Sequence record: PV287714.1
Direction: 5' to 3' (one strand)
Source of the DNA: Escherichia phage HMD-9
DNA: 64,000 bases
In this document: piece by piece, positions 1 through 64,000 of the stretch
Numbering within the stretch: the stretch's first letter is position 1
How the letters are laid out: each line of letters begins with the position of its first letter
Made by a program: the position numbers and the translations under genes
Notes under the pieces: generated by a model
Told to the model about the DNA's origin: nothing
The model's input: the letters and a program-made list of their open reading frames with translations, nothing else
The model's database searches: none

Positions 1-409
1 CGACGATCTGTTTGAAACTGGCGTATGACATTCCGATAAGCTGTTCAAATTCTGCTTGGAAATCTTTACTGCTGGCAGATTCATTAAGACGTGTACCGTT
101 AACGGTGATTTCGAAAACATTTGGTTTTTGTCCTCTTTTGATATAGTACTTTTTCTCATCATATTCCATCCACAGTTCAACTAAAAGCTCTTTCTTATTT
201 GTGCTGTTTATTAATTGGCCTTTCTTTACATCACGGAATGGCTTGCCAAAAAGCCCAAATGTGATGGCTTCTAACATAGTAGACTTACCACCACCATTTC
301 GTCCAGTAATAAGAGTTTTTTGAACCTTATCTAATTGAATGTCAATAGGATTTCCACCTACTGACATTATATTTTGATACCTAACTCGGTTTAGTTTAAA
401 ATTCTTCAC
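1..409 (-). CDS. 46: recombination endonuclease subunit gp46 (SbcC/Rad50-like ATPase), N-terminal 136 codons; gene continues past window start
   Basis: Manual translation VKNFKLNRVRYQNIMSVGGNPIDIQ...GRNGGGKST (Walker A); GTG start at 409 overlaps upstream stop (GTGA); lies downstream of 47 as in T4. Confidence 0.88.
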   Translation of the reverse strand, partial: MKNFKLNRVRYQNIMSVGGNPIDIQLDKVQKTLITGRNGGGKSTMLEAITFGLFGKPFRDVKKGQLINSTNKKELLVELWMEYDEKKYYIKRGQKPNVFEITVNGTRLNESASSKDFQAEFEQLIGMSYASFKQIV

Positions 410-669
410 AAAAGATTCCTTTTAATGTATCTTTTAGACCATTCTATCATATCATCATAATCTAAAAAGTATTCATCAAATTCAGCCATGCAAACAACAC
501 CTTGTGCTGCTTTTGATGTGATATAAATTATTCCAACATATCTAGAATCTTCTTCGGTGTAATCAATATTTGCTATGAATTCATCGTTAATGTCAAATGT
601 CGAAAACTTCACAGTATGCATCCTTAATACAAGATACAGCCATATCTTGTAATGATTTAGGTGTGTCAT
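406..669 (-). CDS. small hypothetical protein (46.x-like); start uncertain (alternative ATG at 621)
   Basis: ORF track 87 aa; stop overlaps gp46 start; sits between 47 and 46. Confidence 0.45.
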   Translation of the reverse strand: MTHLNHYKIWLYLVLRMHTVKFSTFDINDEFIANIDYTEEDSRYVGIIYITSKAAQGVVCMAEFDEYFLDYDDMIEWSKRYIKRNLL

Positions 670-856
670 TATCTAAAATGTTGAAGTTAAAAGATACCGC
701 CCAGTCAGTGCAGACCGTGACCTTTTTAATACAATTATCTTCAACCTCTAGTGGTTCAAACCAATATTCAATAATTTCTTTATGCCCAATATCATCTTTT
801 ACTTCGCATTCAAAATGCTGACTCATCATAACATTTTTAAATTCATCAAAAGTCAT
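593..856 (-). CDS. small hypothetical protein (46.x-like)
   Basis: ORF track 87 aa; ATG overlaps gp47 stop (ATGA coupling). Confidence 0.5.
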   Translation of the reverse strand: MTFDEFKNVMMSQHFECEVKDDIGHKEIIEYWFEPLEVEDNCIKKVTVCTDWAVSFNFNILDNDTPKSLQDMAVSCIKDAYCEVFDI

Positions 857-1872
857 TGTGTTGCCTCTACATATAACTGATTTGCATATTGAATAAGTGC
901 TTCACGGTCAGAATCAGTGATGTCTGGAATTGCATTAATGTATTCTTCCATCAACGTCTGAAGAGATTGAACTTCAACTTCTTCACTATCATCTGACTCG
1001 ACAGAGTTATCAATCTTTGACACAACTCGTAATGAATGCACAACTTTTTCTAGTTCAGATTCGAACTTCGTTAGATTTTTGTCTACTTCAGTTACTATAA
1101 CACGTACTGATAGATTTGTAAAATCTTTATAGTCAATTTTTCCCTTAAATGGATATTGAATTCGACGATGCCAGGTAGTGTTGTTTGGAATAAATTCCAT
1201 TCGTTCTGTTTCTGTATCAAACATCCAGAACCCACGAGGGTCATTCTCGTCACCTGCAGTTAGTGTCCATGGTGTCCCAATATATCTGACGTTAGCAGCC
1301 TCAGAGATAGTATGGAAGTGACCAGACCACACTTCTTTGTAAGTCTTAAGGAAATCAGGTTCAAGACCGTGAGATTTCATTCCTTTATAAAAATAAAATC
1401 CATTCAGTTCCCAGTGACCGACACAAAAAGAAGCAGATGAAGTTTTAATATGTTCAAGAATTTCACCGGTATTTTCTTCACACATCCAAGGAATTAAATC
1501 AATCAAACATCCGTCAAAATCTACAGTAGTAGGCTTATCATATACTTTAACATTAGGATATTTAGCCAAAAGCTCAGTAGAAGCATTTGGATGCATTACA
1601 TTTTTGTAGTGAAGATCGTGATTTCCTACAATAGTATGTAATGTGATTCCAGCGTCATCAAGCATTTGAACTATTTCACGGGCGAATTCCATAGTTTTAT
1701 GTGTGATTGCTTTTCGCACATCAAAAATATCACCATATTGAATCCATACAGTAATTCCATTTTTCTTAGAATATTCTATCGCTTGCTTAATTCCATCAAT
1801 TTGAATACCGCGAATCCACTCATCATCAGCTTTAACGCCTAAATGCCAATCACCCAAGTTTAGTATTTTCAT
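853..1872 (-). CDS. 47: recombination nuclease subunit gp47 (Mre11-like metallophosphoesterase)
   Basis: 339 aa; phosphoesterase motifs GDWHLG, GDIFD, GNHD, GHFH; T4 synteny 47-46. Confidence 0.93.
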   Translation of the reverse strand: MKILNLGDWHLGVKADDEWIRGIQIDGIKQAIEYSKKNGITVWIQYGDIFDVRKAITHKTMEFAREIVQMLDDAGITLHTIVGNHDLHYKNVMHPNASTELLAKYPNVKVYDKPTTVDFDGCLIDLIPWMCEENTGEILEHIKTSSASFCVGHWELNGFYFYKGMKSHGLEPDFLKTYKEVWSGHFHTISEAANVRYIGTPWTLTAGDENDPRGFWMFDTETERMEFIPNNTTWHRRIQYPFKGKIDYKDFTNLSVRVIVTEVDKNLTKFESELEKVVHSLRVVSKIDNSVESDDSEEVEVQSLQTLMEEYINAIPDITDSDREALIQYANQLYVEATQ

Positions 1873-2473
1873 GGTGTCTTTTCCATCCTAATTTAGCTGC
1901 TTTTGAAACCAGTTCTTTAATTTTTCCTTTTGTCCATTCAGGACCAGGAGGTTCATGACATAACATTTGCTTAACTCCGTTATTATACCATTTTTTACCT
2001 TTATTATGTGATGAAGCTTTAAATTTATTTGACCTTCCTTTTACATAACCTTCTGGAATATAAGGCAAAAAGGCAGATTTTCCTGTTAATGGATCATGTG
2101 AATGTATATTTCCTTTACAATTATGAGAACCATATAATGGATGATTTTGTCCTTTATTATCTCTTCCAAATGAACCTTTTGGAGCAGCATATGACATATT
2201 AAAGAATAATGGATTTTTAACTGCATCATGCAATCGTTGATAATATAACTCGCATTTAATAGCTTCTTCACGCGTATCAAATTCAGCTAAAATGCATGAA
2301 TCAAATAAGTGAGGATTATCTGAAAGCTCTTTATTATAAATTTTCTTATACTTTTTAGATAAAACTGAACCATGATATCCAGCTAAATGCCTATCTAAAG
2401 ACGTAGATCCAATATAAAAAGGAGGAAGTTTATCTCCACTATATATTGTTAAATAAGTTATATATTTTTTCAT
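1850..2473 (-). CDS. GIY-YIG family endonuclease-like protein (seg-like homing endonuclease candidate)
   Basis: 207 aa; N-terminal TIY-x8-YIGST, Arg/Glu/Asn in GIY-YIG spacing; C-terminal GxxHSxxxK-type repeats and KKWYNNG motif typical of homing-endonuclease DNA-binding modules. Confidence 0.6.
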   Translation of the reverse strand: MKKYITYLTIYSGDKLPPFYIGSTSLDRHLAGYHGSVLSKKYKKIYNKELSDNPHLFDSCILAEFDTREEAIKCELYYQRLHDAVKNPLFFNMSYAAPKGSFGRDNKGQNHPLYGSHNCKGNIHSHDPLTGKSAFLPYIPEGYVKGRSNKFKASSHNKGKKWYNNGVKQMLCHEPPGPEWTKGKIKELVSKAAKLGWKRHHENTKLG

Positions 2474-2610
2474 ATATCAAGAACCGTCATTGAAATGCAA
2501 AATAAAATTATTGAAATAAATCCATCTGGAGTGCTAAAGAACCCAATCCAACATGCTCTAGTGAATAGATAAAATGCGAGAAAAAGTATCACATATCCAA
2601 GAAATATCAT
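2470..2610 (-). CDS. small hydrophobic ORF (46 aa, MIFLGYVILFLAFYLF...), translationally coupled to the GIY-YIG-like gene
   Basis: Manual translation; GGAG RBS upstream; TGA overlaps downstream ATG (ATGA); below the 60-aa ORF-track cutoff. Confidence 0.3.
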   Translation of the reverse strand: MIFLGYVILFLAFYLFTRACWIGFFSTPDGFISIILFCISMTVLDI

Positions 2611-2629
2611 TATATCAAACTCCGTATAA

Positions 2630-2652
2630 AGCTAAAGGGCCGAAGCCCTTTA
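2630..2652 (-). terminator. GC stem-loop (GGGC-UUCG-GCCC) directly after a-gt stop; weak U-run
   Basis: Inverted repeat gggccgaagccc at 2637-2648. Confidence 0.4.
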
Positions 2653-3852
2653 TTTTGTAATAATGTCAAACTGCTCTTTAAAGCAGAAGCTTGAATCTTG
2701 ATGCTGATACAAAAATTCATAAGCTTTTTCACGTTCACGGTCATAAAGAGCTCGGTCAGATGACAGTTCTTTAATACGTTCAAATGTTGATTCCATGTCA
2801 TTTTCATCAAACCAAACGATACCGCTATCATGAGAAATTAATGGAGTATTATCAACACGGAATTTTAAATTTTCGCCCGTAGATTTCCAAAATACTGGAA
2901 TTGTTCCACATGCACCAAGCTCGAGATGAGTATATTCTAAAGAACGTTGTAGATATTTTTTATCTAATTTACTCAGCTGATAGCCAAATCCGGATTTACT
3001 CATGCGTTCAAGCATTTCGCTATTTACGTAACGGTCAAGAATTTGCGTTGGCAAATTAGGAGCAATTTTAATTTGGTCTACTTGATGAAGACGATAATAC
3101 TCGTATGGAATTCCTTTTTCTTTAATAGGAATGAATGCTGGAGAACGTTCCAGACCTTCCATAATAGTACTTAGTCCTGCAGGTTTAAGATGTTTTTCAT
3201 GAAAATCAAACATCTGATAAAAGCCTTTCCATGTAGTAGTACGACCAATCCAACGGTTGATATTCATGTTAATTTCAGAAACATCTTTCCAGTAGGTTGA
3301 TCGAACCTTCGCAATATCCATAGGAGGCTGAAAGTTATATACGGTCGGTGCTTCTTCAATATCATCAAACAGAGAAACAGTTTCCGGATACCATTCTTTC
3401 ATCAAAACTTTATTAAAGTCACCATTATCAGAATGGCTAAAAATAACATCAGCTCGACGAACAGTTTCTTCTAATCCCAAATTTCGACGCAAAGAAAGAG
3501 AAGAATGGTCATGCTGATAAACTACAACACGAACCGAAGGTTTAATGTTATCAATAATTTTTTTATAGTTATTAATGGTGTCTTCTTCTACTGAAGTAGC
3601 AGGAACTGAATTGATAATTAAAATATCGCAATCATTTACCAGTTTAAGTGTTTTATCGTATTCTTTTGCCAATAAAACCGGAATTGAAAATGACTTATAA
3701 TCATGTGCGCAATTACGAGTAAATGATTTATCTTTAGCATAAACCAAAGTTACTTCATGACCATTTTTAATAAACCAATCACGTTGCTCAAGAGAAAATT
3801 TAGTTACACCGCAACCTTCAAGACCTCGAGCCATAAAAATACATACTTTCAT
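2650..3852 (-). CDS. a-gt: DNA alpha-glucosyltransferase
   Basis: 400 aa; N-terminus MKVCIFMARGLEGCGVTKF matches recalled T4 a-gt; synteny between 47 and 55. Confidence 0.9.
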   Translation of the reverse strand: MKVCIFMARGLEGCGVTKFSLEQRDWFIKNGHEVTLVYAKDKSFTRNCAHDYKSFSIPVLLAKEYDKTLKLVNDCDILIINSVPATSVEEDTINNYKKIIDNIKPSVRVVVYQHDHSSLSLRRNLGLEETVRRADVIFSHSDNGDFNKVLMKEWYPETVSLFDDIEEAPTVYNFQPPMDIAKVRSTYWKDVSEINMNINRWIGRTTTWKGFYQMFDFHEKHLKPAGLSTIMEGLERSPAFIPIKEKGIPYEYYRLHQVDQIKIAPNLPTQILDRYVNSEMLERMSKSGFGYQLSKLDKKYLQRSLEYTHLELGACGTIPVFWKSTGENLKFRVDNTPLISHDSGIVWFDENDMESTFERIKELSSDRALYDREREKAYEFLYQHQDSSFCFKEQFDIITK

Positions 3853-4095
3853 TTAATATCCTCATTGTTTTGGTTTATTTTACCAAAAATTTATAAAGCA
3901 ATATAGGAGCCGAAGCTCCTATCCGCATAATACGCCATACAGAGGCTCATTAGAGCTTCTAAATTTTATACGCTTATATGTTATAGTTCCTTCTGCTTTA
4001 GCTTTATCATGAGACTCTTTAAAGCGTCTCATCATTTCTACTTTAGAGGAACGAATTTTATTATAATCTATTTCAGAAGTCTGGGTGTTCATCTT

Positions 4096-4302
4096 TCACA
4101 GTTGCCACCATTTTTTGACTTGATAAGAATCAACCCACACTTTCATATTAGGGTCTGCTCTTACAATAGGAGGATTAACTTCTTTAATTGAACTATCATG
4201 GTATTCTTTTTCAGAAATTTTCACGCAAAGATGACCATTCAAAGATTCAGTAAATCCTGCATTAATTTTAAGACGCTTGAATTTTACGCGTGTAAGCATC
4301 AA
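4096..4302 (-). CDS. hypothetical small protein
   Basis: ORF track 68 aa; overlaps neighbour by 35 nt. Confidence 0.35.
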   Translation of the reverse strand: MMLTRVKFKRLKINAGFTESLNGHLCVKISEKEYHDSSIKEVNPPIVRADPNMKVWVDSYQVKKWWQL

Positions 4303-4585
4303 TCATATCCTCAATCTGCGATCTAGTAGTCTTCCAAAGAATACTAATGAGTTCATCGTTATATGGCTGTTTTAGAATATCCCGACTTTTCTTGATAGCA
4401 TATTCGTATTGAGCGAAATTATTGTTTTCAGCTGCAATCTGAGCGTGCTTATAAAGACGGTTCAGTTCGCGTTTGTTTTTAGACAATAACTTATTTGCTT
4501 TTCTTTCTGCTTCAAGACGGTTCTTTTCTTCAATAGAAGAAATAAGCTTTTCCACTTCATCATTAATTTCGGGTTTATCAGTCAT
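4268..4585 (-). CDS. hypothetical protein
   Basis: ORF track 105 aa, lysine-rich helical. Confidence 0.5.
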   Translation of the reverse strand: MTDKPEINDEVEKLISSIEEKNRLEAERKANKLLSKNKRELNRLYKHAQIAAENNNFAQYEYAIKKSRDILKQPYNDELISILWKTTRSQIEDMIDAYTRKIQAS

Positions 4586-4586
4586 A

Positions 4587-4805
4587 TTATTTCTCTAATA
4601 TAAAATAAAAATCATCATCTGTTAAATGATACCGATAGTTTAATTCTACACCATTAGATTTAAAAGCGGTATCATACGGATTTTCTGGATCAATATCAAT
4701 GTCAAGAGCTAAAACTTCCCTGAGATACATTTTAAGTAAATAGGGAATAGCTTCAACTTCAGGTATTTCTTCCAAGAATCCGGAGAGGTTAATCGTTAGC
4801 CTCAT
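4587..4805 (-). CDS. hypothetical protein
   Basis: ORF track 72 aa, directly downstream of gene 55. Confidence 0.45.
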
Positions 4806-5346
4806 ATAAAAAATCCAAACTAGGAGAATCGTCTACAACACTTTTCTTTTCAGCCCCTGGTGTTCTATAGGTTGATTCTTCGTAATGCGTCATTTTATCG
4901 TAGATGTCTTGAATAAAAGTTTCATCTACTAACGCAACCATATCGTCGTCACGACTGTCATAGACATTGTGAACGAAGTAACTGTATTTCTTTGCAACTT
5001 CCTTACGTTCTTTTTTAATACGTTGGACGAATGCATTAAAACAAGCTTGAGTTATATATGCATGTGGGTTTTTATATTTCGTTTCATCAAAATTATGAAG
5101 CCCCTTAATAGAAGCTTCTATACCATCTGCAATCATTTCTTGTTTCCAGGATTGGGTGTATCCTGAAAAGTTGAAACGTTTAGATAAGCCTTCTGCAATA
5201 AGCATAATGGCTAATCCGATAGTATCATTCTGACGAACTACTTTATTTGGGTCTTTATTATTTGCTAATTCTGTTTTCCAATCAATAATAGCTTGTAAAA
5301 GCTCTTTATTGTTTACGTAATTATATTTAGGCTTAGTTTCTGACAT
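4789..5346 (-). CDS. 55: late-transcription sigma factor gp55
   Basis: [24 protein letters not shown]... matches recalled T4 gp55; 185 aa from ATG at 5346. Confidence 0.9.
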
Positions 5347-5424
5347 TTTCACCTCTTAGCTCAATTCATAGATCTATTATATCATAATATTTGAAGATCT
5401 ATCTTAAAGCATAGAGGATATCAG

Positions 5425-5694
5425 TTATCTAAGTAAACAGTATGCTTGGAACACTTTCTCCATCATCTTTTTAAATTCATGAATATCTATGTAATGACTA
5501 GTTAAATCAGCATGATATAAAAAGTCTAAAAACTTTTCATGTGTGCTAACATATTCACTTTCATTTAATTCAGAAACATGGCTTTCCCAATATCCAACAC
5601 CAGTCTTATTTGGGAAAAATGAAATTTTCATATATTGGTCAACATAGAAAATTCCATAATTTTCAATAGTAATAGAAATATTAATAAATTTCAT
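5425..5694 (-). CDS. hypothetical protein
   Basis: ORF track 89 aa; ATGA overlap with upstream ORF. Confidence 0.5.
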   Translation of the reverse strand: MKFINISITIENYGIFYVDQYMKISFFPNKTGVGYWESHVSELNESEYVSTHEKFLDFLYHADLTSHYIDIHEFKKMMEKVFQAYCLLR

Positions 5695-5906
5695 ACATTC
5701 ATCAACTTAGCCGCTTCAAGAGCTGCATCTAGTGAATCAAATTGGTCAACGTATTCAATCAATTCGCCATAATTAGCGTATAACCACCATTGGCTAAATT
5801 CATACTCAAGGATGAATCCATTTCCTTCAATTTGAGTTAAACCAATGCCATTTGTATTTACTTCGTATCCGGCAAGACGCAAATCATTGATAAGAGATTC
5901 ATTCAT
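5691..5906 (-). CDS. hypothetical protein
   Basis: ORF track 71 aa. Confidence 0.5.
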   Translation of the reverse strand: MNESLINDLRLAGYEVNTNGIGLTQIEGNGFILEYEFSQWWLYANYGELIEYVDQFDSLDAALEAAKLMNV

Positions 5907-5908
5907 AA

Positions 5909-6235
5909 TTATGCCTTAGTAATTTTCAGATCAGCAAATTTTTTCTTGCGTTGATTTTTCATACGACGAATAGTTTTATCAGAAATTTCATGCTTTTGAT
6001 AAGCTTTAGATTCTACGCCAAAAGCTTTAACATCAAATTCTGACAAGATATATTGAACCAACAATTCACGGACAGTATTGCGTCCAATTTTCTGATCATT
6101 CTGTTTCATCGTCTGATGAAGCTCTTTTTCCCATTTATCCAAAATTTGAGGAGTTACAATATCGCCTTTTTCTAGCAGAGAAACTACTTTATCATATGCG
6201 TAAGAATTGATAGCGTTTTTAATTTGAATAGTCAT
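5909..6235 (-). CDS. hypothetical protein
   Basis: ORF track 108 aa, basic C-terminus. Confidence 0.5.
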   Translation of the reverse strand: MTIQIKNAINSYAYDKVVSLLEKGDIVTPQILDKWEKELHQTMKQNDQKIGRNTVRELLVQYILSEFDVKAFGVESKAYQKHEISDKTIRRMKNQRKKKFADLKITKA

Positions 6236-6268
6236 ACATTATCCTCAATTGCATTAAAATTTTATTAT

Positions 6269-6287
6269 CCAAAAAGGGCCGAAGCCC
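6269..6287 (-). terminator. rho-independent terminator (GGGC-UUCG-GCCC stem, U5 run)
   Basis: gggccgaagccc at 6276-6287 followed on minus strand by UUUUU; directly after the stop at 6288. Confidence 0.6.
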
Positions 6288-6488
6288 TTATTTAAATTGT
6301 TTGGCACCCTTCCAGCCTTCGTACATCATTGCGGCTGATATTAATATTGCCCCTGAACAGCTTGAATATTTGTGATTCCAAAACCAGTTCAGAAAAACTT
6401 CGTCATCAATACCTTGGGCTATCATATTTTCAAAGAACTGACGACGAGCTTCGGCAATTCGTTGTGATAATTTAGATTCAGGATTCAT
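6288..6488 (-). CDS. hypothetical protein
   Basis: ORF track 66 aa. Confidence 0.5.
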   Translation of the reverse strand: MNPESKLSQRIAEARRQFFENMIAQGIDDEVFLNWFWNHKYSSCSGAILISAAMMYEGWKGAKQFK

Positions 6489-6620
6489 TTAAATTTTCCA
6501 GTTACCATTTTCATCAATGAATTTAATCCAGTCATTTACTGACCACTTGGTCGTATCGCCTTTTGGAGCAACATTTAAAGTGTATAATCCTTGTTTAAAA
6601 AGCATTCGTTTGATATTCAT
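6489..6620 (-). CDS. hypothetical small protein (start placed at internal ATG after upstream stop)
   Basis: ORF track frame 6489..6704; ATG at 6620 follows the upstream stop at 6628. Confidence 0.4.
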   Translation of the reverse strand: MNIKRMLFKQGLYTLNVAPKGDTTKWSVNDWIKFIDENGNWKI

Positions 6621-6627
6621 ATTTTCC

Positions 6628-6921
6628 TCAGCTATAACGATAACACTCGTTTGATTTGCGCTTAGCAACTCGTTGAGAAGTATTGTAATCAAAATCGTCA
6701 TCAATGTAAACTGATTTTTTCAACTTTCTTACTTCACTGCGTAATTGACGATTTAGCTCATCTTTAACTTCTGAATCAATGCCTTTCATTCTACGCCATT
6801 TATCTGAGCGAAAAATGTTTTCAACCATATCTTTATGACTTACACCATCAGGAGCTTTACGCTTTCCGAAATAGTCATAATCACGTACTTTTAAATCTTT
6901 ACGACGATACGTTTTACCCAT
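6628..6921 (-). CDS. hypothetical basic protein
   Basis: ORF track frame 6628..6966; start taken at MGKTYRRKD. Confidence 0.45.
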   Translation of the reverse strand: MGKTYRRKDLKVRDYDYFGKRKAPDGVSHKDMVENIFRSDKWRRMKGIDSEVKDELNRQLRSEVRKLKKSVYIDDDFDYNTSQRVAKRKSNECYRYS

Positions 6922-7096
6922 GGAGTTTAATTTCCTTAGCAACTGAACTAAATACAGCACGGTCACAAATCATCTGTTTATGTAACTTAAGTATAAGATA
7001 ATAAACTTCAAAACCGTTTACGTAAGTAACACGAACAACATTACCATTAATAAAATAATATTGTCCCTTTTTAATTTCTTTATCAACCACAACCAT
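6914..7096 (-). CDS. hypothetical small protein
   Basis: ORF track 60 aa; early promoter immediately upstream. Confidence 0.45.
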   Translation of the reverse strand: MVVVDKEIKKGQYYFINGNVVRVTYVNGFEVYYLILKLHKQMICDRAVFSSVAKEIKLHG

Positions 7097-7126
7097 ATCA
7101 AATCCTCAAAGGCAATTCATATGTTA

Positions 7127-7156
7127 ATAATACCATAGTTTGAACTTCTTGTAAAC
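7127..7156 (-). promoter_or_regulatory. T4-type early promoter (GTTTAC-N18-TATTAT)
   Basis: Reverse complement of 7127-7156 reads GTTTACaagaagttcaaactatggTATTAT. Confidence 0.55.
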
Positions 7157-7230
7157 AACTTTGTGAAAACTATTTTAGGGAATGATAAGAAGGGAACGAT
7201 AGCTTAGAATGGTAATATACAGAATGTGAG

Positions 7231-7251
7231 AAAGAAAGGCCCAGAGGGCCC
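7231..7251 (-). terminator. rho-independent terminator after nrdH
   Basis: GGCCC-aga-GGGCC stem followed by UUUCUUUCU on minus strand. Confidence 0.55.
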
Positions 7252-7254
7252 GTC

Positions 7255-7578
7255 TTAGTCTTCTATGATATCTCTATCATATCCAAGTGAAATGAGAGTT
7301 TCTTTGAAGTGTTTAATGTTCTTTTGTCTAGAATCATTGATGAAAATGACTGGATAACGAATGTTAAGAGATGTGAATCCAGCGCGTTTAGCAAGAGATA
7401 CAATCAGCGGACGATCATACTCAATCTTACCATTATTTGTAAGAACTTTATAGAAAGTAAAAGGAGCATTGAGCTCCTTTAGAAGTTTTGTAACTGATTG
7501 ACATCCAGGACAACGACCTACTTCATCTGGAATTCCATAGACTTCAATCTTATTCTTTAAGTTCGAGTTTTGTTCCAC
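7255..7578 (-). CDS. nrdH: NrdH-like glutaredoxin/thioredoxin-fold redoxin
   Basis: CPGC active-site motif; ORF track frame 7255..7707, start placed at GTG 7578 near upstream stop; position next to nrdG as in T4. Confidence 0.6.
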   Translation of the reverse strand: MEQNSNLKNKIEVYGIPDEVGRCPGCQSVTKLLKELNAPFTFYKVLTNNGKIEYDRPLIVSLAKRAGFTSLNIRYPVIFINDSRQKNIKHFKETLISLGYDRDIIED

Positions 7579-7861
7579 GAGAAATAATTCCTTGATAAGC
7601 CCAGTATGGCGGGTTAACAGAATCATCGCCAGAATTTTCTTCAGGAAAATAAACCTGGATAACAAATCCAGATGCATCAAAGGTAAAATAAACCGTAGGT
7701 AATTCACCTAACAATTCAGCACGGTTATTAATTTCTTCGAGTTCTCGTTCTCGTCCAGCCCAAAAACTAGGATTTAGATTACATTCATAGAAATAATAGT
7801 CATTACCGAACATATCAAAACCCTTCCAACTCTCTACCACATACCGCTCAAAACTAATCAT
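7550..7861 (-). CDS. hypothetical protein
   Basis: ORF track 103 aa. Confidence 0.5.
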   Translation of the reverse strand: MISFERYVVESWKGFDMFGNDYYFYECNLNPSFWAGRERELEEINNRAELLGELPTVYFTFDASGFVIQVYFPEENSGDDSVNPPYWAYQGIISRGTKLELKE

Positions 7862-7863
7862 AA

Positions 7864-8103
7864 TTAAGCCTTTTTATCAAGAACAGCATTCAGTTTGTTA
7901 GTAATTTTATCCAGACGCTCATTGAACTCGCTAGAAGACAGTCCTTTTTCTGGAGAAATTAAGCTAATCACGAAAAATATAGCAATAAAAGGAATAAGAA
8001 AAATAGCACCAACTGCCATAAACAAAAAGAACGTCACAGTTGTAAGAAAATCAGCTAAACCTTTACGAAATTTATACATATTTACCCTTAATTTATTAAC
8101 CAA
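7864..8103 (-). CDS. small membrane protein (one TM segment)
   Basis: ORF track 79 aa; hydrophobic stretch FFLFMAVGAIFLIPFIAIFFVISL. Confidence 0.5.
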   Translation of the reverse strand: MVNKLRVNMYKFRKGLADFLTTVTFFLFMAVGAIFLIPFIAIFFVISLISPEKGLSSSEFNERLDKITNKLNAVLDKKA

Positions 8104-8193
8104 GCATTGATAAGTACTAAACTATACTGCGAATAAAATTCTGGACCAAAATGAAAAATCATATCATTTATAGTATCAATAATATAATTCAGT

Positions 8194-8664
8194 TTAATCA
8201 TGTTTCCACACCCCATCGGTATTTGACCAAAGCCGCTGATTATCTGAACCTCGCCACAGCTTTTTGGTCGGAAGATTTTTCTCATACTTCCCATCAATAA
8301 TAACATCAACATATTTAAGCATTTCTAGTTGTTTAATATCTTCAAACTTATATCCTGTCCACAACCAAATGCTTTTATTCGGATAAAGATTTTTTACCGT
8401 TTGAACAATGCAATGAACATCATCTCGGTTATCAGGATAAAGAGGGTCTCCTCCAGTTATAGTTAATCCTTCTATATAATCATTATTCAAACATTCAATT
8501 AATTGTTCTAGTGTTTCACCAGTGAATGGAACGCCATTTCTAGCATTCCATGTTGATTTATTATAACACCCTTCACATTTATGCAAACACCCCGTAACGA
8601 AAAGAACGACCCTGCATCCAGGGCCATTTACAAAATCGCAGGGATAAAATCTATCGTAATTCAT
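8194..8664 (-). CDS. nrdG: anaerobic ribonucleotide reductase activating enzyme (radical SAM)
   Basis: 156 aa; CxxxCxxC cluster motif GCLHKCEGC; directly downstream of nrdD. Confidence 0.9.
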   Translation of the reverse strand: MNYDRFYPCDFVNGPGCRVVLFVTGCLHKCEGCYNKSTWNARNGVPFTGETLEQLIECLNNDYIEGLTITGGDPLYPDNRDDVHCIVQTVKNLYPNKSIWLWTGYKFEDIKQLEMLKYVDVIIDGKYEKNLPTKKLWRGSDNQRLWSNTDGVWKHD

Positions 8665-10478
8665 TGGTGTTTAACCCTATGCATGATTTCTTTATTTTTG
8701 CCGAGATTAAATCCGCGTTCATTCGGATTTCCCAAATAACCACAAGTTCTTCTTATTGTGTTCATCTTTTTAGGATCAGTTTCTCCACAAATAGAACAAA
8801 CAAATCCGTTTTCAGTAGGAGTCATTTCATGGGTACTTCCACATGTAAAACATTTATCTACTGGCATATTAACACCAAAATAATCTAAATGTTGTGCAGC
8901 ATAATCCCATACAGCCTCAAGACCTTTTAGGTTATTTTTCATATCAGGAAGTTCAACATAAGAAATGTGACCACCTGTCGCAATGAAATGATATGGGGCT
9001 TCTCGAGAAATCTTTTCAAACGGAGTGATATTTTCTTCTACTGAAACGTGGAAACTATTAGTGTACCATCCTTTATCAGTAACATCCTTTACACTTCCAT
9101 ATTTCTCGGTATCAAGTTTACAGAAGCGATAACAAAGGTTTTCAGCAGGTGTAGAATACAAGCTAAAAGCAAAACCGGTTCTTTCAGTCCACTGCTTAAG
9201 ACGAGCATTCATTTTAGTTAAAATTTCCTGTCCAATATCACGACCGACAAGAATATTCAATTCGTGAATACCAATGTATCCTAGGGACACTGAACTTCTA
9301 CCGTTTTTAAATAACTCAATTATGTCGTCGTCAGGTTTAAGACGAACCCCGAATGCACCTTCTTGGTAAAGAATAGGAGCAACAGTCGCTTTAACTCCTT
9401 TTAAGGAACTAATTCTACACATCAAGGCTTCAAAACACAGGTCCATTCGCTCATCAAACAATTCAGTAAATTTCTGTTCATTGAACTGTGTTCCAATATA
9501 AGAATCTAACGCGATACGAGGAAGATTCAGTGTTACAACGCCAAGATTATTACGTCCATCAAGAATTTCATTACCGGTTGAATCTTTCCATACGCTCAAA
9601 AAACTACGGCAACCCATTGGAGAAACAGGAACAGATGAACCAGTGATAGCTTTATTATTCTTAACTGAAATAATATCAGGATACATTCTTTTGCTTGCGC
9701 ATTCTAAAGCAAGCTGCTTAATATCATAGTTCGGGTCGTCTTTATAAAGATTAACACCTTCTTCAACGAACATAACAAGTTTAGGGAAAATAGGAGTTAT
9801 CCCATCACGACCAAGACCTTTAATGCGGTTTTTAAGAATTGCTTTCTGAATCATTCGTTCAGTCCAGTCAGTTCCCGTACCAAATGTAATTGTTACAAAA
9901 GGCGTCTGTCCGTTTGAACTAAAGAGAGTATTTACTTCATATTCATAAGCTTGGAACGCATCGTATACGTCTTTTTCTGTTTTAGATTGGGCATAATTCA
10001 ATGCATCTGCGATTTGCCATTTTTCCGCGTCCTCAATATGTTTTGCGTAGGTGCGTTTAACATAAGGAGAAAGTACTTTATCTACATTCGCAAAAGTCGT
10101 TCCGCCATATTGATGAGAAGCAACCTGTGCAGTAATTTGTGCCATAATTGCAGTAGCAACGCCGATTGATTTAGGAGTTTCAATCTGTGCATTACCGAGC
10201 TTAAATCCATTCTCAAGCATTCCTTTTAAATCTACTAAACAGCAATTAGTAAATGGAAGAGCAGGGGAATAATCAATATCATGGAAATGAATAATTCCGC
10301 TTTCATGCGCTTTCATAATAAAAGACGGGACCATATTTTTGGCAATGTGTTTAGACACAATACCAGCCATAAGGTCCCGTTGAGTTGGAAAAACACGAGA
10401 ATCTTTATTAGCATTCTCGTTTAAAAGGTCTTTATTAGTTTTATGAATCAATCCTTCAATTTCTTTTTCAATTGTCAT
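8661..10478 (-). CDS. nrdD: anaerobic ribonucleoside-triphosphate reductase (glycyl radical enzyme), uninterrupted
   Basis: 605 aa; C-terminal Zn-ribbon CFTCGSTHE...CSICG and glycyl-radical motif RRTCGYLG. Confidence 0.93.
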   Translation of the reverse strand: MTIEKEIEGLIHKTNKDLLNENANKDSRVFPTQRDLMAGIVSKHIAKNMVPSFIMKAHESGIIHFHDIDYSPALPFTNCCLVDLKGMLENGFKLGNAQIETPKSIGVATAIMAQITAQVASHQYGGTTFANVDKVLSPYVKRTYAKHIEDAEKWQIADALNYAQSKTEKDVYDAFQAYEYEVNTLFSSNGQTPFVTITFGTGTDWTERMIQKAILKNRIKGLGRDGITPIFPKLVMFVEEGVNLYKDDPNYDIKQLALECASKRMYPDIISVKNNKAITGSSVPVSPMGCRSFLSVWKDSTGNEILDGRNNLGVVTLNLPRIALDSYIGTQFNEQKFTELFDERMDLCFEALMCRISSLKGVKATVAPILYQEGAFGVRLKPDDDIIELFKNGRSSVSLGYIGIHELNILVGRDIGQEILTKMNARLKQWTERTGFAFSLYSTPAENLCYRFCKLDTEKYGSVKDVTDKGWYTNSFHVSVEENITPFEKISREAPYHFIATGGHISYVELPDMKNNLKGLEAVWDYAAQHLDYFGVNMPVDKCFTCGSTHEMTPTENGFVCSICGETDPKKMNTIRRTCGYLGNPNERGFNLGKNKEIMHRVKHQ

Positions 10479-10948
10479 TTTAAACTCTTTCTAAGCTGCT
10501 TCTTAAATGAAGCTATTAATTGTGTTTTGGTGTCAGATTCATTATATTCAAATCCTCTTTGAAGCATCTCAGCCATCATTTCCTCTTTTCCTAAACGAGA
10601 AAATTCCTTTGATTTATCTCCAACAAAGTTAGGGTGAATATTATTTTGGGTGTAATCGGATTTTAAATAAGTAAGTAAATTTTCTAACCATTCAAGATAA
10701 TCAACACCTTGTCCCTTTAAGCCAGAACGATTAAATTTATGCTTCATTTGACCTTCTGCAGCATTACAGAGATTACATAGCAACCCACGTACCTTTCCTG
10801 CTTTTGGTCCATTTAATTCATGGTCATGGTCAAGGTGATTAGCTTGAACATCAGGATTTAATTCTCGTTGGCAAATTAAGCATTTACCGTTTTGTGCATT
10901 ATAAAATTTTTGTTTTTCTTCTTTGTATAATTTGCCAGTCAATAACAT
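10475..10948 (-). CDS. 49: endonuclease VII (Holliday junction resolvase)
   Basis: 157 aa; MLLTGKLYKEEKQKFY...CLICQREL...HLDHDH matches recalled T4 gp49. Confidence 0.9.
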   Translation of the reverse strand: MLLTGKLYKEEKQKFYNAQNGKCLICQRELNPDVQANHLDHDHELNGPKAGKVRGLLCNLCNAAEGQMKHKFNRSGLKGQGVDYLEWLENLLTYLKSDYTQNNIHPNFVGDKSKEFSRLGKEEMMAEMLQRGFEYNESDTKTQLIASFKKQLRKSLK

Positions 10949-10979
10949 AATAAAACCCTTACCTTAAATAGATAAGGGT
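10949..10979 (-). terminator. stem-loop with U-run between small ORF and gene 49
   Basis: ACCCTTA...TAAGGGT inverted repeat followed by UUUUAUU on minus strand. Confidence 0.45.
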
Positions 10980-10991
10980 ATTTATTATTTT

Positions 10992-11168
10992 TCAAGTATT
11001 GTAAAACATTCGATGCAATCGCTTATATTGCCGAATCATCTTTTTAGTAGGACGAGAATAAGTTCCTACACAAGTGGTCATATTAGGGTCTGTAGAATTT
11101 CCTTTAATAAAAAGTTTCCAAACCTTACCACCATTTAACTTTTCAGTATAAATCAATTCAGTTTTCAT
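10992..11168 (-). CDS. small hypothetical protein (58 aa, MKTELIYTEKLNGGKVWKLF...)
   Basis: Manual translation; ATG overlaps stop of upstream ORF (TAATG). Confidence 0.35.
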   Translation of the reverse strand: MKTELIYTEKLNGGKVWKLFIKGNSTDPNMTTCVGTYSRPTKKMIRQYKRLHRMFYNT

Positions 11169-11632
11169 TAAAATGCTCGGTCAGAAAAAGAAATTTGAGT
11201 TTCAAGCCATTCAATATATTCTGCCGCAGCTTGCATCAGGTTACCTTCATAACCATCGTTATTTTCTTGCGCAGCTAATTTAGCTAATGCATATGAAATG
11301 CGTTCACCCTGAAAAGCGGCTTTAGGTTTATGAATAGCTTGATCAACTCGTTCTACGACTTCTTCAATTTCGCCGTTTTCTACTGATTCAGTATTCCATA
11401 GGCACCAATATGTAATTGGCTTATCATAGATGTTAATAACCTTTCCGTCAGAAAGTTCAATTTCAATAATTCCAGTATCAGGTTCTATATCATCTTCACA
11501 TTCTTTCGCAAGTTCACGAACTTTAAAGACAGTACCTGCACTAAGTTCTGGCCAGTAATTACACAACCCTTTATCAGCACGATTAATTCTAAACCACTTA
11601 TCTACTGTAATCATGTCCCATCTCCATATCAA
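11168..11632 (-). CDS. hypothetical protein (position corresponds to T4 49.x/pin region)
   Basis: ORF track 154 aa. Confidence 0.55.
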   Translation of the reverse strand: MIWRWDMITVDKWFRINRADKGLCNYWPELSAGTVFKVRELAKECEDDIEPDTGIIEIELSDGKVINIYDKPITYWCLWNTESVENGEIEEVVERVDQAIHKPKAAFQGERISYALAKLAAQENNDGYEGNLMQAAAEYIEWLETQISFSDRAF

Positions 11633-11736
11633 TTATGTCATTTATTGTAGGTTCATTATATACTGTTTCTTCATCAGTGTAAACCGGTTCTTCCGGCTCT
11701 GGCTCTACAGTTTCCCATCTAACCGCCCACCAGGGT

Positions 11737-11907
11737 TTAACCCCGAAGCTTATTAAGTTCTTCATAATCAATCCAGGATTCTAATCCTGATGGCAAATCA
11801 GATTCAATTTCCCAAAGAAGCTCTTCAATTTTCTGAAGACGATCTAATTCTTCAGCTGGAATAGTAACCATTGACGGAGTTCTTGATACACTAATATCGT
11901 AAATCAT
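11737..11907 (-). CDS. hypothetical small protein
   Basis: ORF track frame 11737..11946; start placed at ATG after upstream stop. Confidence 0.4.
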   Translation of the reverse strand: MIYDISVSRTPSMVTIPAEELDRLQKIEELLWEIESDLPSGLESWIDYEELNKLRG

Positions 11908-11909
11908 AT

Positions 11910-12125
11910 TTACCCCAGTTTGACCATACAATCGCCGTATTTCCATTTAGAAATAGACTTTTCACCATTAGAATAATAAACTTCGAGTTTAGCACGATTA
12001 TTTTTAATTTGAATAACCTTTGCTGTCATCAAAGTTCCATACCCGTAATAAACTGCAACCTCATCACCTACATATACCGCGCTTCCGCGGTAGTCATGGA
12101 TATAATCAGTTCCTTCAAGCATCAT
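11910..12125 (-). CDS. hypothetical protein
   Basis: ORF track 71 aa; ATGA overlap with nrdC stop. Confidence 0.5.
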   Translation of the reverse strand: MMLEGTDYIHDYRGSAVYVGDEVAVYYGYGTLMTAKVIQIKNNRAKLEVYYSNGEKSISKWKYGDCMVKLG

Positions 12126-12385
12126 TTAAAGTATTCCCGCAATTGGTCAAATCCACCAATATGACTTCCATCAGGAGCAAATACCTGAGGCATCGTCAAA
12201 CCAATTTGAGTATCACGACCAAGTTTAGTCAGAAGCTCAGCGATTTTCTCATCATCAAAAACACCTTTTTCTGGCATAATGTTGATAAATTCAAACGGCT
12301 GTTTCTTCACAGTCAAGAGACGTTTTGCATTATCGCAATACACACATTTATGGATGTTGCTATCATAACCATATACTTTAAACAT
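12122..12385 (-). CDS. nrdC: phage thioredoxin/glutaredoxin
   Basis: 87 aa; CVYC redox motif; matches recalled T4 NrdC. Confidence 0.88.
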   Translation of the reverse strand: MFKVYGYDSNIHKCVYCDNAKRLLTVKKQPFEFINIMPEKGVFDDEKIAELLTKLGRDTQIGLTMPQVFAPDGSHIGGFDQLREYFK

Positions 12386-12386
12386 A

Positions 12387-12629
12387 TTATTCCTTAATTC
12401 CTAGTACTTGTTTAAAAGTCTCGTCGTAATCAAGACTTTGGCCCGTTTGTTCTTTATGTTTGTATATAATATCACTTACTTCTGATAGCATATTTTTATA
12501 TGAACGAGTTAAAGCAGATTTAAGCACACTATATCTATCAGGAAATTTACCATGTTCATTATAATAAGCTATTGCTAATTCACGGACTGCCTTTTCAGCA
12601 GTCTCCATATATTCTTTACGCTTTGTCAT
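12387..12629 (-). CDS. hypothetical protein
   Basis: ORF track 80 aa. Confidence 0.5.
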
Positions 12630-12698
12630 TTTCTTCTCGGTTAAATCGGTGTTTGCAATGACGGCATTTATAACGAAGATTACTAGTCTGCCAATGGA

Positions 12699-12932
12699 CT
12701 AATTGAACCTGTTCAGTACCGCATTTTGGACAGTTCGGAACATTCTTAGAAGACCTTTCGCGACGTTCAACCATAGCCATAATAGCATCCAAGCAGGAGG
12801 TTTAAAGTCTAGATCGTCACAACCATGAATCTTTCCGCGCATTTCTAGATCGTCTTCTTCACCAGCCATAATAATTTTAATTAGACTGGAATTACTTGAA
12901 GCTGCAATATCTTCTAATAAACGCTTTTTCAT
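12699..12932 (-). CDS. hypothetical protein
   Basis: ORF track 77 aa; ATGA overlap with upstream gene. Confidence 0.4.
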   Translation of the reverse strand: MKKRLLEDIAASSNSSLIKIIMAGEEDDLEMRGKIHGCDDLDFKPPAWMLLWLWLNVAKGLLRMFRTVQNAVLNRFN

Positions 12933-13855
12933 TTCAGTACCTCAATAGCATCACGTAAACCATTTGCTTTTGCATTAAGAGCTTTTAACAATTTGGTATG
13001 TTCGGCAATCTGGGCTTCAACTTCAATCAAACGGGCACTGAGATATTCGCGTTCTTCTTTCATAGTATCATTCCCATGATTAGGCTTTGGCGTAGGTTTA
13101 AATTTACTAGGGTCCTTTAACTTAATAACAACTTTAGTTTCAAACAGTGAAAGACCATAATTCGTATTATCGTCAAAGGATTCAACTACGTCCATTTTAG
13201 ACAATAACGTACGAAGATTATAAGTCAAAGAACGAATCGTTTTATTATGTTTATTAGCTTCACGCGGTTTCATATATGGAAGATTTTTATATATTTCATG
13301 CGGAGCACAAACAATAATTGACAATTCAAATGGTCCATTCTGTGATGATGGAATAAATTTAGCCGTAACCCAATCTTTTACATTTACATTAATAGTACGG
13401 TCATCGCCATGACAAAACAGTCTACGAGAATGCTTAAAAAGCATATTCACATTATTATTAAATTCATGTGAAAACTCACTAGCAAATTTTTCTTTACTAT
13501 TTTTAGAAAACCATTCTTCTAAATAAGTTCTTTTCACGTCATTAATAATATTAAATGTAACAACATTAGCATTTGATACATTAGTCTCAATGTAGCTTGG
13601 ATACATAAATTTTTTAACATTATTAACAGCTATTACAGAAGATAGTAATCGGGAACGTTTGAACCACTCTAGCAAAGAACCAAGAGAATGTGAATATGCA
13701 TTTTGTGTATCTTTACAAATATGGTTTTCCCATCCAATATAGTCTAAAAAATCACGAAGAATATTATTGATTACTGCTCTATGTCCTATCTGATAATTAC
13801 GATGTTTAGTAATAAGACTGTCAAAATAATCAATATAATGTTTACGAGTTTTCAT
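12929..13855 (-). CDS. paralog family member 1: globular N-domain, KP-rich linker, C-terminal coiled coil
   Basis: 308 aa; shared core motif (SLTYNLRTLLSKMDVV) and C-terminal heptad segment with the three neighbouring genes. Confidence 0.6.
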   Translation of the reverse strand: MKTRKHYIDYFDSLITKHRNYQIGHRAVINNILRDFLDYIGWENHICKDTQNAYSHSLGSLLEWFKRSRLLSSVIAVNNVKKFMYPSYIETNVSNANVVTFNIINDVKRTYLEEWFSKNSKEKFASEFSHEFNNNVNMLFKHSRRLFCHGDDRTINVNVKDWVTAKFIPSSQNGPFELSIIVCAPHEIYKNLPYMKPREANKHNKTIRSLTYNLRTLLSKMDVVESFDDNTNYGLSLFETKVVIKLKDPSKFKPTPKPNHGNDTMKEEREYLSARLIEVEAQIAEHTKLLKALNAKANGLRDAIEVLK

Positions 13856-13907
13856 GTTCTTCTCACTTGGTTAATGATTTATACTCCGAGCCATCCTTGG
13901 CTTTAAA

Positions 13908-14909
13908 TTACTTAATTAACTGTAAAGCTTGTTCAAGACGATCCAGACGATTAACAGATTCTTCCCAAATCCTTTTAGCCTGCTCATATTCTTTCTGCGC
14001 TTTATTAGAAATTTCTAGAACTTCTTTATAAGCCTTTTCTAGTGCAATAACTTCTGGACGAATTTCTACAGGTTCAGGCGAATCATCAAGATTATCCATT
14101 AGTTCCTCAAGTGTAATTTCTTCTTTAGGAGTATTCACAATTTCATCACATTTTTGTTGGTAAATTTCTTTATCAGTCGGTGAGTACGCACATTTCACTT
14201 CACGAAGACTAACTACAATTTTATATCCTTCCCAACCGCATATATTCTTAAAAGGATACGTATGAATATTTTCTACTGTTTCCATACAAAGTAATGCGGT
14301 TTCTAATTGACGAGTTATAGTGCTAGCAATTGAGAAAAATTTATTAATGTTCTTTTGGTTAGTTTCTGGTGTAAAAAATCCATAATTCACAAAAATAGAT
14401 ACTTTATTTTTATCAAGTTCATATTCTTTTATGATAATCATATCAGAAGCCAAAGGATGAATTTGACGATAATCGCCATAACATAATTTAGAAGCTGATT
14501 TTAGAATCTGTCCTTTGAAAAGTCTGAAATTACTAATCCAACGACGAGTAAAAATATTCTCAGGGTCTTCTTTATTATTAAGATGATAAGAATTATCATC
14601 ACCGAACCAATTATATCCTACTACATCTTTGGTTCGTTTAATTTCTTTCCCAAAATTACCAAGAATATCCCGATTAACCAAATATGAAAGAAGACGAGAC
14701 TCTTTAAAGGTTTTCTTGATAACATCTTTATCTACACGACTAGAAATTTTACGAATTTCATGAATAAATTTAGTAGAAGAAACAATACCTGCATCAACAC
14801 TATTGAGCCATTGATTGATAATAGAAATAACGCTATTTTGACCAAACATCGGTATAGCTTTATCATCAATAACACTATTGAATGATTTGATATATTCGTT
14901 ACGAGTCAT
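13908..14909 (-). CDS. paralog family member 2 (start at MTRNEY downstream of early promoter)
   Basis: ORF track frame 13908..14960; ATG 14909 preceded by AGGAG; C-terminal coiled coil. Confidence 0.6.
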   Translation of the reverse strand: MTRNEYIKSFNSVIDDKAIPMFGQNSVISIINQWLNSVDAGIVSSTKFIHEIRKISSRVDKDVIKKTFKESRLLSYLVNRDILGNFGKEIKRTKDVVGYNWFGDDNSYHLNNKEDPENIFTRRWISNFRLFKGQILKSASKLCYGDYRQIHPLASDMIIIKEYELDKNKVSIFVNYGFFTPETNQKNINKFFSIASTITRQLETALLCMETVENIHTYPFKNICGWEGYKIVVSLREVKCAYSPTDKEIYQQKCDEIVNTPKEEITLEELMDNLDDSPEPVEIRPEVIALEKAYKEVLEISNKAQKEYEQAKRIWEESVNRLDRLEQALQLIK

Positions 14910-14937
14910 ATTAATCTCCTCAGTAGAAAGTAAGAAC

Positions 14938-14967
14938 ATTATACCACATCCTTGTGGCAAAGTAAAC
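14938..14967 (-). promoter_or_regulatory. T4-type early promoter (GTTTAC-N18-TATAAT)
   Basis: Reverse complement reads GTTTACtttgccacaaggatgtggTATAAT. Confidence 0.55.
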
Positions 14968-15995
14968 TAGTTCAGTGCATTTAGTGCATTGTTCAGTTTA
15001 GAACGTTGCTTTGTCAGATTTTGAACCCTTGACTGAGCTTGTTCTAACACCTTTTCAGCTTCTAGCACTTCATTGGTCGCTTTAACGAGTTCATCATCTA
15101 CTGCCTTAAGAGACTTCTCAATCGCGTCAGCGTGCCATTTTTCTACAGGTTTAAAATTTGAATTTTCAGTAGGAAGAAAACTCACTTTATTAAGTTTACA
15201 TGCATCTATATTGCTTGAGCTATACATCCAAAATTTAGGATCGTTTGATGAGTAATTGGATAAATTTAAATTTAAGTTATCTTGCACTTCCTGCTTTTTC
15301 TCTTGCGTGACTTCGTCCTTTCTCAAAAAATCGTATTTAAATGAAACGATCATATCAAGTTCATACGTTGTTGTATGTTCCCAATTTCGCTCAAAACGAG
15401 GTAAAATCTTAGATTGAACAGCAGCAACAACATCCATATACTTAAATGCTTCTGTCAGCTGTGATTTAAGACATTCACAAATTGAAAGAGAATTTTTTGT
15501 ATTAGGTTTAAAGCTAATTCGTGCAGTTCTATTATTTTCTTTTAATGGTCTTACTTCCATCTGAAGAGTATAACCATCAAATTTCAGGTTCTTTAAGTTA
15601 ATGTCAGAACCTTTTAATCGACTAGCCGTCGACAAAATTTGCTTTAATTGTCTACGGAACAGAGCAATAAATCTCCATTCAATACGATAATGATTTGGAT
15701 TGAAAAATCCAGATGATAAATCGACCTTACTTTGACCAACGCCTTGAACAAATAGAGGATTTTTATAATCAATAGTTTTACAGAAATCGGTGAGCTGCTC
15801 ACGAGCCGTCATTTGCGTAATATACCCCGCTTTACTAAAATGACGTAACCATTCACTGCTATTCGTATACTTAAAGTGATGAATAACACGATTAACTTTA
15901 TCAGGGTCTAAATTATTTTCACACAAAAATGTCATAACATTACGAGTATAGCTGGCATTACGAACCATATCTTCAATTTGAGAACGAGTTTTCAT
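14967..15995 (-). CDS. paralog family member 3
   Basis: 342 aa; motif LSICECLKSQLTEAFKYMDVV and C-terminal coiled coil. Confidence 0.6.
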   Translation of the reverse strand: MKTRSQIEDMVRNASYTRNVMTFLCENNLDPDKVNRVIHHFKYTNSSEWLRHFSKAGYITQMTAREQLTDFCKTIDYKNPLFVQGVGQSKVDLSSGFFNPNHYRIEWRFIALFRRQLKQILSTASRLKGSDINLKNLKFDGYTLQMEVRPLKENNRTARISFKPNTKNSLSICECLKSQLTEAFKYMDVVAAVQSKILPRFERNWEHTTTYELDMIVSFKYDFLRKDEVTQEKKQEVQDNLNLNLSNYSSNDPKFWMYSSSNIDACKLNKVSFLPTENSNFKPVEKWHADAIEKSLKAVDDELVKATNEVLEAEKVLEQAQSRVQNLTKQRSKLNNALNALN

Positions 15996-16003
15996 GGTGT
16001 TCC

Positions 16004-16909
16004 TTAAGATTTAAGTAAATCAACAATTTTAATTAACTTTTCACGCTCAGATTTAGCTTTACTACTCAATCCAGATAGTCTGAAAATTTCATCGTCATAT
16101 TGTTGAATAGAAATATTCAGCTCTTCAATCTGCTTATTAAAATAATCAATTTGTTCAGAATGTTTTTCGTTACTACGAACTGGTACAGGTTTTGCAGGCA
16201 ATGTAGTTGAACTGGATTCATTCGGGCGATAAATTAAAATACAACTTGAACCAATAGGGCATTTTGCACCAGATGAATATTCTAATGTTCCAGCTTCTTT
16301 TAAAACTTCAAAAGCTAAACAGAGATGATGCCCCATATTAACATAATCTGTAGAGTGAGCTCTGATGTAATAATCATCGCCACGAATACTAAATTTAAAG
16401 CATTTAAGGTCTTCTGTATTATTGGTCTTAAAAATCATTTGTTTATCTAGACCTTTAGCTAATCGAGCGCCCAATGCTAATAATCGTCGTTGATTTTCCC
16501 ACAAATCCGCAATCATTTGATCGAATGATAATTTTGGCATCAGTCGACCATAAAGGTCATATCCTTTATTATAATTACGAAGAATTTCACTCGCATTAAT
16601 ACGAGACAACGCTCCAATTTTATTAAGGGCTTTCATAATGCGATTAGATAAACTCATTCCAGACCCATTTGTTCGCTGTAAATGTTTTTCTAATCCAAAT
16701 CCAATATCAACTTTAAACTTATCTAAAATTTCTGCATGAACATCTCTGTCAATAACATTCAAATCCAAAGTTGGGTTAAATCTATGAAAAAATTTATCTG
16801 GCTCTCCACGGCGAAATACAGTCCATTCATTCATCATTTTTTTATTAGCTAAAGATTTAATTACTGCATTGACATTATTAATTACTACTGACATATTTTC
16901 CTCACTCAA
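16004..16909 (-). CDS. paralog family member 4
   Basis: 301 aa; PAKPVPV linker then coiled-coil C-terminus. Confidence 0.6.
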   Translation of the reverse strand: MSEENMSVVINNVNAVIKSLANKKMMNEWTVFRRGEPDKFFHRFNPTLDLNVIDRDVHAEILDKFKVDIGFGLEKHLQRTNGSGMSLSNRIMKALNKIGALSRINASEILRNYNKGYDLYGRLMPKLSFDQMIADLWENQRRLLALGARLAKGLDKQMIFKTNNTEDLKCFKFSIRGDDYYIRAHSTDYVNMGHHLCLAFEVLKEAGTLEYSSGAKCPIGSSCILIYRPNESSSTTLPAKPVPVRSNEKHSEQIDYFNKQIEELNISIQQYDDEIFRLSGLSSKAKSEREKLIKIVDLLKS

Positions 16910-17303
16910 TTTTACTAATTATGCGGAATATGATTGAACAGACTATATAAGTACCACACACAGATTGAACTAATACCATTCCAAAGAACCAAACAATATT
17001 ATCAAACAATGTCTGTTTTACGTCGAAAGGACGTAAACTTACAGTAATATTATCACCTTTTTCTATTGAAGAATACATCTCTGGGAAAATATATTCACTA
17101 AATCTATAACCGTCTTTGAGTTCATATACGGCAATAAACGATAAACTAGACCCTTTTCCTTGTGTTCCTGTAATGGTATTAACTACAGTAACATCATAAT
17201 CTTTATAATGCATATAATCATTAATAGCATAATAACCGTATGCAACTACTACGCATAAACAACATATCAATAAATTCAATCTTTTAATTATCAACTGTTT
17301 CAT
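16902..17303 (-). CDS. membrane protein (N- and C-terminal TM segments)
   Basis: ORF track 133 aa; hydrophobic termini. Confidence 0.55.
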   Translation of the reverse strand: MKQLIIKRLNLLICCLCVVVAYGYYAINDYMHYKDYDVTVVNTITGTQGKGSSLSFIAVYELKDGYRFSEYIFPEMYSSIEKGDNITVSLRPFDVKQTLFDNIVWFFGMVLVQSVCGTYIVCSIIFRIISKIE

Positions 17304-17358
17304 AATAATCTCAATTAAAAGGGCTTAGAACCATTATACCATCCTTGATATAAAGCGA

Positions 17359-17886
17359 TTATGCGAGTACCGTCTTTAACCGTTCTTCAAACTTCCGAAG
17401 AGTATTTTGGCGTTCAGCTCTTTGCTTTTTGTAAGTTTCAATACGCTCTGAAATGAGAGTGTATCGTTCATTTACTGATTCTTTCATAAAATCAGGAATT
17501 TCACGAGAAGCTTTAATCTCATCAAATTTATCAATAACAGCTTGCTCTTCAGCAATTAAGTTATCATACATTAAAATATCTTTCTCGATGAACTCAATAT
17601 CTTCTTGAGTTACACGAGATAATTTAGATGCTTTATCCTTTTTGTACTGTTCGTTAGTATCACGAGACCAGTGTAATGTACGATTTTTATTCGTATTCTT
17701 GTAAATTTCTACAATACCAATTTCATCAATAATAACGATCCAATTCCAACGGGATTTGTAAATTTGTCCTCCATCAACAGTGATTTCACCTCCGATTGAG
17801 ATGTCGTTAAAGAACTTACTCTGTGCTTCAGATTTAAATTTACCATCGTTGTAATTTACCAAGTTGAAAATATCTTTAGCGTTCAT
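17359..17886 (-). CDS. hypothetical protein
   Basis: 175 aa; GGAGGA RBS and early promoter upstream. Confidence 0.6.
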   Translation of the reverse strand: MNAKDIFNLVNYNDGKFKSEAQSKFFNDISIGGEITVDGGQIYKSRWNWIVIIDEIGIVEIYKNTNKNRTLHWSRDTNEQYKKDKASKLSRVTQEDIEFIEKDILMYDNLIAEEQAVIDKFDEIKASREIPDFMKESVNERYTLISERIETYKKQRAERQNTLRKFEERLKTVLA

Positions 17887-17914
17887 TTTGTGTTCCTCCG
17901 TAGTTGATAGTTGT

Positions 17915-17944
17915 ATAGTACCACAGAGGAACAGTCTTGTAAAC
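17915..17944 (-). promoter_or_regulatory. T4-type early promoter (GTTTAC-N18-TACTAT)
   Basis: Reverse complement GTTTACaagactgttcctctgtggTACTAT; same cassette recurs at 19357 and 36100. Confidence 0.6.
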
Positions 17945-17946
17945 CA

Positions 17947-18261
17947 CTAAAAGAAACTTCTTTCACAATTTTTTCCACTGAACCATGCGCTTACCGCTTT
18001 CTTAGTCTTGGGAGCAGTGTTATCCATAAACCATTCAAAGGCAGCCTTTTTATGATTCTGGAGGGCTTCTCGGGCTTTAATCTGCTCACGGTCTATTAAC
18101 ACTAACATATGAGCCTTTCTTGTCACCATGGGCTTCTTATGATTTTTTGAATACTCCCAGTCATTTGTCCATCGCATTGTTGTTGCGAATTGAAATACAG
18201 CTTCTTTAATTTTAGTTTCGTAAATTTCACGAGCCTTTGAGTATAACATCACTACCTCCAT
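17947..18261 (-). CDS. hypothetical protein
   Basis: ORF track 104 aa. Confidence 0.5.
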   Translation of the reverse strand: MEVVMLYSKAREIYETKIKEAVFQFATTMRWTNDWEYSKNHKKPMVTRKAHMLVLIDREQIKAREALQNHKKAAFEWFMDNTAPKTKKAVSAWFSGKNCERSFF

Positions 18262-18350
18262 TCACCAGTTTAGTTCTAGTCATCTTTTTAATGGCAGTCC
18301 ATATAATCTATTTCTGAACTGCCTTTTTGTCATAGAAGTCCTCTTATGAA

Positions 18351-19331
18351 TTATTTCAGAAGAGTAACCTCAGCAATTTCTTCCCAACCGTTTTTGTCGG
18401 TCATAATAAAGTCAGCAAGATAAAGAGCAGTACGCAGTGAAACATTGCGTAAACGATTAACATTAACTTTCATCCATGATAATGCTTTATAAGTTTCTTC
18501 ACTAGAAAGACCGCGCTTTTGCATCATGTCAGTTGAAAGAATAACATCTTCAACCCTGACCATAATTTCTTCATTAGTGTGAACACCCAAATCCAAATAA
18601 ACTGAGCGGGACACTAATGCTTGTAAGTGTGGAGCAAGTTTAGTACCGCGGTCTAATTCGCGGTCAATGTCAACGTTTGTGATAAAAACAATCGTTCCTT
18701 TAAATTCAAACTCACGGTCAATGCCTTTTTCTTCTAAGTAAGAAGATGCAGTGCTCCAGCAGACTTTACGGGTCTCTCCAGTGTCCAGAGCAGCTTTTAG
18801 AAGATTAAGAATGTCCATATCAGAGAAAACATCCACATCATCAATCAAAAGGACAGAATTCTCTTCACGATTATTCCAAAGCTGTTCATAAAGACCAATA
18901 CCAGAGATTTTACCATTAATGCTTTTATATTCAATGTATCCAATATCATTTGCTTTATTTAAAGCTTTATCTAAAGAATACGTTTTACCAATACCTGCTG
19001 CGCCAGAGATAATTAATGAACGAATATTTCCATTAATAATACCGTTCGTCATCATTCCCATAACATTAAATCTTTTATTAATGCGGGTTTTCATATCTTC
19101 ATATGATTCTTTAACTTCTTCAACTTTTACACCATCATATGAAATATCTGATTTGTAAACCCAAACACCGCGACGTTTACCGTCAATTTCAACAAAAACT
19201 TTACCATCTCCTTGTGCATCTACCGGAGCATTATCTGGGAACCATTCGCCTAAGAGCTCAAAAGTTCCAGAGATTTCTTTACCGAAGTAGATACCCTTAT
19301 TGATAGTTACAGTTTTCATTTTATTCTCCAA
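18351..19331 (-). CDS. AAA+-like P-loop ATPase of unknown function
   Basis: 326 aa; Walker A GAAGIGKT, Walker B VLLIDDVD, sensor-like FITN; own early promoter. Confidence 0.65.
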   Translation of the reverse strand: MENKMKTVTINKGIYFGKEISGTFELLGEWFPDNAPVDAQGDGKVFVEIDGKRRGVWVYKSDISYDGVKVEEVKESYEDMKTRINKRFNVMGMMTNGIINGNIRSLIISGAAGIGKTYSLDKALNKANDIGYIEYKSINGKISGIGLYEQLWNNREENSVLLIDDVDVFSDMDILNLLKAALDTGETRKVCWSTASSYLEEKGIDREFEFKGTIVFITNVDIDRELDRGTKLAPHLQALVSRSVYLDLGVHTNEEIMVRVEDVILSTDMMQKRGLSSEETYKALSWMKVNVNRLRNVSLRTALYLADFIMTDKNGWEEIAEVTLLK

Positions 19332-19356
19332 ATCTGTATCAGTAGTTGATAGTTGT

Positions 19357-19386
19357 ATAGTACCATAAAGCTTTATGCTTGTAAAC
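19357..19386 (-). promoter_or_regulatory. T4-type early promoter (GTTTAC-N18-TACTAT)
   Basis: Reverse complement GTTTACaagcataaagctttatggTACTAT. Confidence 0.6.
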
Positions 19387-19411
19387 CGTTTTGTGAAAAA
19401 ATTTTTGAAAT

Positions 19412-19436
19412 AAAAAAGGGGACCTCTAGGGCCCCC
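19412..19436 (-). terminator. rho-independent terminator
   Basis: GGGGGCCC-taga-GGTCCCC stem followed by U6 on minus strand. Confidence 0.6.
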
Positions 19437-19447
19437 TTTGTGTTGAT

Positions 19448-19933
19448 TTATTCCATTTCTACTATATGCATGTTCTTTTTGCTATCAAAATATATGTTTT
19501 TAACTATTAACTCAGAATTAATTGGCAGTAAAAACTCTCTTTCATAATCTACCATACAAAGGTTATCATAAAGCTTGTTAAGCTTATCATCGTCAATTTG
19601 ACCAGATTCTTCAATTGCGATTAAATTTTCTAAAATGTCAATCATAGCAGTCGAATAGTCGAAAACGTTTGCATTTTTTAACACTACTAAAACATTAGTC
19701 ATATAGCGTTCTGCCGCAAACGTTTCAGCTATATGAGACTCACTGCTAAAGGAAGTTATTCTTTTAAATTTGATTCTCCTATTAACTTCAAACTTATAAG
19801 ATAGCACTTCCTCTATTGTAAGTCCTCTAAAAAGTGTGTCTTTAATCTCAAGTTTGTCTTTAATGTAATCATTAACACGCTTATGATTAAAATCATTAAT
19901 TTTGTTGCCAAGGCATTGCATTAAAATATGCAT
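19448..19933 (-). CDS. hypothetical protein
   Basis: ORF track 161 aa; flanked by its own promoter and terminator. Confidence 0.6.
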   Translation of the reverse strand: MHILMQCLGNKINDFNHKRVNDYIKDKLEIKDTLFRGLTIEEVLSYKFEVNRRIKFKRITSFSSESHIAETFAAERYMTNVLVVLKNANVFDYSTAMIDILENLIAIEESGQIDDDKLNKLYDNLCMVDYEREFLLPINSELIVKNIYFDSKKNMHIVEME

Positions 19934-19979
19934 TGTATTCTCCTCAATTTTTAAAGAGCAATTAATTAACTACACATAT

Positions 19980-20009
19980 ATTATAATATGCTTTGCGGCA
20001 GAAGTAAAC
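19980..20009 (-). promoter_or_regulatory. T4-type early promoter (GTTTAC-N18-TATAAT)
   Basis: Reverse complement GTTTACttctgccgcaaagcataTATAAT. Confidence 0.6.
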
Positions 20010-20030
20010 AACTTTGTGACGTCATTTTAA

Positions 20031-20056
20031 ACAAAAAAGGGAGCCCGAAGGCTCCC
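20031..20056 (-). terminator. rho-independent terminator
   Basis: GGGAGCC-ttcg-GGCUCCC stem plus U6 on minus strand, directly after the stop at 20059. Confidence 0.65.
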
Positions 20057-20058
20057 TA

Positions 20059-21072
20059 TCATTTATAATAACTTCGGTGGTTTTCAAGATAAACCCTCTC
20101 AAGGAAGTCATCCCAGAAACCCATGTCTACTTTTTGCTGCATACCGTTCTTAGAAGCTTCAATGGATGCTGCTTCTACTTGATCGACCACATCTTCCAAA
20201 AACTCTTGAACAGTTTTAAATGGATGTTTACCCAGCTTCACGTCGAGAATAAACGGAGCATCTTGGAGTGGATAAACCAAGTCGCCAGTTTTGTAAATTT
20301 CCAATAGTTGGAGTCCACCACGACAAGCATGACTCAGAGCTTTCCAATCAATGCCTTCGTTAGCTTCAGCTTTACGAGCGCGTTCACCATATTCAGCATC
20401 GAGTTTATTCAAAGACTGCTTAAGCTCAATAAGAGAAAGTGTAGTCTGATATTTACGACCCAACACAGTATAGAACGTTTGCGGGCCTGTTTTCTCATGA
20501 TTATGGAATACCCATTCACAGAATTCGTTTTCTGGAAGACGGTGTTTAATATCTGCAATTTTAGTACGACGTTGTCCTTGTGTTCCATCTTCTCGGTAAT
20601 CAACCCACTGATCGGGGATTTGATTAACTACTTTCAATACATCACGCAATGCGGCCAAACGAGAACCCTTAACACCATATTTAGAAGCTTGCTTGCGGAC
20701 ATATCCTAAATAAGATTTCATGTTAGTTGTATAAAAACGAGAACGATTGTCTTGAATAAACTTCCATACATCAGGCAAATCAGATTTAACTACCAGTTCA
20801 GGTGGAGTGTGGAGCATATCCAATGCTACGGTTTCACCATCTGCTGCTAATTTAAAGAAATACTTAAGACTGTATAGTTCATGGTCAATATCATCTTTAG
20901 TGTTTTTAGATGATGTGTTGTTAGTGTTTTTGCTCATATGCTCTTTAACATTTCCAATAAGAATATCACGAGCAGGAGGAACAAAGATTTCTTTAAAATC
21001 TACATCAGATTCTGGAGTAGAAGTTCCATAAAGATGACTACCAAAATAGCTTTTCATTACTGTTTTCATCAT
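20059..21072 (-). CDS. Pol-beta-superfamily nucleotidyltransferase (NTP_transf_2-like) of unknown substrate
   Basis: 337 aa; N-terminal FGSHLYGTSTPESDVDF fits the hG[GS]x9-13[DE]h[DE]h nucleotidyltransferase signature. Confidence 0.65.
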   Translation of the reverse strand: MMKTVMKSYFGSHLYGTSTPESDVDFKEIFVPPARDILIGNVKEHMSKNTNNTSSKNTKDDIDHELYSLKYFFKLAADGETVALDMLHTPPELVVKSDLPDVWKFIQDNRSRFYTTNMKSYLGYVRKQASKYGVKGSRLAALRDVLKVVNQIPDQWVDYREDGTQGQRRTKIADIKHRLPENEFCEWVFHNHEKTGPQTFYTVLGRKYQTTLSLIELKQSLNKLDAEYGERARKAEANEGIDWKALSHACRGGLQLLEIYKTGDLVYPLQDAPFILDVKLGKHPFKTVQEFLEDVVDQVEAASIEASKNGMQQKVDMGFWDDFLERVYLENHRSYYK

Positions 21073-21452
21073 TCAGCCTTATATTCAATAACAGGACATA
21101 CTTTAGCTTTACGCGCTTTTAAAAATTCGACGATAATAGATTTCTTTGGTTGAATAGGAGGTAAACCTTTATACGCCCTATCAATATTTTCTACATGTAA
21201 AGCATAATCCTTTTTCCATTTATAATCTTTATATTTTTCATGCAGTTGTGCAGGAATAACAAATGAACCGATAATAAGTAAAACAAGCAAAATAGCAAGT
21301 ATAAATGCTGATGGAATAAGAGTCCATAAACTACCAAAAATAAGCCATTTCTGTATGATTTCTGCACAGATGATAGTTAGACCTGCGAGTATAGTACATC
21401 CGAAAAAAGAAACAAAAATGTAGGAATAACAATAGACCAAAAATACGCGCAC
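21069..21452 (-). CDS. membrane protein; probable true N-terminus lies in another frame (ATG 21529), implying a frameshift near A6 tract 21403-21408
   Basis: ORF track 127 aa; the 21529-start ORF (50 aa) continues into this frame; see finding. Confidence 0.45.
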   Translation of the reverse strand: MRVFLVYCYSYIFVSFFGCTILAGLTIICAEIIQKWLIFGSLWTLIPSAFILAILLVLLIIGSFVIPAQLHEKYKDYKWKKDYALHVENIDRAYKGLPPIQPKKSIIVEFLKARKAKVCPVIEYKAE

Positions 21453-21531
21453 AGTGTCTTAGGTCGTTTCCATTCGTCGTTAAACATTTTGAATAATTTA
21501 TAATGCCAAGAGCTTTCATTAATAATCATAA

Positions 21532-22053
21532 TTATCCTTTCATTGAAGGTGTAACAGTTGTTAAATACTTAATCATAGCTTCAGCTTCTGATTTTGATAA
21601 TGAAATTTCTCCATTGTTTTGACGAATAGAAATAAAATCCGGATGACGGTCACCACCAGCTTTTAAAATACACATATAAGTATCAGTTTCATCTTCAATA
21701 TCTGAAATGATTGAAGCAGTTCCGCATGAATGTGGTTTTTGATAAATCAATGCAGCTTTTCTTCCACCGTTTGACTGTTCATAAACTTTTAACACATCAA
21801 ACAAATCACTTCTTTTATCAATAGCTAAGATGTTGTTTTCATCTTCAATGTTAAATCCTTCGGATACTTCATAAAGTGTCACCCATAAATCGCCAATATC
21901 AATGACAGCATTCACCTTTCCATGATTTTCAAGAGCATTACAAATTTTCTTAATTTCATCATAACTCATTTTAATAATATCATCTCCTTGAATAAGGAAG
22001 ATGTCATTTTTAAATTCAACACGAATTAAACCGCTTTCACTTGAAATAAACAT
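21532..22053 (-). CDS. hypothetical protein, paralog of 22060..22617
   Basis: 173 aa; shared C-terminal motif SKSEAEAMIKYLTTVTPSM / TKDEAIALKTYLDSVIPTM. Confidence 0.55.
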   Translation of the reverse strand: MFISSESGLIRVEFKNDIFLIQGDDIIKMSYDEIKKICNALENHGKVNAVIDIGDLWVTLYEVSEGFNIEDENNILAIDKRSDLFDVLKVYEQSNGGRKAALIYQKPHSCGTASIISDIEDETDTYMCILKAGGDRHPDFISIRQNNGEISLSKSEAEAMIKYLTTVTPSMKG

Positions 22054-22059
22054 ATTTCC

Positions 22060-22617
22060 TCACTTTGAAATCATAGTTGGAATGACAGAATCAAGATAAG
22101 TCTTTAGCGCAATAGCTTCGTCTTTGGTAAATGTGACAATATGTGATCGAAAATCGTCAATTTGGCGAATAATTAAGACATCTCCCTCTTCATAACATTT
22201 TGATACATTTAAAAGAGTTTCATCATTCTGATCGCAAGCATTAGTAATAATAGCATTGCAATTTTTGAGCCATTTTAAACTATGTTTTCTTTCATTAGAA
22301 TAATAAAAATATTTAATCTTAGCTATAAAACTATCCCAATGAATAACTGATAAGCACATTGACTCACTTTTAATATTAAATCCTGGGCATGAAGAATAAA
22401 AATGAATTTTGTGCTCATCATTGATGCTTACTATTTTATCAGTATAAGGATATTCAATTTGGGTTAAATGAATGATTTCACTAGGCGTAAAATACAGCAT
22501 ATCGTCTTCTTGCGTCAAACGATACATATTATTTACTTTTTCTATAGCCAATTCACCAAAAAGCGGACTAACTTCTAATACTAATCGTTTCATATTGATT
22601 CTCTTCGACTCACTCAC
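22060..22617 (-). CDS. hypothetical protein, paralog of 21532..22053
   Basis: ORF track 185 aa. Confidence 0.55.
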   Translation of the reverse strand: MSESKRINMKRLVLEVSPLFGELAIEKVNNMYRLTQEDDMLYFTPSEIIHLTQIEYPYTDKIVSINDEHKIHFYSSCPGFNIKSESMCLSVIHWDSFIAKIKYFYYSNERKHSLKWLKNCNAIITNACDQNDETLLNVSKCYEEGDVLIIRQIDDFRSHIVTFTKDEAIALKTYLDSVIPTMISK

Positions 22618-22751
22618 AATTACATACTCCTTTGAATAATATCAATAATGTTGTTCACTAGATTATAAGTAAACATTGGGTGATAATATTGAATCATCAC
22701 ATACACAACAAACAAAATTTTCATTCTCTTCTCCTTGGCAGTTGACAAGAT

Positions 22752-22781
22752 TACTATATCATAACCTTGCCAACTTGTAAA
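22752..22781 (-). promoter_or_regulatory. T4-type early promoter (GTTTAC-N18-TATAGT)
   Basis: Reverse complement GTTTACaagttggcaaggttatgaTATAGT. Confidence 0.5.
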
Positions 22782-22783
22782 CC

Positions 22784-22930
22784 ATTAAATGACGTTTTCA
22801 ATAAAATTCTGAAGCTTTGTGTGAGCATCAACCATGATTTTCATTTCTTCCTTTGCGAAAGCTGTACCTCTTTCACGAGAAGAATACTCATAGTCAGAAA
22901 CTGCATTAGCGTATTCTTCAATTAGCTTCA
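22784..22930 (-). CDS. small hypothetical protein (48 aa, MKLIEEYANAVSDYEYSSRERG...)
   Basis: Manual translation; below ORF-track cutoff. Confidence 0.3.
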
Positions 22931-22947
22931 TTAAAAACATCTGCTTT

Positions 22948-23142
22948 TCAGTTTTCACTATTCCACCTAATCATTTCAAGATATTGAACTAACTTAGCTT
23001 TGGATTTATCCAAATCCTTTTTAGCTGCTTCTATACCATCGTACGAATATCCTTCACAATGCTCAACTGCCAATTGGTATGAATCTATTTCAATATCACG
23101 TGCTAATTTAATGATTTTTTCAAACTGTTCACGTGTTAGCAT
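22948..23142 (-). CDS. hypothetical protein
   Basis: ORF track 64 aa. Confidence 0.45.
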   Translation of the reverse strand: MLTREQFEKIIKLARDIEIDSYQLAVEHCEGYSYDGIEAAKKDLDKSKAKLVQYLEMIRWNSEN

Positions 23143-23144
23143 AC

Positions 23145-23348
23145 TTAAACTCTCGTATTATGATCGATAATTTCATCAAGAAACATATCTAAAGCTTCTA
23201 CAGCATTATCAACTTTAGCTTCAAATTCTTCAATACCTTTATTTGCAATGCCTGACGAAAACCAAGCAAAGTCACTAAGTTCCTCATCTGCTTTGCGAAT
23301 TAAAGCTACCAATTCTTTAATTTTATCTGCTTGTTCTATACTAATCAT
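23145..23348 (-). CDS. hypothetical acidic protein
   Basis: ORF track frame 23145..23384; start at ATG overlapping upstream stop. Confidence 0.45.
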   Translation of the reverse strand: MISIEQADKIKELVALIRKADEELSDFAWFSSGIANKGIEEFEAKVDNAVEALDMFLDEIIDHNTRV

Positions 23349-23581
23349 TATTCCACCACATATGAAAGAGAGAATATTGCACACGCCATATGAATTGCAG
23401 CTTCATCACACATATCATAACGTTTCTTAAGAAGTTCTACAAGTTCTTCACTAGTAACTTCATCCATGTCGACGAAAAAATCACCATTAATGATGACGTA
23501 GATATTTCCTTCTTGATTAAGTGCTTCAATTTTCACGATGTTCTCCTCTTTATCCGATGGTTGTATAGTATCACAGCTCAA
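23348..23581 (-). CDS. hypothetical protein
   Basis: ORF track 77 aa. Confidence 0.45.
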
Positions 23582-23617
23582 ATGGAAATGAAAAAAGTCT
23601 CCCGAAGGAGACTAATG

Positions 23618-24004
23618 TTATTCGAGGGAAAGAAGATATTTACTTTGATAAAACATTCCAGTAATATCATCTATCGTGCTTTGAATGGCTGGAGGCATTT
23701 CTTTGTAAATGCTGTTAGATTGGTCTAGTATGCGATCAATCATTTTAATTGTGTCGGTAGGAAGTTTACTGGCATCTGGAATAGAAGGTGTGTATTTTCT
23801 ACCAGAATACCCCAAATATTGCTCACCAAATTTATCAATCAAATCTGGCAACTCAGAGAAAATAAAATCGTATGCTTTGTGTCTAGCATAACTTTTAGTT
23901 TCAAAATGCGCAGAATGAAAATAAGCTTGTGCAGCCATTAATAAACCTAAGTATTCATCTGCCTTTGAAGGTTTTCCACTTTGTGAAAAGTCGCTGAATT
24001 TCAT
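23618..24004 (-). CDS. hypothetical protein
   Basis: 128 aa; ATGA overlap with rI stop. Confidence 0.55.
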   Translation of the reverse strand: MKFSDFSQSGKPSKADEYLGLLMAAQAYFHSAHFETKSYARHKAYDFIFSELPDLIDKFGEQYLGYSGRKYTPSIPDASKLPTDTIKMIDRILDQSNSIYKEMPPAIQSTIDDITGMFYQSKYLLSLE

Positions 24005-24294
24005 TCAATCTCCAATTTAATGTTCATAATTCTAGCGTATGATTGTGCCATCTCCGCGCCTCGTTCTATACATTCAAAATCGGAAGAGCACGGGTCATTT
24101 TTATAGGTCGTTCGCATAAAACTATAGAACTGTTCAGATGATTCTACGCTTTTATTTTCAAAAAGCGTATAAACATGTCTAATACCAGATTCCATAAATT
24201 TATCAAAATGAGGATCGACATTCGCTTCAATCGATGGAGATAAAACAAATGACAATCCTAGCATGGCAAATAGTGCCGTTGCTTTTAAGGCCAT
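24001..24294 (-). CDS. rI: lysis-inhibition regulator RI (antiholin) with signal-anchor
   Basis: 97 aa; MALKATALFAMLGLSFVLSPSIEANVDPHFDKF... matches recalled T4 RI. Confidence 0.88.
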   Translation of the reverse strand: MALKATALFAMLGLSFVLSPSIEANVDPHFDKFMESGIRHVYTLFENKSVESSEQFYSFMRTTYKNDPCSSDFECIERGAEMAQSYARIMNIKLEIE

Positions 24295-24306
24295 AAAGGC
24301 CTCCTA

Positions 24307-24519
24307 TCATTTTTGCCCTGTATTTACTTTATGCCGATGCACGGCCTTAACTTTATCAAGGTATTTTTCAAAATTTCGCAATCTAGTATAGTCTGCCGGA
24401 GATTGGTTGAGTGATACTTCTCGACGCAAAGCTGAAATGATATTTCCAACTTCCCTACGAATTTCATCTAATTGAAGAACAGTAAGATTGCGAAGTTGCT
24501 TTTCAGTTAATTGTAGCAT
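24307..24519 (-). CDS. hypothetical protein
   Basis: ORF track 70 aa. Confidence 0.5.
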
Positions 24520-24561
24520 ATATACCCCTTTAGTTAGATAAACCTATTTATAACTTTTGCA

Positions 24562-25143
24562 CTAACCGAGCTTTTTAGTTAATTCATTCCAATGTTTTCT
24601 GCACAAAGAAACATAAATTTCATCACCAATACAGATTTGATTACCTTCTTTAACTGGTGTTCCATCTTCCATTAATCGAGCTGTCATAATAGCTTTTTTA
24701 CCACAATGACAAACTGCTTTTAGTTCAATAAGTTTATCTGCAATCGCCAAAAGTTCTTTAGAACCTTCAAATAATTTTCCAGCGAAATCAGTCCTTAGCC
24801 CATAAGCCATAACAGGAACATTATATGTATCAACAATTCGGCTTAATTGATGCACCTGTTCAGTTTTTAAAAACTGAGCTTCATCTACAAATACGCAATG
24901 AATATCTTTTTGTGCTTCAGCCCATTTATAGAACTCAAAAATATCCATATCATCCGTAATAATATTCGCTTCCTGTTTAATTCCAATGCGAGAAACGACT
25001 TCACAAACAGAATCGCGAGTATCAATAGCAGGTTTAAGAACTAATACACCCATTCCGCGTTCTTTATAATTATGCGCAGCAGTTAAAAGAGAAGCAGATT
25101 TTCCAGCATTCATTGCTGCATAAGTAAAAATTAAACTCGCCAT
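24562..25143 (-). CDS. tk: thymidine kinase
   Basis: 193 aa; P-loop AAMNAGKSA, zinc-binding CHCGKKA...C; matches recalled T4 Tk. Confidence 0.92.
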   Translation of the reverse strand: MASLIFTYAAMNAGKSASLLTAAHNYKERGMGVLVLKPAIDTRDSVCEVVSRIGIKQEANIITDDMDIFEFYKWAEAQKDIHCVFVDEAQFLKTEQVHQLSRIVDTYNVPVMAYGLRTDFAGKLFEGSKELLAIADKLIELKAVCHCGKKAIMTARLMEDGTPVKEGNQICIGDEIYVSLCRKHWNELTKKLG

Positions 25144-25152
25144 ATCACCTTC

Positions 25153-25338
25153 TTAAAGCGTATTCACATAAGCTATTAATTCGTTTTCTTTCTTATCAAA
25201 CCGGTTAGCAAATTCTTCTTGCTGTTCGGGAGATAGCGGGCCGTATTCATCATAAAAGGTGTTTGCTTCTGTATGCTCATCTAGAAGTTCATGGATAAGC
25301 TCAAACAATTTATCTTTTTGTTCTTTACTCAGACTCAT
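25153..25338 (-). CDS. hypothetical acidic protein
   Basis: ORF track 61 aa. Confidence 0.45.
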   Translation of the reverse strand: MSLSKEQKDKLFELIHELLDEHTEANTFYDEYGPLSPEQQEEFANRFDKKENELIAYVNTL

Positions 25339-25504
25339 ATATTAATTTCCAGGAGTTTTAAAATAATTCGCTTTTGCTTAAATATTTCCATAGTTAAATG
25401 GTCAGTATCTTTTTGACCGATTCCAATAGCAAAACCTTTATTAACAGCGAGTTCAATTAAATTATCAAGCTCACGTAACACTTCATATTGTAACTCAAAA
25501 CTAT

Positions 25505-25711
25505 TCATTTTGGTTTACCTTCTTTAACGAAATCGGGATAAGGATAAAATCCTGAATAAAATCCTTCACCTTTATGATTGATGCATCCTTTATTAGAACA
25601 ATAGCACCAATAGTCGAAATCACAAGCCATTTCATCATTACATAAAGCAAAAACAACCGGCCATTTACACTTTTCACAATGGGCATTTTTAAGAATACTA
25701 GTTTGGCTCAT
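25505..25711 (-). CDS. Cys-rich small protein (putative Zn-binding)
   Basis: ORF track frame 25505..25732; start at MSQTS (ATGA overlap); 9 Cys plus His in 68 aa. Confidence 0.45.
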   Translation of the reverse strand: MSQTSILKNAHCEKCKWPVVFALCNDEMACDFDYWCYCSNKGCINHKGEGFYSGFYPYPDFVKEGKPK

Positions 25712-25920
25712 AACCATGTAACCTTTAAGCAATATTCTTCTACATGTTGTTTACGACCTTTCCTATCAATAAAGGTATATTCAACGAATGTTCCAATATA
25801 GTCTTTATCTACATCATGAGGACTATTAATTGGGCATTTAGTACGGCAAATGCGTTCCCATTGACGAATAATTTCCACTTTGTTTTTAGGATCAAACGGA
25901 TGCGGGTAATGTACTTTCAT
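25708..25920 (-). CDS. hypothetical protein
   Basis: ORF track 70 aa. Confidence 0.45.
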   Translation of the reverse strand: MKVHYPHPFDPKNKVEIIRQWERICRTKCPINSPHDVDKDYIGTFVEYTFIDRKGRKQHVEEYCLKVTWL

Positions 25921-26371
25921 AATCCACCACTATTAAATCAATATCAGGAGTAAACATGTCGATTAATTTAGAAACCTTATCCCAATCACCGCCAGCAATA
26001 CCACAACCTATGCGTGGAATGTAAATTACTGGTTTAAACAAAAGGGTCTCTGCCTGTAGATTTAATTCTATCATGCAGTTTACTAAAGCACCATAATCAA
26101 GATTAGGACCCGGTTCGTATTGTGTATACAGGTTATAGCATATACCAAATCCTGTAGGATTATGTTTAAAAACAATAGACATATCGCCTAATTTATCACG
26201 AGAACCGTACTCGGTAGTGGTTTTATCTATTTCTAAAATTTTAGGATAGGCCCTTGCTAATTGACCCGCTACACCCGAACCCATAGTATGAAAACAGTTG
26301 CACCCGTGCGCAATAATATTACCTTGAAGAAATAGGGCGACAATATCGCCCTTGATATATTTTACAATCAT
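25892..26371 (-). CDS. macro-domain (ADP-ribose binding/hydrolase-like) protein
   Basis: 159 aa; GDIV...AHGCNC...MGSGVAGQL and IPRIGCGIAGGDW resemble macro-domain Gly-rich loops. Confidence 0.6.
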   Translation of the reverse strand: MIVKYIKGDIVALFLQGNIIAHGCNCFHTMGSGVAGQLARAYPKILEIDKTTTEYGSRDKLGDMSIVFKHNPTGFGICYNLYTQYEPGPNLDYGALVNCMIELNLQAETLLFKPVIYIPRIGCGIAGGDWDKVSKLIDMFTPDIDLIVVDYESTLPASV

Positions 26372-26709
26372 CTAGTACTCAATCCTCGATTATAAGAATC
26401 TACCAAACGGTCAACCATTGAATGACAAGCGGCTTTATCTTTCTCCTCCGCAACTGAACATTCTAAGGTATTCCACTTTTTAGCATATCGTTTTAATAAA
26501 GTATCATTCTTGTATCTACTTGATTTATCTCTTTCTCCGTCTTTATATGCATATATTAATTTCTGCGCAAATTCAGCTTGGCATGCTTTATTTTTTCCGC
26601 AATAATCCGCGGCAGTACGGTTTACATACTCTCTAATTTCAGTATATGATGTATCTGCTAACACAGAAAATGAAATTAATCCTATACATAAAACCAAAAT
26701 TTTAGTCAT
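26368..26709 (-). CDS. secreted/periplasmic Cys-containing protein
   Basis: 113 aa; N-terminal signal peptide MTKILVLCIGLISFSVLA. Confidence 0.5.
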   Translation of the reverse strand: MTKILVLCIGLISFSVLADTSYTEIREYVNRTAADYCGKNKACQAEFAQKLIYAYKDGERDKSSRYKNDTLLKRYAKKWNTLECSVAEEKDKAACHSMVDRLVDSYNRGLSTR

Positions 26710-27247
26710 TTACTATTTCCAAAAGTTTATTATTTTTAAGGTAATTAGCCTTTTCTAGGACTTCAGAAGCATATTTAGAACCTGCTTTAACATTCCATCC
26801 CGAATTATAAGAGGATATTGCTTTTCTTATATCGCCCTTATGTATATTTAACCAATAAGAAAGTTCAATGTACGCCCAGGAAGCTGAATTGGACCGTTTA
26901 TTCAACATTCTTTTTATTTCAGCATCGGTCATATTATAACCAAGTTCCTTAACTCTTGCACGCATGGTCGGCAAATAGTTTTGGAACATTCCGTAGGCAT
27001 GATGCTTTGGTTTAGATTTTAAATTAACTCCGGCAGAGCTTTCTTGCCATAAAATAGCAGCCATTATATGACCTAATCCGCTCTTGTGGATATTTTTATG
27101 TGTTTTATATTTTCCATCCTTGGAAAATTGTTCCCCGAATTGATACGCGTAACGCATGTTATCGAGTTGGACATTACTGAAAGTATGCTCGGAGCTATGT
27201 GCCATCATTGAAATGGCCAATAGACCAGCGAGTAGTGCTTTTCTCAT
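26702..27247 (-). CDS. secreted lytic-transglycosylase-like (SLT domain) protein
   Basis: 181 aa; signal peptide; LWQESSAG...AYGMFQ resembles the SLT catalytic-Glu motif. Confidence 0.55.
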   Translation of the reverse strand: MRKALLAGLLAISMMAHSSEHTFSNVQLDNMRYAYQFGEQFSKDGKYKTHKNIHKSGLGHIMAAILWQESSAGVNLKSKPKHHAYGMFQNYLPTMRARVKELGYNMTDAEIKRMLNKRSNSASWAYIELSYWLNIHKGDIRKAISSYNSGWNVKAGSKYASEVLEKANYLKNNKLLEIVND

Positions 27248-27254
27248 GCTTACC

Positions 27255-27716
27255 TCATTGAGTTTTAATTACTGCTTTAGAAGCCTTTCCTGGTAAACGA
27301 CGACTGTTGATAATTGCCATCCTACACTGAAGTGACGGGTCTTTGAACTTCGCATTAGGTTTACAAACTGTAAATCCAAGCCAAAGATTTCCATCTGTGA
27401 TTTCTAAACGCCCAGGACGATATTCAACCCCATCAATAAAATCTTCGTCAATATCAGGGCGTGGAGGCATACTCAGGAATTCATTAACTTCTAAAACATG
27501 GTCTTTTATTTTGTGGAATAATTCAAAAACATATGTCTCATCAATCTCCCGCTGAATTGCACGATCAAGAAGATGCTGAGAATATTTTAGATGAAACGAT
27601 GAGACTCCTGCTGCTTTTGATGCCTCACGAATCTCATTGTTAATTTGACGAAACTCCGACTCAAAGTGACGACGGAGCTTATTTCGACGGATAAAAACTT
27701 CTGTGTTGATAGTCAT
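27255..27716 (-). CDS. regB: sequence-specific endoribonuclease RegB
   Basis: 153 aa; MTINTEVFIRRNKLRRHFESEFRQINNEIREASKAAG matches recalled T4 RegB. Confidence 0.9.
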   Translation of the reverse strand: MTINTEVFIRRNKLRRHFESEFRQINNEIREASKAAGVSSFHLKYSQHLLDRAIQREIDETYVFELFHKIKDHVLEVNEFLSMPPRPDIDEDFIDGVEYRPGRLEITDGNLWLGFTVCKPNAKFKDPSLQCRMAIINSRRLPGKASKAVIKTQ

Positions 27717-27743
27717 GTTATTCTCCTCTTAACTGATAGAAAA

Positions 27744-27773
27744 ATTATACTACAGTCAAGAGGAAAAGTAAAC
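27744..27773 (-). promoter_or_regulatory. T4-type early promoter for regB (GTTTAC-N18-TATAAT)
   Basis: Reverse complement GTTTACttttcctcttgactgtagTATAAT. Confidence 0.6.
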
Positions 27774-27775
27774 AG

Positions 27776-28054
27776 TTATTCTTTAAATCTAATCAATTTA
27801 TTCATAGACTTTGTAACTTCTGCACGAACCTCATGTAGGTTTTTAAGCTGTTCAAGACGTTGCTCATAGTAAGCAATTTCATCTTCTTCGAGACAGTCCT
27901 GTGAATCTTCTTTAAGATAACGCGCATAGTCCTGGAAAGCTTTACGGACTACTTCCTGGAAGTCATCAAGACTTTGAATTTTCTTAGGAGCAACAGATAC
28001 ACGACGAGGGGCAGTATAATACTCATAACCAAACCCTGCGCTTAATTGAGCCAT
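27776..28054 (-). CDS. hypothetical protein
   Basis: ORF track frame 27776..28096; start at [10 protein letters not shown]. Confidence 0.45.
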
Positions 28055-28320
28055 TAATATTTTTCCTCTGGTTGGAACACAGCACGACAAGCCCACATAC
28101 TGGCTTCTTTGAGTTTCGTTTTAGCAATAGTTAACTGATCAAGACTTTCAGCATAATTCTTCGCGAATTCACAGTCTTCACAATTATCTAGTGCTTCCCA
28201 GAATTCATCATATAAAGCATCAAAGATAAGTCCTAAACGAACTTCAGCATCTTTGATAGCATTCACTTTACCGATTTTCTCTTCAGTATGTGGCTTATAA
28301 CCCTTAATATCTTCAATCAT
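28054..28320 (-). CDS. hypothetical protein
   Basis: ORF track 88 aa. Confidence 0.5.
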
Positions 28321-28534
28321 ATTTTACTTTCTCACCAGTACCCAAATCATATTCAACTAAACGAATAGGTTCATGAATGCCATATCCCTGAACAGAAATT
28401 TCTGTCGTAGGATAAATTCCACTAATATCACCCATATTCCACGCTTCATTAAATTGTTGTTCGCCTGAATTACTAAACCATTCGGCGAAAGCATTTAGCA
28501 CATCTTCAGAACCTTCAATAATTATCTTTGCCAT
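28313..28534 (-). CDS. hypothetical protein
   Basis: ORF track 73 aa. Confidence 0.5.
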   Translation of the reverse strand: MAKIIIEGSEDVLNAFAEWFSNSGEQQFNEAWNMGDISGIYPTTEISVQGYGIHEPIRLVEYDLGTGEKVKYD

Positions 28535-28908
28535 TACAGACTCTCAGTAAAGGTACGAGCGATAACGTCGCGCTGCTGTTCCGGAGTCAGAGAGTTAAAG
28601 CGAACTGCATAACCGGATACACGGATGGTCAGCTGCGGATATTTTTCCGGATGCTTAACTGCATCCTCCAGAGTTTCACGACGCAGAACGTTTACGTTCA
28701 GGTGTTGACCACCTTCAATTTTAACTGTAGGTTGTGTTTCAATTTCAATTTCACGGGCATGTAAACCGTAGAAAATTTCTGGGTCTACAAAAGAGTCCTC
28801 TTTAAAGGTTTTAGAGACAATAATTCGTGCTTGAATACCGTCTTCAAAATAAATAGTACCTTTATGTGTGCCTTCAAGAATTTGATATGCTTTCATATAA
28901 CCTCTCAA
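28534..28908 (-). CDS. autonomous glycyl-radical cofactor (GrcA/YfiD-like; T4 Y06I-type)
   Basis: 124 aa; C-terminal [59 protein letters not shown] matches recalled E. coli YfiD glycyl-radical domain. Confidence 0.85.
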
Positions 28909-29234
28909 TTAGAAAATAAATTTATCCAAGATTGCTCTTTAATTAAAAATGGCTCAGAATCATATGCCATTAAACTTTGGGTAATTAGTCCTTTAAAAGG
29001 CCCATCAATAAATTCCATGGTAAAATATGGAATTTTATTCATTAATCTTGCATTAGGAGCAGTGCACAAAACTCTGCATCCTTTGAATACGCCTTTTTGT
29101 AATTTGTATTGCTTAGGATAAAATTCGCTCAAGACGTTGTTATTTGCCAAAATTTCAAAATGATTCACCAATTTATTTTTAATAGTTTTTGGCGAAAAAT
29201 AAAGATATTCGAAAAGTTGCGTGTCTGTCATCAT
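28905..29234 (-). CDS. hypothetical protein
   Basis: ORF track frame 28905..29285; start at MTDTQ (ATGA overlap). Confidence 0.45.
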
Positions 29235-29806
29235 TGCATTCCGATTACGAAAAACTGCGGACGAGTAATACCACCAATGCAACAATTACTATTGCAACAG
29301 TGGTGCACAGTTTCAATATGAATATCGTAAATTTTATCCATATCAGGAGATTTAACAGGCTCATCAATTATATACAAAATCCGCGAAAGCGATAAACCTC
29401 TGAACTTGCTACCTCTATTACCAACAAAACTACGGACAGAATCAGTAAATAAACGGAATCGAATATCATCGCCAGAATAACGAGAAAATTCTTTTTTAAT
29501 GTGGCCCGCAGAAATTTTAGCATAAGATGAAGTATTAGAAAGAACAATAACCGTTCCGCCGTCATACAACCAATTAACAGCAAAATTAGTTACTGCAGTC
29601 GATTTACCTGATTGTCTGCCACCATCTAAACGAAGTGTACAGTACTGCTTGAGTACGTCTTCAAATGGTGGGGCATAACCGTTCTTACAAATTTCTTCTA
29701 CTCTAGCATCAGAATGGTGTGTAAAAGCATTCATCAGGGATAGATAAGGTCCAGTTAAAAATGTTCTCATATTATTTCTCTTAAGGTTTGGACCATTCCG
29801 TGGCAC
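29231..29806 (-). CDS. small P-loop NTPase of unknown function (start may be internal at MRTFLTG)
   Basis: Walker A GGRQSGKST, Walker B ILYIIDEP. Confidence 0.55.
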   Translation of the reverse strand: MPRNGPNLKRNNMRTFLTGPYLSLMNAFTHHSDARVEEICKNGYAPPFEDVLKQYCTLRLDGGRQSGKSTAVTNFAVNWLYDGGTVIVLSNTSSYAKISAGHIKKEFSRYSGDDIRFRLFTDSVRSFVGNRGSKFRGLSLSRILYIIDEPVKSPDMDKIYDIHIETVHHCCNSNCCIGGITRPQFFVIGMQ

Positions 29807-29948
29807 ATGAATTGTCCATTTCTGTATTTACCCATTACCGCACTTGGGCTCGACCTTATTACAGGTTGGCGGGAATCCCTCATAGAATCATGAGGTCCAG
29901 GTTGTTCCCATGTTATTTGAATGTAAATAGGCCTAAATATAGGCCTTA

Positions 29949-30545
29949 TTAATTACCACGGGCTGCATTAGCAACGGCATAAGCGTACTGAACATTAGCG
30001 TCTTTAAACATACCTTTAGAGGTGTCTATTTCTGCCTTAAAGCCGCCTTTAGCCATAACATCGGCAAATTCTTTACGGAAAGCCATTGCATCAAGACCTT
30101 TCCATGATGATTTGTGCTTGGCGAATTCAAGACCAGCGTAGTTGACAGCCTTAGCTAATTTATTATCAATAACCCATTTACCAGCTTTAGGCACAAACAC
30201 AGGACCTTTCTGTTTAGAGAACAGTTTTAAATTCCAGCGACGAAGGTCAAAGTCAGCTTTAACAAAAGCTGCGTCCAAGTTACTAGCAACAACATCTTCA
30301 ATATGAGCAAATTTAAGTCCGTCAACTTCAATATTTAGGTCGGTACGCCAGCGAAGTCCTTTCCAGGCGAAAGCTTTAAAGTCGGAAGCCTTTGTAGCTA
30401 AATACCGTTCAATAGGAGCTGTTTTAGCGTCAAAACCATTTCCTGGGTTGTCAACGCCGTTTCCTCGGTAAGTCCACTCATCTTTATTAATGCCTTGGAC
30501 CTTTCCTACAGAAGCTTCGGCGATAAATTCTTTATATGTTTTCAT
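29949..30545 (-). CDS. internal-protein-like, capsid-targeting N-terminus (IPIII-like size)
   Basis: 198 aa; N-terminal MKTYKEFIAEA matches the recalled T4 capsid-targeting sequence (MKTYQEFIAE). Confidence 0.7.
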   Translation of the reverse strand: MKTYKEFIAEASVGKVQGINKDEWTYRGNGVDNPGNGFDAKTAPIERYLATKASDFKAFAWKGLRWRTDLNIEVDGLKFAHIEDVVASNLDAAFVKADFDLRRWNLKLFSKQKGPVFVPKAGKWVIDNKLAKAVNYAGLEFAKHKSSWKGLDAMAFRKEFADVMAKGGFKAEIDTSKGMFKDANVQYAYAVANAARGN

Positions 30546-30598
30546 ACGGATTCCTTAAAGGTAAATATTTTAATTGGTATGTTCAAGTAACTGTAGAT

Positions 30599-30627
30599 AT
30601 ACTATCACAATTCTAGGAGATGTAAAC
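30599..30627 (-). promoter_or_regulatory. T4-type early promoter (GTTTAC-N17-TAGTAT)
   Basis: Reverse complement GTTTACatctcctagaattgtgaTAGTAT. Confidence 0.5.
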
Positions 30628-31026
30628 TTATTTGTAGGTTTTCATCCAATTCTTGAACAAAGCCACGACGTCTTTCTCTTTAACGTTCAGTTTAACGTCC
30701 AACATTTTACCACCAGCTGCTCTCGTTTGGCGAATCTTAGCAGTACCGGTTTCGCCATTCCACTCAACATAATATTGTCCAGCGTTCATTGCAATACCAT
30801 CGCCGTAGTCTTCATTTTTAGAAGTGGTGAAGGCCAGCTTCATAGTCTTAGAGACACGAGCCTGCATGCCTGTCTGAAGGGCATTACGAACGCGAATAAC
30901 CTGAGGAGTGGCCTGGGTCAGGTTCTCATTCAGTTCTTCAGTGAACTCTTCAGATTCAAACATAGCCAAAAGTTCTTTAGATGCAGGAATTACATTCTCT
31001 GCGATAAATTCTTGATACGTTTTCAT
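30628..31026 (-). CDS. internal-protein-like, capsid-targeting N-terminus
   Basis: 132 aa; N-terminal MKTYQEFIAEN. Confidence 0.7.
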   Translation of the reverse strand: MKTYQEFIAENVIPASKELLAMFESEEFTEELNENLTQATPQVIRVRNALQTGMQARVSKTMKLAFTTSKNEDYGDGIAMNAGQYYVEWNGETGTAKIRQTRAAGGKMLDVKLNVKEKDVVALFKNWMKTYK

Positions 31027-31056
31027 TTTTGTTTCCTTGTTTGTTTTGATAGAGTA

Positions 31057-31086
31057 ATTATACCATAATAATACTTAAGCGTAAAC
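31057..31086 (-). promoter_or_regulatory. T4-type early promoter (GTTTAC-N18-TATAAT)
   Basis: Reverse complement GTTTACgcttaagtattattatggTATAAT. Confidence 0.6.
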
Positions 31087-31089
31087 TGT

Positions 31090-31350
31090 TTAAGCTTTAC
31101 CGCCAGAAATAATTCCGAAGTTGTTAAAATCATATCCAATATCGTCAACATCTACTTTAGGGCTTGCTACAACATAAGCAATTTCACTACGTTTTGCATA
31201 GGTGTTTATTTCTCTACCATCGCCGCCTAGGAAAGAATACCCATTACGTTTTAATGAGCCAAAGTCTTCCGCATCACCAATGAAAGCTTTAACTTTAAAT
31301 TTAGGACCTTTGGCATCTGCTTCAGCGATAAATTCTTGATACATTTTCAT
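31090..31350 (-). CDS. internal-protein-like, capsid-targeting N-terminus
   Basis: 86 aa; N-terminal MKMYQEFIAEA. Confidence 0.65.
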   Translation of the reverse strand: MKMYQEFIAEADAKGPKFKVKAFIGDAEDFGSLKRNGYSFLGGDGREINTYAKRSEIAYVVASPKVDVDDIGYDFNNFGIISGGKA

Positions 31351-31356
31351 TTTTCC

Positions 31357-31770
31357 TTAGTAAATTGATTTACCATAGTATTTGTACCAAGTAGGACGTT
31401 GAGCAATTTTTTCGTCTAAGCGTGCTTGACTTATCGCAATGGACGCTTCGGACGGGACATAATTATTACGAAATTCGGCAGGGATGTCAGAAATATCCTG
31501 AACAGTCGTGTCCTTGATTTTGAAACCACGTTTCAAGCATTCAGCGATTAGCTCGATTTGACGTAAACGTAAAAATTCGAGTTTGTCGTAAAAGAATGTT
31601 ACGTGTCCTGTGCCTAAGATAAATGTTGGAGAGATTTTAAAATCCTTTACGCGTTTACCGTTTTTAACATGTTTACGGACTGCACCAAATACGCGTGGTA
31701 ATTCACGATACTCAGCCATAAGATGTTGGTCGGTCAGTTCAGAAACAAGTGTTAAATTGATACGAGTCAT
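31357..31770 (-). CDS. denV: endonuclease V (pyrimidine-dimer DNA glycosylase)
   Basis: [34 protein letters not shown]... matches recalled T4 DenV; ATG 31770 preceded by GGAGG. Confidence 0.9.
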
Positions 31771-31797
31771 AATTTCCTCCAAGTAGTTGATGAATGT

Positions 31798-31827
31798 ATA
31801 GTATCAAAACCCTTGGAGGAAGTAAAC
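31798..31827 (-). promoter_or_regulatory. T4-type early promoter for denV (GTTTAC-N18-TACTAT)
   Basis: Reverse complement GTTTACttcctccaagggttttgaTACTAT. Confidence 0.55.
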
Positions 31828-31828
31828 A

Positions 31829-32631
<803 letters not shown>

Positions 32632-33087
32632 TTAAAAGAGGCTGTTCATTATTCGGTAAAGTGAAGGACCCATCACATATTGCCACTGAGTACGAGGAAT
32701 AAGAGCAAAAGCGTCCATCTCTGGAATCATAACGCCATCTTTATTTTCAAAATAAGACTCACAATGGCAATTTCTAAACATCTCATGCTCTACTGGAATC
32801 GTATAATAAAATAACTGTAAGTCTTTATTACTAGAATATTTAAATACACCTAGGTCTTCTAGAAGGTCTGGATTATAATTGCTAAAACCAGTCTCTTCTA
32901 AGCATTCTCTTCGTGCTGCATCTAGTGCGCTTAAATCAGAGTTTTCTACGCGACCCTTTGGAATATCCCAGCGATGTGCCATCATTCCAGGCTTACGAGA
33001 ACCAGTAACCCGACCCATAAATAAATCTTTATCTTCTGTCATAAAGATAATACCAGCTGATAAGGGTTTCATTTTAATTTCCTGCAT
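32632..33087 (-). CDS. nudE: Nudix hydrolase
   Basis: 151 aa; Nudix box GRVENSDLSALDAARRECLEETGF; position upstream of e as T4 e.1. Confidence 0.85.
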   Translation of the reverse strand: MQEIKMKPLSAGIIFMTEDKDLFMGRVTGSRKPGMMAHRWDIPKGRVENSDLSALDAARRECLEETGFSNYNPDLLEDLGVFKYSSNKDLQLFYYTIPVEHEMFRNCHCESYFENKDGVMIPEMDAFALIPRTQWQYVMGPSLYRIMNSLF

Positions 33088-33557
33088 TCAGTGATAAAGT
33101 TATTTAAATTTTGAGCATATTTCTTTTCATCAAAAATCTTTTGCTGTCTGCGTAAACGCCATGGCATTTCAATGAACATACGCCATATTCCTGATAATAC
33201 TGCTGCTGTAAAAATATTAACAAGTATAGTTAAAAGAATCCAATCGCCTATTCTGTCCATTGGATTTTTTATAAAAAAGTAAAATACGAATGATGATATA
33301 GGAAGACTAATGATATACCACAGAAGAACCTTCTTATCTGTGAACCAATCAGCATTTGTTAACTTAGCGCAACCATTTTGAATACACACGAATTTATCAT
33401 CTGTTACAGTAAATGGCTTAGCTGCTTGATATCCCATTCTAAACTCCCTAATTAATCGTTTCTTTGTATCTTCGGAACAACCATTCCAGTCAACTCTATC
33501 AACTGGAATGCCATCATCCCCATCATCTAAATCATACCAGCGAGTTTTTAAAATCAT
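33069..33557 (-). CDS. 2-TM membrane protein, tandem family member (C-terminus ...FITECRKLK)
   Basis: 162 aa; two hydrophobic helices then basic tail. Confidence 0.55.
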   Translation of the reverse strand: MILKTRWYDLDDGDDGIPVDRVDWNGCSEDTKKRLIREFRMGYQAAKPFTVTDDKFVCIQNGCAKLTNADWFTDKKVLLWYIISLPISSFVFYFFIKNPMDRIGDWILLTILVNIFTAAVLSGIWRMFIEMPWRLRRQQKIFDEKKYAQNLNNFITECRKLK

Positions 33558-33916
33558 TTAATTTTCCTACAATCACTCACAAACTCTTTCACTGATTCAT
33601 TTTCAATATAAGACATGTAGTTGTTATATTCTTTTAATTGTATTTTGTAATCCTTTTTTCTTTGCCAATTTATTTTAAAATTATCATAATGAAAATATAA
33701 TATAATACCAAAAAATGAAAACAATGAAATAATTTTGGTATAGTGAAGTTCACTCCAAACTTCTGTTATATTTACTGTGCCGTCGATGTTTAAAATAAGA
33801 CAGTCAATTAACAATCCAAAAAGACTACCCGCAAGAGCTGCAGCCAACGCCACAGCAAAAATTAAAAATGACTCAGGAAGCGAATATTTGACTTTATTTA
33901 GTTTTGGCTTTTGCAT
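33554..33916 (-). CDS. 2-TM membrane protein, tandem family member (C-terminus ...FVSDCRKIK)
   Basis: ORF track 120 aa. Confidence 0.55.
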   Translation of the reverse strand: MQKPKLNKVKYSLPESFLIFAVALAAALAGSLFGLLIDCLILNIDGTVNITEVWSELHYTKIISLFSFFGIILYFHYDNFKINWQRKKDYKIQLKEYNNYMSYIENESVKEFVSDCRKIK

Positions 33917-34311
33917 CGTGATTCCTTAACAAATTTCATAATTTCATCAAATTCATACATATCAAGTTTAAGCTGGTGTTCCTTTTTAATCTTTTTACAC
34001 TGTGCTTTCCAATCACGTACGCGTTTACGATAATGTCTTCCTTGATACCAGTATCCTACCCAATTTACAGGTACTAATAAAAATGGAATTATTAATGGAA
34101 GAATTAGCATTAACACAAGTATTTCACCAGAATCAATATCAGTCATAACATCTAAAACACCTCCAATAATCAATAGAATTACAAATGATATGAGTATAAC
34201 AGGACCTATTAACACATCAGTAGGAATTAGCTGGCGCTTTAGTTCATACTTCAAAGGTTTACTTGGAAGGTATAGTGATGGCTTTGACATATTCTCTACA
34301 TTCCTTAACAA
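33898..34311 (-). CDS. 2-TM membrane protein, tandem family member (C-terminus ...FVKESRCKSQN)
   Basis: ORF track 137 aa. Confidence 0.55.
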   Translation of the reverse strand: MLRNVENMSKPSLYLPSKPLKYELKRQLIPTDVLIGPVILISFVILLIIGGVLDVMTDIDSGEILVLMLILPLIIPFLLVPVNWVGYWYQGRHYRKRVRDWKAQCKKIKKEHQLKLDMYEFDEIMKFVKESRCKSQN

Positions 34312-34867
34312 ATTTTTCTAGTAATAAATCGCTTTCAAAACTAGGATTTTCCACGAATTTATCAAAAAGATCATCAACAATATTCAAGATATTCCTTTTA
34401 CTAAGAATACATTTATTTTCATGCTTCGTTTCAGAGTCAATTATAAGAGTAAAGAAATATTTCTTTCCCTGAAATTTTACTGTAGTATCAATATAAAATA
34501 AATTTGACTTTTGTAAATTACGTTTAAACCATGCGTCGCTTAAACTATAAACACCGAGATAATCAAAATCGTCGTTTAAATAACAAACTGACCATTCAGG
34601 AGAAATGAAATCAGTAAATTCAACATCAAAATCACATGTTAATGAATGAATTGATTCAATACTTTTAATGAGTATTCCAGGGCGTATTAAAGACTTTTTA
34701 CCTCTGGAAAATCTTCCAGAAAGACTTTCATCAGTTTCATATGAAGACCCCCAATAATAATTACGTCCTTCTGCCATACGTTTAAGAGCATTTAGTAATT
34801 GATCTGGAACATCAACATGTCTTTTGAACTCTTCAAACATTGAATTGAAATCACTTTGCATTTTCAT
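34259..34867 (-). CDS. soluble protein sharing the family C-terminal motif (...FVKECREYVK)
   Basis: ORF track 202 aa. Confidence 0.55.
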   Translation of the reverse strand: MKMQSDFNSMFEEFKRHVDVPDQLLNALKRMAEGRNYYWGSSYETDESLSGRFSRGKKSLIRPGILIKSIESIHSLTCDFDVEFTDFISPEWSVCYLNDDFDYLGVYSLSDAWFKRNLQKSNLFYIDTTVKFQGKKYFFTLIIDSETKHENKCILSKRNILNIVDDLFDKFVENPSFESDLLLEKFVKECREYVKAITIPSK

Positions 34868-34888
34868 TCCTATTTACTCCAAGTAATA

Positions 34889-34902
34889 GGGGCCGAAGCC
34901 CC
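34889..34902 (-). terminator. GC stem-loop (GGGGC-UUCG-GCCCC) after coiled-coil gene; weak U-run
   Basis: ggggccgaagcccc at 34889-34902. Confidence 0.35.
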
Positions 34903-34908
34903 TTATCA

Positions 34909-35502
34909 TTATTTCAGAGAATTAATATATTCCTGGACATCGGCAGAGGTAGTTTCAACCCCAGAAATATTGCCGTTAAAAGTTTCAACTCGAGCAAGGG
35001 TATCTTCAATATCAACCTTAGTCAGTGCTGCAATTTCAACTACATCATCGGCAGTACTAATTCCAAGGGCATTTGCCGCACGAGTTTCACGGATATATTC
35101 CAATTTAACTGCAAGTTCTTGGCGAGCATCATCTAACTCAACTACTTTCTTGGCGATTTCAATTCGCATTTCAGCATAACCGTCAGCTTTAGTAGTCAAT
35201 TGCTCAGCTGTTCGACGATATAGCAAACCGAGTTTAGCGTGCATTGTTACATCTTGACCTTCGGAAAGAAGTTTACGAATTTCACGCTCTTTTGATTCGG
35301 CTTGTCGATTCTTTTCAATAACAAGTTCACGAATACGTTTTTCTTCATTAATAGATTTAACAGAAGCAGTTTTTAAGTCTTTAATCTTATCAAGTAGTTT
35401 TGCTGCTGCAGCAGTATACTGTTCTTCAACAGATAGATTTTTAGCCATAGCAGAACCAAGTTTAGTGCGAATAAACTCAACAATTTTCTTCAGTGTGTTC
35501 AT
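34909..35502 (-). CDS. coiled-coil protein of unknown function
   Basis: 197 aa; heptad-rich, E/K/R/A-rich. Confidence 0.55.
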
Positions 35503-35791
35503 AGTATTTCCTTAGGTTAATTAAGATTTAAAAATCCGTGAGAATATTATATTTCAAAGAGTTTATAAACTATTTCAACATCTCCTTTTGCCGCTTTATA
35601 ACCTTCAGCCCAAGATACAACCAAGTTTTTATCTGAAGATTCAAAGTCAGGCATTGGACTTTCATCAATGTTCACACAGTATGTTTCTTCATTTTCGTCA
35701 AACCAAATAGTTAAAATAGTCATTTATTTCTCCGCTTCTGTGATTGTTTTGATAAATCTATAATAACACCGTCCTTGGCGTTTGTACACAA

Positions 35792-36055
35792 TTATTTCAT
35801 ATTATTGAAATATTCTTCTGCGATTTCGTCGTTATCATGGTAAACTTTAGAAGACAGTTTAACATAACCTTCAGCAGTGAACATGTTAATCACAACCTTT
35901 ACAGTATACCACTGACCGTCTTCATTACCCATTACTGCGTAAGTTTCAAACATCGGATGGTCAGGACCGATAACTTTAATATCATTCACTGTACGACCGA
36001 AATCTTCTGAAACGCATTTCATAAAGAAGTTGAACAGTTCGCCGTAATTATCCAT
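35792..36055 (-). CDS. hypothetical protein (start at MDNYGELF, downstream of promoter)
   Basis: ORF track frame 35792..36109; ATG 36055 preceded by GGAGAA and lies downstream of predicted TSS. Confidence 0.5.
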   Translation of the reverse strand: MDNYGELFNFFMKCVSEDFGRTVNDIKVIGPDHPMFETYAVMGNEDGQWYTVKVVINMFTAEGYVKLSSKVYHDNDEIAEEYFNNMK

Positions 36056-36099
36056 TTCATTCTCCAAGTTGTTTTTCTGTATCAGTAGTTGATAGTTGT

Positions 36100-36129
36100 A
36101 TAGTACCACGGAAGAACATGGATGTAAAC
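36100..36129 (-). promoter_or_regulatory. T4-type early promoter (GTTTAC-N18-TACTAT)
   Basis: Reverse complement GTTTACatccatgttcttccgtggTACTAT. Confidence 0.6.
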
Positions 36130-36261
36130 AGTTTTGTGAAAAAAATTTTAAAAAGTTTTGGGGAATTCTAGGGCAGGGAGGGGCAATTAAAGGATAGGAT
36201 AATATATTATAAAGGATAGAAACTAAATGATGCCTAGAGAGGCCCAGAAAGGTCTAGATGC

Positions 36262-36288
36262 CAAAAAAGCCCTATCATTTAGATAGGG
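36262..36288 (-). terminator. rho-independent terminator
   Basis: CCCTATC-uaaau-GATAGGG stem plus CUUUUUU on minus strand, after the stop at 36297. Confidence 0.65.
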
Positions 36289-36296
36289 ATTTAAAA

Positions 36297-36860
36297 TTAT
36301 TTGCTTAGTTTAGTTATTATAGCTTCTGCGGCAGCTTTTAGCTTAGATGCGGTGTTAATACGATTTTTAATTTCAGTATACGCATCGCCAAGAACATCAA
36401 GGCTATCAGAATAAACACTTACACTATTGCGTTCGCTATTTGAAATAGAACCTTTAGTTTTACGATCAAAATCGGTATACACGTCTTGAAGATCGCGGGC
36501 TGCCTTCTTTGCATCATCCAATGCGTCAAGAGCTTTATTCAAAGCATTAACATATTTTTTAGTGTCAAACATATTCTTAGAAATTTTAACAGGTGCACGT
36601 TCAGGAGTAGCTAATGCAGATTTAGGAACCTGAGCGCCAGATGCCAATTTCTTAGAAATTTTGAAAAATGCTTTATTGAATTTATTTTCTTGACTCATTG
36701 TAAAAGAACTATTATCGATGTTGTACATTTCAATAGCTTTAGCTTTCCACTTAAGAAAATCGCCGCGGTCTTTTGGATCCAAGTGGAAGAATACTTTAGT
36801 AAGATCTGCTTCAGATGGTAATTTTGCTGCTTCGGTTAAAAATTCGGCATAGGTTTTCAT
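36297..36860 (-). CDS. internal-protein-like, capsid-targeting N-terminus
   Basis: 187 aa; N-terminal MKTYAEFLTEA. Confidence 0.65.
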   Translation of the reverse strand: MKTYAEFLTEAAKLPSEADLTKVFFHLDPKDRGDFLKWKAKAIEMYNIDNSSFTMSQENKFNKAFFKISKKLASGAQVPKSALATPERAPVKISKNMFDTKKYVNALNKALDALDDAKKAARDLQDVYTDFDRKTKGSISNSERNSVSVYSDSLDVLGDAYTEIKNRINTASKLKAAAEAIITKLSK

Positions 36861-36950
36861 TTAAAATCCTTGAAATAATTTATCGGTTGGTTATTAATTA
36901 TTTATTACTTTGTTATTATCCGTAACAGCATTCTCTATGTGATTCAAACT

Positions 36951-36977
36951 AAAAAGCCCTAACCTTTCGGTCAGGGT
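36951..36977 (-). terminator. rho-independent terminator
   Basis: CCCUGACC-gaaa-GGUUAGGG stem plus CUUUUU on minus strand. Confidence 0.6.
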
Positions 36978-36985
36978 TAAGAATG

Positions 36986-37459
36986 TTATTTGATTTGTTT
37001 AGCAGACCAAATGCGGTCTTTAATAATTTTTTGGATGTCTTCAACATACTCTAGGTCATGAGCATGTGGGTTGTCTTTGAAACTATAAGCACGGGCTAAC
37101 TTTTGGCCTTCGGTTTTGATTACTAAAAGCTCTTTAAGGATAGCTTCATATTTAGCGATAATTCCTTTAACAATATTTTTTTCTTGTGCAGCTTTAGGAT
37201 CCGCTTTAGGAGCAGGTTTACCGGAAGGTTTTTCGAAAGCCGCACCAGTAGCAACCAGGCTTTTCCAGGCGGTGGTAACATAGTTACCCACAAAGCCTTC
37301 AGCTCTCATATCGTCGTAGAACTTGTACCGGGATTCGTCAGAAGCATCTTTATAAGAATATTTACCAGCTTTAATAGCAGCAGTTGCTACAGCGCGAACA
37401 TCTGAAGCGGATGCTTCATTTAACGCCACTTCATTTAAAAATTGAGCATATGATTTCAT
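36986..37459 (-). CDS. internal-protein-like, capsid-targeting N-terminus
   Basis: 157 aa; N-terminal MKSYAQFLNEVA. Confidence 0.6.
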   Translation of the reverse strand: MKSYAQFLNEVALNEASASDVRAVATAAIKAGKYSYKDASDESRYKFYDDMRAEGFVGNYVTTAWKSLVATGAAFEKPSGKPAPKADPKAAQEKNIVKGIIAKYEAILKELLVIKTEGQKLARAYSFKDNPHAHDLEYVEDIQKIIKDRIWSAKQIK

Positions 37460-37497
37460 CTTATTTCCTGTTTTAATTCGTGATTTAATACACTACT

Positions 37498-37505
37498 ATA
37501 TTTAT
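37498..37505 (-). promoter_or_regulatory. T4 late promoter box TATAAATA
   Basis: Plus tatttata at 37498-37505, immediately after terminator U-run and upstream of 36986..37459. Confidence 0.45.
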
Positions 37506-37508
37506 ACT

Positions 37509-37535
37509 AAAAAGCCCCAACCTTTCGGTCGGGGC
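37509..37535 (-). terminator. rho-independent terminator ending the tRNA/small-RNA transcript
   Basis: GCCCCGACC-gaaa-GGUUGGGGC stem plus U5 on minus strand. Confidence 0.6.
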
Positions 37536-37536
37536 T

Positions 37537-37846
37537 AAGCCTTGCGGCAACCTTGTCGGGGTTCCACCTGCTAAGGCAAGTGTTTGTACGAAACGCCGGG
37601 ATTCGAACCCGGTTATTAAGCAGTTGACGCTACTCAATATTTTAAAAGGCCATATCTCGACCATATCCGAACGTTCCGTCAAAAACGCTACTCGGCTTAC
37701 GGCAAAGATATTTCCTCGAATCGATAATTCGGTGCGCCGTTTCAGCTGTGATAGTAAAGAACCAGAACACAGTAAAACTGTGGGAGGAACTATACTCCAT
37801 GGAACATCAGTCCGACGACTTACCGGTAGCGACCCGGTTTCTTGTT
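37537..37846 (-). ncRNA. putative stable small RNA(s) downstream of tRNA-Arg (T4 species-1/2 RNA-like), with tRNA-like T-arm/acceptor element at 37588-37678
   Basis: No ORF; T-arm-like CCGGGTTCGAATCCCGG and 7-bp acceptor-like pairing but no canonical D/anticodon arms. Confidence 0.4.
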
Positions 37847-37922
37847 TGGTCGAGGCAGTAGGGGTCGAACCTACGACCTAGGACTTAGAAGGTCCTTGCT
37901 CTTCCTTCTGAGCTATGCCTCG
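37847..37922 (-). tRNA. tRNA-Arg (anticodon TCT), CCA encoded
   Basis: Manual fold: acceptor CGAGGCA/TGCCTCG, D-arm GCTC..GAGC, anticodon loop CTTCTAA, T-loop TTCGACC. Confidence 0.8.
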
Positions 37923-37926
37923 GATT

Positions 37927-38001
37927 TGGCGGACATGCATGGATTCGAACCATGGACCAATTGATTAACAGTCAACTGCTCTACCACTGAGCTACACATC
38001 C
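37927..38001 (-). tRNA. tRNA-Asn (anticodon GTT), CCA encoded
   Basis: Manual fold: acceptor with two G-U pairs, D-arm GCTCAGTGGTAGAGC, anticodon loop CTGTTAA, T-loop TTCGAAT. Confidence 0.7.
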
Positions 38002-38005
38002 AAAT

Positions 38006-38092
38006 TGGTGGGGAGTGATGGAGTCGAACCACCCGAGTCGCAATGACAATGGATTTACAGTCCACACCGCTACCTCTACGGGATAACTCCCC
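38006..38092 (-). tRNA. tRNA-Tyr (anticodon GTA), long variable arm, CCA encoded
   Basis: Manual fold: acceptor GGGGAGT/ACTCCCC, anticodon loop CTGTAAA, T-loop TTCGACT. Confidence 0.7.
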
Positions 38093-38101
38093 TAATTAAT
38101 T

Positions 38102-38176
38102 TGGTGGCCCTGGGTGGAATTGAACCACCATCTGGCGATTATGAGTCGCTTGCTTGAACCTTCCAGCTACAGGGCC
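38102..38176 (-). tRNA. tRNA with CAT anticodon (Met, or Ile if lysidine-modified), CCA encoded
   Basis: Manual fold: acceptor GGCCCTG/CAGGGCC, anticodon loop CTCATAA, T-loop TTCAATT. Confidence 0.7.
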
Positions 38177-38177
38177 T

Positions 38178-38253
38178 TGGTGCTGATTGACGGAATCGAA
38201 CCGCCGACCTTCTCATTACAAGTGAGTTGCTCTACCTACTGAGCTAAATCAGC
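38178..38253 (-). tRNA. tRNA-Thr (anticodon TGT), CCA encoded
   Basis: Manual fold: acceptor GCTGATT/AATCAGC, anticodon loop CTTGTAA, T-loop TTCGATT. Confidence 0.8.
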
Positions 38254-38258
38254 AAAAC

Positions 38259-38348
38259 TGGCGGAGGCGATAGGATTTGAACCTATGAGTCGCCGGAGCG
38301 ACTGCCGGTTTTCAAGACCGGTGCATTAAACCACTCTGCCACGCCTCC
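38259..38348 (-). tRNA. tRNA-Ser (anticodon TGA), long variable arm, CCA encoded
   Basis: GGAGGCGTGGCAGAGTGG...anticodon loop CTTGAAA...TTCAAATCC; matches recalled T4 tRNA-Ser. Confidence 0.85.
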
Positions 38349-38350
38349 AG

Positions 38351-38424
38351 TCTCCGTGGCAGGATTTGAACCTGCGACATTCTGCTCCCAAAGCAGACGC
38401 TCTACCAAACTGAGCTACACGGAG
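38351..38424 (-). tRNA. tRNA-Pro (anticodon TGG), no encoded CCA
   Basis: Manual fold: acceptor CTCCGTG/CACGGAG, anticodon loop TTTGGGA; 2-nt spacer to tRNA-Ser. Confidence 0.8.
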
Positions 38425-38434
38425 TAAATTAAAT

Positions 38435-38508
<74 letters not shown>

Positions 38509-38513
38509 AAATT

Positions 38514-38600
38514 TGGTGCGAGAAGTGGGACTCGAACCCACAAGGAAATCATTCCGCAGCATTTTAAGTGCTGTGCCTTTACCAATTTGACCATTCTCGC
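38514..38600 (-). tRNA. tRNA-Leu (anticodon TAA), long variable arm, CCA encoded
   Basis: GCGAGAATGGTCAAATTGGTAAAGGCACAGCACTTAAAATGCTG... matches recalled T4 tRNA-Leu. Confidence 0.88.
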
Positions 38601-38601
38601 G

Positions 38602-38674
38602 CTGGGAATAAAGGACTCGAACCTTTGCATCTAGCAGTCAAAGTGCTATGCCTTACCAACTTGGCTAATTCCCA
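38602..38674 (-). tRNA. tRNA-Gln (anticodon TTG), no encoded CCA, 1-nt spacer to tRNA-Leu
   Basis: TGGGAATTAGCCAAGTTGGTAAGGCATAGCACTTTGACTGCT...; Gln-Leu dimer arrangement as recalled for T4. Confidence 0.85.
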
Positions 38675-38771
38675 ATTATTAACAAAGGCTCTCAAACAAG
38701 AACCCTTGATGATAGAGGGTATTAATCGGTGCGATATGAGTTAATAATAACAAATAATTCTTAAAGCATAT

Positions 38772-39059
38772 TTACCATTTATGATAATACATATTTACGA
38801 TGCATTCAAGACCCAAAGGATTCTTGAAAATATCATATTCAAGAGGACCTTTTTCTGTTTCAATAAAGAAATCAAAATTTACTGTATTAAATTTACGGTC
38901 TTCCTTCACTAATTTAACTTGAGAAGATGAACGGTCAATGTAAACCTTTTCAACTTCAAAACATGTTAAAATGCCATAATCATCAATCAAGGCTTTCGCC
39001 GCGTCTTGATCATATTTATATCCATTTTCAATGGATGATACTTTCGCATAAAGAATCAT
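38772..39059 (-). CDS. hypothetical protein
   Basis: ORF track 95 aa. Confidence 0.5.
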   Translation of the reverse strand: MILYAKVSSIENGYKYDQDAAKALIDDYGILTCFEVEKVYIDRSSSQVKLVKEDRKFNTVNFDFFIETEKGPLEYDIFKNPLGLECIVNMYYHKW

Positions 39060-39061
39060 TA

Positions 39062-39454
39062 TCAGCCTTCATCAACAATAGTATGCGTATTGGCATTTAC
39101 GATTTGCCACCAATCAAAGCGATTAGAACCATAATCTGGTTTGTTTTCATTTTCTTTGATAATGTCACGAAGTTCATCTTCAGTAGCGGCTTTCGCGATT
39201 AAATCAGCATATCCACCACGAGGATAATAATTATCACCTGCAAAAAGTAAAAAGTTTGGTTTAATATTATTGAACTCTTCAAGAGTAATAACTTTTCCTG
39301 ATGGTAGTTGAACAATCTCTACATATTTATATCCTAATTTTTGAGCAGCATCTACTGCTTCAAGCAAAGTATCATGAGCCCATCCAATTTGACAACCTGG
39401 CTTTTCAGATGGATTAGCCTGATAATCCGCGTACACTTTATACATTCTATTCAC
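39062..39454 (-). CDS. hypothetical protein
   Basis: ORF track 130 aa. Confidence 0.55.
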   Translation of the reverse strand: MNRMYKVYADYQANPSEKPGCQIGWAHDTLLEAVDAAQKLGYKYVEIVQLPSGKVITLEEFNNIKPNFLLFAGDNYYPRGGYADLIAKAATEDELRDIIKENENKPDYGSNRFDWWQIVNANTHTIVDEG

Positions 39455-39632
39455 CTTTAGAAATTTTATCCATAACGATAGCGATTAAACCAATTAAAAA
39501 TGCTACTACAAGTGAAAAAACATTTTCTGCTGTAGTCAATAATCCGCATATAAATCCAACAAACATTGAAAAACTAAAAGCGGAAGCAGAAATTGCAATA
39601 GCAACATTTCGAATTAATTCACAACGTTTCAT
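39447..39632 (-). CDS. small membrane protein (two hydrophobic segments)
   Basis: 61 aa; early promoter directly upstream. Confidence 0.5.
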   Translation of the reverse strand: MKRCELIRNVAIAISASAFSFSMFVGFICGLLTTAENVFSLVVAFLIGLIAIVMDKISKGE

Positions 39633-39660
39633 TTTATTCTCCTCTGTAGTTGATAGGGTA

Positions 39661-39690
39661 ATAGTATCACTACCCTATCTAAAAGTAAAC
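39661..39690 (-). promoter_or_regulatory. T4-type early promoter (GTTTAC-N18-TACTAT)
   Basis: Reverse complement GTTTACttttagatagggtagtgaTACTAT. Confidence 0.6.
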
Positions 39691-39702
39691 TGTTTTTATA
39701 AA

Positions 39703-40011
39703 CTATTTTATTCCGCGTGATGCAATTGTATTCTGTCGTTTAGCACCAGTTTGTTTAAAGTCATGATTGTCGATTTGATCGGTACGAGCAACTCCGAATG
39801 ATGATTTAATCTTAGCTTTAGATCCTTTAGTTATAGAAATAAACATCTCGGAAGCCCCTTTCTTAAAGTCCGAAGCAATTACTTCAACACCGTTCTTAGC
39901 AAGTGACTTCAGAATTGCCTCCGCGTACTCATCATCAAGACTCGCTTGAGTATTAATAACGAATGTCTTTGGTGCAGCCGCTTCATTGATAAATTCTTTA
40001 AATGTTTTCAT
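39703..40011 (-). CDS. internal-protein-like, capsid-targeting N-terminus (IPI-like position next to 57B)
   Basis: 102 aa; N-terminal MKTFKEFINEAA. Confidence 0.65.
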   Translation of the reverse strand: MKTFKEFINEAAAPKTFVINTQASLDDEYAEAILKSLAKNGVEVIASDFKKGASEMFISITKGSKAKIKSSFGVARTDQIDNHDFKQTGAKRQNTIASRGIK

Positions 40012-40041
40012 TTTATTTTCCTAATTAATTTTGATGAGATA

Positions 40042-40071
40042 ATAGTATCACTACCCTATCTAAAAGTAAAC
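40042..40071 (-). promoter_or_regulatory. T4-type early promoter (GTTTAC-N18-TACTAT)
   Basis: Reverse complement GTTTACttttagatagggtagtgaTACTAT (near-identical to the cassette at 39661). Confidence 0.6.
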
Positions 40072-40344
40072 TCATTTTAAATAAATTGCGTATTTTTTAT
40101 AGCCACCAGGCTCGTGTCGAAGACCCCTATCATTAGCAAAACGCTCAATGTTGTTAATTTGATTCTGGTCAAGTTCAGAGATGTCAAACACGAAATAGTT
40201 ACGTTTGTTACCAACTGTTACATAGTCAGTTAAATCAATACCATATAGGTAATTGATGTCAGCAATCATAGTCTTGACAGCTTTGCTAATTTTTACTTTT
40301 TCGTTAAAAGTAGCTTCATTGATAAATTCTTTAAATGTTTTCAT
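40072..40344 (-). CDS. internal-protein-like, capsid-targeting N-terminus
   Basis: Start at MKTFKEFINEAT (ORF track frame 40072..40356). Confidence 0.65.
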   Translation of the reverse strand: MKTFKEFINEATFNEKVKISKAVKTMIADINYLYGIDLTDYVTVGNKRNYFVFDISELDQNQINNIERFANDRGLRHEPGGYKKYAIYLK

Positions 40345-40380
40345 TTTATTCTCCAATCACTCATTTGTTTTGATAGGGTA

Positions 40381-40410
40381 ATAGTATCACAACTAAAACC
40401 CCGTGTAAAC
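40381..40410 (-). promoter_or_regulatory. T4-type early promoter (GTTTAC-N18-TACTAT)
   Basis: Reverse complement GTTTACacggggttttagttgtgaTACTAT. Confidence 0.6.
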
Positions 40411-40422
40411 AACTTTGTGAAA

Positions 40423-41119
<697 letters not shown>

Positions 41120-41120
<1 letters not shown>

Positions 41121-41845
41121 TATAGTACCTTTAGTGTATTTTTAATTTTAGAAAAAAGTTCTTCAAGAGAACCATCGTTTGTAATTACTAAATCGCCATC
41201 ACGAATTGGCAATCCAGCTTCTGTAATATGAGTATCATTGGATTTTTGACCAGGACGAACTACATGAATTACTGTAGCACCCATCGCCCTAGCCGCATCC
41301 ATTTCATGATCTTGACGAGTATCAGGAACGATATAGTAATCATAGCCTGAGTTAAATTTATCAAGATAATCTAAAGCAAATAATTTTACCCAATACATGC
41401 GGTCGAAGTTATTAACAATCAAATCCGTACCTAGGGCTTGCATCAGACGACGGACTGACCATTGATCTTCAATATTATTTATAACGTCAGCAATCTTGTT
41501 AAATGCTACGAAAGTAACTGATTCTTTTCCTTCGTCATCAAAAACAAACACGCCTTTAATTGGGCTTTTACTATTAAGATAGCAAAATGCTTGTTCCATA
41601 ATCGTAATTACTTCTAATTTAGTCAGATTCAAATTAGTCTCACGATCATAGTCAATTCCTTCAAATTCTTTACGAGTTAAGCAAGGATAGTCAGTGTTTG
41701 TTGCAAATACTCCCCATGCATAAGCCAATGCATCTTTAATAGGACCAGCAAGTTGATATTTAACTGCAGAATAATTTTCCATGATAAAATCTGCGGTAGT
41801 ATCTTTTCCACTACGCTTTACACCACTTAAAAAGATTAGTTTCAT
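41120..41845 (-). CDS. 1: deoxynucleoside monophosphate kinase
   Basis: 241 aa; MKLIFLSGVKRSGKDT P-loop; matches recalled T4 gp1. Confidence 0.92.
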
Positions 41846-41894
41846 ATGTTTCTCCTCAAATTTAGTTAAGATTATAACACATGAAACTTAAGCA

Positions 41895-42425
41895 TTAAAC
41901 TTCTGCTATAATTTTACCATCTTTTTCTACTTGAAAATACGTATAAGGAATCGTTGCTGTACATACTAAAGCTGGGTCTGAATCTTCTGTGTAGCTAAAT
42001 TCTACTTCGGACAGGTCAGAAACCCAGGGCTTATAAAAATTTATTGACATCACGATTTCAGTTTTACTATTATCTAAAATGTAAAGCGTAATGTATTCAG
42101 GACCTGTTTTTTGGGCAGTATTTTCGCCTATAAGATAGTTACTAGTTCCTAGCATCCATTCATACATTCCTATCCACGACTTAAGCTCTTCATCAACTAT
42201 AAATCTCACGATGAGTGGGTCGTACTCAAATGTAACTCCTGGACGTTGTGCTCTGCCCAGTCCAAACGGCCCAGTCACGGTATCAGTAACAGGTATCCTA
42301 ATTCCCGGAATAGGAACTGACTGAGCATTTAAAGTAAAAGCAGATGTAGTATTACTATGCGGTATTGATACTACAAAGTTAGTTGTATTTGCTTGGTTAA
42401 AAATTTGTTGTAGCGCTTGCGACAT
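41895..42425 (-). CDS. 3: tail tube terminator / sheath stabiliser gp3
   Basis: Start at MSQALQQIFNQ (176 aa) with GAGGA RBS; ORF track frame 41895..42506; T4 order 1-3-2-4. Confidence 0.8.
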   Translation of the reverse strand: MSQALQQIFNQANTTNFVVSIPHSNTTSAFTLNAQSVPIPGIRIPVTDTVTGPFGLGRAQRPGVTFEYDPLIVRFIVDEELKSWIGMYEWMLGTSNYLIGENTAQKTGPEYITLYILDNSKTEIVMSINFYKPWVSDLSEVEFSYTEDSDPALVCTATIPYTYFQVEKDGKIIAEV

Positions 42426-42531
42426 ATATTCCTCATAATGCTTTATAAGTGTTGGTGGTATAATGGGTCTAAGTCCCTTCCATTCAATTCCAATTAGAAC
42501 AAACAATAGAAAAGAATGGAAGATAATAGAA

Positions 42532-43356
42532 TTAGATATTTGACCAGACTTTGTTTGCAGAGAAACGTTTTCCTTTTGAAACGAACTGCTGAAGTGGCAT
42601 TAACACAACGTTCGCCCAGTCTTTCGGGGCGATTTCAACAAGGCTACCCATAATATTACCAGGTATATATGCCTTAATCATTTGGTCTGCACCCCTAAAT
42701 CCTTTCACTTGACTCCAATCAATTTTTAATTTCGTTTTATTAGTAATAGTAGGTGTATTTGAATATTGCTTTAAAAGCTCTTCTAGAAATTGCTGACGAG
42801 CTTTAGGTGGAATATAGTGCAAGTTTAATCCGTACATTAAATTATGCTTACCTAAACCAAGGTAAATTATCAAAGGAAATTTATCCCAGTAAGGAAGAGT
42901 TTCTTTGTGTTTAGCATCGTAAGCAAAAGCATATATTCGTCCCGGCTGCGGGCGAACAACTTTATGTCCTTTTACTTGCTTAATAGTTTCAGCAAACCAC
43001 TTTCTGGTTTTATTATTAATTGCTGCACCTTCATTACGAATTTTATCACGCAACGTTTGCCTGAATGAATTTATCATAAGCAGTTGTCTTTCTTGCTTAT
43101 TGAGTTTATTCATTGGTTTTGATTCAAGCTTTTGAATCTTTTCAGCCGTTTTAATTCCTGAAGCATATTTTGACATTGCCGAAGTAAACGTAGAATATTT
43201 AATTCCTCTTTCTTCAGCAAATTGCTTTCCTGTCATTCCTTTTGCTTTGGCCTTTTTGTATTCAAGACCTATCTGAATCCATTTCTTTTCGTTTAATGAT
43301 TGCTTAACCTTTGGAACTTGGGGAGTGCTTTCATTAATTATTTGAAAAATAGCCAT
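42532..43356 (-). CDS. 2: DNA end-protector protein gp2
   Basis: 274 aa; T4 synteny and size. Confidence 0.85.
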
Positions 43357-43808
43357 TATGCCCCCTTAAAGCCAAGAGCTCGTAATCCATCTTCTGTTAG
43401 AATTCTAAATTTTATTCCACGCTTTTCAGCTAAAGCTTGAGCTGCTTTCCATTTATCAGTATTAACGGAATATGTATAAATTTCATTCATAAATCTTTTC
43501 TTCGCTGCAGTTGTTAGATGTGCCGGTTTAACTGGTGGTTGTGTTTCTTTTTTAGGTTTTATTTCAATAAAAAATTCTTGCCCAGAAGAATCTTTCATCC
43601 AAATATCCATGAAGTATCTACGTTTTTTCCCTTCTGCATTACAAAAATAAGGAATTACTGCTGTTTCACTACCCCATGCAATAATTTCTGGATTTTTATC
43701 TAACCATTCAAAAAAGAATTTTTCCCAATTTGATCTATACGTAATTTTTTTAGGGTCACCTCTATATTTTGATATATTTTTAGGAACCCATTTTCCAGAA
43801 TATGCCAT
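43356..43808 (-). CDS. 4: head completion protein gp4
   Basis: 150 aa; T4 synteny and size; late promoter upstream. Confidence 0.85.
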
Positions 43809-43819
43809 TGGATTCTCCT

Positions 43820-43827
43820 TATAAATA
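43820..43827 (+). promoter_or_regulatory. T4 late promoter box TATAAATA for gene 53
   Basis: tataaata at 43820-43827, about 28 nt upstream of ATG 43856 with AGGAGGG RBS. Confidence 0.65.
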
Positions 43828-43834
43828 TATTATC

Positions 43835-43842
43835 TATTTATA
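43835..43842 (-). promoter_or_regulatory. T4 late promoter box TATAAATA for gene 4 (divergent partner)
   Basis: Plus tatttata at 43835-43842 = TATAAATA on minus; AAGGAG RBS then ATG 43808. Confidence 0.6.
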
Positions 43843-43855
43843 AACAGGAGGGCCC

Positions 43856-44446
43856 ATGCTCTTTACATTTTTTGATCCGATTGAATATGCGGCCAAAACG
43901 GTGAATAAAAACGCGCCGACTATTCCTATGACAGATATTTTTAGAAACTATAAAGACTATTTTAAACGCGCTCTTGCGGGATACCGCTTACGTACTTATT
44001 ATATTAAAGGTTCACCACGCCCAGAAGAATTAGCAAATGCTATATATGGAAATCCGCAGTTGTATTGGGTTTTATTGATGTGTAATGATAATTATGATCC
44101 GTATTATGGATGGATTACTTCACAAGAAGCTGCTTATCAAGCATCTATACAAAAATACAAAAACGTAGGTGGAGACCAAATAGTATATCATGTGAATGAG
44201 AACGGTGAAAAATTTTATAATTTAATATCATACGATGATAATCCATATGTTTGGTATGACAAAGGTGATAAAGCTAGAAAATATCCTCAATATGAAGGAG
44301 CACTTGCTGCGGTCGATACGTATGAAGCGGCTGTTCTTGAAAATGAAAAACTTCGTCAAATAAAAATAATAGCAAAATCAGACATCAATTCATTTATGAA
44401 CGACCTTATACGTATAATGGAGAAATCTTATGGAAATGATAAGTAA
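43856..44446 (+). CDS. 53: baseplate wedge protein gp53
   Basis: 196 aa; T4 synteny and recalled sequence. Confidence 0.9.
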   Translation: MLFTFFDPIEYAAKTVNKNAPTIPMTDIFRNYKDYFKRALAGYRLRTYYIKGSPRPEELANAIYGNPQLYWVLLMCNDNYDPYYGWITSQEAAYQASIQKYKNVGGDQIVYHVNENGEKFYNLISYDDNPYVWYDKGDKARKYPQYEGALAAVDTYEAAVLENEKLRQIKIIAKSDINSFMNDLIRIMEKSYGNDK

Positions 44447-46157
44447 TAACCTTAATTGGTTTGTTGGTGTTGTTGAAGATAGAATGGACCCATTAAAATT
44501 AGGTCGTGTTCGTGTTCGTGTGGTTGGTTTGCATCCACCTCAAAGAGCGCAAGGCGACGTAATGGGTATTCCAACCGATAAATTACCATGGATGTCAGTT
44601 ATTCAACCTATAACTTCTGCAGCAATGTCTGGAATTGGAGGTTCTGTTACTGGACCGGTAGAAGGAACTAGAGTTTATGGTCATTTTTTAGACAAATGGA
44701 AAACTAATGGAATTGTCCTTGGCACGTATGGTGGAATAGTTCGCGAAAAGCCTAATAGACTTGAAGGATTTTCTGACCCAACTGGACAGTATCCTAGACG
44801 TCTAGGAAATGATACTAACGTATTAAACCAAGGCGGAGAAGTAGGATATGATTCGTCTTCTAATATTATCCAAGATAGCAATCTAGACACTGCGATAAAT
44901 CCTGATGATAGACCGCTATCAGAGATTCCAACTGATGATAATCCAAATATGTCAATGGCTGAAATGCTTCGCCGTGATGAAGGATTAAGACTAAAAGTTT
45001 ATTGGGATACTGAAGGATATCCGACAATTGGCATTGGTCATCTTATCATGAAGCAGCCAGTTCGTGATATGACTCAAATTAATAAAGTTTTATCAAAACA
45101 AGTTGGTCGTGAAATTACCGGAAATCCAGGTTCTATTACAATGGAAGAAGCGGTAACTTTATTTGAACGTGATTTGGCTGATATGCAACGTGACATTAAA
45201 TCACATTCTAAAGTTGGCCCAGTTTGGAAAGCAGTTAATCGTTCTCGTCAAATGGCATTAGAAAATATGGCATTTCAGATGGGTGTTGGCGGTGTAGCTA
45301 AATTTAACACAATGTTAACAGCTATGTTAGCCGGAGATTGGGAAAAAGCATATAAAGCTGGTCGTGATTCATTGTGGTATCAACAAACAAAAGGCCGTGC
45401 ATCTCGTGTTACCATGATTATTCTTACAGGGAATTTGGAATCATACGGTATTGAAGTGAAAACACCGGCTAGGTCTTTGTCTGCAATGGCTGCTACTGTA
45501 GCAAAGTCTTCTGATCCAGCTGACCCTCCTATTCCGAGTGATTCGAGAATTTTATTTAAAGAACCTGTTTCTTCATATAAAGGTGAATATCCGTATGTTC
45601 ATACAATGGAAACTGAAAGCGGTCATATTCAGGAATTTGATGATACCCCTGGGCAAGAACGATACAGATTAGTTCATCCGACTGGAACATATGAGGAAGT
45701 ATCACCGTCAGGAAGAAGAACAAGAAAAACTGTTGACAATTTGTATGATATAACAAATGCTGATGGTAATTTTTTGGTAGCTGGCGATAAAAAGACTAAC
45801 GTCGGTGGATCAGAAATTTACTACAACATGGATAATCGTCTTCACCAAATAGATGGAAGCAACACAATATTTGTCCGCGGCGATGAAACTAAGACGGTTG
45901 AAGGTAATGGAACTATCCTAGTCAAAGGTAATGTTACTATTGTAGTTGAAGGTAATGCTGACATTACAGTTAAAGGGGATGCTACTACTTTAGTTGAAGG
46001 AAACCAGACTAATACAGTAAATGGAAATCTTTCTTGGAAAGTTGCTGGGACAGTTGATTGGGACGTTGGTGGTGATTGGACAGAAAAAATGGCATCTATG
46101 AGTTCTATTTCATCTGGTCAATACACAATTGATGGATCGAGGATTGACATTGGCTAA
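44430..46157 (+). CDS. 5: baseplate hub and tail lysozyme gp5 (OB domain, lysozyme domain, C-terminal beta-helix)
   Basis: 575 aa; lysozyme segment MAEMLRRDEGLRLKVYWDTEGYPTIGIGHL; VxGxxxxx beta-helix repeats. Confidence 0.95.
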   Translation: MEMISNNLNWFVGVVEDRMDPLKLGRVRVRVVGLHPPQRAQGDVMGIPTDKLPWMSVIQPITSAAMSGIGGSVTGPVEGTRVYGHFLDKWKTNGIVLGTYGGIVREKPNRLEGFSDPTGQYPRRLGNDTNVLNQGGEVGYDSSSNIIQDSNLDTAINPDDRPLSEIPTDDNPNMSMAEMLRRDEGLRLKVYWDTEGYPTIGIGHLIMKQPVRDMTQINKVLSKQVGREITGNPGSITMEEAVTLFERDLADMQRDIKSHSKVGPVWKAVNRSRQMALENMAFQMGVGGVAKFNTMLTAMLAGDWEKAYKAGRDSLWYQQTKGRASRVTMIILTGNLESYGIEVKTPARSLSAMAATVAKSSDPADPPIPSDSRILFKEPVSSYKGEYPYVHTMETESGHIQEFDDTPGQERYRLVHPTGTYEEVSPSGRRTRKTVDNLYDITNADGNFLVAGDKKTNVGGSEIYYNMDNRLHQIDGSNTIFVRGDETKTVEGNGTILVKGNVTIVVEGNADITVKGDATTLVEGNQTNTVNGNLSWKVAGTVDWDVGGDWTEKMASMSSISSGQYTIDGSRIDIG

Positions 46158-46167
46158 TATACTTCCA

Positions 46168-46686
46168 ATGAGCGCTGATTTAGGAGAATCCATGGAAGGT
46201 TCTTCTATCGACGTCACCTTTACCGCTCAATTAGAAACAGGTGAAACGTTAGTATCTATAAATATAACTAGTTACGAAGAAACTCCTGGGGTTTTAGTAG
46301 AAGAAAATCGTTTATATGGAACGTATGAATCTGTGTTTGGATTTGGAAATGATGCATTGAAATATCGTTTAGATGATGAATTTAAAACTGCTGCTTCATG
46401 GGAAGACCTTCCAACTGATTCTAATACTCAGTTATATCTATGGAAAGCTCCTCAAAACCTTCAGAAGACATTCACTTACGAAGTAACATTAATATATGAC
46501 TACCAAGAACAAAGTGAATCTGGAGGTTCTGGCAGTAATTCTAGGTCATCTTCTGATACTACTGAACCAACCGATCCTCCAGCTCCAATAAGAAAAACTC
46601 TTGTTAAAAATTACACAAAAACTATAGTTGGAAATTGGAGTCGTTGGGCTAATAAATTGAGAAGCTACGTATATGAGAGGCAATAA
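46168..46686 (+). CDS. gp5.1-like protein of unknown function
   Basis: ORF track frame 46129..46686; first ATG after gp5 stop at 46168. Confidence 0.6.
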
Positions 46687-46979
46687 TGTCAGGATTAAGT
46701 TATGATAAGTGTGTTACTGCTGGCCATGAAGCGTGGCCTCCAACAGTTGTGAATGCTACACAAAGTAAAGTATTCACTGGAGGAATTGCTGTTCTCGTAG
46801 CAGGTGATCCAATTACAGAACATACAGAAATTAAAAAGCCATATGAAACACATGGCGGAGTGACACAACCTAGAACTTCTAAGGTATATGTCACTGGAAA
46901 GAAAGCTGTTCAAATGGCTGATCCAATATCATGCGGTGATACTGTAGCTCAGGCATCATCTAAAGTATTCATTAAATAG
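46686..46979 (+). CDS. 5.4: PAAR-repeat spike-tip protein gp5.4
   Basis: 97 aa; size and position between 5 and 6. Confidence 0.8.
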
Positions 46980-46987
46980 GATTTAAA

Positions 46988-48970
46988 ATGGCAAATACCC
47001 CTGTAAATTATCAATTAACAAGAACAGCAAATGCTATTCCCGAGATATTCGTCGGGGGTACATTTGCTGAAATAAAACAAAACCTCATTGAATGGCTTAA
47101 TGGCCAAAATGAATTTTTGGATTATGATTTTGAAGGCTCAAGATTAAACGTTCTGTGTGACCTTTTAGCTTATAATACGCTGTACATTCAACAGTTTGGT
47201 AATGCTGCTGTGTATGAAAGCTTTATGCGTACTGCTAACTTACGTAGTTCAGTAGTTCAAGCGGCGCAAGATAATGGATATTTACCTACTTCAAAATCCG
47301 CTGCGCAGACCGAAATTATGTTAACATGCACCGACGCATTGAATAGAAATTACATTACTATTCCTCGCGGTACTCGCTTTTTAGCATATGCAAAAGATAC
47401 TTCCGTTAATCCTTACAACTTTGTATCTACCGAAGATGTTATTGCTATTCGCGATAAAAATAACCAGTATTTTCCGCGTTTAAAATTGGCCCAGGGACGT
47501 ATAGTAAGAACTGAAATCATTTATGATAAATTAACACCTATTATCATTTATGATAAAAATATTGATAGAAACCAGGTTAAATTATATGTTGATGGAGCGG
47601 AATGGATTAACTGGACGAGAAAGTCAATGGTTCATGCTGGTTCAACATCAACGATTTACTATATGCGTGAAACTATTGATGGAAACACTGAATTCTATTT
47701 TGGTGAAGGTGAAATTTCTGTTAATGCTTCTGAAGGAGCTTTGACCGCTAATTATATCGGAGGTCTTAAACCTACTCAGAACTCTACGATTGTTATTGAG
47801 TACATCAGTACTAATGGTGCTGACGCGAACGGAGCAGTCGGATTTTCATATGCAGATACATTAACAAATATAACTGTCATCAATATTAATGAAAATCCAA
47901 ACGATGACCCAGATTTTGTTGGGGCAGATGGCGGCGGTGATCCGGAAGATATTGAGCGTATTCGCGAATTGGGTACTATTAAACGCGAAACCCAGCAACG
48001 CTGCGTAACTGCAACTGACTATGATACATTCGTTTCAGAAAGATTTGGTTCTATTATTCAAGCAGTTCAGACTTTCACTGATTCTACTAAACCTGGCTAT
48101 GCATTTATTGCTGCTAAACCTAAATCAGGTCTGTATTTAACTACCGTACAGCGCGAAGATATTAAAAATTATCTCAAAGACTATAATTTAGCTCCTATTA
48201 CGCCATCAATTATTTCTCCTAATTATCTTTTTATTAAGACTAATTTAAAAGTCACATATGCTTTAAATAAGCTGCAAGAATCCGAACAGTGGCTCGAAGG
48301 TCAAATAATTGATAAAATTGATCGTTATTATACCGAAGATGTAGAAATTTTTAATTCGTCTTTCGCTAAATCTAAGATGTTGACGTATGTAGATGATGCA
48401 GATCATTCTATCATTGGTTCATCAGCGACAATTCAAATTGTTCGTGAAGTACAAAACTTCTATAAAACGCCTGAAGCGGGTATTAAATACAATAATCAAA
48501 TAAAAGATCGTTCTATGGAATCTAATACGTTTTCATTTAATTCTGGACGAAAAGTTGTAAATCCTGATACTGGTTTAGAAAAAGATGTATTATATGACGT
48601 TCGCATAGTATCAACAGACCGAGATTCTAAAGGAATTGGTAAAGTTATTATTGGTCCATTTGCTTCTGGCGATGTTACAGAAAATGAAAACATTCAGCCG
48701 TATACAGGCAACGATTTTAACAAATTAGCAAATTCTGATGGACGCGACAAATACTATGTTATCGGTGAAATAAATTATCCAGCTGATGTGATTTATTGGA
48801 ATATCGCTAAAATTAATTTAACATCTGAAAAATTTGAAGTTCAAACTATTGAATTATATTCTGACCCAACCGATGATGTTATCTTTACTCGCGATGGTTC
48901 ACTGATTGTATTTGAAAATGACTTACGTCCACAATACTTAACTATCGATTTGGAGCCTATATCACAATGA
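46988..48970 (+). CDS. 6: baseplate wedge protein gp6
   Basis: 660 aa; T4 size and synteny. Confidence 0.93.
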   Translation: MANTPVNYQLTRTANAIPEIFVGGTFAEIKQNLIEWLNGQNEFLDYDFEGSRLNVLCDLLAYNTLYIQQFGNAAVYESFMRTANLRSSVVQAAQDNGYLPTSKSAAQTEIMLTCTDALNRNYITIPRGTRFLAYAKDTSVNPYNFVSTEDVIAIRDKNNQYFPRLKLAQGRIVRTEIIYDKLTPIIIYDKNIDRNQVKLYVDGAEWINWTRKSMVHAGSTSTIYYMRETIDGNTEFYFGEGEISVNASEGALTANYIGGLKPTQNSTIVIEYISTNGADANGAVGFSYADTLTNITVININENPNDDPDFVGADGGGDPEDIERIRELGTIKRETQQRCVTATDYDTFVSERFGSIIQAVQTFTDSTKPGYAFIAAKPKSGLYLTTVQREDIKNYLKDYNLAPITPSIISPNYLFIKTNLKVTYALNKLQESEQWLEGQIIDKIDRYYTEDVEIFNSSFAKSKMLTYVDDADHSIIGSSATIQIVREVQNFYKTPEAGIKYNNQIKDRSMESNTFSFNSGRKVVNPDTGLEKDVLYDVRIVSTDRDSKGIGKVIIGPFASGDVTENENIQPYTGNDFNKLANSDGRDKYYVIGEINYPADVIYWNIAKINLTSEKFEVQTIELYSDPTDDVIFTRDGSLIVFENDLRPQYLTIDLEPISQ

Positions 48971-51900
48971 CAGTAAAAGCACCTTCAGTCACTAGTCTCA
49001 GAATTTCCAAGTTATCCGCAAATCAGGTGCAAGTACGCTGGGATGACGTTGGTGCTAATTTCTACTATTTTGTAGAAATCGCTGAGACAAAAACAGACTC
49101 GGGGGAAAATCTCCCGAGTGATCAATATCGTTGGATTAATTTAGGGTATACAGCAAATAATAGTTTCTTTTTTGATGATGCTGATCCACTGACATCATAT
49201 GTTATTAGAGTAGCTACGGCGGCTCAAGATTTTGAGCAGTCTGACTGGATTTATACCGAAGAGTTTGAAACTTTTGCTACGAATGCTTACACATTTCAAA
49301 ATATGATTGAAATGCAATTAGCTAATAAATTCATTCAGGAAAAGTTCACTCTTAATAATTCTGATTATGTTAATTTTAATAATGACACCATAATGGCTGC
49401 ATTGATGAATGAATCATTCCAGTTCAGCCCATCGTATGTTGATGTCTCATCAATTAGTAATTTTATTATTGGTGAAAATGAGTATCATGAAATACAAGGT
49501 TCTATTCAGCAAGTATGTAAGGATATTAACCGAGTTTATTTGATGGAATCAGAAGGGATTCTATATCTTTTTGAGCGTTATCAACCTGTAGTTAAAGTAT
49601 CTAATGATAAAGGACAAACTTGGAAAGCTGTAAAGCTCTTCAATGACCGCGTAGGATATCCTTTATCTAAGACTGTATATTACCAATCTGCGAACACAAC
49701 ATATGTTCTAGGATACGACAAGATTTTCTACGGCCGCAAATCTACTGATGTTAGATGGTCAGCTGATGATGTCAGATTTAGTTCGCAGGATATAACATTC
49801 GCTAAACTTGGAGATCAACTTCATTTGGGATTTGATGTTGAAATATTTGGTACTTATGCTACATTACCAGCGAATGTATACCGCATTGCAGAAGCTATTA
49901 CTTGCACTGATGATTACATTTACGTTGTCGCCAGAGACAAAGTTAGATACATAAAAACGAGTAATGCACCTATAGATTCTGACCCATTATCTCCAACATA
50001 TTCGGAAAGGCTATTTGAACCTGATACGATGACTATAACTGGAAATCCTAAAGCAGTATGTTATAAAATGGATTCTGTCGGTGATAAAGTTTTTGCTCTT
50101 ATTATTGGTGAAGTTGAAACATTAAATGCTAATCCTAGAACATCAAAAATAATTGATTCTGCTGATAAAGGAATATATGTTTTAAATCATGACACGAAAA
50201 CATGGAAAAGAGTTTTTGGCAACACTGAAGAAGAAAGAAGACGTATTCAACCGGGATATGCGAATATGTCAACTGATGGTAAATTAGTTTCTCTATCTTC
50301 GAGTAATTTTAAATTTTTAAGTGATAATATTGTTAATGACCCTGAAACTGTGGTGAAGTATCAGTTAATCGGTGCTGTTAAATATGAATTTCCTCGTGAA
50401 TGGCTAGCTGATAAGCATTATCATATGATGGCATTTATAGCAGATGAAAAATCTGATTGGGAAACTTTTACACCTCAGCCGATGAAATACTATGCAGAAC
50501 CATTCTTTAACTGGTCTAAAAAATCTAACACACGCTGTTGGATAAACAACTCTGATAGAGCTGTAGTAGTTTATGCTGATTTAAAATACACCAAAGTTAT
50601 AGAAAATATTCCGGAAACATCACCAGATAGATTAGTTCATGAATACTGGGATGATGGTGATTGCACGATAGTAATGCCAAATGTTAAATTCACGGGATTT
50701 AAAAAATACGCGTCTGGGATGCTTTTTTATAAATCTTCTGGTGAAATAATTTCTTACTATGATTTTAACTATCGAGTGAGAGACACGGTTGAAATAATTT
50801 GGAAGCCAACTGGAATATTTTTAAAAGCATTTTTACAAAACCAAGAGCGTGAAACTCCTTGGTCGCCTGAAGAAGAGCGTGGATTAGCTGACCCTGATTT
50901 AAGACCATTGATTGGCACAATGATGCCTGATTCTTATTTGTTACAGGATTCGAATTTTGAGGCATTTTGCGAAGCATATATTCAGTATCTTTCTGATGGA
51001 TATGGAACTCAGTATAACAATTTACGAAATTTAATTCGTAACAAATATCCACGAGAAGAGCATGCGTGGGAATATTTGTGGTCAGAGATATATAAAAGAA
51101 ACATTTATTTAAATGCTGACAAACGTGATGCTGTTGCAAGATTTTTCGAATCACGTAGCTATGATTTTTATTCTACTAAAGGAATTGAAGCATCATATAA
51201 ATTTCTTTTTAAAGTTCTTTATAATGAAGAAGTTGAAATTGAAATCGAATCTGGGGCTGGTACTGAATATGATATAATCGTTCAATCCGATTCTTTGACT
51301 GAAGATTTAGTAGGACAAACGATTTATACAGCCACAGGAAGATGTAATGTTACTTATATAGAAAGAAGTTATTCTAACGGTAAATTGCAATGGACCGTAA
51401 CTATTCATAATCTTTTGGGAAGATTAATTGCCGGTCAAGAAGTTAAAGCAGAAAGACTTCCTAGTTTTGAAGGCGAAATTATTCGTGGGGTTAAAGGAAA
51501 GGATTTGCTTCAAAATAATATAGACTATATTAATAGAAGTAGATCATACTATGTAATGAAAATTAAATCCAATTTACCTTCTTCCCGCTGGAAATCTGAC
51601 GTTATTCGTTTTGTTCATCCAGTAGGATTTGGATTTATAGCAATTACTCTTTTAACAATGTTTATTAATGTTGGTTTAACTCTTAAACATACAGAGACTA
51701 TAATTAATAAATACAAAAACTATAAATGGGATTCTGGATTGCCTACTGAATATGCTGATAGAGTAGCTAAATTAACTCCAACCAGTGAAATTGAGCATGA
51801 TTCAGTAACAGGCGAAGCAATTTATGAACCTGGCCCAATGGCTAGTGTAGAATATCCTCTTCCTGATGACTATAATGCTGAAAATAATAATTCAATATTT

Positions 51901-52065
51901 CAAGGTCAATTGCCGTCTGAACGACGTAAATTAATGAGTCCTCTATTTGATGCATCTGGAACAACATTTGCGCAATTTAGGGATTTAGTTAATAAGCGTC
52001 TAAAAGATAATATAGGAAATCCAAGAGACCCTGAAAATCCAACACAGGTTAAAATAGATGAATGA
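48967..52065 (+). CDS. 7: baseplate wedge protein gp7
   Basis: 1032 aa; T4 size and synteny; ATGA overlap with gp6. Confidence 0.93.
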   Translation: MTVKAPSVTSLRISKLSANQVQVRWDDVGANFYYFVEIAETKTDSGENLPSDQYRWINLGYTANNSFFFDDADPLTSYVIRVATAAQDFEQSDWIYTEEFETFATNAYTFQNMIEMQLANKFIQEKFTLNNSDYVNFNNDTIMAALMNESFQFSPSYVDVSSISNFIIGENEYHEIQGSIQQVCKDINRVYLMESEGILYLFERYQPVVKVSNDKGQTWKAVKLFNDRVGYPLSKTVYYQSANTTYVLGYDKIFYGRKSTDVRWSADDVRFSSQDITFAKLGDQLHLGFDVEIFGTYATLPANVYRIAEAITCTDDYIYVVARDKVRYIKTSNAPIDSDPLSPTYSERLFEPDTMTITGNPKAVCYKMDSVGDKVFALIIGEVETLNANPRTSKIIDSADKGIYVLNHDTKTWKRVFGNTEEERRRIQPGYANMSTDGKLVSLSSSNFKFLSDNIVNDPETVVKYQLIGAVKYEFPREWLADKHYHMMAFIADEKSDWETFTPQPMKYYAEPFFNWSKKSNTRCWINNSDRAVVVYADLKYTKVIENIPETSPDRLVHEYWDDGDCTIVMPNVKFTGFKKYASGMLFYKSSGEIISYYDFNYRVRDTVEIIWKPTGIFLKAFLQNQERETPWSPEEERGLADPDLRPLIGTMMPDSYLLQDSNFEAFCEAYIQYLSDGYGTQYNNLRNLIRNKYPREEHAWEYLWSEIYKRNIYLNADKRDAVARFFESRSYDFYSTKGIEASYKFLFKVLYNEEVEIEIESGAGTEYDIIVQSDSLTEDLVGQTIYTATGRCNVTYIERSYSNGKLQWTVTIHNLLGRLIAGQEVKAERLPSFEGEIIRGVKGKDLLQNNIDYINRSRSYYVMKIKSNLPSSRWKSDVIRFVHPVGFGFIAITLLTMFINVGLTLKHTETIINKYKNYKWDSGLPTEYADRVAKLTPTSEIEHDSVTGEAIYEPGPMASVEYPLPDDYNAENNNSIFQGQLPSERRKLMSPLFDASGTTFAQFRDLVNKRLKDNIGNPRDPENPTQVKIDE

Positions 52066-53062
52066 TTCAAGTGTTATCTATCGTGCGATAGTTACTTCAA
52101 AATTTAGAACAGAAAAAATGTTGAATTTTTATAATTCAATTGGAAGTGGTCCGGATAAAAACACTATCTTTATTACATTTGGAAGATCAGAACCGTGGTC
52201 ATCAAACGAAAATGAGGTGGGATTTGCCCCACCTTATCCCACCGATTCTGTGTTAGGTGTAACTGACATGTGGACTCATATGATGGGAACCGTGAAGGTT
52301 CTTCCATCTATGCTTGATGCAGTTATTCCTCGTCGAGATTGGGGAGATACTAGATATCCAGATCCATACACATTTAGAATTAACGATATTGTAGTGTGTA
52401 ACTCAGCTCCTTACAACGCTACCGAATCAGGCGCAGGCTGGTTAGTATATCGTTGTTTAGATGTTCCTGATACTGGAATGTGCTCAATTGAGTCTTTAAC
52501 TAATAAGGATGAATGCCTTAAGCTAGGTGGAAAATGGACTCCTTCTGTTAGGTCAATGACTCCTCCTGAAGGTCGAGGAGACGCGGAAGGAACAATCGAA
52601 CCTGGAGACGGGTATGTATGGGAATATCTTTTTGAGATTCCGCCTGATGTATCTATAAATAGATGCACGAATGAATATATCGTGGTTCCTTGGCCGGAAG
52701 AATTAAAAGAAGACCCGACTAGATGGGGGTATGAAGATAACCTCACTTGGCAACAAGATGATTTTGGATTAATTTACCGGGTTAAGGCAAATACTATTCG
52801 TTTTAAAGCATACTTAGATTCAGTTTATTTTCCTGAAGCTGCATTGCCAGGAAATAAAGGATTTAGACAAATATCGATAATCACGAATCCTCTTGAAGCT
52901 AAAGTTCATCCAAATGACCCAAACGTTAAAGCTGAAAAGGATTACTATGATCCGGAAGATTTAATGAGGCATTCGGGCGAAATGATTTATATGGAAAATA
53001 GGCCACCTATTATTATGGCAATGGATCAAACGGAAGAAATCAATATTCTGTTTACATTTTAA
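52058..53062 (+). CDS. 8: baseplate wedge protein gp8
   Basis: 334 aa; T4 size and synteny. Confidence 0.92.
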   Translation: MNDSSVIYRAIVTSKFRTEKMLNFYNSIGSGPDKNTIFITFGRSEPWSSNENEVGFAPPYPTDSVLGVTDMWTHMMGTVKVLPSMLDAVIPRRDWGDTRYPDPYTFRINDIVVCNSAPYNATESGAGWLVYRCLDVPDTGMCSIESLTNKDECLKLGGKWTPSVRSMTPPEGRGDAEGTIEPGDGYVWEYLFEIPPDVSINRCTNEYIVVPWPEELKEDPTRWGYEDNLTWQQDDFGLIYRVKANTIRFKAYLDSVYFPEAALPGNKGFRQISIITNPLEAKVHPNDPNVKAEKDYYDPEDLMRHSGEMIYMENRPPIIMAMDQTEEINILFTF

Positions 53063-53067
53063 ATTAA

Positions 53068-53093
53068 GGGAGCCCATGGGCTCCCTTTTTCTT
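53068..53093 (+). terminator. rho-independent terminator after gene 8
   Basis: GGGAGCCC-au-GGGCUCCC stem followed by UUUUUCUUU. Confidence 0.65.
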
Positions 53094-53101
53094 TATAAAT
53101 A
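53094..53101 (+). promoter_or_regulatory. T4 late promoter box TATAAATA for gene 9
   Basis: tataaata at 53094-53101, 24 nt upstream of ATG 53126. Confidence 0.65.
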
Positions 53102-53125
53102 CTATAAACTCATAAGGAAACCGCT

Positions 53126-53992
53126 ATGTTCATTCAAGAACCAAAGAAATTGATTGATACCGGCGAAATTGGTAACGCTTCTACTGGTGATATCTTATTC
53201 GACGGTGGTAATAAAATTAATAGTGATTTTAATGCAATTTATAACGCGTTTGGCGATCAGCGTAAAATGGCAGTAGCAAATGGTACTGGTGCTGACGGCC
53301 AAATTATTCATGCTACTGGATATTATCAAAAGCATTCTATCACAGAGTACGCAACTCCGGTGAAAGTTGGTACTAGACATGATATTGATACCTCTACTGT
53401 TGGTGTTAAAGTTATCATTGAAAGAGGAGAACTCGGTGACTGTGTTGAATTCATTAATTCTAACGGATCAATATCAGTTACTAATCCTTTAACAATTCAA
53501 GCCATTGATTCAATTAAAGGTGTTTCGGGTAATTTGGTAGTAACTAGACCATATAGTAAAGTAACTTTGCGCTGTATTTCATCTGATAATTCTACGTCAG
53601 TTTGGAATTATTCTATTGAAAGTATGTTTGGCCAAAAGGAATCACCGGCTGAAGGTACATGGAATATTTCTACATCTGGGTCAGTTGACATTCCATTATT
53701 TCATCGTACTGAATATAACATGGCTAAATTGTTAGTTACTTGCCAATCGGTAGATGGAAGAAAAATTAAAACATCAGAAATAAATATTCTTGTAGATACT
53801 GTTAATTCAGCGGTCATTTCTTCTGAATATGCTGTCATGCGGGTTGGGAATGAAACCGAAGAAGACGAAATCGCTAATATTGCATTTAGTATTAAAGAAA
53901 ATTATGTAACGGCGACTATAAGTTCTTCAACTGTCGGTATGAGAGCAGCAGTTAAAGTTATCACTACGCAGAAAATCGGGGTGGCTCAATAA
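53126..53992 (+). CDS. 9: baseplate wedge / long-tail-fibre socket protein gp9
   Basis: 288 aa; MFIQEPKKLIDTGEIGNASTGDILFDGGNKINSDFNAIY matches recalled T4 gp9. Confidence 0.93.
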   Translation: MFIQEPKKLIDTGEIGNASTGDILFDGGNKINSDFNAIYNAFGDQRKMAVANGTGADGQIIHATGYYQKHSITEYATPVKVGTRHDIDTSTVGVKVIIERGELGDCVEFINSNGSISVTNPLTIQAIDSIKGVSGNLVVTRPYSKVTLRCISSDNSTSVWNYSIESMFGQKESPAEGTWNISTSGSVDIPLFHRTEYNMAKLLVTCQSVDGRKIKTSEINILVDTVNSAVISSEYAVMRVGNETEEDEIANIAFSIKENYVTATISSSTVGMRAAVKVITTQKIGVAQ

Positions 53993-55797
53993 TGAAACAA
54001 AATATTAATATCGGTAATGTTGTTGATGATGGTACCGGTGACTACCTGCGTAAAGGTGGTATAAAAATAAATGAAAACTTTGATGAACTTTATTATGAAC
54101 TTGGTGATGGAGATGTTCCATATTCAGCCGGTGCCTGGAAAACTTATGATGCTTCATCTGGACAAACACTAACGGCAGAATGGGGAAAATCATACGCTAT
54201 TAATACCTCTTCTGGAAGAGTAACTCTACAACTTCCTAAAGGAACTGTTAATGATTACAACAAGGTAATTAGAGCCAGGGATGTATTTGCAACGTGGAAC
54301 ATCAATCCAGTTACACTAGTAGCTGCTTCCGGAGATACAATTAAAGGGTCGTCATCGTCAGTTGAAATTAATATTCAATTTAGTGATTTAGAGCTCGTTT
54401 ATTGCGCTCCAGGACGTTGGGAATATGTCAAAAATAAACAAATTGACAAAATTATTAGTTCAGATATTAGTAATGTAGCTCGCAAAGAATTTTTAGTCGA
54501 AGTTCAAGGGCAAACAGACTTTTTAGATGTTTTCAATGGAACTAGTTATAATGTCAATAACATCAGAGTAAAACATCGTGGTAACGAATTGTATTACGGT
54601 GATGTATTTAGCGAAAATAGTGACTTTGGCTCTCCTGGAGAAAATGAAGGTGAATTAGTTCCTCTTGATGGATTTAACATTCGATTAAGACAGCCTTGTA
54701 ATATTGGTGACACCGTTCAAATTGAAACATTTATGGATGGTGTATCACAATGGAGAAGTTCATATACAAGACGCCAAATAAAAGTACTGGATTCAAAACT
54801 AACGTCAAAGACTTCTTTAGAAGGAAGTATTTACGTTACTGATTTATCGACGATGAAATCAATTCCATTCTCTGCATTTGGATTAATTCCTGGTGAACCC
54901 ATTAATCCTAATTCTCTTGAGGTTCGTTTTAATGGAATTTTACAGCAGCAGGCTGGAACCGCTGGACATCCTCTGTTTTTGTGTGAAGGCGCTAGTTCAG
55001 ATACGCGAGAAGGTTGTATATCTCTTGGTGGTGAATGGAAAGAATCAAACACAGATTATTCTATAGAATATGAAGATGGAAAACCTACCAGTCTTTTATT
55101 TGATAGAAAATTTGAATCAGGTGATATAATCGTTATAACGTGGTTCAATAATGATTTAGGAACTCTTTTAGAAAAAGATGACATTATTGAATTAACGGAT
55201 GACCGTTATGTTAGCAAAGGATCATCCACCGAAGTTACTGGTGATGTAGCCTTAACAGATTTTGATAAAATCGGTTGGCCAAATGTTGAAAAAGTTGATT
55301 CTTATACTAGAATGTATAATTCAATATCATCTATTTTCGACAGCATTTATCCTGTTGGTTCAATTTATGAAAATGCTATAAATCCAAATAATCCGGTGAC
55401 TTATATGGGATTTGGTTCATGGAAATTATTTGGTAAAGGACAAGTTTTAGTAGGATGGAATGATGATGTTACGGATCCAAACTTTGCTTTAAACAATAAT
55501 GATTTAGATTCTAGCGGAAATCCTTCACATACTGCCGGTGGAACAGTTGGAACAACATCAGTAACGCTTGAAAACGCAAATCTTCCTGCGACTAAAACCG
55601 ATGAAAGAGTTTTAATTGAAGATGAAAACGGATCAGTTATTATTGGAGGTTGCCAATATGACCCAGATGAAACTGGTCCTATATATACAAAATACCGTGA
55701 AGATTACGCAACAACAAACTCTTCACATACTCCTCCTGCTAATATTAGTAATATTCAACCGTCTATTACTGTATACCGTTGGATAAGGATTGCATAA
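53992..55797 (+). CDS. 10: baseplate wedge protein gp10
   Basis: 601 aa; T4 synteny. Confidence 0.92.
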
Positions 55798-56456
55798 TGA
55801 GTTTACTTAATAATAAAGCGGGAGTTATTTCCCGCTTAGCAGATTTTCTTGGTTTTAGAACTAAGAAAAATGATATTTCGGTTATGAATAATCAGCCAGT
55901 AGGCGCTGTAACAATTTCACAAATAGCAAAAGGGTTTTATGACCCAAATGTAGAATCTGCTATCAATGATGTTAGAAATATGGCAGAGCAACAAGTTGGA
56001 GCTGTATTAGTTAATATAAGCGGCGTATCTCCTACTGGCGTGCAGCAAACAGACTATTGGTCATTTGAAGGAACTGTTACTGATACTTCAGCCAAACCGG
56101 GTGACCCAGTTATTGTTAACATGTTTGGCATTCCTGTTAAAGCTACTAACGGAATGACTTCAATCGAATTTACCAGTGCCGTTAGAACAGCTCTGCAGGA
56201 AATGGTTGCAAAATTTATTGCAATTGATTCATTTGAAGACCATCCTACCATAGGAAATAAAATACAAGTTAAGTATTTAGATAACCAAGAACATATCTTA
56301 GAACAATACTCTGATAAAGGAATTACTTTCAAACAAGAAATAATTTCTCCTTCTAAACCTGGATACGGAACTTGGCAATTATTAGGTGCGCAAACTGTTA
56401 CGCTAGATAGTCACACACAACCTACAGTATTTTATTATTTTGAGAGAATAGCATGA
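55797..56456 (+). CDS. 11: baseplate wedge / short-tail-fibre attachment protein gp11
   Basis: 219 aa from ATG 55797 (TAATG overlap with gp10 stop); ORF track frame 55779..56456. Confidence 0.88.
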
Positions 56457-58009
56457 GTAACAATACATATCAGCACGTATCAAATGAATCAAAATATGTT
56501 AAATTCGATCCAGTAGGATCGAATTTTCCTGACACTGTCACGACAGTGCAGTCTGCATTATCAAAAATAAGTAATATCGGCGTAAATGGTATTCCTGATG
56601 CAACTATGGAAGTTAAAGGAATAGCAATGATTGCGTCAGAGCAAGAGGTTTTAGATGGAACTAATAATTCTAAAATCGTTACACCAGCTACATTAGCAAC
56701 AAGACTATTGTATCCAAATGCTACTGAAACTAAGTATGGTTTAACGCGCTATTCAACAAATGAAGAAACATTAGAAGGCTCAGATAATAATTCATCAATA
56801 ACGCCGCAAAAACTGAAATACCATACTGACGATGTGTTCCAAAATAGATATTCGTCTGAGTCATCAAACGGGGTTATTAAAATATCATCTACACCTGCAG
56901 CTTTAGCTGGAGTTGATGATACTACGGCAATGACTCCATTAAAAACGCAAAAACTTGCAATAAAATTAATTTCACAAATAGCTCCTTCCGAAGATACTGC
57001 ATCAGAATCTGTGAGAGGTGTAGTTCAATTATCTACTGTTGCGCAAACTCGTCAAGGAACTCTCCGCGAAGGATATGCAATTTCTCCGTATACCTTTATG
57101 AATTCTGTTGCAACACAAGAATATAAGGGTGTTATACGTTTAGGAACACAATCGGAAATTAACAGTAATTTGGGAGATGTTGCAGTAACGGGCGAAACAC
57201 TAAATGGTCGAGGAGCTACTGGTTCTATGCGTGGAGTAGTTAAATTAACGACGCAAGCCGGTATTGCCCCTGAAGGTGATAGCTCTGGAGCATTAGCATG
57301 GAACGCAGATGTAATTAATACTCGTGGTGGACAAACTATTAATGGTTCTTTAAATTTAGACCATCTTACAGCAAATGGAATTTGGTCACGCGGCGGTATG
57401 TGGAAAAATGGCGATCAACCTGTTGCCACTGAAAGATATGCGTCCGAAAGGGTTCCAGTTGGAACTATTATGATGTTTGCGGGTGATTCAGCACCTCCGG
57501 GTTGGGTTATGTGCCACGGCGGAACCGTGTCAGGAGATCAATATCCTGATTATAGAAACACAGTTGGAACAAGATTTGGTGGTGATTGGAATAACCCTGG
57601 CATTCCTGATATGCGAGGTCTTTTCGTCAGAGGAGCTGGCACAGGAGGTCATATTTTAAATCAACGAGGACAAGATGGTTACGGGAAGGATAGACTTGGT
57701 GTAGGATGTGACGGAATGCATGTTGGTGGTGTTCAGGCACAACAAATGTCATACCATAAACATGTTGGTGCCTGGGGGGAAAATGGAAATAACAGAGGTT
57801 ATGCACCGTTTGGCGCATCTAATGGCAATGGATATTTAGGCAATGGTAGAAGCGCCGACTGGGACAACCATTTGTTCTTTACTAACGACGGATTTGAAAT
57901 GGGTGGTGCTCGTGACTCGTTTGGCACGTTAAACCGTGAAGGATTAATTGGTTATGAAACTAGACCATGGAATATATCATTAAACTATATTATTAAAATT
58001 CATTACTAA
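56453..58009 (+). CDS. 12: short tail fibre protein gp12
   Basis: 518 aa; N-terminus [13 protein letters not shown] matches recalled T4 gp12, C-terminal half diverged. Confidence 0.93.
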
Positions 58010-58018
58010 GGATTACAA

Positions 58019-59476
58019 ATGATTGAATTAAAAGAGTTACCTTTTGTTGATAGCGTTCCTGGCGAAGGCCAGGAACGTATTTCATGGATTAAAAACGGTG
58101 AAGAAATACTAGGAGCTAGTACTAAGTATGGAAGCGATGGGTCAATGAATAGACCAACTGTTTCCGTGTTTAAAAATGTCGAGGTTCTCGATGAAAATGT
58201 AGGAATTCTTAAAACTGCCATTGAAACATCTCAGGAAGATATTAAAACCATTCAAGGCATTTTAGATGTATCAGGAGATATAGAAGCACTATCACAGATC
58301 AGCATTAATAAAAATGATATATCAAATTTAAAGACACTCACGAATGAACACACTGATATATTAAATGGTACAAATACCACGGTTGATAATATTCTTTCTG
58401 ATATTGGTCCATTTAATTCGCAAGCAAATTCAGTTTATAGAACGATTAGAAATGATTTGTTATGGATTAAAAGGGAATTAGGACAATATACTGGGCAAGA
58501 CATTAATGGTCTTCCTGTTGTAGGAAATAGCAGCACGGGGATGAAGCACCGTATCATTAATAATACAGATGCTATAACTTCCCAAGGAATACGTCTAAGT
58601 GATTTGGAAGAAAAATTTATTGAATCTGATGTAGGTTCACTGACAATTGAAGTCGGAAATCTTAGACAAGAACTTGGACAAAGACCATCTTCATTCAGTG
58701 AAAGCATATATTCACGTGTGCATAATTTAGATCAATCTCAGATTAATCTTAGTTCCGAAATTAAATCTATCAAAACTTCTATTGGATATCCAGGAAATAC
58801 TTCAATAATCACAGATGTTAACACTAATACACGAGAAGTTTCAGCTTTAAATGATGAACTAAATAAAAGCGGAGGTATTAAACAACGATTGACTGTCATT
58901 GAAACGTCAATTGGCTCAGATGATATTCCTTCTAGTATTAAAGGTCAAATTAAAGATAATACCACATCAATTGAGTTTTTAAATGGAATTGTTGGTGAAA
59001 ACACTTCATCTGGACTACGAGCAAACGTTTCATGGCTAAACCAAATCGTTGGAACTGATTCTAGTGGAGGTCAGCCTTCTCCTCCTGGGTCTCTTTTAAA
59101 TAGGGTTTCAACTGTTGAAACTTCAGTTAATAGACTGAACAATGATGTTCAAAACTTACAAGTTGAAATTGGTAATAACACTACTGGAATTAAAGGCCAA
59201 GTTGTTGCACTAAATAAACTAGTAAGCGGCACAAATCCAAATGGTTCAACAGTAGAAGAGCGCGGATTAACTAATTCAATAAAAGCTAATGAAACTAACA
59301 TTTCTTCTATTAATCAAGAAATGCGTAATATTAAAAGTAATGTATCTTCATTACAGGGGGATGTTCAGACTTTACAGGAAGCAGGTTATATCCCTGAAGC
59401 TCCAAAAGATGGCCAAGCTTACGTTCGTAAAGACGGCGAATGGGTACTACTTTCTACCTTTTTATCACCAGCATAA
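58019..59476 (+). CDS. wac: fibritin (whisker antigen control)
   Basis: 485 aa coiled coil; C-terminal foldon [27 protein letters not shown]. Confidence 0.93.
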
Positions 59477-59480
59477 CATG

Positions 59481-59494
59481 GGGCCGCAAGGCCC
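59481..59494 (+). other. GC stem-loop between wac and gene 13 (possible attenuator/RNA-stability element)
   Basis: GGGCC-gcaa-GGCCC; weak downstream U-run. Confidence 0.35.
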
Positions 59495-59508
59495 TAAAGG
59501 ATTTTTAA

Positions 59509-61210
<1,702 letters not shown>

Positions 61211-61251
61211 TAAATATTATAAACTAATTAAAGCCCAGATTAGGAGAAATC

Positions 61252-64000
<2,749 letters not shown>

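Follow-up and report, generated by a model that had tools for sequence, protein, structure and literature searches.

Escherichia phage HMD-9 carries eight genes that, at a probability of roughly three in four, encode T-even internal proteins which are packaged through an N-terminal capsid-targeting sequence (CTS), cleaved by the prohead protease gp21, injected into the host and likely directed against type IV restriction. These genes were found in a 64 kb window, the whole stretch of DNA analyzed here, which is of Tequatrovirus type and 95-97% identical to Tequatrovirus genomes.

Eight CTS Genes at Three Loci

The eight ORFs lie on the minus strand at the coordinates given in the original prediction. 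They form three loci, with genes A-D around denV/e, E and F between e.8 and rnaC, and G and H beside 57B/acb1:

29949..30545, minus strand: A, IPIII-type internal protein, 198 aa; leader MKTYKEFIAE; mature pI 9.6, net charge +9
30628..31026, minus strand: B, CTS protein of an unnamed family, 132 aa; leader MKTYQEFIAE
31090..31350, minus strand: C, CTS protein, 86 aa; leader MKMYQEFIAE; mature part neutral
31829..32110, minus strand: D, Ip5-like internal protein, 93 aa; second L-N-E site at residue 15
36297..36860, minus strand: E, CTS protein, 187 aa; leader MKTYAEFLTE; net charge +9
36986..37459, minus strand: F, CTS protein, 157 aa; leader MKSYAQFLNE; second L-N-E site at residue 15
39703..40011, minus strand: G, Ip7, 102 aa; leader MKTFKEFINE
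40072..40344, minus strand: H, Ip9, 90 aa; leader MKTFKEFINE

When all six frames of the window were scanned with MKx[YFW]xxF[ILMV]xE and looser patterns, exactly these eight CTS-type ORFs appeared and no others, while 200 shuffles of the window gave a chance expectation of 0.005 on average and 1 at most. Each of the eight ATGs is preceded by a Shine-Dalgarno sequence. For H, a TTG start at 40356 is unlikely because GGAG is located 8 nt upstream of the ATG.

The leader had been described as MKT(Y/F)xEF(I/L)xE throughout. Six of the ORFs fit this literal pattern, while C departs from it at M3 and F at S3 and Q6. Nevertheless, M1, K2, Y/F4, F7, I/L8, and E10 are kept in all eight leaders. In T4 IPIII, amber-suppressor analysis has shown that residues 4 and 7 govern targeting and that residues 8 and 10 govern processing (PMC9026906). 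The targeting determinants Y/F4 and F7, at the extreme N-terminus, and the gp21 processing motif (I/L8, with Glu rather than Asp at position 10) are thus complete in 8/8. The T4 leader itself had been given as MKTYQEFIAE for IPI, IPII, and IPIII, which is correct for IPII and IPIII; T4 IPI begins with MKTFKEFTSTTTPVSTITE and has a leader of 19 residues.

Beyond the leader, the bodies had been considered unrelated to one another. This mostly holds, as BLASTP found no similarity among the mature parts of the eight proteins, but E and F have a common C-terminal domain. As in T4 IPI-III, six of the eight have a mature pI of 8.8-9.7 and 10-15% Lys. In C and D the mature part is close to neutral (pI 6.3-6.4), a lack of basic character that counts against the internal-protein reading. 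PHROG families named ‘internal head/virion protein’ take in five of the eight (A, C, D, G, and H).

Relationship to Named Internal Proteins

Gene A matches phrog_5341 ‘internal virion protein’ (E=1.9e-114) and is identical to T4 IPIII at 177/198 residues (89%) and to Dhakavirus UGJNEcP3 ipIII at 186/198. The ATG of D overlaps the stop codon of the lysozyme gene e; its product matches phrog_3499 ‘internal head protein’ (E=1.2e-46) and is 48% identical to RB32 Ip5 (E=1e-24). Judged by sequence, A is an IPIII orthologue and D an Ip5 homologue. At the 57B/acb1 locus, G is 100% identical to RB32 Ip7 and belongs to phrog_2667 ‘internal head protein’ (E=2e-41), and H shares 88% identity with RB32 Ip9 and belongs to phrog_7673 ‘internal head protein’ (E=2e-53). 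C is 95-98% identical to proteins of F25 and G4498, the G4498 copy (gp127) being an ‘internal head protein’ in RefSeq. C also matches phrog_2667, although its alignment with G is confined to the leader and homology of the bodies was not confirmed. Together, these families and orthologies support the original assignment of the eight to T-even internal head proteins, a class that the literature treats as injected counter-defense factors.

B, E, and F fall into PHROGs of unknown function and are labeled ‘hypothetical’; none of the sequence records covered here gives them an Ip name. B (phrog_15461) is contained in only 49 phage records (tblastn). The genus-identified matches examined are all from Dhakavirus, T4-like phages of Klebsiella, Erwinia, or Serratia, or Mosigvirus F27, and B is absent from the closest Tequatrovirus relatives, an apparent case of exchange across genus boundaries.

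Compared with T4 IPI-III, the HMD-9 genes feature the same leader determinants, small and mostly basic products, and, for A-D and G-H, the same denV/e and 57B neighborhoods. Unlike T4, HMD-9 has eight such genes rather than three, none of them an orthologue of IPI or IPII, and the gene order is e-D-denV-C-B-A as opposed to e-ipIII-ipII-denV. The repertoire had been called expanded, which is true relative to the three genes of T4, but 13 Tequatrovirus genomes carry 3-8 CTS genes each, which puts eight at the upper end of what is normal; G4498 also has eight, and close relatives have 5-7. Polymorphic ip repertoires, a conserved leader, and ‘at least 10’ Ips are already attributed in the literature to Repoila et al. 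(1994, EMBO J 13:4181). Both the class and its polymorphism are established, as is the role it probably plays, and the conceptual gain is therefore small. The modest additions made here are a third locus with a wide E/F family, cassette junctions in repeats, the exchange of B, and a paucity of insertions in an E orthologue.

Repeats and Cassette Turnover

The genes are embedded in a set of repeated modules:

30514..30555, minus strand: RBS and CTS-coding repeat module, 42 nt (repeat families D1 and D4)
30995-31036, 31319-31360, 36829-36870, 37428-37469, 39980-40021, 40313-40354: further copies of the 42-nt module
40031..40079, minus strand: T4-early-type promoter-like repeat (GTTTAC...GATACTAT; family D2) ahead of G, by consensus match
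40370-40418 (ahead of H), 31046-31094 (ahead of B): similar early-promoter-like copies
31787-31835, 36089-36137, 39650-39698: similar early-promoter-like copies
30599-30626: early-promoter-like site ahead of A, by consensus match
37499..37506, minus strand: T4 late-promoter motif TATAAATA ahead of F
32609-32616, 32622-32629: two more copies of the late-promoter motif, ahead of e and D
36270..36288, minus strand: terminator hairpin after E (repeat families D7 and D9)
36957-36976 (between F and E), 37513-37536 (upstream of F): related hairpins
29929-29946: separate hairpin following A

The leader-coding segment of D (32066-32110) is a member of a related repeat family. The early-promoter-like sites are consensus matches with an extended -10. 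The placement of the late motifs is only suggestive, since their number in the window is not above chance. Cassette junctions fall in CTS-coding or terminator repeats: relative to F25 and Nami, the B cassette is an indel that falls exactly between the repeat copies at 30518-30545 and 30998-31026, and where HMD-9 has E and F, T4 has only one terminator hairpin, ahead of rnaC/rnaD, the 1.2 kb that separates the outermost hairpin copies in HMD-9 being missing. Direct-repeat flanks are likewise a feature of Ip4-Ip13-type cassettes, as the RB32 annotation notes. The repertoire probably turns over by recombination between the leader-coding, promoter, and terminator repeats that bound the cassettes, intergenus exchange included.

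Such an arrangement raises the question of whether it is the nucleic acid of the shared 5′ module (DNA or RNA) that is maintained, serving as a portable cassette of promoter, RBS, and start or as a recombination hotspot, with the decapeptide having no targeting role in most of the genes. The leader-coding sequence does lie inside the 42-nt repeat together with the RBS, junctions occur there, and one body can carry differing leader variants in different phages. However, variation among the eight is concentrated at positions 3, 5, 6, and 9, and the four critical residues (Y/F4, F7, I/L8, and E10) are invariant despite codon changes that are synonymous or conservative (ACA/ACC/ACG, GAA/GAG, ATC vs. 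TTA); the Ile(ATC)/Leu(TTA) exchange is a two-base change. The leader is kept in E/F homologues down to about 30% identity in at least eight genera, and the distant ones change K2 and T3 yet retain F/Y4, F7, I/L8, and E10. In addition, the first 10 residues of IPIII suffice for packaging of foreign proteins (PMC9026906). Retention as a nucleic acid module is therefore very improbable.

Frequent gain and loss of cassettes might also leave several of the ORFs as decaying remnants that have lost expression, and 236Ecol005PP does carry a C-type ORF with a frameshifted C-terminus. Against this, all eight HMD-9 ORFs are full length, have an RBS, and match intact orthologues from many phages at 85-100% identity, with promoter-like sites upstream of most of them, which makes decay hardly credible.

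A Proposed Route From Prohead to Host

Internal proteins of the class to which the eight genes are assigned have well-described precedents. T4 Ip1, Ip2, and Ip3 each inhibit a distinct variant of the GmrSD type IV restriction enzyme (PMC12373910; Silas 2025). Ip3 inhibits the GmrS1/GmrSD2 enzyme of ECOR17 (PMC12373910), and IPIII is required on this host (PMC9391042). A further CTS protein at an ipI-type locus, bas37_0260, inhibits McrBC (HIDEN-SEQ preprint, 10.1101/2025.11.20.689424). Its demonstrated role at that locus favors a similar function for G and H, although it has no resemblance to any of the eight beyond the leader, and no orthologue of Ip1 or Ip2 is found among them either.

By analogy, the 10-residue leader of each HMD-9 protein would confer affinity for the gp22 scaffolding core, and because of this affinity the product would be built into the prohead before DNA entry. 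The protease gp21 would then cut after Glu10 and, in D and F, possibly also after L-N-E at residue 15. Both gp21 and gp22 are counted in the conserved core gene set of T4-related phages (PMC9026906, review); judging by the gene order of T4, the cluster of head genes that contains them should fall beyond the limits of the window. The mature protein, mostly basic and lysine-rich, would stay with the packaged DNA and enter the host with it, where it could act before any phage gene is expressed. There it would most likely inhibit, in a stoichiometric manner, enzymes directed at glucosyl-hydroxymethylcytosine DNA, namely type IV enzymes of the GmrSD family or McrBC type, with each internal protein matched to a different enzyme variant. 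HMD-9 carries an alpha-glucosyltransferase gene. Inhibition of type IV restriction by B-H is proposed from class membership, and any individual target would be a prediction.

The targets had all been described as unknown, which applies to seven of the eight; for A, the target class is known through T4 Ip3. As only A is orthologous to a functionally characterized internal protein, the original reading withstands its own refuting condition on orthologues. Each of the three T4 proteins blocks a different type IV restriction enzyme. The eight genes of HMD-9 therefore supply seven candidate inhibitors for which no target is known, and these are of use in mapping the defenses that limit T-even host range and in choosing or engineering therapeutic phages.

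Delivery of head-packaged proteins with the DNA is also seen for P22 gp7/16/20 and the E proteins of the giant phages SPN3US and phiKZ, the latter being cleaved after Glu by a gp21-like protease. These ejection proteins differ from the HMD-9 products in that they have no sequence relationship to them, serve other roles (conduit formation, virion RNA polymerase), and use other targeting signals.

The E/F Family and a Third Locus

The pair E and F makes up a third ip locus, located between e.8 and rnaC and not among the ‘two Ip loci’ counted in PMC12373910. E, which like F falls in phrog_2280, consists of an N-terminal helical domain, a P/K linker, and a C-terminal helical hairpin, and is 98-99% identical to RB14ncORF136c and bas37_0243 (97.9% for the latter). 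F is 84-85% identical to RB32ORF133c, bas37_0244, and fD1 g140 (84.7% for the latter). An hhalign comparison of F with the E family (93.5% probability, E=2.3e-7) identifies the C-terminal domain in common, and on this profile evidence F is a distant paralogue of E. AF2 models reached a pLDDT of 66.7 for E and 72.8 for F, and structure searches gave no functional clue. In practical terms, the analysis improves annotation: B, E, F, and the widespread E/F family deserve the label of putative CTS-targeted internal proteins.

The chief role of certain of these proteins, most notably E and F, could be structural, as DNA-condensing or prohead-core (morphogenetic) proteins that are still packaged by their CTS; they would then serve mainly to neutralize charge, organize the packaged DNA, or make head assembly efficient, which T4 IPIII does in part. 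The E/F family conserves its position and architecture in at least eight Tevenvirinae genera, and its central basic segment reaches 90% Pro+Ala+Lys with a net charge of +14 to +17. This segment is shorter in the window’s own E and F, whose P/A/K-rich linker looks closer to a DNA-binding tail than to an enzyme inhibitor. T4 IPs bind DNA at low salt. When IPIII is mutated, the rate of head assembly is halved, polyheads form, and the burst falls to about 40% of normal (PMC9026906). In Bas37, which lacks IPIII, IPII, and Ip4, transposon sequencing found 1 insertion in the 48 TA sites of the E orthologue bas37_0243, with neighboring genes freely hit, and classed it as ‘Essential’, which is not expected of a dispensable counter-defense gene. 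However, this class also includes hoc, inh, segE, and wac, and is in part questionable since Hoc at least is described as non-essential. The Bas37 F orthologue was freely disrupted, E is absent from T4, RB32, AR1, fD1, 236Ecol005PP, and Lv5cm, F is absent from T4, RB14, and G4498, and a T4 triple-IP mutant is viable (PMC9026906). A chiefly structural role is unlikely.

Packaging, which is common to the structural and the anti-restriction readings, has an indirect counterpart in fD1, where g140 (the F orthologue) passed a strict LC-MS/MS threshold in purified virions, and g129 (Ip4 type) and g146 (IPI type) were also detected. With 113/277 phage proteins and 672 host proteins in the same preparation, its specificity is low and the detection of g140 is weak evidence.

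A bolder proposal, and a doubtful one, is that E/F represent a third CTS-delivered family and locus that is older and more widely conserved than IPI-III, characterized in at least eight Tevenvirinae genera by a conserved leader, a Pro/Ala/Lys-rich segment resembling H1, and a C-terminal helical domain, with the E type truly indispensable in phages such as Bas37. If so, E-type proteins would be either needed prohead-core or DNA-organizing proteins or injected inhibitors of a defense present even in E. coli K-12.

Capsid-Targeted ORFs of the Flagged Region

The window shares 95-97% identity with many sequenced coliphages, matches none of them exactly, and is placed in Tequatrovirus. On the minus strand the flagged region runs from a vs.8 homologue through denV, e (lysozyme), nudE, e.2-e.8 and a tRNA cluster to 57B, 57A and gene 1, which is the same gene backbone as in T4. 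Interspersed in it are all eight ORFs of the original prediction, at the coordinates claimed. Each encodes a capsid targeting sequence (CTS), the 10-residue N-terminal leader that the prohead protease gp21 would cleave:

A, 29949-30545, minus strand: IPIII orthologue (phrog_5341); 177/198 residues identical to T4 IPIII, 186/198 to Dhakavirus ipIII
B, 30628-31026, minus strand: unnamed CTS protein (phrog_15461, PHROG label "unknown function"); "hypothetical" throughout the records examined
C, 31090-31350, minus strand: internal head protein by relatives' annotation (95-98% identity to RefSeq-labelled proteins)
D, 31829-32110, minus strand: Ip5 homologue (48% identity, E=1e-24)
E, 36297-36860, minus strand: unnamed CTS family (phrog_2280, label "unknown function")
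F, 36986-37459, minus strand: same unnamed family as E (phrog_2280)
G, 39703-40011, minus strand: Ip7 (100% identity to RB32 Ip7)
H, 40072-40344, minus strand: Ip9 (88% identity to RB32 Ip9)

A six-frame scan of all 64 kb with the predicted motif and looser versions of it returned the same eight ORFs and no more, against a mean of 0.005 matches in shuffled-sequence controls. A Shine-Dalgarno sequence precedes the ATG in every case. The mature parts of six of the eight are basic and lysine-rich, like those of T4 IPI-III, while those of C and D are neutral. The claim that these bodies are unrelated to each other agrees with BLASTP but fails for E and F, whose C-terminal domain is common to both by profile comparison (hhalign, 93.5% probability, E=2.3e-7). 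Homology of C and G, both in PHROG 2667, was rejected because the hhalign alignment covers the leader alone. Sequence searches of Pfam, NCBIfam and the PDB gave no significant match for any protein tested, and family, solved-structure and fold searches added no functional information. With a probability of about 85%, all eight ORFs belong to the T-even internal protein class.

Several neighboring features were also observed. An ORF of 191 aa with a Walker-A-like motif (GGRQSGKST) lies at the vs.8 position (29231-29806). At 37540-37846 is a homologue of T4 rnaC/rnaD, which encode species 1 and 2 RNAs (89% identity to T4); a 94-nt "tRNA-Lys(ttt)" called within it by ARAGORN (37586-37679) is unsupported by the Rfam tRNA model. 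The ATG of D and the stop codon of e overlap (ATGA, 32107-32110), and two late-promoter motifs, TATAAATA, stand just upstream of e at 32609-32629; together, these suggest that D is co-transcribed late with e and translationally coupled to it.

Constraint on the Leader Peptide

The literal leader pattern that had been proposed, MKT(Y/F)xEF(I/L)xE, holds in six of the eight ORFs and is departed from in C (MKMYQEFIAE) and F (MKSYAQFLNE). Likewise, the sequence given for the T4 internal proteins, MKTYQEFIAE, is correct for IPII and IPIII and wrong for IPI, whose 19-residue leader is MKTFKEFTSTTTPVSTITE. Amber-suppressor analysis of IPIII has assigned targeting to residues 4 and 7 and processing to residues 8 and 10, with Asp10 preventing cleavage (PMC9026906). 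These experimentally critical residues (Y/F4, F7, I/L8, and E10) are present in all eight ORFs, and positions 3, 5, 6, and 9 vary among them. The codons used include synonymous alternatives (ACA/ACC/ACG, GAA/GAG) and a conservative two-base change from ATC (Ile) to TTA (Leu). Retention of the critical residues through such changes points to selection on the leader peptide and not on the DNA alone.

Known Functions of the Class and Proposed Mechanism

The internal proteins of T-even phages have been described as a highly diverse defence set with only the CTS in common (Rao and Black, PMC3012670, citing Repoila et al., 1994), and at least ten Ips, recognised by their signal sequence, have been reported (Silas et al., 2025, PMC12373910). 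T4 Ip1, Ip2, and Ip3 each block a different GmrSD type IV restriction enzyme (Silas et al., 2025), infection of ECOR17 requires IPIII (Srikant et al., 2022, PMC9391042), and another CTS protein, bas37_0260, inhibits the type IV restriction enzyme McrBC (HIDEN-SEQ preprint, 10.1101/2025.11.20.689424). Neither G nor H is this McrBC inhibitor, as bas37_0260 is a distinct 77-aa protein. Internal proteins are unmentioned in Petrov 2010 and Nolan 2006. The feature is real, correctly read and of a well-known kind; given the published diversity and the results for Ip1-3, IPIII, and bas37_0260, the interpretation of the eight ORFs as T-even internal proteins is borne out but was already established for the class. 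What is new is confined to the unannotated members B, E, and F and to a third locus. The accompanying view that the targets are unknown has to be amended for A, since the target class of its T4 orthologue is known (GmrSD).

By the mechanism judged most likely, the CTS would bring each protein into the prohead core, where gp21 would cut after Glu10. The mature protein would then stay with the DNA, be co-injected with it and inhibit host enzymes that attack glucosyl-hmC DNA. It is held with moderate confidence that most of the eight are counter-defence factors. The G/H locus is directly adjoined by the 57B homologue (40423-40878), annotated in relatives as the anti-CBASS protein Acb1, and this adjacency suggests that the stretch is a small counter-defence neighborhood.

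The E/F Family and the Third Locus

E and F constitute the third ip locus of the window and lie in an insertion of 1.2 kb, relative to T4, between e.8 and rnaC/rnaD. Three copies of one terminator hairpin bound and divide this insertion, where T4 has a single copy. Word-indexed searches with E and F returned near-identical relatives only, and phmmer with E against 1.8 billion representatives gave just 5 clusters. Distant relatives were reached by tblastn with P0013, a 31%-identical relative, which extended the family to 350 phage records ranging over Karamvirus, Mosigvirus, Dhakavirus, Kanagawavirus, Winklervirus, Kagamiyamavirus, and one Erwinia phage. Its members are "hypothetical" in every annotated record among the matches listed, as are the copies of E and F in all records examined, RB14ncORF136c and RB32ORF133c among them; two of seven records from other genera (L135-L141) carry no annotation, and all annotated copies among the seven are likewise "hypothetical."

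All family members examined retain M-x-x-[FY]-x-E-F-[IL]-x-E, and many carry a second cleavage-type site at residues 15-18. The leader is followed by a small helical domain and then by a Pro/Ala/Lys-rich segment, and the C-terminal domain is again helical. In the seven proteins from other genera, the middle segment contains 70-90% P+A+K over 30 residues and has a net charge of +14 to +17. This segment recalls histone H1-like DNA-binding tails. For E and F, counter-defence has a serious rival in a structural or DNA-organising role. The F orthologue g140 of Yersinia phage fD1 (84.7% identity) is particle-associated by LC-MS/MS at a strict threshold, in a preparation that also held 113 of 277 phage proteins and 672 host proteins. 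AlphaFold2 confidence was moderate for both proteins (pLDDT 66.7 for E and 72.8 for F), and the best Foldseek match of the F model in the PDB had E=0.5 and a TM-score of about 0.2; for these reasons, no function was inferred from structure.

The E orthologue of Bas37, bas37_0243 (L009 10029-10592, 97.9% identity), was hit at 1 of its 48 TA sites, and the HIDEN-SEQ supplementary tables class it as "Essential," a call on which the preprint text does not comment; its neighbors, including the Bas37 F orthologue, are freely disrupted. This call may be an artefact, since the same approach in T4 classes hoc, inh, segE, and wac as "Essential," although Hoc is described as a non-essential outer capsid protein (PMC3012670). 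One possible source is that the Bas37 laboratory stock has lost the cassette, which is flanked by hairpin repeats; such a loss would look like essentiality. A late-gene artefact probably does not apply as a general rule: T4 alt and soc are freely disrupted, unlike the four genes just named, and both, together with rnaC/D and ipI-III, are classed as non-essential. Alternatively, bas37_0243 may be genuinely needed in Bas37, which is without IPIII, IPII, and Ip4.

Cassette Turnover and Repertoire Size

Compared with phages F25 and Nami, the window carries B as an insertion, and both of its junctions lie inside duplicated leader-coding sequence (30518-30545 and 30998-31026). The block containing A and B (29899-31026) is 94.4% identical to that of Dhakavirus UGJNEcP3 and its flanking DNA only 71-77%, a difference suggesting that genera have exchanged ip cassettes. 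Of the 49 records found to contain B, those examined with an identified genus are all non-Tequatrovirus (Dhakavirus; Klebsiella, Erwinia, and Serratia T4-likes; Mosigvirus F27). The trio B-C-D is present in F27. Different phages join the same mature body to different leaders (window 39703-40344; L006, L002, L010): Ip9 follows MKTFKEFINE, MKTYQEFISE, or MKTYQEFIAE, and Ip7 follows MKTFKEFINE or MKTYQEFITE, which implies that the leader/body boundary recombines.

The census of CTS ORFs, made from annotated records, covers the corresponding interval in 13 Tequatrovirus genomes, one of which is the window.

CTS ORFs per genome in the census
8: window; G4498 (different set)
7: F25
6: Nami; Lv5cm; Phaginator
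5: RB32; 236Ecol005PP
4: RB14; Bas37
3: T4; AR1; fD1

The repertoire described as expanded is indeed larger than that of T4, which stands at the low end, but eight is the top of the ordinary Tequatrovirus range. Fourteen body families were seen in this small sample, which also took in one Mosigvirus and one Dhakavirus locus. A degenerate CTS-coding DNA pattern searched in IMG/VR gave mostly single matches on diverse contigs among the matches listed. In 236Ecol005PP, the closest overall relative, the C-type gene (L132 2186-2461) is frameshifted at its C-terminus, giving 93 aa ending TILDMILTTSELFLAVKLKQFTLKY; the frameshift may reflect cassette decay or a sequencing error.

Follow-up and report, generated by a model that had tools for sequence, protein, structure and literature searches.

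The tandem, overlapping genes e.5, e.4, e.3 and e.2 of Escherichia phage HMD-9 encode four proteins that end in a common C-terminal tail carried on differing protein bodies. The tail comprises ∼10 residues, is predicted to be helical, and follows the consensus hydrophobic-[E/D]-x-F-[I/V]-x-x-C-R, then 1–11 mostly basic residues. Our working explanation, a tentative one, is that these genes form an early, coupled array in which the helical cytoplasmic tail may dock diverging accessory proteins onto one common cytoplasmic partner. No prior description of a tail common to e.2–e.5 was found for the T4 genes, and the literature searched by gene name yielded no paper on e.2–e.5 function.

The whole stretch of DNA analyzed (the window; 64,000 nt, sequence record PV287714.1) belongs to a Tequatrovirus (T4-like) genome, with 96% nucleotide identity to Tequatrovirus genomes. 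The gene names nudE, e.2, e.3, e.4, e.5 and e.6 were taken from the T4/RB14 annotation; the genes lie in the order e.6–e.5–e.4–e.3–e.2–nudE–e on one strand, and both the order and the overlaps match those of RB14 and T4. The e.5 gene (34259..34867, minus strand) encodes a soluble protein of 202 amino acid residues (phrog_2607, E = 5e-107) with the tail ...FVKECREYVKAITIPSK, and the RB14 annotation places the start at a second ATG, 34861. It is followed on the same minus strand by e.4 (33898..34290, counted from the ATG used by other phage records; 130 residues; phrog_2604, E = 2e-70; tail ...FVKESRCKSQN), e.3 (33554..33916; 120 residues; phrog_2330, E = 3e-59; tail ...FVSDCRKIK) and e.2 (33069..33557; 162 residues; phrog_2203, E = 1e-75; tail ...FITECRKLK). 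The overlaps amount to 32 nt for e.5/e.4, 19 nt for e.4/e.3, and 4 nt for both e.3/e.2 and e.2/nudE. The Nudix hydrolase gene nudE (32632..33072, minus strand; Pfam NUDIX, E = 1e-13; T4/RB14 annotation) was used as the conserved downstream anchor for locating equivalent arrays in other phages, and e.2–e.5 sit 0.5–2.3 kb upstream of the lysozyme gene e. Directly upstream of e.5, the e.6 gene (34909..35502, minus strand) encodes a conserved helical protein of 197 residues without the tail. A GC-rich UUCG-loop hairpin between e.6 and e.5 (34888..34903, minus strand), annotated as a terminator in phage e11/2, marks the upstream boundary of the translationally coupled block e.5–e.4–e.3–e.2–nudE.

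The four proteins are 85–96% identical to their T4 orthologues (UniProt P32273, P32274, P39222 and P39223 for e.2, e.3, e.4 and e.5, respectively), all of which are annotated as "hypothetical / predicted membrane protein". PHROGs 2203, 2330, 2604 and 2607 correspond to e.2, e.3, e.4 and e.5 and gave full-length profile matches in the window proteins; the precomputed Pfam assignments for T4 e.2, e.4 and e.5 are PF26896, PF26873 and PF26876, with none for e.3. Frameshifts split e.2 (102 aa) in the T4 reference record, whereas the window e.2 is intact; otherwise there is no difference in kind. When the four proteins and e.6 were scanned against Pfam, NCBIfam and PADLOC, nothing significant was obtained, and the four proteins had no Pfam match at E ≤ 1. 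The names "sulfurtransferase", "DNA primase" and "host specificity protein", which are attached to orthologues in GenBank, were backed by no profile search and were treated as propagated mis-annotations.

The tails lie close to, or within, the start region of the next gene. The e.5 motif F186-V-K-E-C-R191 (34295..34312, minus strand) ends 7 nt upstream of the e.4 ATG. Within the terminal e.4 motif F120-V-K-E-S-R125, then C126 (33916..33933, minus strand), AAG GAA is the Shine–Dalgarno sequence and CG-ATG-C contains the e.3 start. The e.3 motif F112-V-S-D-C-R117 (33566..33583, minus strand) is followed by AGG AAA, the Shine–Dalgarno sequence of e.2, which itself starts in an ATGA overlap. Similarly, AGG AAA at the e.2 motif F154-I-T-E-C-R159 (33081..33098, minus strand) is the Shine–Dalgarno sequence of nudE, and GA-ATG-C within the E-C codons provides an alternative upstream nudE start. 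An internal tail-like motif of e.4, W94-K-A-Q-C-K99, then KIK (33994..34011, minus strand), was aligned by MAFFT with the C-terminal tails of e.3 and e.2; in hhalign, residues 83–101 of e.4 gave their top match, a weak one (E = 0.05–0.12), to residues 143–161 of e.2.

The sequence-only reading of this DNA had described four overlapping genes with related C-terminal tails; their coordinates, sequences and tandem overlaps were reproduced, and the similarity of the tails was found to exceed chance in the alignment. The pattern F[IVL]x[ED][CSI]R occurs six times in the six-frame translation of the 64 kb, and four of these occurrences are the e.2–e.5 tails; the chance expectation for the motif within the last 17 residues of a protein is ∼1e-4. 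When the family profiles were compared, the tails aligned in register (e.3/e.2, E = 2e-6; e.5/e.3 and e.5/e.2, E = 7e-5; e.4/e.5, E = 0.003), whereas the control comparisons with e.6 and nudE gave E = 0.3–0.9. The motif is not absolute, because e.4 has Ser or Ile at the Cys position and a Cys two residues on. When 12-residue windows were ranked by conservation, the tail took rank 1 of 151 in e.2 and rank 4 of 119 in e.4; together with the juxtamembrane segment it is among the most constant parts of both proteins, and the greatest variability is seen in the transmembrane (TM)/hairpin and loop segments. For the hydrophobic moment, the tails are only moderately above shuffled sequences, 8–17% of which attain the same value or more.

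The bodies that carry the tail differ. Kyte–Doolittle analysis gave two TM segments each in e.4, e.3 and e.2 and zero in e.5, in agreement with the earlier assignment of three two-TM proteins and one soluble protein. According to the charge distribution (positive-inside rule), e.4, e.3 and e.2 are predicted inner-membrane hairpins with both termini inside (N-in/C-in) and short periplasmic loops of 7–17 residues. The predicted TM segments span residues ∼26–46 and 57–79 in e.4 and ∼17–43 and 61–76 in e.3; e.2 is predicted to begin with an acidic cytoplasmic domain (residues 1–75), followed by the hairpin (TM ∼76–97 and 105–130) and the tail. The AlphaFold2 model of e.5, which is of low confidence (pLDDT 58.5, pTM 0.63), is an alpha/beta fold with a final helix at 181–196; that of e.2, also of low confidence (pLDDT 50) and too poor for a structure search, has helices at 71–97 and 103–160. 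A nucleotidyltransferase or alarmone synthetase identity for e.5, proposed from the top Foldseek names and a DxD motif, was rejected given that there is no conserved G[GS] motif and the TM-scores are ∼0.2. That the four proteins form one family, as had been proposed, holds in part: e.3 and e.4 are full-length paralogues (Smith–Waterman z = 6.3; hhalign E = 3.5e-5 over 108 columns), and e.3 also matches the e.4 family phrog_2604 (E = 0.0024), but e.2 and e.5 resemble the other array members only in the last 12–15 residues. Without its tail, e.5 gave E = 0.4–0.7 in profile comparison with the other three, and e.2 aligned with e.3 and e.4 in the tail only.

The tail was also found in other phages. 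In RB69 the tails read ...NFIKECRK (e.3), ...FVKEIRCKSLNS (e.4) and ...FIMECREYVK (e.5), and in VR7 the e.2 tail ...SFIEECRK is kept at ∼30% identity of the body. Karamvirus has four tandem genes with the ends FIDDCRRARK, FITECRGKK, FISKCRTKR and FIQGIRGER, the first three predicted to encode two-TM proteins and the fourth scored with one TM; Marfavirus has two tandem membrane proteins (scored with 2 and 3 TM) that end in WIKGCRK and WVKGCRK. As shown by a survey of ∼4.5 kb on each side of nudE at 70 nudE loci of related phages, [FWY][IVL]xxCR occurs in the last 16 residues of 80 of the 1,697 same-strand ORFs and of 0 of the 1,210 opposite-strand ORFs; the proposed locus-specificity of the motif is based on this survey together with T4 positions 1–50,000. 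In a leave-one-out analysis, R followed [FW][IV]xxC in 59 of 66 tails, F stood at position 0 in 55 of 62, and I at position +1 in 51 of 64. Across several genera the carriers, which belong to several superfamilies, include e.2-like, e.3/e.4-like and e.5-like proteins and soluble proteins of ∼95 aa (phrog_32323/20096); the Karamvirus and Marfavirus proteins match phrog_2203 (e.2) over TM and tail, and soluble carriers of 186 and 270 aa match phrog_2607/13418 (e.5). Word-indexed homologue searches returned close T-even relatives only. When 1.84 billion representatives were searched with an HMM of the two-TM-plus-tail profile, 6 proteins were obtained, all T-even e.2, e.3 or e.4; the Karamvirus and Marfavirus carriers were missed because only the short tail is in common. 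Gaprivervirus and Dhakavirus keep e.2 with its tail, and e.3, e.4 and e.5 were not found there by tblastn; the putative partner of the tail is therefore probably not another array member.

Expression data agree with the early timing that had been suggested for these genes. The T4 orthologues of e.2–e.5 have early RNA, and all of them were detected as protein (PMC9697503). No late promoter was found upstream of the array in the window, where the sole late promoters (TATAAATA), at 32609 and 32622, lie between nudE and e, downstream of the array; a MotA-dependent middle promoter or a late promoter was rejected as the driver of the array, since none is nearby. In the CRISPRi-ART screen of T4, e.2–e.5 were scored as "Not Fit" (PMC11879866). 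The genes were thus dispensable in one laboratory T4 screen, and natural loss and fusion variants agree with this. The array gains, loses and fuses members: in the contig L010/L024, e.2 is absent and a hybrid e.3/e.2 tail is present, with the junction within the tail at the tail/ribosome-binding-site boundary, and UFV11 carries an in-frame e.4::e.2 chimera with the junction in TM1, outside the tail.

Most tails share codons with the ribosome-binding site of the next gene, so that part of the conservation, especially of K/E/R/G around C-R, could reflect an RNA signal. It might accordingly be argued that the tail has no function as a peptide and is a relic of a duplicated gene junction (tail codons, Shine–Dalgarno sequence and overlapping start), with the tail codons retained as the initiation region of the next coupled gene and the repeats serving as crossover points. 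The AAG GAA (K-E) of e.4, the AGG AAA (R-K) of e.3 and e.2, and the e.3 ATG within the R-C codons of e.4 are all consistent with such a relic. An exact 16-nt repeat, AAATTTGTTAAGGAAT, is common to the e.5/e.4 and e.4/e.3 junctions, and the N-termini encoded 3' of the repeats, MSKPSL and MQKPKL, are alike (z = 5.5). The second, internal tail of e.4 fits a duplication with its breakpoint in the e.5 tail, the hybrid e.3/e.2 tail occurs in a contig without e.2, and the Cys codon lies 4–13 nt 5' of the next ATG in most of 77 junctions. However, the third positions of the F, I, C and R codons vary freely (TTT 39 and TTC 20; ATT 32, ATC 14 and ATA 8; TGC 33 and TGT 30), and Arg is encoded by five codons of two codon families (AGA 19, AGG 17, CGT 15, CGA 9 and CGC 3). 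The Shine–Dalgarno sequence falls at differing positions of the motif (x-x before Cys, or R-x after), yet F, I, C and R are fixed; several tails run into a stop codon and a separate Shine–Dalgarno sequence of the next gene, as in L039, L056 and L063, and the motif persists there. The motif is also kept between genera at ∼30% body identity. From this survival and the free synonymous variation, the tail motif appears to be selected as a peptide, and a relic without peptide function is rather unlikely. Even as a junction relic only, the tail would still mark cassette borders and would be a warning for motif-based annotation.

The same tail is found on many otherwise unrelated small membrane and soluble proteins at the equivalent locus of related phages, and it therefore looks like a common address or docking tag. 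According to the docking explanation, e.5, e.4, e.3 and e.2 would be made from a single early transcript as a translationally coupled, overlapping array, and a common cytoplasmic C-terminal motif would be placed on the paralogous hairpins e.3 and e.4, on the other hairpin with its N-terminal domain (e.2), and on the soluble alpha/beta protein e.5. The tail would then act as a docking or recognition helix that recruits fast-diversifying, dispensable accessory proteins, mostly inner-membrane-anchored, to one cytoplasmic partner, for which a host protein or a conserved phage protein is a candidate. A broader and more doubtful version regards the tail as a portable T-even address tag: a single hub would read the helix and receive diversifying hairpins, e.5-like domains and ∼95-aa domains, and recombination at the border of tail and ribosome-binding site would add new bodies. 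Candidates for the hub would be the conserved e.6 or a machine of the host, either cytoplasmic or membrane-associated.

A specific proposal of the latter kind, in which the tail recruits the array proteins to e.6, maybe a PspA/IM30-like protein, as a joint phage-encoded module for inner-membrane maintenance, is improbable. The e.6 protein is collinear with E. coli PspA over 153 residues (BLASTP E = 0.015, in a single comparison with a hand-entered PspA sequence), is also the product of an early gene, is nearly core in T4-like phages (1,106 phage records), and is present in the tail-carrier genera Mosigvirus (RB69) and Dhakavirus (WG01), a Cronobacter phage and Klebsiella phage F48; but it has no Pfam PspA_IM30 match at E ≤ 1 and no PDB sequence match, and it also occurs in RB43-like phages without tail carriers near nudE. 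Slight, too, is the chance that a host AAA+ protease (ClpXP or FtsH) recognizes the basic tail, so that the removal of these early proteins would be timed or they would act as decoys. The tails are terminal, are predicted to be cytoplasmic, and end K/R-rich, resembling the basic C-terminal ClpX signal of MuA, and T4 manipulates host proteases (PinA against Lon; T4 annotation). Nevertheless, no known degron corresponds to the core F, I, C and R, the stretch beyond Arg varies in both length (0–11 residues) and sequence, and the T4 e.3 protein accumulates late and does not vanish (PMC9697503). The suggestion from the letters of the DNA that these genes encode an enlarged superinfection-exclusion or envelope-modifying family, taken here as inner-membrane proteins of the T4 Imm kind, is likewise unlikely, if a little less so. 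Like Imm, which works by binding the tape measure protein of the incoming phage (bioRxiv 10.64898/2026.03.06.709160), e.4, e.3 and e.2 are small, early, predicted two-TM inner-membrane proteins dispensable for growth in the laboratory; their copy number differs between phages, and their TM and loop parts are the most variable, as expected for contacts with the entry machinery of other phages. Against exclusion, the conserved element is cytoplasmic and not periplasmic or envelope-facing, the periplasmic loops have just 7–17 residues, e.5 and related soluble proteins bear the tail as well, and no experimental exclusion phenotype was found in the literature searched. Imm itself has 83 aa and almost no cytoplasmic tail, whereas the array shows a conserved cytoplasmic C-terminus of 30–50 residues common to soluble proteins. 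No sequence relation to Imm or Sp was found: Smith–Waterman comparison of e.2–e.5 with T4 Imm gave z = 0.1–2.5, reflecting TM composition only; with Sp, e.4 gave z = 3.5, which 1 of 300 shuffles reaches and which was attributed to hydrophobic composition, and the other three gave –1.2 to 0.4. Spackle (Sp) has a signal peptide, is secreted to the periplasm and inhibits the gp5 lysozyme, whereas e.2–e.5 lack a signal-peptide architecture and have termini predicted to be cytoplasmic. Least probable of all is a role as holin- or antiholin-like lysis regulators. The predicted two-TM, N-in/C-in topology and charged cytoplasmic C-terminus are like those of class II holins, and the genes lie near the endolysin gene e. 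Unlike holin genes, e.2–e.4 have early RNA, late promoters stand only between nudE and e, Pfam and PHROGs gave no match to a holin family, and knockdown had no fitness effect. T4, moreover, already has holin T and antiholin RI.

About half of the T4 genes have no known function, and most of these lie in plastic regions like the e.2–e.5 locus. If the tail recruits its bodies to one partner, that partner would place e.2–e.5 and their relatives in Mosigvirus, Dhakavirus, Gaprivervirus, Karamvirus and Marfavirus in a pathway at once. A tail peptide of 10–15 residues, e.g., QNLNNFITECRKLK, offers an experimental handle, as bait or for mutation and transplantation. As an address tag, the tail would be a phage-internal counterpart to the shared signals that mark the effector repertoires of secretion systems.

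Within T4, a comparable module is the capsid targeting sequence (CTS) of the internal proteins, which is N-terminal and cleaved by the prohead protease at [LI]xE. Both are short peptide modules that provide, or in the case of the tail may provide, an address on otherwise unrelated bodies, and one of the internal-protein-like ORFs of the window that bear a CTS starts MKTYAEFLTE, reminiscent of the EF[IV]xE stretch in some tails. The tail, however, is C-terminal, residues other than E (G, S, K, M or Y) are frequent at its fourth position, and its invariant C-R is missing from the CTS; a prohead-protease/CTS reading of the tail ([IV]xE, then C) was rejected since many families lack E at that position. 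The gain, loss and replacement of small ORFs at the array, with short repeats at the gene borders in a plastic region, also recalls the promoter-early stem-loops (PeSL), which mediate modular shuffling in the hyperplastic regions of T4-type phages (PMC2839356, PMC4122927). As in PeSL cassettes, at least one deletion junction of the array lies within the repeated border element (the tail). There is no intergenic space, promoter or hairpin between e.5, e.4, e.3 and e.2, and the sole hairpin is upstream of e.5. The locus illustrates how packed phage arrays can grow and shrink via recombination at coding junctions that double as ribosome-binding sites. PeSL are non-coding promoter-plus-hairpin elements between genes, whereas the repeat of the array is coding, apparently selected as a peptide, and overlaps the ribosome-binding site.

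The window was found to be a T4-like (Tequatrovirus) genome, in which the 3-kb stretch holding the genes under study is matched by 644 phage records and shares 96% identity with Escherichia phage vB_Eco-B1.1. Based on the RB14 and T4 records, the minus-strand genes were named, in order of transcription, e.6, e.5, e.4, e.3, e.2, nudE and e (the lysozyme gene). The array consists of e.5 (34259-34867, minus strand; 202 aa), e.4 (33898-34290, minus strand; 130 aa counted from the ATG of other records), e.3 (33554-33916, minus strand; 120 aa) and e.2 (33069-33557, minus strand; 162 aa), with successive overlaps of 32, 19 and 4 nt, the sequence-only reading having already described four overlapping genes; a further overlap of 4 nt joins e.2 to nudE, and a UUCG hairpin sits between e.6 and e.5. 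Each of the four matches its own PHROG, with E = 1e-59 to 1e-107, and none of these PHROGs has an assigned function. The names "sulfurtransferase" and "DNA primase", given to orthologues of e.3/e.4 in several deposited GenBank genomes, were supported by no profile search.

The array proteins end in a short peptide, F-[I/V]-x-x-C-R (the tail), and the four C-terminal sequences quoted in the earlier reading were recovered exactly. Six-frame translation of the 64 kb contains F[IVL]x[ED][CSI]R at six sites, four of them the array tails; at the window's own amino-acid frequencies, a protein would carry this motif within its last 17 residues with a chance of ~1e-4. When family profiles were compared, the tails aligned in register (E = 2e-6 for e.3/e.2, 7e-5 for e.5/e.3 and e.5/e.2, and 0.003 for e.4/e.5), whereas the neighbouring genes e.6 and nudE, as controls, gave E = 0.3-0.9; e.5 without its tail gave E = 0.4-0.7 against the other array profiles. 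A second, internal copy of the motif, VRDWKAQCKKIK, at residues 90-101 of e.4, was aligned by MAFFT to the e.3 and e.2 tails. Full-length paralogy was detected only between e.3 and e.4 (Smith-Waterman z = 6.3; family-profile hhalign E = 3.5e-5 over 108 columns), whereas the likeness of e.2 and e.5 to other array members is limited to the last 12-15 residues. The proposal of one tandem family thus holds over the full length for e.3 and e.4 only.

By hydropathy, e.4, e.3 and e.2 have two TM segments apiece and e.5 has none, in agreement with the earlier description of three membrane proteins and one soluble protein. The termini of e.4 and e.3 are net positive and their short loops net negative, and e.4, e.3 and e.2 all have a strongly basic C-terminal segment; because of this charge distribution, both ends of the three proteins, and hence their tails, are predicted to be cytoplasmic. 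The AF2 model of e.5, an alpha/beta structure of low confidence (pLDDT 58.5, pTM 0.63), places the tail within the last helix (181-196); a Foldseek search with it returned no match in the PDB and, in BFVD, only uncharacterised proteins from other T4-like phages (14-18% identity). The e.2 model (pLDDT 50) consists of only two long helices, the second continuing into the tail.

The tail codons were also found to serve as the initiation region of the following gene. In the e.4 tail, AAG GAA (K-E) forms the Shine-Dalgarno sequence and the e.3 ATG lies inside the R-C codons, while in the e.3 and e.2 tails AGG AAA (R-K) provides the Shine-Dalgarno sequence and the next gene starts in an ATGA overlap. 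For nudE, two starts are present: the ATG of this overlap at 33072 (minus strand; 146 aa), and an in-frame ATG 15 nt upstream, within 33072-33087 (minus strand; 151 aa), which the T4 record uses and which the e.2 tail supplies through its E-C codons (GA-ATG-C). RNA-level constraint at the junctions probably accounts for part of the conservation around C-R; that the tail is purely a junction relic, held by such constraint only, is contradicted by the free codon choice at F, I, C and R (TTT 39 and TTC 20; ATT 32, ATC 14 and ATA 8; TGC 33 and TGT 30; AGA 19, AGG 17, CGT 15, CGA 9 and CGC 3). The next gene's Shine-Dalgarno sequence lies in some tails in the x-x codons before Cys and in others in the codons after Arg, and in several cases the four residues are kept even where it falls past the stop codon.

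The tail is nevertheless under selection at the peptide level, despite its overlap with RNA signals. Among 12-residue windows it ranks 1/151 for conservation in e.2 and 4/119 in e.4, the TM segments being the most variable parts within families, together with the loops in e.4 and e.2. In RB69, e.3, e.4 and e.5 end in NFIKECRK, FVKEIRCKSLNS and FIMECREYVK, and VR7 e.2, at an overall identity of ~30%, ends in SFIEECRK. To guard against circularity, residues were counted by leave-one-out: R follows [FW][IV]xxC in 59 of 66 distinct tails, and C, F and I stand at their own positions in 59/90, 55/62 and 51/64, respectively. The weighted logo reads [L/F/I]-[E/D/N]-x-F-[I/V]-x-x-C-R, after which come 0-11 residues, most of them basic, with hydrophobic residues at -3, 0, +1 and +4 in a helix-like spacing; the hydrophobic moment is just moderately higher than that of shuffled sequences. 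The window also carries a cluster of 11 tRNA genes (37586-38674, minus strand: Lys, Arg-UCU, Asn, Tyr, Met/Ile-CAU, Thr, Ser, Pro, Gly, Leu and Gln), three more than the eight of T4, in which the tRNA-Lys call, at 94 nt, is unusually long; the presence of an Arg-UCU tRNA is in keeping with the frequent AGA and AGG codons, those of the tails included.

Duplication, deletion and fusion alter the make-up of the array, and at least one of the junctions lies in the tail. An exact 16-nt repeat, AAATTTGTTAAGGAAT, is common to the e.5/e.4 and e.4/e.3 junctions, and the N-termini downstream of them are alike (MSKPSL and MQKPKL; z = 5.5 against shuffles); these features and the internal e.4 tail fit a tandem duplication whose left breakpoint would lie in the e.5 tail. 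In an IMG/VR contig (IMGVR_UViG_2974787500), e.2 is missing, e.5 is truncated and e.3 has a hybrid e.3/e.2 tail, which places the junction of the e.2 loss within the tail. In phage vB_EcoM-UFV11 (2514-2834 of the fetched locus; protein P0098), e.3 was lost and an in-frame e.4::e.2 chimera is fused inside TM1, and e.3 is absent from a Mosigvirus-like contig. In the T4 reference record (4311-4799 of the fetched locus), e.2 is split: the annotated ORF ends after 102 aa, and the remainder is readable by a frame shift followed by a shift back, so that T4 carries two compensating frameshifts relative to the window, which are either genuine mutations or long-standing sequencing errors.

The main new result is that other genera also have tails upstream of nudE. 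In Karamvirus, four tandem genes were seen, with the endings FIDDCRRARK, FITECRGKK, FISKCRTKR and FIQGIRGER (three predicted to have two TM segments, one scored with one), and Marfavirus two tandem membrane proteins ending in WIKGCRK and WVKGCRK; no tail carrier was found upstream of nudE in Slopekvirus. Across 70 nudE loci from IMG/VR, [FWY][IVL]xxCR within the last 16 residues was observed in 80 of 1,697 same-strand ORFs vs 0 of 1,210 opposite-strand ORFs, being present in all loci with a nudE at least 54% identical to that of the window and in almost none more distant. After removal of the tail, the carriers fell into 25 BLAST clusters, two of them judged chance matches, and a more sensitive comparison joins some of the 25. 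PHROG 2203 (e.2) hits the Karamvirus and Marfavirus proteins over their TM-plus-tail half (E = 2e-5 and 5e-6), PHROGs 2607 and 13418 (e.5) hit soluble carriers 186 and 270 aa long, and a group of ~95-aa soluble carriers corresponds to PHROGs 32323 and 20096; all are function-unassigned. The start of the ~95-aa carriers (L050 449-736, L043 2168-2455) resembles the N-terminal extension of the 270-aa e.5-like carriers (L047 1489-2301, L038 638-1459), with M-x-I-F-x-[KN]-D in common, which suggests that a domain was lost or gained while the tail stayed. An exhaustive search of 1.84 billion proteins with a two-TM-plus-tail profile returned only T-even e.2/e.3/e.4, so these bodies are confined to the T-even group.

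As a caution for motif scans, the generalised motif at C-termini in the window was found only in e.2, e.3, e.5 and a 193-aa ORF (24562-25143, minus strand; YVSLCRKHW, tail YVSLCRKHWNELTKKLG) that matches the relaxed pattern; this ORF, probably thymidine kinase by its length, was read as a chance match, the same protein being the only "hit" in a distant locus. The motif is absent from C-termini in T4 positions 1-50,000. Two window ORFs (31829-32125 and 36297-36860, minus strand) start with internal-protein capsid targeting sequences, and some tails are similar in part to the EF[LI]xE core of these; the likeness was judged coincidental, tail position 4 often not being E. Where T4-type phages have e.2, RB69 (4495-5085 of the fetched locus) has three consecutive small ORFs, ORF138c, 137c and 136c, with a different common tail, GWV[AS]SSxxC-stop (EGAWVSSPALC, GGWVASSHTC and QGWVSSSYSC), a second instance of adjoining genes with a common tail.

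The early expression assumed in the sequence-only reading is borne out in T4, where e.2-e.6 all have early RNA and were all detected as protein (PMC9697503). No late promoter TATAAATA was found upstream of the array, the nearest two lying between nudE and e, and no MotA box near it. In T4 CRISPRi-ART, e.2-e.6 were all "Not Fit", with no fitness cost on knockdown (PMC11879866); the screen has false negatives, since the essential gene e was scored likewise. The tail is a cytoplasmic C-terminal module, conserved as a peptide and carried by several early proteins that are dispensable and unrelated to one another, with inner-membrane hairpins numerous among them. As a helix, it may mediate docking to, or recognition by, a single common partner. 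In Gaprivervirus and Dhakavirus, e.2 keeps the tail and e.3, e.4 and e.5 were not found by tblastn; the partner would therefore probably lie outside the array. Candidates would be a host cytoplasmic or membrane-associated machine, or e.6 (34909-35502, minus strand), which adjoins the array upstream and is nearly core in T4-like phages (1,106 phage records, Aeromonas and Klebsiella phages included). The e.6 protein gave no Pfam match, no PDB sequence match and a weak collinear alignment to E. coli PspA (153 residues, BLASTP E = 0.015, against a hand-entered PspA sequence); some GenBank records name it "host specificity protein" without visible basis. Superinfection exclusion, as suggested earlier, fits in part, agreeing with timing, location and variability, but the conserved part is cytoplasmic, soluble proteins also carry it, and the array proteins show no relation to the exclusion proteins Imm and Sp. 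A protease-recognition signal in the tail and a holin-like role of the array proteins are less likely.

The original observation is confirmed and is broader than first reported. The genes themselves are already known as T4 orphan genes, but neither their common tail nor its occurrence across genera and protein superfamilies was found described. The finding turns an orphan gene set into one testable question, namely what reads the tail.
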